From NCBI GenBank assembly GCA_000388065.2, contig KB932207.1: a stretch of 13,992 nucleotides of DNA, one strand, 5' to 3'. Source of the DNA: Fonticula alba ATCC 38817. Its lineage: Eukaryota > Protista > Nucleariida. Positions within the stretch are counted from its first letter, which is position 1. Each line of letters opens with the position of its first letter. Under the pieces are notes generated by a model. It saw nothing but the letters and a program-made list of their open reading frames with translations. It did not search any database and was not told the origin of the DNA. Both the position numbers and the translations under genes were made by a program. This document shows positions 1 to 13,992 of the stretch, in pieces.

Positions 1-179
1 CCCCCCCCCTCGGCCAGGAGGGCAGCCCCCCGGGGCCGTGCGGGCTCCTGCGTGGGTCCCGGGCCACCACACGTCTCGCGAACGCGTGAGTGTGCTGGTC
101 CTTGCACGCCAGCGCAAATATGGACGCACGTGCCGGGCCTTTTTTTTTTTTGCTCTGCCCGGGGGCGCCCCGAACACAC

Positions 180-220
180 ATGAGGATCTAGGCGACCGTG
201 GTTGTGGGGGACGTCGGCTC
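180..220 (-). CDS. Putative 41-nt exon of the large gene (G-ADVPHNHGRLDPH); the gene may continue beyond the window start
   Basis: Acceptor TACAG| at 222-221 is the first AG after CACTGAC (342-336). The phase-1 reading is His-rich like the rest of the protein. A possible donor is CAT|GTGTGT at 179. An alternative phase-0 reading is EPTSPTTTVA* (stop at 190-188). Confidence 0.45.
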
Positions 221-335
221 CTGTATGTGTGCGTAGGCACATGCATCCAAGAGCCCGCCCCGGCCGGTGCGCGGTGTATAAATTTTAAATGACAACATAT
301 GTATGTGTGTGAGTGTGTGTGATGCCACAAGCGGA

Positions 336-342
336 GTCAGTG
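336..342 (-). promoter_or_regulatory. Predicted branch point CACTGAC (A at 337) for the acceptor at 221
   Basis: It lies about 12 nt inside the upstream edge of a 126-nt AG-free zone. Confidence 0.55.
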
Positions 343-886
343 GAAATGCTCCAGGGAGGAGATGTGCAGGCAGGCGCACAAGTGCCCACACGCGTGCACA
401 CGCTCTCTGGTACCCTCCCCCCCCCCGGAATGGCGGTGCGCCTCCGGGCTCCATACACTGACGCGCACCTTCTTCCGAGTGTCCCCGCATCGCCCGTGTG
501 TGTCCTTGTGTGATGTCCGGCGCGGTGGTGGGCGGGCACGCTTGCTGCACCCCCCTCTCCGCAGGAGGAGGAGGAGCAACAGCAGTAAGGCATTGCGTGT
601 GCATACACGCACAGGAAACACACGCACAAGACTGATGAATGGCAAAATGGCGGCCTGCACAGGTGCACGGCATCAAAGGTGGGGACACAGATGGGAGCCA
701 CCCACTCATGCAGGTGCACAGTTTCATGCGCGCGCGCACATGTGTGGCAGTGGCTCCCCTTCTCGCGCGCCTCTCCCTTCTCCTCCGGCTCCCGTGCAGT
801 TCTCTCTCTCAAAAACAAAGCCGCTCCTCTTCCTCTCGCAGGAGAGAGAGAGAAGGAGGAGAGTGTTTGTCTCTTCCCGCCATTAC

Positions 887-906
887 CGCGACACGCCCAC
901 GCTTCC
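887..906 (-). CDS. Putative 20-nt micro-exon of the large gene (M-EAWACR-G)
   Basis: Acceptor TTCAG| at 908-907 is the first AG after ACCTGAC (1132-1126), across a 238-nt AG-free zone. Donor is CGC G|GTAATG (GT at 886-885). The phase 2 to phase 1 exon links both neighbours in frame. An alternative phase-0 reading GSVGVSR* cannot be excluded. Confidence 0.5.
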
Positions 907-991
907 CTGAAGGCGCATTTGCGCCCGCGGACCGCGCGCAAGGTGGATTGTCGCGACCGCCGTCCCCGCACGTACGCGCCCCGCGCGCGCG

Positions 992-998
<7 letters not shown>

Positions 999-1028
<30 letters not shown>
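999..1028. repeat. (GT)15 microsatellite
   Basis: Read directly from the sequence. Confidence 0.95.
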
Positions 1029-1029
<1 letters not shown>

Positions 1030-1125
1030 CGAGGTGCCCGTGTGTTTGTCACGTCCATGGCGATTGCGTGAGCACGGGAAAGGGCGAGCGAAAGGTGCAC
1101 CATGGTTGGTGTGTTGCCGGATGTG

Positions 1126-1132
1126 GTCAGGT
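1126..1132 (-). promoter_or_regulatory. Predicted distant branch point ACCTGAC (A at 1127) for the acceptor at 907
   Basis: It lies about 20 nt inside the upstream edge of a 238-nt AG-free zone. Confidence 0.6.
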
Positions 1133-1506
1133 TTCCGCCGAGCGGCCTCCTAGAGTGCGGGAGAGAGAAGCATCCCCCCTCCCCTTCCCCCGCGAGGCAG
1201 CCGCGCATGCGAATGTCTGGAGGTGTGGCTTCTCCTCTCTCCCTGCTGCCCTGTCGGCGCGTGATAGACCAGCCTGCGAGAGGGTGTCGCTTGGCCATGC
1301 GGCGCACCTTCTTTCTCTCTCTCACTCACACACACTCTCTCTCTCTGTCTGGGTGTGTGGCCAGAGGCATTCAGTGCACTGGGGCACACGCATGCAGAGC
1401 CAGGCTCCTGCCCCCTTTTCCCCTCGCCCTGGGGTCTGCCCCCTGGATTCCCCTCCGGGGGGGGGGGGGGGGCGCGGAGGACACGCGACTGCGCACTCGA
1501 CCTCAC

Positions 1507-1848
1507 ATGCGACGCTCATCGGGCCGCAGGGGGATGGTGTTCTCGCGCGCGCGCACGGTCTCGCTGAAGCGCAGGTCATCGTAGGAGTAGTCGTCGGGCT
1601 TCATCCAGCCACCGGAGTCGCTGCCCTGCCGGCGGTCCGCCTTGGCCCCGAACTGGCGCTCGGTGTGGGTCCACTCATCCGCCAGCCGGCGGTAGGTGTC
1701 CTCCTGCCACTCGCCGGGGGTGCTGGGAGGGTGGAGGCGGCGGTAGGGCATCTCCTCGGCCGAGGTGTCGGCACCCGAGCGGCCATGGCGCTCCGGCATG
1801 CGGAACCCCTCGCGCTGGTGGTGCTGCCGGCTGTCAAGGTGATGGTCG
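1507..1848 (-). CDS. Next exon (342 nt, phase 2 to phase 2) of the large gene: ..SSH-I-DHHLDSRQHHQREGFRMPERHGRSGADT..PLRPDERR
   Basis: Acceptor ACAG| at 1850-1849 follows an AG-free intron with CACTGAC at 2159-2153. AT+C joins in frame as Ile. Composition (His/Asp/Arg-rich) and codon bias match the main exon. It ends at CGC AT|GTGAGG (GT at 1506-1505), or alternatively at the in-frame TGA at 1505-1503. Confidence 0.8.
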
Positions 1849-1894
1849 CTGTGTCACATCCGGCAAGGGGCGATGTGGTGTTTTGTGTGTGGGC

Positions 1895-1916
1895 GTGTGT
1901 GTGTGTGTGTGTGTGT
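1895..1916. repeat. (GT)11 microsatellite
   Basis: Read directly from the sequence. Confidence 0.95.
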
Positions 1917-2152
1917 GGGCGTGTGTGGATGCGCGCGCGAGCGCGTTTCCGGGAACACACGCCCGATCGCGGAGGCAGGGGGCGCCGCGGCGCGAGCGAA
2001 GCGCAGCGGTAACAGGCGGAAGGTGAGGAGAGGTGGATCGATGGCAGGAGGACGGGGAAGAGGGGGGAGGGAGAGGGCGGAGGGGCACGAAGAGTGGGTG
2101 TCGGGTGCGTAGGCGCGCAGAAGAAGAAGAAGTAGAAGAGGCAGGGACCGCG

Positions 2153-2159
2153 GTCAGTG
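2153..2159 (-). promoter_or_regulatory. Predicted distant branch point CACTGAC (A at 2154) for the acceptor at 1849
   Basis: It lies in an intron with no AG in its sequenced part. The first AG downstream (305 nt) gives an in-frame exon. Confidence 0.65.
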
Positions 2160-2230
2160 TGTGCGCACAACGAAGGGCCATGGCGGCAGGGGGAGAAGGG
2201 CGGGCAGCGGGCGCAGAGGCGGGAGGGGGG

Positions 2231-2265
2231 NNNNNNNNNNNNNNNNNNNNNNNNNNNNNNNNNNN
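2231..2265. other. Assembly gap (35 N) inside an intron
   Basis: The N run is flanked on both sides by GCAGAGGCGGG(G)AGGG, suggesting an unresolved short tandem repeat. Confidence 0.95.
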
Positions 2266-2315
2266 GCGGGCAGAGGCGGGGAGGGAGGATCATCGATCAG
2301 CCGCCGGATCATCAC

Positions 2316-3133
2316 ATGTGGCTGGACGCCGTCGGCCGGGGCGGCGGCTGCTGCTGCTGCTGGTACTGCGGATCGCCGGTGTACTGCGCGGACAGGTCGG
2401 CCCGGCCCTGCTGGAACTCGGCCATGGAGTCGGAATCCTGGCGCGGGGACAGGCCGCTGACACTGGCCCGAAGGGCCGAGTCGGCGGAGTGCGTCAGCTT
2501 CTCGGCACGGCGGTGCGCCCGGCCGTCATACTCGGACGCCCGGGCCAGCTCGGTGGCCGTGCTGCTGTGCGGGGTCACCGTGAACCGGGCATTGCGGCTG
2601 TCCGCATGCCGGGCCACGCGGTCGCTGTCGAAGTCCCCGGCCACCGCCTTGGCGGCCTGGCGCTCGGCCGAGCTCAACGGCCGGAAGTAGTTGTTCAGCA
2701 GGTTGCGCTTTTGCCCGGTGTCGGACTGGTCGCCGGGCAGCGGCGCCGCTGCCCCATGCGGCGTGGCCAAGTTCTTGCGCGGCGACGAGGGGGACGACGA
2801 CCGGCGGCCGGCGGCGGCGGCGGTGCCGCGCCGACCCCGCGCCATCGCCCGGCCGCCCAGCGGCGCCGACCACAACTGCCCGCCGGGCGCCCGGTCGGCG
2901 AAGACCTCCGGGCCGGGGGAACTCCCGCCGGCGTTGGGGCCCACCCCGGCCGGCGGGTACAGCCGGCTCACGTCCTCCTGATTGACGACGCCATCCTTGC
3001 CGATGCTCAGGGTGCTGATGGTGTTCCAGTCCTGGGCGCTGCCAAACTCCCCGGGCGAGGAGAGCGGGCTGCCCATGAAGGAGGACGACACCCAGGGCGT
3101 GATGATTCCCTCCCCCGTATAGCGCTCACTGTA

Positions 3134-3165
<32 letters not shown>

Positions 3166-6100
3166 GGTCGCGGCGGCGGCTGCTGCTGCTCATGTCCTCG
3201 TGCTGGCCGCCGGCCATGGATGTCCGGCTGGAGGAGGGGGACGCCGCCCGGGTGGACCCGGTCGAGGAGGAGTGCAGCTCCGGCCGGCGGTAGTGCTGGT
3301 GCGTTTGGCCGCCGGCGGCCGCCGGCGAGGTGGACCGGCCGGAGGCCTGGTACCCGGGGGCCGCGGCGTCGGCCATCTCCGTCTCGTAGTGGTGGGCCGC
3401 GGAGTGGCGGTCGGTGGAGCTGGCGGCGTCCACCGCGTGGCCGGCCATGGGCCGGGCATTGGAGGCCCACGGCCAGAAGCCGGTCAGCATGCCGCCGGCC
3501 TTGCGCTGGCCCTCGGACATGAAGCGCCCCTCCTGGGCCTCGGCGCCGGTGGAGGACTTGGACCGGATGTGGTGGTCCACCGACATCGGGTGGGCGCCGA
3601 AGATGCTGGCCCCGCCGTCGGCCGCCGGGTTGGGCGGGCTGCTGCTGGCGCGGCCGGCGCCCAGGCTGAAGGCCGCGCGCTGCTGCGCGTCGGCATGGTG
3701 CGACTCCGGCCTCGGGGCCGAGGAGTAGCCGGACGACTCGCTGCGGGCCTTGCCATCATCGGCTTGGCGCTGCTGGCGGTCGGTGGCCGCCGCCGAGGAG
3801 GCGTCGTCGGCCTTCTTCCGCCCCGCCAGGGCCTCGGCGCTGGCCTTCTCCGCCTCGCGGGCCTTGCGCTCGCTCTCCAGCTTGTCGGTTTCCGCGCGGT
3901 TCTCCACCCACTCGCGGTTGATGCGCTTCGGGTCGCTGCCGGCGGTCAGGCTGCTGGCCATGTCGACCACGGCCTGGGCAATGCGCGGCAGGTGGTCCAC
4001 CGCGCGGGTGCGCTGCGCCCAAATGGGCGTGGCATTGGCCAGGTGCTCATTCGGCACGGCCTTCGGGTTGGCGGCGATGTGGTTCTGGCCGGCCTCCATC
4101 CGGCGGTTGACCTCGGCCATGCTCCAGGACCCGGTGTCGGTCGGGTCCTGGGACTGCGGCCGCACGCCGCCGTGGATCAGCTCGTCCAGCGGCCCCAGCG
4201 GCAGGCGCTTGGGCCGGGCGTACTTGGCGCACTCCGGCGAGGCGGTCCGCTTGGCGGACGTCCGGTCCATGGCGCTGAGCCCGGGCTTGCCGATGACCGC
4301 CGGGTCGATGAGCTTCTTCCGGGCGGCCAGGTCCTCGGGGTCCATGTCGCCCTCCAGGGTGTCATACCGGTTGTAATGGTGGTCCCCCTCGCGGCGCTCA
4401 TGGTGGTGGTCATGGTGGTGGTGCTGGCGCGAGAAGGCCCCGCCGGGGGGCCCCCCATCGCGGTCGGTCTTGGCCCCGTCGACCAGCTGGTGGCGGGCCT
4501 CGTCGAAGGCCTCGCGGCCGGCCTGCACCGCCTTGCCCACCACGGTGCCCATCTTGTCGGCCACCTCGCCGGCCACCTGGCCGATGTCCTTCCGGCCGGA
4601 GGACAAGTCGCGCTGGATGCTGTGCACCTCGTGCTTGAGCACGGCGCGCGCCACGTCCGCCTTGTCGGCCAGCGACTGGGCCGTGTCGGAGAGGGCCCGG
4701 CGGGCCCCGTCGGCCAGCGACTCGGCCGAGTCCTTGACCGCCTCGGCGGCCGGCCGCACCGCATTGGCCGCCTGGTGGGCGGCATCCGCCGCCGGGGTGG
4801 CCTGCCCGGTGAAGGCCTCCTTGAGGGAGGTCAGCACGCTGGCCATGACGCCGGGCTTGTCCGCGCCGTGGCTGGCCGCCGCCGTGGCGTCGCGCCCATC
4901 AGCAGCGGCATCATGGCGGTACCGGTGGTCGGCCATGCCGCGGTCGCGCCGCTGCTGGTGCAGCAGGTGCCGGTCGCCGCCGGCGGCATCCGGCGACGCG
5001 TGGAAGCCCCCATCCTCATCCATGCGGCGGTGCTCATCCAAGTACTTCCGGCGGTTGCCCTCGGTCATCTTCATCATCTGCCAGTCGTCGGCATCGCGGT
5101 CGTCATCGTGCAGCTGCCGCCGGTGGTAGTGCTGCTGCTCGTCCTCGAAGTGGCGAAAGGCCTCCCGGCGACGGTGGTGATCGAAGCCGGAGTCCCCCTC
5201 AAAGTCGCCGACCTGCTCGTCGGCGAAGCGGCGATTAGCGCCGGCCATGGGGCCGGCGCCCCGGCGAAAACCCGACTCGCCGGACAGGGACGTCGAGTAC
5301 TCGGAGTCGTGGTCGGCGTGGTGCGGCGCGAAGGAAGTCCGGCGGCCGTCCAGCTGGCTGAACCCGGCCCGCTGGTGGTGCCGGCGATCGGCGTCCATCA
5401 TCCGACGGTCATTGGTGAATTCGCTGTCGGCATCCTCGTAGGTGTAACGCGGCCCGGCCCGGCGCTGGGCCATGGCATGCTCGCGGTGGCCGCCCTCCTC
5501 CCCGCGCACCGGGTGCCGGTCGAAGTACTCCTGGGCCTCGTCGCCCATGCGCTCGGCCCAGCGCCGGGCGGCCCCGGCCGCGCGCTCCGACATCTCGGCC
5601 GCCCCGTCGACCAGGCGCTCGGCCCCGTGCTCCACGCGCTCGGCCAGACGCCGGGCCGAGGGGTACTCACTGTCGGCCAGGTCGCCCAGGTACCGCGACG
5701 CCGACCGGGCCATGCCGCGGCCCATGCGCTCGCCCTCCTCCAGGGCATGGTCCAGCTGCTGGCGCAGGCGCTGGCCATCGAAGGAGTCCAGCATGCTGCC
5801 GCCGGGGCCGGTGTCGTCCTCGTGGTGGCGGTAGTAGTGGTGGGAGGAGTGGCGGCGGCGCGAGGCCCGGCCGTCGGGGCCCTCGAAGTGGCGATCGTCC
5901 TCATGGTGCCGGGCGAAGTCCCGGTCGTCGTCATCATCATCATGCTGGCGGTGGCCGTAGTGGCTGTCGCGCTGGCGCTCGCGGCCGCCCTCCTCCTCGC
6001 GCATCATCATGCGCCGCTTGTCAGCATCATCATGCGGCATGGCCGTCGAGGACAGGGCGCTGGTCAGGCCCTCGGCCATCTGGCCGGCCGCGCGGCCGGC

Positions 6101-7453
6101 CTCATTCAAGGCCCCCGACAGGTCCCCATGGCGGATGTGGTCGAAGGCACGCGAGGCCCCGCGAGTCAGGGCGTCGCTGGCCCGGCGGGCGCCATCGGTC
6201 TGGGCCAGGCGCTCGCCGGCGTCCGCCAGCCGGTCGGCCACCTCGTCGCCGGCCTGGCGAATGGACCGGCGGCCGCGCTTCAGCGCATTGATGGCGTGCA
6301 TGGCCCCGCCGGCCAGGTCCCCGGAGGACACCGCCTCCAGGGTCTTCTGGCCCTCGCGCATGGCGCTGGTGGCATCCCGGCGCATGAGCTCCCCACGGGG
6401 GGACTTGGCCAGCTCGCCGAGGGCACGACCGCCCTCCTGCATCAGCTGGTCCACCATGCCGCCGGCGCTGGCGCTGGCCCCACCGCGGCCGGACAGCCGG
6501 GCCCCGGCACGCCACGACCGCTCGAAGTCCTCCACCTGCTGGCCGAAGCTGCGATCGCGCGGCGACGAGGCATACCCTCCCCGGGGCTCGTCGTCCTCGT
6601 AGTAGGACCCGCTGCCGGCGGCCCGGCGCCGATGGTCGGCCGACTGGCGCCAGCTGTCGCCACCATGGTGGTGGCGGCCGCCGTGGCGCATGCCACCGCC
6701 CCCGCTGCCGGCATGCTCGCCGTCATCATGGTCGAAGTGCTGGCGGCGGGAGAACCGCCCGGCCAGGCGCTCGCCGGCCCGCGGCGTCGGCGGCCCATAG
6801 TAGTGCCCATCGTGGCGCTCGGCCTCGAAGTCGGTGGGCGCGTCGTGGCGCGGGTCCTCCACCTCGATGTACTCGCCGGCGTCGCGCGGCCGGCCCCCCT
6901 CGTGGGTGCCGTAGAAGTTCCGCGGGGTCCCGTAGTCCGGGGCCCGGAAGTCCCCGGCGCCGGTGCTGCCCTTGCCGGTGTCCACCATGCGCCGGTGGCC
7001 GCCGAACATCGGGCTGCCGGAGGCCGGCGAGGCGGACGGCCGCGGGGTGGCCGGCATGCTGCTGGTCCCGCGCAGGGCCCCGCGCGCGCTCTCCGCCGCG
7101 CGCTCATTGTCCCGGCGCATCAGGTCGTAGTGGCTCCAGACCTGCTGCTCGTGCATGGTGTTGCGGCGCTGCTCCTCCTCCAGACGCCGGGTTTGGTAGA
7201 GCCGGCTCCGGTCGGTGCCGCCGGCCATGTCATCGTCGTGGCCGGTCGTCGGCCGGCTGGCCATGGTCGACAGCGGCCGGACGATGTCCACCGAGGCCGC
7301 GCCGTGGCGCATGCCGCGGCCGCTGCCGCTGCCGCCCTGGTGGTGGTGGTGGTGGTGGCTGCCGTGGTGCTGCTCGCCGTGGCTCCCGCGGTACGTCATG
7401 CCCCCGGACACAAGCGACCGGGTGGTGGAGGTGGAGTAGAAGCGCGAGCCATT
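2316..7453 (-). CDS. Main 5138-nt exon of a very large, mostly disordered His/Asp/Arg/Gly-rich hydrophilin-like protein with LEA-like amphipathic helical blocks; no family recognised
   Basis: The frame is open from acceptor CAG|AAT (AG at 7455-7454; reads NGSRFYSTSTTRSLVSGGMTYRG) to the phase-2 donor CAC AT|GTGATG (GT at 2315-2314). Codons end strongly in G/C. The first in-frame ATG is at 7399; the ORF-track 'start' at 7411 is a GTG. An in-frame TAA just upstream of the acceptor bounds the exon. Confidence 0.9.
3135..3164. repeat. (CTG)10 coding trinucleotide repeat, read as poly-Ser (AGC) in the large protein
   Basis: Read directly; the protein reads DRSSSSSSSSSRY. Confidence 0.95.
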
Positions 7454-7708
7454 CTGCCGTCCGGAGCGTTACCCCAGCCAGCAGCCGAAGTGTGGCGGTT
7501 TCGGCCCGCCCCCCCCCCCGCCACCCCGCGCACCCGGACCCCGAGAGCGTCACAGGAGGCGTTCGCCGGGGGTGGCGGCGCATGTGCGCGCGTGGCCGAT
7601 ATCCCGATCCGCCCCGAGGCGCAGCAAGCGGGGCCCGCCGCAACAGGGGCACAACACGCGATCGCGGCGCGCAAACACACACGAACACGGACAACGCACG
7701 GGGACATG

Positions 7709-7739
<31 letters not shown>

Positions 7740-7745
7740 ACACAC
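7709..7745. repeat. (CA)n microsatellite with one TA interruption
   Basis: Read directly from the sequence. Confidence 0.95.
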
Positions 7746-8063
7746 GAGCAAACGGACACACGAACCCCGTCGCAGATGGCGCAGCAGGGCAAAAGAGAAA
7801 GAAGCGCGGCGAAAGAGGAGGGCGGGCACGACGGTGTCGTGGCCGGGCGCGCAGCGCGCGTGCCGGATGGTGCGACACACGAAAACAGGCGCGCGCACGT
7901 CCGCATGGCGGGGGAGGGGGTGCGGCGTGCGCGGACATGTATGGGCGTATTCGTTTGTAGGAGAAAGCACCACACCCGATGGCGATATGGGCCGGGAGGC
8001 AAAGGGCGGTATAATGCGGCGGCGGGGGGCGTGGTTCGAGGGATGGTTTTGCAAGAGTCGCCA

Positions 8064-8070
8064 GTCAGTG
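8064..8070 (-). promoter_or_regulatory. Predicted distant branch point CACTGAC (A at 8065) for the acceptor at 7454
   Basis: It lies near the upstream edge of a 642-nt AG-free zone (8097-7456). The first AG downstream opens the large exon. Confidence 0.65.
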
Positions 8071-8741
8071 GATGGGTTTGGGGTTGGGTTTTTTTTTCTT
8101 GTCTGTCTGCTTGCTTGCGCGTGTGCTTGCTTCGCCTGGGATATGTGCGCGCGCCCGCGCGCAGGAGCCAAGAAGGAAGTACGAGAAAGAGAGGAAGGGC
8201 GCAGGGCCAAGGAATAGAAAGCAGGCAGGGCGGCCATCAAACGGCCAGGCCCCTTTCTTCCGGGGGCGAGCCGAGCACCAAGCACGCGCGCTATCCCGCA
8301 TCATGGGGACCAGGCACACATGCGCCGGGGGGACACCAGGCAGACGGTCCCCACCCGTGGAAAGCAACCCGCCCTGGCTCGCGACGGGCGCCGGCGTCGC
8401 CCGCCCCCCCGCCCCCCCGCCCCCCCTTCCCCCCGCGAACAGCGGCGCACGCCTCGCACGCGAACGTCGATCGGAGGAGGAGCCCTGTGTCGTCGAGCAG
8501 GTGCGCAGGCGGCACACGCCCGAATGTGCATGGGACGGTGCGCGACCATGCGCGGGGGGGGGGGGGGGGGGCCGGAGAAGCGTGGCAGCAACCTGTGCAT
8601 GGTGCGCGCGCATCGCAATCTGCACGGGTCGAGAGGGCGTCTGACACAGACCGGTGGCCAGTGTAAGCAAGCCTACTTGCGCGCCTGGGCAAATATCACA
8701 CACAGGTATTCACACACACACATGTTCATGGAGATGCTAAC

Positions 8742-8888
8742 TGGCTGAACTGTGCGAGCGCATTTTTCGGCGCCCCAGGAGGCAGCGCGCAGGCCGAAGG
8801 GCCTGGGCTGACATCGTCCTGCACACCGGAGGAGCGGCTGGGCCTCCGCGACTCTCTCGAGCTCGGGGTTTGGGGCAAATGCCCCTGA
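8742..8888 (-). CDS. Candidate upstream exon of the large gene (SGAFAPNPELERV..CARTVQP)
   Basis: A pyrimidine tract precedes CACAG| (AG at 8890-8889). The 147 nt are open and end at the phase-0 donor CCA|GTTAGC, matching the phase-0 acceptor at 7453. Codon bias is mixed, so it could be a UTR exon. Confidence 0.25.
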
Positions 8889-9031
8889 CTGTGTGGGGAA
8901 AAAAAACAAAGGAAGGAGCATGCATATGCACACTTCGTGCGCACCGTGGGCCTGCGCACAAACGCATGTCCCTGCGCACGCTCGCGCACGGACACATGCG
9001 CATCTTTGCCCACAATCTCATGTACACTCAC

Positions 9032-9154
9032 CCACAATCGCGCACACCGACTGGCCCCCCCCCCGAGCCTGCGCGCGGGAGGGGAGAATCTGCTGCCTGC
9101 CGCCGTACGCCGCCCAATAAGCAAGCGAATGGCCAAAAAACGGCCATACAACAT
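9032..9154 (-). CDS. Candidate first exon of the large gene (MLYGRFLAIRLLIGRRTAAGSRFSPPARRLGGGASRCARLW)
   Basis: ATG at 9154 begins 41 Arg-rich, acid-free codons ending at the canonical phase-0 donor TGG|GTGAGT (GT at 9031-9030). The start context is weak and the codons are AT-rich. Confidence 0.22.
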
Positions 9155-9252
9155 ATGCACATGGGCACGTGCCACACTGGCGGCGAGCCCTGCCGAGCGG
9201 CGAACCTTCAAGTGGAAGCCCGTGAGCAACACCTCGTCTCGCTCACACACAC

Positions 9253-9254
<2 letters not shown>

Positions 9255-9289
<35 letters not shown>

Positions 9290-9304
9290 GACGCAGACGC
9301 AGAC
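9255..9304. repeat. (AC)16 followed by (GCAGAC)3
   Basis: Read directly from the sequence. Confidence 0.9.
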
Positions 9305-9937
9305 GCACATATACACCCAGGCATGCTTCCCGCCCTCGAACTATGTGCAGGGTCCTCGCGGAACAAGTCACATGCGCACACACACCAGGGGCGCGCGAGG
9401 ACAGCACAGACACCCCCGGGGCCGCCCCTGCTCGTCTTTTCCCCTCGTGCCCCCGGCGCACACATAAGTCGCTCGGCCGGATCGCAGGAGGAGGAAGCTC
9501 ATGCCACGACCAAAGCCTCTCTCTCTCCCCCCCCCCTCCAGGGCGCGGCGGAACATCGTGCCCTGAGAAGGTGTGTCTCCCTCTCTTCCCCTCACAAAAA
9601 AGAGGGCTGCTCCTGCAGCACCTGGAAAGAAAGGGGGGCTCTAGACGTGTCTTTGGAAAACCTCGTGGCGGGAGGGCGCCCGGGAAAGCCTCCTATCCGG
9701 CATGCCCACCCCCTTCACAAGCGAAAGTGCGCCCCATCCCGTGCCAAGGCCCCTGCCCGGGTTGATGAAGTTCAAAGAGGGAGGAAGGCATGTAGAGAGA
9801 GAGAGAGAGGCAGCGGGGGGAAAGGATGGCGTGACGGAGGAACCCGCACAGAGGAAGGCGACCGACCAGGGGGGCGAGAGAGGGGGAAAACAAAAGCAGA
9901 ATGATCTTCACACACGAAGAGATGTGTTTATCGAGAT

Positions 9938-10020
9938 ACACACACACACGGACACACACACACACACACACCCACACGCATACATGTGCATAGGCGTGCG
10001 CGTGCGCGTGCGTGCACGCG
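9938..10020. repeat. Interrupted (CA)n plus (GCGCGT/GCGT)-type alternating purine-pyrimidine tract
   Basis: Read directly from the sequence. Confidence 0.8.
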
Positions 10021-11113
10021 TACTCCTGGCCAGCTCCACAAAGAAGGTGCACGAGTGTGCACCACCCATGGGGGAGCGCGGGGGGGGGGGGCGCTCGTCG
10101 CAGGGTGGGGCACACACAGAAGGCAATGGAACAACACGGCGAGGCAGTTGCGCCCGGCGCCTGCTGGACCACTTCACCTCTGGGGGGGGGGGCGTGGCGC
10201 CGGAGTGGCGCGGCGATTTGTTTCGTGTGGGGAAGAGAGGCACGGGAGGCGGGGGGGAAGAAGGGCCGCCAGATCGGACGCCTTCAGCCCCCCCCCCCTC
10301 CCCCCCCTCGTGGGCGCGCGGCCATGCACACATGCTTTCTGTGGCCGATCCTGGCCGCCGCGCCCGAAGCCGGGCGCGGCGCGCGAAGAGAGCCGGCACA
10401 CCGATGCATGCACGCACACGGCCGCGCGCCCTGACACACGAAGTCCCTGCTCGTCAGCCCTCAGCAACAAGACTGGGGATGCCGATGGGACGCCATGCCG
10501 AGGGGAGGGAGGAAGGGCGGCGAGGACGCAGCGCCGCCGCCGCCGCCGCCGCCGAAGCCGACACACCCTAGCCGCTTACTTCTGAAGCGGGATTGCCAAA
10601 GTGCCAGGCAGCGGCAGAGCGGGGAGTCGCAAGCAGTGACAGGCCAAGAGGCGCACGGGGCACACACGCGAGAGGCCGGGCGAGAGCGCAAACAACCGGG
10701 CAGGCGGCCGGGCGGGCGGGCGATCGCACACGCCACGGGTGTAGTAGAACACCGCCCAGGAAGGGTGGGGACGGAGAGGAGGGGAAGAAAGAGAGCAAGC
10801 GCGGCAGGGGGGGCCCGGATGAAAACAAAGGCGCATGAGTCCACCGTGGGAGGAGGGGCCGCGAGATTTGACGCAGACGAACGAGTGGCAGGGAGGAGGG
10901 TGGGGACATGCCGGACACGCGTGCGTGGAGGGGACACACACACACGCACGCGCGCGCGAGCGCGGAAAGGGGACAAGAAGAAAAGGGCCGGCGAAAAAAA
11001 AAAACAACAACAAGGCGACAGGAAGGGCGGGAGAAGGGGGAAGGAGCGAGGAGCGAAGAAGGCATGTGACACACATTCGTCCGAGAACGGGTTGGGCAGA
11101 GAAGAGTAAGTAA

Positions 11114-11134
11114 TTAACGGAAGATGTCCGCGTT
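11114..11134 (-). CDS. Exon 3 (terminal) of the small protein: NADIFR*
   Basis: CCCTGAC (11158-11152) is followed by a pyrimidine tract and CCAG|, then AAC GCG GAC ATC TTC CGT TAA in phase 0. A pyrimidine-rich 3' region follows. Confidence 0.7.
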   Translation of the reverse strand, partial: NADIFR

Positions 11135-11379
11135 CTGGATTGGAAAGGGTCGTCAGGGGCTTCGGTCTTTCGCTCTCAAACACAGCTTGGACATGCACAC
11201 TCGCGCGCACACAGACACAGACACAGACACAGACAAGATACCCGGGGGGCGGCGATGGCTGGCCGGGACGCGGACGGCGAGGACACGCGGGCCTGCCCGC
11301 TGGCACACCCAAACACACGGAAACTAAACACACGCCCTTGCATCGCGTGCGCGCGTGCACATACACACACACACACACA

Positions 11380-11433
11380 CATGCACATGCACATGCACAT
11401 GCACATGCACATGCACATGCACATGCACATGCA
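11380..11433. repeat. (CATGCA)9 hexamer array, which is (UGCAUG)9 on the transcript strand, preceded by (AC)n
   Basis: Nine perfect tandem copies lie inside intron 2 of the small gene. Confidence 0.95.
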
Positions 11434-11744
11434 TACACAGACACACACGCACGCGCGCATACACAGACAGAGGCCCGGGGACACGGGAAGAAGGCCGCAC
11501 ACTATGGCAGAGCAGGCGCTGGCGGGTGCCCCCCCCTGTGGCAGGGGCCCCCACCCATCGAGCTGCTCCGTTTCATGGCGGCCGCCTCACGTCCCCCTGG
11601 GTCCCGGGATCCCATGTGCGGCGCGGGTGTGGCTCTCCTCAAGCACTGACCACCAATCAAACAGGAGAGAAGGCCGAGGGGTGACACCCCGATTGCTTGG
11701 CTCAGACACGCTCGCATGCGCACAGACACATGGGGACACATGGG

Positions 11745-11786
11745 CACACACACACACACACACACAGACAGACAGACAGACAGACA
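11745..11786. repeat. (CA)11 followed by (GACA)5
   Basis: Read directly from the sequence. Confidence 0.9.
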
Positions 11787-11974
11787 GGCCCGCGCGCGCG
11801 CCCGCTCGACCTCTTGGTTCCCGGCGAGTTGCGCGAGAGAGGAAGCAGGCAAGAACGCGGCGGCAGCCATCCCCACACGGACCAAAGAGGCCGGCCGGCG
11901 GGGAGGGTATCGGGAAGGCGGAGCGTGGGGGAGGGGGACAGGAGGACACAAGCGTCGCCCTATGCTGTGCGCAC

Positions 11975-12154
11975 CTTCTGGAAGGGGGTCTCGTAGAGGT
12001 TCTTGCTCTGCGGGCCGCGGGTGGGGCCGGTCTGAGAGCTGCCCATGGGCTTGTTGGGCATGTGGCCGGTGCCCGGGGTCTTGGAGTGGGGCAGAGAGCC
12101 GCTGTCGGAGGGCTTCTTGGGCATGCTGCCCTTGTTGGCGGCACCAGGGGCGGG
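11975..12154 (-). CDS. Exon 2 of the small protein (PAPGAANKGSMPKKP..SKNLYETPFQK)
   Basis: GCAG| at 12156-12155 is the first AG after GACTGAC (12227-12221). The exon is 180 nt, phase 0 to phase 0, with strong codon bias and donor AAG|GTGCGC. Confidence 0.85.
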
Positions 12155-12405
12155 CTGCGGGAGGCCGATGCCGGGTGTGATGGCAAATGCCATGCCGGAA
12201 GAAGGCAGGGAAAGGGCGCCGTCAGTCCATGTCCTGTGTGGGAGGGCATTCGGCAAAAGAAAAACGCGCCGGGGCGGCAAAAAAAAAAAAGGAACCAAGA
12301 AAAGGACACCCAGGCACAGCCGCCCTTCGGCGGAGGCGGGCGCCCCCAGGCGGCCGGTCCCCCCGCTCCCGCGCGATGCAAGCACACCAAAAGGGAAGGC
12401 CGTAC

Positions 12406-12507
12406 CTTGGAGAAGCTGCCGGTGCTGGAGGTGGAGATGTTGCGGGCCGGGGCGCGGGCGGCGGTGCGAGCCGCGTTGACGGCCTGACGGGAGAAGGCGT
12501 TCATCAT
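12406..12507 (-). CDS. Exon 1 of a small ~100-aa protein; mitochondrial-presequence-like MMNAFSRQAVNAARTAARAPARNISTSSTGSFSK
   Basis: Start context is CAAG-ATG, about 140 nt downstream of a TATA box. The 34 codons are mostly C/G-ending and end at AAG|GTACGG. The peptide is Arg/Ala/Ser-rich with no acidic residues and an R-x-I-S-T-S motif. Confidence 0.85.
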
Positions 12508-12645
12508 CTTGACGGAGAGAGGGTCCAGGAGAGAGTGGGCAAAAATGCGACAAAATCCAGGGGGGAGAGTGAAATAGAAAAACGAAGGAGTATCTTTCTA
12601 TCTCGATGTCCTGGGAGTCTGCTGATCCCGGCCCCGGTGTGTCCC

Positions 12646-12653
12646 TTTATATA
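12646..12653 (-). promoter_or_regulatory. TATA box (TATATAAA-GGG) of the small gene
   Basis: It is a perfect TATAWAWR match in very GC-rich surroundings, 139 nt upstream of the ATG at 12507, on the correct strand. Confidence 0.7.
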
Positions 12654-12739
12654 CCTTCCCCGCCCTCCGGGCCTGGCGGGGGTGCCGCGAGCGGTCCGGG
12701 GACTGGGTGGCACGGCCCGGAGCCACGGGAGGACCAAGG

Positions 12740-12762
12740 CACACACACACACACACACACAC
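12740..12762. repeat. (CA)n microsatellite in the small-gene promoter region
   Basis: Read directly from the sequence. Confidence 0.9.
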
Positions 12763-12773
12763 AGACCGGGCCC

Positions 12774-12778
12774 CCAAT
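12774..12778. promoter_or_regulatory. Possible CCAAT box
   Basis: CCAAT lies about 120 nt upstream of the TATA box. The motif is short and could be chance. Confidence 0.2.
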
Positions 12779-13353
12779 CGCTCGGGAGCGATCTTGCCCT
12801 ATGCATCTCGGCTCCTGCGCCCTTCCCCCCCGCCCCCCGTGCTTGTTCTCTCCATCTGTATCTCGGGCTACCGCCATGTCTCGGCCATCATCGACCCATC
12901 CCGGCCCCTGTCCCGGACGCATGCCCGGGTGTATGCATACAGGCAGACGCATGCGCGCATCGACGCACGGCTGTGCCGCGATACACGCGCGCACCTGCCA
13001 GGTCCACAGATCGATGGACGCCCCGGCCGGGAGCAGGCACGAGTGGCGGGCCAGGCCAGGGGCGAGTGCGGGAGTCTGGCGGTCTCAGCTCCGGCGCATT
13101 GCGCCTGGCCGGGCCGTGTGTGAGTTGGCAATCGGGCCGGAATGCGGACTGGCCGCCCGGCCGGAGCAGATGAGTTGGAGGGGGCACCGAGGGCCGGGGG
13201 GCGGGCAGCCTCCGGGGCCAAGGGGTCGGTGGCGGTTTTGGGCGGGTGTTGTCGAGTCGCTGGTTGGGCGGGGTGCGGCCCCCAGGCGGACCGATCGGTT
13301 AATCGCGATGCATCCGATCACCGCCTGCTGGCTTCATATGCTCGGCACTGGGG

Positions 13354-13392
13354 CACACACACACACACACATACATACACACACACACACAC
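13354..13392. repeat. Interrupted (CA)n microsatellite
   Basis: Read directly from the sequence. Confidence 0.9.
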
Positions 13393-13762
13393 GGGAGCCA
13401 GCCTGATGCTGGCCCACCTCGGCTTCGGCCCTGGCACCGCGCTGGGAGGGCGGGCTCGCGGCCCGGGGCGGGTGATGCCCGGCGTGGCCAGCGGAGAAGG
13501 AGGAGGGGGGGGGGCGCGCTGGCTCGACAATGTGGCCCCCCTACGTGGGTGGACTCGGGGCGCCTGGCGCTCGTGCCTTCTTCTCGGGTGGGGTTTTCCT
13601 TTTTTACAGTCACACAGCAACAGCCCAGCTCCCTGGGGGGCTCTCCGGCCGGAGTGATGTCGAACGGTCAATGTCGTCACCTGCCGAGGAGTTTCCCTGG
13701 TGTTGACCCGCCCTTCGCCTGCGCTCCGCGGCGGGCCCGGCCGGGACTCGGGTGCGCAGTGA

Positions 13763-13766
<4 letters not shown>

Positions 13767-13794
<28 letters not shown>
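13767..13794. repeat. (AC)n microsatellite
   Basis: Read directly from the sequence. Confidence 0.9.
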
Positions 13795-13797
<3 letters not shown>

Positions 13798-13992
13798 CGC
13801 GCCACTGGAGATGACCGATTAGCTGGAGACAGGCTCTGAACTGACACCGATTTTGCCTGCCAGACTCTAACCCCCAACCCCGCCGGGCATTCTTGCGCCC
13901 AAGCCGGGGATAAGACACGGGGCACCGAGTGATCGAAGAGGGCCGGCAAGCAGATCGGAGCGAGGGGCGAGGTGGGGCGGGGCGGGGCGGGG

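What the first reader, a model, noticed from the sequence alone, without database searches (positions are those of the whole stretch)
221..2321. Distant branch point plus first-AG selection repeats in consecutive introns and may be the rule in this organism
Seen: three further transcript-strand AG-free zones are 2321-1851 (471 nt including 35 N), 1146-909 (238 nt) and 348-223 (126 nt). Each contains CACTGAC or ACCTGAC, 305, 220 and 116 nt before the first AG, and those AGs yield exons that chain in frame. The small gene shows the same logic at shorter range (branch A 12222 to AG 12155; A 11153 to AG 11135). I found seven non-coding minus-strand CTGAC motifs: six precede a predicted exon and the seventh precedes an intron-like end at 10447. 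Caveat: CACTGAC also occurs twice on the plus strand (455, 11644), so the motif alone is not proof. Inference: the spliceosome here fixes on a strong branch motif and scans very far, making distant branch points routine. I do not know of this being described as the default architecture in a unicellular eukaryote.
Basis: partly seen in the sequence, partly recalled or inferred. Interest (0 to 1): 0.8.

Follow-up and report, generated by a model that had tools for sequence, protein, structure and literature searches.

The report
Long AG-free intron tails in Fonticula
In one unusual gene region of the amoeba Fonticula alba, several stretches of 116-600 bases lacking the AG splice signal follow a branch-site motif, which suggests far-away branch points there, but ordinary introns of this organism keep the branch site about 50 bases from the intron end, so this is not its general rule.

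Summary
The window is Fonticula alba; the finding covers the 3' end of annotated gene H696_04378 (1915 aa, minus strand).

**Observation.** All zone coordinates, CTGAC motifs and distances (305, 220, 116 nt) are exact.
- Zone 1 (2321-1851) is annotated intron 3. AG is excluded beyond what composition predicts (about 9 expected, 0 seen).
- The N gap lies inside this intron, so reading frame is not at stake. A related-strain contig adds 27 AG-free bases, but the gap is not bridged.
- The annotation uses the second AG (1831), not the first (1849).
- Zones 2 and 3 lie after the annotated stop (1505-1503), in sequence with no coding signal. They still look like real introns: the 9-mer AAGGTGCGC, identical to a known donor of this gene, sits 180 and 131 nt upstream of their CTGAC motifs.

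**Organism-wide claim.** It fails on 26 neighbouring control introns.
- The branch motif CTNAC sits a median 50 nt from the acceptor (1 of 24 beyond 100 nt).
- AG is depleted only downstream of that motif. Long AG-free runs upstream simply reflect pyrimidine-rich introns.

**Limits.** No RNA reads cover the locus, so no junction or branch point is proven. The scan noted the same pattern before: s1-065465 on this window, and s1-065693 and s1-066609 elsewhere in this genome.

The parts
2316..7453 (-). Giant exon 3 of H696_04378 (aa 95-1806 plus 2 nt). It ends CAC AT|GTGATG, and the in-frame TGA overlaps the donor.
   Evidence: Exact mapping of annotated protein P0001 on the window. Codon score +0.65 per codon, GC3 0.92-0.95.
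1831..2315 (-). Annotated intron 3 (485 nt including a 35-N gap at 2231-2265). Donor GTGATG lies at 2315-2310.
   Evidence: AG-free from the donor to 1851, with about 9-10 AG expected and GA 12. The X5 contig adds 27 AG-free nt into the gap; the gap is not bridged.
2153..2159 (-). CACTGAC, branch-point candidate (A at 2154). It lies 305 nt before the first AG and 161 nt after the donor.
   Evidence: The donor-to-motif distance falls within the control range of 48-183 nt.
2023..2029 (-). TCCTCAC, alternative branch-point candidate (A at 2024), 175 nt before the first AG.
   Evidence: CTCAC is the motif in about a third of the control introns. AG statistics cannot separate it from CACTGAC.
1849..1857 (-). 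GTGAC (A at 1854) followed 5 nt later by the first AG (1850-1849).
   Evidence: The layout resembles control introns P4 I7 and PolA I1, where an AG 5-8 nt after the motif is skipped. The motif departs from CTNAC at its first base.
1831..1848 (-). 18 nt (DHHLDS if coding) between the first AG and the annotated acceptor AG at 1832-1831.
   Evidence: Both acceptors keep the frame. Full-codon score is +3.8 bits: the 26th percentile of coding windows and the top 2% of open non-coding windows. GC3 is only 0.67.
1503..1830 (-). Annotated last coding exon (aa 1807-1915), with stop TGA at 1505-1503. A GTGAGG donor-like site overlaps the stop.
   Evidence: Codon score +0.61, GC3 0.93.
907..1307 (-). Probable non-coding intron A. 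Donor AAG|GTGCGC (GT at 1307), ACCTGAC at 1132-1126 (A at 1127), AG-free 1146-909, acceptor AG 908-907.
   Evidence: The 9-mer AAGGTGCGC occurs 3 times, all on the minus strand, and one copy is a known donor (0.22 expected). AG count is 15 upstream of the motif and 0 downstream, with 12.4 expected. No RNA evidence.
221..468 (-). Probable non-coding intron B. Donor AAG|GTGCGC (GT at 468), CACTGAC at 342-336 (A at 337), AG-free 348-223, acceptor AG 222-221.
   Evidence: AG count is 8 upstream and 0 downstream, with 5.6 expected. The zone length alone is within background. No RNA evidence.
7454..8097 (-). Comparator in the same gene: a 642-nt AG-free tail of annotated intron 2. CACTGAC (A at 8065) lies 611 nt before acceptor AG 7455-7454.
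   Evidence: Upstream 3898 nt: AG 145, expected 145.9. Downstream 609 nt: AG 0, GA 13, expected 18.5.

Best explanation
**What the region is.** It is the 3' part of Fonticula alba gene H696_04378.
- Zone 1 is the gene's third intron, which is atypically long (about 485 nt against a local median of 165).
- Zones 2 and 3 are the tails of two further probable introns (1307->907 and 468->221). They lie in non-coding sequence after the annotated stop. They are either 3'-UTR introns or leader introns of a gene hidden in the 3.7-kb assembly gap just beyond the window.

**How it likely works.**
- In these long introns a CTNAC/CTGAC branch site sits 130-180 nt from the donor, as in ordinary introns of this organism. 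The extra length lies downstream of it.
- The second splicing step takes the first usable AG after the branch. Every AG between branch and acceptor has therefore been purged by selection, which leaves AG-exclusion zones of 116 to about 300 nt (611 nt in intron 2).
- This is the logic of human distant-branch-point exons.

**Scope.** It is a property of this locus's long introns and not of the organism's introns in general. Those have the branch motif about 50 nt from the acceptor.

**Shown:** zones, motifs, AG-specific depletion, strand specificity, donor 9-mer, coding limits.

**Inferred:** that the motifs are the branch points used, which AG is used, and that introns A and B are spliced at all.
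For: - **Gene model.** The annotated protein maps exactly.
- **AG-free zones are outliers.** The 642-, 551- and 471-nt zones exceed the free zones of every other comparable dinucleotide outside coding sequence. All lie on the sense strand. In 46 kb of real sequence, zones over 200 nt with at least 8 AG expected occur only in this locus.
- **Calibration on 26 control introns.** Upstream of CTNAC: AG 35, GA 38, expected 35.2. Between CTNAC and the acceptor: AG 2, GA 14, expected 13.2 (Poisson p=2e-4). Both of those AGs lie within 8 nt of the motif.
- **Same signature in the finding's zones**.
- **Motif and zone are linked.** CTNAC lies within 8-29 nt of the zone start in 4 of 5 sense zones and in 0 of 8 background zones (Fisher p=0.007).
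- **Strand asymmetry.** The distance from CTRAC to the next AG differs between strands (p=0.005).
- **Candidate donors.** AAGGTGCGC occurs 3 times on the minus strand only: at the annotated donor 11977-11969 and 180 and 131 nt upstream of the two downstream motifs. The donor-to-motif range in controls is 48-183 nt.
- **Strain variant.** A variant at 1132 creates an AG 5 nt upstream of the zone-2 branch A, not downstream of it.
Against: - **No RNA evidence.** The three small RNA runs listed do not hold this stretch. The one that was laid (X1) placed only two 18-nt pieces on low-complexity sequence. The runs that do hold it are DNA.
- **Acceptor conflict.** The annotation places the intron-3 acceptor at the second AG (1831). 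That fits a non-consensus GTGAC branch site 23 nt upstream and contradicts strict first-AG choice from a distant branch.
- **Limited power in intron 3.** Statistical power comes only from the last 173 nt (7.1 AG expected). The CT-rich part is uninformative, and CTCAC (175 nt) versus CACTGAC (305 nt) cannot be resolved.
- **Inflated expectations.** CA and GC microsatellites inflate the mononucleotide expectation.
- **Zone 3.** On its own it is within background.
- **Zones 2 and 3.** They lack the pyrimidine tract seen in control introns (pyrimidine fraction 0.52-0.56 against 0.76).
- **NMD.** Introns after a stop codon would be expected to expose the mRNA to nonsense-mediated decay (general knowledge).
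- **Unknown gap.** The gap content is unknown.
Confidence: 0.5

Rival explanations
1. Conventional intron 3. The branch point is the non-consensus GTGAC (A at 1854). The first AG, 5 nt away, is too close and is skipped. The annotated AG at 1831, 23 nt away, is the acceptor. The 471-nt AG-free run is a by-product of pyrimidine-rich and microsatellite composition.
For: - The annotation uses AG 1832-1831.
- Two control introns (P4 I7, PolA I1) have exactly this layout: motif, a skipped AG at +5 to +8, and the real AG at 22 nt.
- Nine of 12 P4-ATPase introns are wholly AG-free by composition alone.
- The 18 nt between the two AGs have GC3 0.67 against 0.93 in exons.
Against: - Upstream of GTGAC, 9.0 AG are expected and none is seen (p=1e-4), whereas control upstream regions match expectation (35 versus 35.2).
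- All 24 control motifs begin with C, not G.
- The 18 nt score as coding with the full codon model (top 2% of non-coding windows).
- Whether the annotated junction rests on RNA is unknown.
Confidence: 0.2
2. One reading: distant branch points (over 100 nt) with very long scanning are the default intron architecture of Fonticula alba.
For: - The median AG-exclusion zone of 26 control introns is 115 nt, and 58% are at least 100 nt.
- Other first-stage notes report similar cases elsewhere in the genome (unchecked).
Against: - In the controls the strict CTRAC motif, usually single per intron, lies 10-127 nt from the acceptor (median 51). Sixteen of 17 lie in the 3' half (p=1e-4), and only one exceeds 100 nt.
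- AG-specific depletion is confined to the segment downstream of that motif.
- The motif does not cluster at the zone edge.
Confidence: 0.06
3. Zones 2 and 3 are not spliced at all. They would be chance AG-free patches built from CA/GC repeats and an AT-rich patch in the 3' UTR or intergenic DNA, with a chance CTGAC near the edge.
For: - There is no coding potential after 1503, and the annotation ends there.
- Zone 3's length and expectation fall within background zones.
- Pyrimidine content is poor before both AGs.
- Strains differ by indels at 800 and 140.
- Donor-like sites are common in GT-repeat DNA.
Against: - Zone 2 has 12.4 AG expected and 0 seen, directly after 15 AG in the preceding 169 nt.
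- Control UTR and intergenic DNA shows AG at about the expected level.
- The exact donor 9-mer AAGGTGCGC sits 180 and 131 nt upstream of both motifs, with 0.22 copies expected in the whole window.
Confidence: 0.25

Closest known systems
Human distant-branch-point exons defined by AG dinucleotide exclusion zones (Gooding et al. 2006, PMC1431707)
   Same: A branch-site motif lies far upstream and an extended AG-free region runs to the acceptor. The inference rests on first-AG selection after the branch. The published distances reach up to about 400 nt.
   Different: - The human cases were verified by mutagenesis and splicing assays; nothing is verified here.
- The host is a unicellular relative of fungi.
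- Several such units lie in a row in one locus, and one comparator reaches 611 nt.
- Here the AG-exclusion measure is confounded by pyrimidine-rich introns, so it needs an observed/expected correction.
Ordinary Fonticula alba GT-AG introns (26 controls from P4-ATPase H696 neighbour, DNA polymerase alpha H696_04382, MTHFD1, Rad1 and others)
   Same: The branch motif family is the same (CTGAC, CTAAC, CTCAC). The donor-to-motif distance is the same (48-183 nt). The strict absence of usable AG between motif and acceptor is the same.
   Different: - Controls are 69-251 nt long and 76% pyrimidine after the motif, with the motif 10-127 nt from the acceptor.
- The finding's introns are 248 to about 485 nt, with 116-305 nt after the motif.
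- Zones 2 and 3 are not pyrimidine-rich.
- The intron-3 donor GTGATG is the weakest of all donors scored.
Yeast introns with long branch-to-acceptor distance that need RNA secondary structure (for example COF1; PMC3239191, seen only as an abstract)
   Same: The spacing between branch point and 3' splice site is long.
   Different: Predicted structure here is weak: z = -2.07 for the intron-3 segment and -0.83 for zone 2. Structure-mediated shortening is therefore not supported.
Spliced-leader trans-splice acceptors (pyrimidine tract plus first AG) of kinetoplastids
   Same: On first reading, pyrimidine-rich AG-free tracts that end at an AG just before coding sequence look alike (my own recollection, not a test).
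   Different: The organism is Fonticula alba, with ordinary GT-AG cis-introns. The annotated protein spans the junctions. No spliced-leader evidence was seen. Rejected.

Membership tests
Distant-branch-point intron with AG exclusion zone (Gooding 2006 sense) | An AG-free region upstream of a verified 3' splice site that is much longer than usual and exceeds what base composition predicts | tested here: met
   - Zone 1: about 9-10 AG expected, 0 seen, GA 12. It ends 0 or 18 nt before the annotated acceptor.
- Zone 2: 12.4-13.8 expected, 0 seen.
- Zone 3: 5.6-5.9 expected, 0 seen (weak).
- The acceptors of zones 2 and 3 are unverified.
Distant-branch-point intron with AG exclusion zone (Gooding 2006 sense) | A branch-point consensus followed by a pyrimidine tract at the upstream end of the zone | tested here: inconclusive
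   - The motif is present in all three zones.
- A pyrimidine tract follows it in zone 1 (pyrimidine 0.81 over the next 124 nt) but not in zones 2 and 3 (0.52-0.55).
- In zone 1 the whole intron is AG-free, so the zone edge does not point to the motif.
Distant-branch-point intron with AG exclusion zone (Gooding 2006 sense) | The acceptor used is the first AG downstream of the branch point | tested here: inconclusive
   The annotation uses the second AG (1831), and the first is 18 nt upstream. Codon evidence on those 18 nt is mixed. No junction reads were available.
Distant-branch-point intron with AG exclusion zone (Gooding 2006 sense) | An experimentally mapped branch point (lariat) at the distant site | not testable with these tools
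   No RNA run listed holds the stretch. The single read-laying run gave no RNA pieces here beyond two 18-nt low-complexity matches.
Canonical Fonticula alba intron (local control set) | A CTNAC motif 10-127 nt upstream of the acceptor | tested here: not met
   The nearest CTNAC to the intron-3 acceptor is 175-193 nt away. For zones 2 and 3 the distances are 220 and 116 nt. Only a GTGAC lies at 23 nt.
Canonical Fonticula alba intron (local control set) | A donor of type GTRCGY, and a donor-to-motif distance of 48-183 nt | tested here: met
   - Introns A and B: AAG|GTGCGC, at 180 and 131 nt.
- Intron 3: donor-to-CACTGAC distance of 161 nt, but the donor GTGATG is weak (PWM score 4.2, the lowest).
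   Every 120-nt window from 1502 to 1 scores negative in each frame bar one near zero (+0.10). GC3 over 905-349 is mostly 0.48-0.76, against 0.92-0.95 in exons. The annotated protein ends at 1503. Strain indels of +2/+4 nt occur at 800.

The most novel reading that the evidence does not exclude
Fonticula alba may anchor its branch site to the donor, within about 185 nt, and leave the acceptor to first-AG search over any distance. Every intron longer than about 250 nt would then carry a distant branch point. AG-purged tails of 116-611 nt would result, longer than the roughly 400 nt reported for human exons. Several such units are strung together in this one locus, some in untranslated sequence.
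Probability: 0.25. Interest if true: 0.65.

Novelty: new member of a known kind. Interest (0 to 1): 0.4.

Why it matters
**If branch mapping confirms it.**
- This locus would show constitutive branch-to-acceptor distances of 100-600 nt in a unicellular relative of fungi.
- That would extend a phenomenon known mainly from regulated human exons.
- It would also give a natural test of how far first-AG search can reach.

**Practical lessons for annotating this genome.**
- Raw AG-free length overestimates branch distance, because the introns are pyrimidine-rich. AG observed versus expected on either side of a CTNAC motif is the informative measure.
- The H696_04378 model may be incomplete: the acceptor may be 1849 or 1831, and there may be unannotated introns after the stop.

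Tried and rejected
- **Trans-splicing reading.** On first reading I took the pyrimidine tracts and first AG for a kinetoplastid-like signal. I dropped this once the genome proved to be Fonticula alba with GT-AG introns.
- **RNA evidence.** Three small RNA runs do not hold the stretch. Runs X5, X6 and X8, which do hold it, turned out to be DNA of near-identical strains with no joints. An apparent X6 joint from 1831 to 2347 carries 15 unrelated letters between CAG-repeat matches and is spurious.
- **More loci through P4-ATPase paralogues.** The GC-rich candidates belonged to chytrids and other organisms.
- **Exon solver.** My solver, working from gene range plus product length, was right for only 2 of 4 DNA-polymerase introns when checked against the protein. 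Solver-only introns were therefore kept to a minimum. Its solutions for the 75-aa gene and for the 3' end of Rad1 were discarded.
- **RWD gene.** Its apparent 2-kb intron is an assembly gap.
- **Rfam.** No RNA family matched in the window.
- **RNA structure.** Predicted structure between motif and acceptor is weak.
- **Donor PWM scan.** It was unspecific because of GT microsatellites.
- **Literature.** The top-ranked hits for Fonticula combined with branch-point terms held no paper on Fonticula.
Full report
**Identity and gene model.**
- The window is GC-rich. Earlier notes of this scan name the genome Fonticula alba.
- A protein search with the 1699-codon minus-strand ORF returned NCBI H696_04378 of Fonticula alba (1915 aa, 100% identical).
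- Mapping that protein on the window gives four coding exons on the minus strand:
  - 12507-12406.
  - 12154-11975.
  - 7453-2316.
  - 1830-1503, with stop TGA at 1505-1503.
- The annotated acceptor is the second AG (1832-1831). The two are 18 nt apart and both are in frame.
- No exon is annotated at 907 or 221.

**The assembly gap.**
- The 35 N (2231-2265) lie inside intron 3, so reading frame is not at issue.
- Contigs of a near-identical strain in a soil metagenome (X5) stop at both edges. One reads 27 further bases into the gap, with no A at all on the transcript strand.
- The gap is not bridged, so the '471 nt' length and the AG-freeness of the missing bases remain estimates.
- The 305-nt motif-to-AG distance lies wholly downstream of the gap and is unaffected.

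**RNA evidence.**
- None was available. The three small RNA runs of the species do not hold the stretch.
- Runs X5, X6 and X8 are DNA with no joints.
- RNA run X1 gave only two 18-nt pieces on low-complexity sequence.
- Every statement about splicing below rests on the annotation or on statistics.

**Observation.**
- The zones, motifs and distances are exact.
- On the transcript strand the longest AG-free zones are 642, 551, 471 and 238 nt.
- For eleven other dinucleotides the longest free zone is at most 235 nt, apart from a 346-nt GT-free stretch inside coding sequence.
- Expected AG counts from base composition, with none observed:

| Zone | Expected AG | GA observed |
|---|---|---|
| 1 | 8.5 + 1.6 | 12 |
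| 2 | 13.8 | 7 |
| 3 | 5.9 | 2 |

- In 46 kb of real sequence around the gene, zones over 200 nt with at least 8 expected AG occur only on the sense strand of this locus.
- Eight shorter zones (127-181 nt, 5-10 expected) occur elsewhere, so zone 3 alone is unremarkable.

**Calibration on ordinary introns.**
- I fetched the surrounding 53 kb (46 kb of it real sequence) as loci L001-L004.
- I derived 26 control introns:
  - 12 from the P4-ATPase and 4 from DNA polymerase alpha, by exact mapping of their annotated proteins.
  - The rest from product-length-constrained or homology-guided parses.
- Their properties:
  - Length 69-251 nt (median 165), with donors of type GTRCGY.
  - Twenty-four carry CTNAC (CTGAC, CTAAC or CTCAC), with the nearest copy 10-127 nt from the acceptor (median 49.5).
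  - The strict CTRAC motif, usually single per intron, sits at a median of 51 nt. Sixteen of 17 lie in the 3' half of the intron (p=1e-4).
- The key result is where AG is depleted:

| Segment | AG seen | GA seen | AG expected |
|---|---|---|---|
| Upstream of motif | 35 | 38 | 35.2 |
| Motif to acceptor | 2 | 14 | 13.2 |

  - The downstream depletion has p=2e-4, and both of the two AGs lie within 8 nt of the motif.
- Downstream (3') flanks of six genes also show AG at about the expected level.
- AG-specific depletion therefore marks the branch-to-acceptor segment. The many whole-intron AG-free runs (9 of 12 P4-ATPase introns; median exclusion zone 115 nt) are only a product of pyrimidine-rich composition.
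This is absent in the controls.
- The claim that distant branch points are routine in this organism fails on this sample (1 of 24 beyond 100 nt).

**Applying the calibration to the finding.**
- Intron 2 of the same gene shows the control signature scaled up: AG 145 against 145.9 expected in the 3898 nt upstream of CACTGAC, and 0 against 18.5 in the 609 nt downstream.
- Zone 2: AG 15 (11.7 expected) in the 169 nt before ACCTGAC, and 0 (12.4 expected) after it.
- Zone 3: AG 8 (6.4 expected) before the motif, and 0 (5.6 expected) after it.
- Zone 1:
  - The whole intron is AG-free.
  - The informative part is the last 173 nt (7.1 expected, p=9e-4).
  - The CT-rich 124 nt between CACTGAC and CTCAC would be AG-free anyway (1.1 expected).
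  - A branch point of roughly 100 nt or more from the AG is therefore favoured, but 175 nt (CTCAC, A2024) and 305 nt (CACTGAC, A2154) cannot be separated.
  - A branch at GTGAC (A1854) would leave 9.0 expected AG unexplained (p=1e-4).
- Motif association:
  - Sense-strand CTRAC motifs are followed by 18-611 AG-free nt, against 9-33 nt on the other strand (p=0.005).
  - CTNAC lies 8-29 nt inside the start of 4 of 5 sense zones and 0 of 8 background zones (p=0.007).

**What zones 2 and 3 are.**
- Coding potential drops away after the stop at 1503. Apart from one window near zero (+0.10), every window in every frame down to position 1 scores negative. GC3 over 905-349 is mostly 0.48-0.76, against 0.92-0.95 in exons.
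- Strains differ by +2/+4 nt at 800.
- The 'exons that chain in frame' are therefore not coding. Long open frames are common in this GC-rich DNA.
- The zones still look like introns:
  - The 9-mer AAGGTGCGC occurs three times in the window, all on the minus strand.
  - One copy is the annotated exon-2 donor. The others lie at 1310-1302 and 471-463, which is 180 and 131 nt upstream of the two motifs.
  - Only 0.22 copies are expected, and none of 200 shuffles reached three.
  - The donor-to-motif distance in controls is 48-183 nt.
- I therefore read them as probable introns 1307->907 and 468->221 in untranslated sequence. They are either 3'-UTR introns or the leader of a gene lost in the 3.7-kb gap that begins just beyond window position 1.

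**Which AG ends intron 3?**
- The 18 nt between the two AGs have GC3 0.67 and a neutral synonymous-codon score.
- With the full codon model they score +3.8 bits. That is the top 2% of open non-coding windows and the 26th percentile of coding ones.
- A GTGAC followed by a skipped AG and a real AG at 23 nt has close precedents in two control introns. This keeps the conventional reading alive at about 20%.
- Predicted RNA structure between motif and acceptor is weak (z = -2.07 and -0.83). Structure-mediated shortening, as in yeast, is not indicated.

**Comparison and novelty.**
- The logic is that of human distant-branch-point exons defined by AG exclusion zones, with distances up to about 400 nt (PMC1431707).
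- None of the top-ranked hits of a literature search for Fonticula combined with branch-point terms concerned Fonticula.
- I rate this a new, unverified member of a known kind that is confined to one unusual locus. It comes with a testable idea: the branch site is donor-anchored, and in long introns the extra length falls into the AG-purged tail.
- The scan had flagged the same pattern before: on this window (s1-065465) and on other pieces of this genome (s1-065693, s1-066609).

Noticed in passing
window 11114-11136 (-) and 7454-11974 (-): The annotation joins exon 2 (donor at 11974) to the giant exon across 4.5 kb. It skips an acceptor at 11136-11135 that has a perfect CCCTGAC 18 nt upstream. 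That acceptor would give a 7-codon terminal exon (NADIFR*). The locus may therefore make a short isoform of about 100 aa and a 1915-aa isoform sharing one N-terminal presequence.
   Followed up: partly
window 10574-10586 (-): The 551-nt AG-free zone (11134-10584) ends in TTCAG|AA|GTAAGC, an acceptor and a good donor only 2 nt apart. This resembles a recursive splice site or a micro-exon. About 125 nt downstream lies GGCTGAC with an AG 23 nt after it, the size of an ordinary intron.
   Followed up: no
window 2310-2318 and 1501-1508 (-): Both exon ends read C-ATG-TGA, with the GT of the donor (GTGATG) or donor-like site (GTGAGG) overlapping an in-frame TGA. Failure to splice would therefore terminate the protein at once.
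   Followed up: partly
window 2208-2290 (-), flanks of the N gap: Near-identical CT-rich units (ctccc.gcctctgc.cccgc) flank the gap on both sides. A collapsed tandem repeat or a poly-C run probably caused the gap.
   Followed up: no
window 1-3000; runs X5, X6, X8, X13-X15: DNA at least 95% alike across the laid 1-3000 stretch (13 single-base differences listed, plus small indels at 140 and 800) is present in soil, sludge and compost metagenomes and in runs labelled with another organism. A variant at 1132 creates an AG just upstream of the zone-2 branch motif.
   Followed up: partly
L002 10001-16142 (+), P4-ATPase: Nine of its 12 introns (94-191 nt) contain no AG at all before the acceptor and almost no GA. 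These are extremely pyrimidine-rich introns with long poly-C runs.
   Followed up: yes
L001 about 22500-26250, L001 about 7450-8515, L004 18006-21254: Large N gaps (3.7 kb, about 1 kb and 1.6 kb) bound the window and sit inside the RWD gene model. They make apparent giant introns there and make the 3' end of the Rad1 model unreliable.
   Followed up: partly
window 8176-8181 (-): GTACTT lies 116 nt upstream of the CACTGAC of the 642-nt zone. It is a possible unannotated donor that would make that branch site donor-proximal as well.
   Followed up: no
proteins P0003-P0007: Short metagenomic proteins are 59-70% identical to one P4-ATPase exon of Fonticula. They are possibly uncultured relatives that could serve for comparative intron analysis.
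   Followed up: no

What the first reader, a model, noticed from the sequence alone, without database searches (positions are those of the whole stretch)
7454..8097. 642-nt AG-exclusion zone with a branch point ~610 nt from the 3' splice site
Seen: on the minus (transcript) strand there is no AG from 8097 to 7456, i.e. no CT on the plus strand. By hand count about 75 plus-strand T's lie here and none follows a C, although C is roughly 30% of bases, so about 20 would be expected. CACTGAC (A at 8065) sits about 30 nt inside the upstream edge. The first AG downstream is exactly the one that opens the 5.1-kb frame. Known: branch points usually lie within a few tens of nt of the AG. Distant branch points with AG-exclusion zones are described for a minority of metazoan exons (e.g. 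alpha-tropomyosin exon 3, PTB exon 11) and are explained by scanning to the first AG. Inference: this intron uses an extreme distant branch point.
Basis: partly seen in the sequence, partly recalled or inferred. Interest (0 to 1): 0.82.

Follow-up and report, generated by a model that had tools for sequence, protein, structure and literature searches.

The report
Long AG-free intron tail in Fonticula
In the slime mould Fonticula alba, a 642-base stretch with no AG lies between a consensus branch-point motif and the acceptor of a giant exon, one of six such stretches in a row, which suggests but does not prove that the 3' splice site is the first AG after a branch point up to about 600 bases away.

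Summary
The window is Fonticula alba, around gene H696_04378 on the minus strand. That strand has no AG from 8097 to 7456 (642 nt; 22.7 expected from composition; P about 1e-10). Flanking non-coding and coding sequence has AG at the expected rate.

The stretch is not unique. Five more AG-free runs lie on the same strand, spanning 67 to 571 nt from motif to first AG. Each starts at or just after a CTGAC and ends at a CAG. The antisense strand has no run longer than 159 nt.

RNA contigs confirm two of these as intron tails:
- Intron 1 has its branch motif 67 nt from the acceptor.
- A 1396-nt intron (11974-10579) has its last 551 nt AG-free.

The same contigs join exon 2 to 10578, not to 7453. 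No RNA covers 7000-7566. So the junction at 7454, its donor and the branch nucleotide are all untested.

Best reading, at 0.62: a distant-branch-point, AG-exclusion-zone intron. The branch would be at A8065 and the acceptor would be the first AG, 611 nt downstream. This is a known kind of intron in metazoans, and I found no description of it for Fonticula. Other first-stage notes from this scan report the same pattern elsewhere in this genome; I did not check them.

The parts
7456..8097 (-). AG-free zone of 642 nt, the finding itself
   Evidence: 0 AG against 22.7 expected.
8064..8070 (-). CACTGAC, candidate branch site with the branch A at 8065
   Evidence: it lies 33 nt after the last upstream AG and 611 nt before the next AG. 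The same CCACTGAC or CTGAC opens the other AG-free runs.
7454..7455 (-). First AG after the zone (CAG|AAT), the annotated 3' splice site of the giant exon
   Evidence: the annotated protein P0001 continues ...PFQK|NGSRF from 7453. There is no RNA support.
2316..7453 (-). Giant exon (about 1713 codons) of H696_04378, an orphan, His/Asp/Arg-rich, low-complexity protein
   Evidence: GC3 is 0.936. No Pfam family matched.
8098..8137 (-). Cluster of nine AGs directly upstream of the zone, giving a sharp boundary
   Evidence: AG observed 111 against 104.7 expected over 10578-8099.
10579..11974 (-). RNA-verified 1396-nt GT..AG intron whose last 551 nt (11134-10584) have no AG
   Evidence: X1 loose end; X2 record 11; X3 record 14; the loose end is exactly 10549-10578, abutting 11975.
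11152..11156 (-). CTGAC (A at 11153) at the head of the 551-nt zone, with one AG 18 nt downstream that is bypassed
   Evidence: An AG 12-18 nt after a branch point can be bypassed (PMC5378181).
10294..10578 (-). Exon seen in RNA contigs. It begins with an in-frame TAA, giving a 94-aa product. Its 3' end is not defined because the contigs break at a G run.
12155..12405 (-). Intron 1, RNA-verified in three runs. CTGAC has its A at 12222, and there is no AG over the 67 nt to the acceptor.
   Evidence: joint 12154/12406..
11975..12154 (-). Exon 2, ending AAG|GTGCGC
12406..12507 (-). Exon 1 coding part (MMNAFSRQ..., presequence-like)
1849..2315 (-). Annotated intron 3. It has no AG from the donor to 1850/1849 but contains a 35-N gap. 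CTGAC has its A at 2154, and the first AG is 305 nt on. The annotated acceptor is the next AG, at 1832/1831, 18 nt further and also in frame.
907..1131 (-). CTGAC (A at 1127) followed by 220 nt without AG, ending in CAG at 908/907. It lies downstream of the annotated stop.
   Evidence: 12.8 AG expected.
221..341 (-). CCACTGAC (A at 337) followed by 116 nt without AG, ending in CAG at 222/221
   Evidence: 6.0 AG expected.

Best explanation
The 642-nt AG-free stretch is the branch-point-to-acceptor segment of a spliceosomal intron of Fonticula alba gene H696_04378. U2 snRNP would bind the consensus CCACTGAC (branch A at 8065). After the first catalytic step the spliceosome would take the first AG downstream (CAG|AAT, 7455/7454), 611 nt away. 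Any AG arising in between would become a premature acceptor and is removed by selection. Shown here: the AG exclusion, its sharp start at CTGAC, its recurrence in six consecutive stretches on the transcribed strand, and RNA proof that two of the six are intron tails ending at the zone's end. Inferred: that 7454 is used, that A8065 is the branch nucleotide, and that a linear first-AG search operates. The donor is unresolved. The annotation uses 11974, which makes a 4.5-kb intron. The giant exon is then probably an alternative to the RNA-supported short terminal exon at 10578.
For: 1. AG counts on the minus strand. Inside the six motif-to-acceptor segments about 56 AG are expected in total (18.8, 9.5, 7.6, 12.8, 6.0, 1.6). 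Apart from the terminal acceptor AGs, including the CAGAAG tandem, only one is seen. Outside the segments AG is as expected: 30 against 30.2, 111 against 104.7, and 285 against 294.

2. CTGAC and the distance to the next AG. There are seven non-coding CTGAC on the sense strand. Five open AG-free runs of 67, 611, 305, 220 and 116 nt. A sixth is followed by one AG at 18 nt and then 551 nt without AG. The other 30 CTGAC in the 31-kb locus reach the next AG within 65 nt at most. CTGAC occurs about once per 1.2 kb, so finding it within 7-33 nt of the run starts by chance is very unlikely.

3. The first AG after every run is a CAG.

4. RNA contigs of three runs of the same organism. They confirm junction 12406/12154. 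They also confirm junction 11975/10578, at the end of the 551-nt AG-free zone.

5. No polypyrimidine tract precedes the acceptor at 7454. The last 50 nt are 50% pyrimidine and G-rich.

6. The 54 nt from 7453 to the first in-frame ATG (7399) have GC3 of 16/18, like coding sequence (0.936). Only 7% of 54-nt windows in the zone reach this. This weakly suggests that coding starts at the acceptor.

7. The zones share no sequence apart from (GT)n and (CA)n, so the AG exclusion arose independently in each.
Against: No RNA contig covers 7000-7566, so the junction at 7454 is unverified. The RNA runs also hold under 5% of the sampled words of exon 4500-7453.

The annotated donor (11974) is seen joined only to 10578.

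The match between the annotated acceptor and the first AG is forced. It is the only AG between the upstream stop and the first ATG.

Near-consensus branch motifs exist close to the acceptor: GTAAC with A at 7469, 15 nt upstream, and GTGAC about 96 nt upstream. Neighbouring genes use looser branch motifs (CTAAC, TTGAT, CTCAC) at 32-60 nt, so CTGAC is not obligatory.

In two zones the used or annotated acceptor is not strictly the first AG. At 10579 it is the second AG of CAGAAG. At 1831 the annotated acceptor is 18 nt after the first AG.

No lariat data are available.
Confidence: 0.62

Rival explanations
1. 7454 is a real acceptor, but the productive branch point is proximal (GTAAC with A at 7469, or GTGAC near 7550) or is spread over several sites. 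The AG-free tract persists because the strong upstream CTGAC is also engaged sometimes, so any AG downstream of it would give mis-spliced products.
For: Near-consensus motifs lie close to the acceptor. Ordinary introns in neighbouring genes have branch motifs 32-60 nt from the AG and tolerate non-CTGAC motifs. Human distal branch points often coexist with a proximal one (PMC5378181).
Against: Both proximal motifs start with G instead of the pyrimidine seen in every inferred branch site here. There is no pyrimidine tract between them and the AG. This rival still needs the distal CTGAC to be used in order to explain 611 nt of exclusion, so it differs in degree rather than in kind.
Confidence: 0.18
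2. 7454 is not a splice site. The giant ORF is an independent gene that starts at ATG 7399 with an unspliced leader, and the annotated 4.5-kb intron is a gene-model artefact. The AG-free tract then has some other cause, for example avoiding capture by the upstream donor at 11974 in read-through transcripts.
For: RNA contigs join exon 2 to 10578, with an immediate in-frame stop. No RNA covers the 7454 region. The protein is an orphan, so no homologue supports the N-terminal exons.
Against: The same CTGAC, AG-free run and CAG layout is RNA-verified as intron tails twice in this gene. The GC3 of 7453-7400 is coding-like. Exons 1 and 2 and the giant exon are all phase 0, and exons 1-2 and the giant exon share GC3 of 0.936. 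Even this rival invokes selection against AG as a potential acceptor.
Confidence: 0.12
3. The run is a by-product of base composition, of microsatellites, or of a repeated element that happens to lack AG.
For: The zone contains (GT)18 and G and C runs. Gooding et al. describe one human AG-free zone caused by a repeat.
Against: 22.7 AG are expected from composition and none of 5000 shuffles reached 0. Repeats cover under 10% of the zone. The zones share no sequence beyond dinucleotide repeats. GA, AA, AC and AT occur at normal rates in the zone. The effect is strand-specific, and its borders coincide with CTGAC and CAG.
Confidence: 0.03

Closest known systems
Distant-branch-point introns with AG-dinucleotide exclusion zones in vertebrates (alpha-tropomyosin exon 3, alpha-actinin, PTB exon 11; Gooding et al. 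2006, PMC1431707)
   Same: There is a long AG-free stretch upstream of an acceptor, with a consensus branch sequence at its 5' end. AG frequency is normal further upstream. An AG very close to the branch is bypassed, and closely spaced terminal AGs compete. The arrangement is linked to an alternative exon choice: here exon 2 has two candidate downstream acceptors, both behind long zones.
   Different: The organism is a holomycotan amoeba, not a metazoan. Six consecutive stretches in one 12-kb locus show the pattern, rather than about 0.6% of introns. The branch motif is a tight CTGAC rather than the degenerate yUnAy. No clear U-rich tract adjoins the branch (62% pyrimidine, 12% U). At 611 nt, and 528-574 nt in the RNA-supported neighbour, the distances exceed the roughly 400 nt mapped experimentally and match the largest predicted cases (Fugu PTB, -566).
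Yeast long branch-to-acceptor introns (COF1, UBC13; Gahura et al. 2011, PMC3239191)
   Same: Both have a strict branch consensus, a fungal-lineage relative, and an acceptor far from the branch.
   Different: Yeast reaches at most about 155 nt. It relies on a stem-loop that shortens the distance and hides silent AGs. Here there are no AGs to hide, and predicted folding is no better than in shuffled sequence (z = 0.61).
Ordinary fungal and Fonticula introns in neighbouring genes
   Same: They share the GTGCGY-type donors, CTRAC-like branch motifs and first-AG acceptors. In the 444-aa gene, introns predicted by this rule reproduce the annotated length exactly.
   Different: Their branch-to-AG distance is 32-60 nt, about ten times shorter.

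Membership tests
Distant-branch-point / AG-exclusion-zone intron (Gooding et al. 2006) | AG-free zone of 100 nt or more directly upstream of the acceptor | tested here: met
   642 nt with 0 AG against 22.7 expected.
Distant-branch-point / AG-exclusion-zone intron (Gooding et al. 2006) | The AG that ends the zone is a used 3' splice site | tested here: inconclusive
   It is annotated as the acceptor, but no RNA contig covers it. The equivalent AGs of two sister zones are RNA-verified.
Distant-branch-point / AG-exclusion-zone intron (Gooding et al. 2006) | [quoted passage not shown] | tested here: met
   CACTGAC has its A at 8065, 33 nt inside the edge. The same motif heads the other zones.
Distant-branch-point / AG-exclusion-zone intron (Gooding et al. 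2006) | Polypyrimidine tract adjacent to the distant branch sequence | tested here: inconclusive
   The first 50 nt after the branch are 62% pyrimidine but only 12% U. The longest pyrimidine runs (12-14 nt) lie about 240-260 nt downstream of the branch.
Distant-branch-point / AG-exclusion-zone intron (Gooding et al. 2006) | Normal AG frequency upstream of the zone | tested here: met
   111 observed against 104.7 expected over 10578-8099, with nine AGs in the 40 nt just upstream.
Distant-branch-point / AG-exclusion-zone intron (Gooding et al. 2006) | Branch nucleotide mapped by lariat analysis | not testable with these tools
   Only assembled contigs of three small RNA runs were available, with no lariat reads.
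Yeast-type structure-assisted long branch-to-acceptor intron | Unusually stable stem between branch and acceptor that shortens the distance and masks AGs | tested here: not met
   MFE z-score is 0.61. The graph distance between branch and AG is not shorter than in shuffles in any of four zones. There are no AGs to mask.
Trypanosomatid SL trans-splice acceptor region (my first guess from composition) | Kinetoplastid genome with polycistronic genes and no cis-introns | tested here: not met
   The organism is Fonticula alba. Cis-spliced GT..AG junctions are seen in RNA contigs.

The most novel reading that the evidence does not exclude
Fonticula alba as a whole defines 3' splice sites by a 'strict CTRAC branch plus first AG' rule. 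Under this rule there is no polypyrimidine or U2AF-type definition of the acceptor, and the search can run over more than 600 nt of AG-free spacer, often microsatellite-bearing. The length of the spacer would tune the choice between alternative terminal exons, here a 94-aa product against a 1915-aa product. That would make this organism a natural system in which the long-debated scanning step of 3' splice-site choice works constitutively over extreme distances.
Probability: 0.3. Interest if true: 0.75.

Novelty: new member of a known kind. Interest (0 to 1): 0.55.

Why it matters
How the spliceosome finds the acceptor AG after branch formation is still debated: linear scanning, diffusion, or structure. 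The known long-distance cases are rare, regulated metazoan exons, mapped only up to about 400 nt.

A small, culturable relative of fungi could offer clean natural substrates for testing the first-AG rule. It would have a tight branch motif and several introns per locus with 200-600 nt AG-free spacers. Such an organism could also show what limits the search distance and whether U2AF-like acceptor recognition is dispensable.

There is a practical side for annotation too. A CTRAC-plus-first-AG rule would improve gene models in this genome. In this locus the RNA contigs contradict the annotated 4.5-kb intron as the main isoform.

Tried and rejected
- **Trypanosomatid trans-splicing.** This was my first guess from GC content and pyrimidine tracts. 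I rejected it once the protein search named Fonticula alba and RNA contigs showed cis-splicing.
- **RNA structure bridging branch and acceptor.** The fold z-score is 0.61 and branch-to-AG graph distances are no shorter than in shuffles. A C-run (about 8030-8012) pairs with a G-run (about 7530-7505) in the MFE and centroid structures, but this is not significant and does not recur in the other zones.
- **Shared repeat element.** The zones share only (GT)n and (CA)n.
- **Structured RNA hosted in the intron.** There is no Rfam match in the window.
- **Pfam.** There is no match for the giant ORF.
- **Comparative test of zone conservation.** No relatives turned up in JGI metagenomes by protein or by an exact 26-mer. 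The protein search found only the protein itself.
- **Spliced mRNA contig via the 94-aa product.** It is not on record.
- **RNA evidence at 7454.** The three RNA runs of the organism have no contig there.
- **More Fonticula loci for a genome-wide count.** This was not possible. Look-ups need the exact whole product, and multi-exon proteins have no reference. The flanks of L001 are largely N runs.
- **Literature.** No paper in the library links Fonticula with branch points.

Full report
**Identity of the window.** The 5.1-kb minus-strand frame is 100% identical to a single database protein. That protein is hypothetical protein H696_04378 of Fonticula alba, 1915 aa, and it has no other relative among 5.8 billion sequences. 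The locus is KB932207.1 781547-812551 of GCA_000388065.2. My first impression from composition was a trypanosomatid trans-splicing region, and it was wrong. Fonticula is a cellular slime mould related to fungi and has ordinary cis-spliced introns.

**Annotated gene model.** I mapped the annotated protein onto the window:

| Element | Coordinates (minus strand) |
|---|---|
| Exon 1 | 12507-12406 |
| Intron 1 | 12405-12155 |
| Exon 2 | 12154-11975 |
| Intron 2 (4.5 kb) | 11974-7454 |
| Giant exon 3 | 7453-2316 |
| Intron 3 | 2315-1831 |
| Exon 4 | 1830-1503 |

**The observation.** It is correct in every detail.
- The minus strand has no AG from 8097 to 7456.
- With 75 A and 195 G in 642 nt, 22.7 AG are expected. 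None of 5000 shuffles had fewer than 9, and P(0) is about 1e-10.
- A is followed 33 times by C, 22 by A, 20 by T and never by G. GA, AA, AC and AT are all near expectation.
- Tandem repeats make up under 10% of the stretch.
- CACTGAC has its A at 8065, 33 nt after the last upstream AG and 611 nt before the next AG.
- That next AG (7455/7454) is the annotated acceptor.

**The stretch is one of a series.** The same strand carries further AG-free runs:
- 11134-10584 (551 nt)
- 2321-1851 (471 nt, including a 35-N assembly gap)
- 1146-909 (238 nt)
- 348-223 (126 nt)
- 12233-12156 (78 nt)

The opposite strand has nothing longer than 159 nt. Normalised by frequency, the CT-free (minus-strand AG-free) run is the most extreme of all 16 dinucleotides.

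Seven CTGAC motifs lie in non-coding minus-strand sequence.
- Five open an AG-free run directly, with 67, 611, 305, 220 and 116 nt to the next AG.
- A sixth (A at 11153) is followed by one AG at 18 nt and then by the 551-nt run.
- The remaining 30 CTGAC in the 31-kb locus are in coding or antisense sequence. They reach the next AG within 65 nt at most.

The first AG after every run is a CAG. AG frequency on the minus strand is as follows:

| Segment | AG observed | AG expected |
|---|---|---|
| 11974-11154, outside the zones | 30 | 30.2 |
| 10578-8099, outside the zones | 111 | 104.7 |
| Giant exon | 285 | 294 |
| Six motif-to-acceptor segments together | 1, apart from the terminal acceptor AGs | about 56 |

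The zones are not copies of one another. They share only (GT)n and (CA)n. The AG boundary is therefore sharp, strand-specific, recurrent and tied to a branch-site motif. That is the pattern expected if selection removes every AG between a branch point and its acceptor.

**RNA evidence.** Only three small RNA runs of the organism could be laid, as assembled contigs.
- They confirm intron 1 (joint 12154/12406 in all three runs). Its CTGAC lies 67 nt from the acceptor.
- They join exon 2 to 10578, not to 7453. The X1 loose end at 11975 is exactly window 10549-10578. X2 record 11 and X3 record 14 continue to 10294.
- This defines a 1396-nt GT..AG intron (11974-10579) whose last 551 nt are the second-largest AG-free zone.
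- The acceptor used is the second AG of CAGAAG, 3 nt after the first. Closely spaced AGs are known to compete (PMC1431707).
- The bypassed AG 18 nt after CTGAC is at the edge of the 12-18 nt window in which bound U2 snRNP blocks AG use (PMC5378181).
- If that CTGAC is not the branch, the next candidates (TTAAT, CTTAC at about 11114-11107) still lie more than 520 nt from the acceptor.
- The new exon begins with an in-frame TAA, so this mRNA encodes a 94-aa product.

No contig covers 7000-7566. The RNA runs also hold under 5% of the sampled words of exon 4500-7453. So the junction at 7454 is neither confirmed nor refuted, and its donor is unknown.

**Further points bearing on 7454.**
- The 50 nt before the AG are G-rich and only 50% pyrimidine, so there is no polypyrimidine tract to define the acceptor locally.
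- The 54 nt between 7453 and the first in-frame ATG (7399) have 16 of 18 codons ending in G or C. This resembles exons 1-2 and exon 3, which both have GC3 of 0.936. Only 7% of 54-nt windows in the zone reach that value. This weakly suggests that coding starts at the acceptor.
- The agreement between the annotation and the first AG carries no weight. It is the only AG between the upstream stop (7471-7469) and the ATG.
- Weaker branch-like motifs exist near the acceptor (GTAAC with A at 7469; GTGAC near 7550).
- Neighbouring genes show that ordinary Fonticula introns have branch motifs (CTGAC, CTAAC, TTGAT, CTCAC) 32-60 nt from the AG.
- For the 444-aa gene in L001, I predicted two introns from GTGCGT donors, CTRAC and the first AG. 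They reproduce the annotated length exactly with an open frame.
- Long spacers are thus a feature of this locus and, per unverified notes, of others. They are not a feature of every intron.

**Mechanism.** The best-supported reading is the classical distant-branch-point, AG-exclusion arrangement. U2 binds CCACTGAC, the lariat forms at A8065, and the first AG downstream becomes the acceptor. The yeast solution for long distances is a stem that shortens the path and hides AGs (PMC3239191). It does not apply here, because folding energy and branch-to-AG graph distance are no better than in shuffled sequence and there are no AGs to hide.

Both candidate partners of the exon 2 donor sit behind very long AG-free spacers. 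In vertebrates, distal branch points go with skipped or alternative exons. I therefore infer that the short terminal exon (10578) and the giant exon (7453) are alternative choices. This was not shown.

**Comparison and novelty.** AG-exclusion zones and distant branch points are well described in vertebrates. They have been mapped up to about 400 nt and predicted up to 566 nt in Fugu PTB, with a 1126-nt zone in human PTPRS. So the kind is known, and the length is at the top of the range rather than beyond it.

What is new is the setting:
- The organism is a holomycotan protist.
- The branch motif is a tight CTGAC.
- Six such stretches lie in a row.
- The neighbouring RNA-verified intron has a spacer of more than 520 nt.

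I found no paper connecting Fonticula with branch points. Thirty first-stage notes of this scan mention branch points in this genome. Several describe the same pattern on other pieces. I could not check them and they are not independent evidence.

Noticed in passing
window 10294-12598, minus strand: RNA contigs splice exon 2 (ending at 11975) to 10578, where the first codon is an in-frame TAA. The expressed mRNA in these runs therefore encodes a 94-aa protein with a mitochondrial-presequence-like N-terminus. The annotated 1915-aa model H696_04378 is either an alternative isoform or a fusion of two units.
   Followed up: partly
window 10579-10583, minus strand: The acceptor is a CAGAAG tandem. 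The X1 contig uses the second AG. The X2 and X3 contigs have 61 letters where 58 are expected before 10520. That could reflect use of the first AG (one extra Lys codon) or one extra GGC repeat unit. The letters were not shown.
   Followed up: no
window 1831-1850, minus strand: Intron 3 has two in-frame acceptors 18 nt apart: the first AG at 1850/1849 and the annotated one at 1832/1831. Under the first-AG rule the protein would carry six extra residues. Intron 3 also contains a 35-N assembly gap (2231-2265).
   Followed up: no
window 221-1506, minus strand: Two more intron-like units lie downstream of the annotated stop codon (1505-1503). Their candidate donors are CAT|GTGAGG at 1506, or AAG|GTGCGC at about 1307 and again at about 470. 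Each is followed by CTGAC and an AG-free run ending in CAG. The sequence between them has low GC3, so these are probably 3'UTR or non-coding exons. No gene is annotated there.
   Followed up: partly
window about 8012-8030 and 7505-7530, minus strand: A C-rich run just after the candidate branch site pairs with a G-rich run just before the acceptor, in both the MFE and the centroid fold. This would loop out about 480 nt. It is not significant against shuffles and is not seen in the other zones.
   Followed up: partly
window, AG-free zones compared with their flanks: The microsatellites inside the zones are only the AG-free types: (GT)n in zones 1 and 2, and (CA)n in zones 3 to 5. (GA)n-type repeats occur just outside the zones, for example at about 1310-1350.
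   Followed up: no
window 12640-12652, minus strand: GGTATATAAAGGG lies about 45 nt upstream of the 5' ends of the RNA contigs (12598). It is a likely TATA promoter for the gene. No comparable TATA was seen between 10290 and 8100.
   Followed up: no
L001 6416-8615, 22498-26252 and 28569-29633: The flanks of the locus in the public assembly contain N runs of 413, 1050, 3741 and 1020 letters. These limit any wider count of AG-free runs.
   Followed up: no
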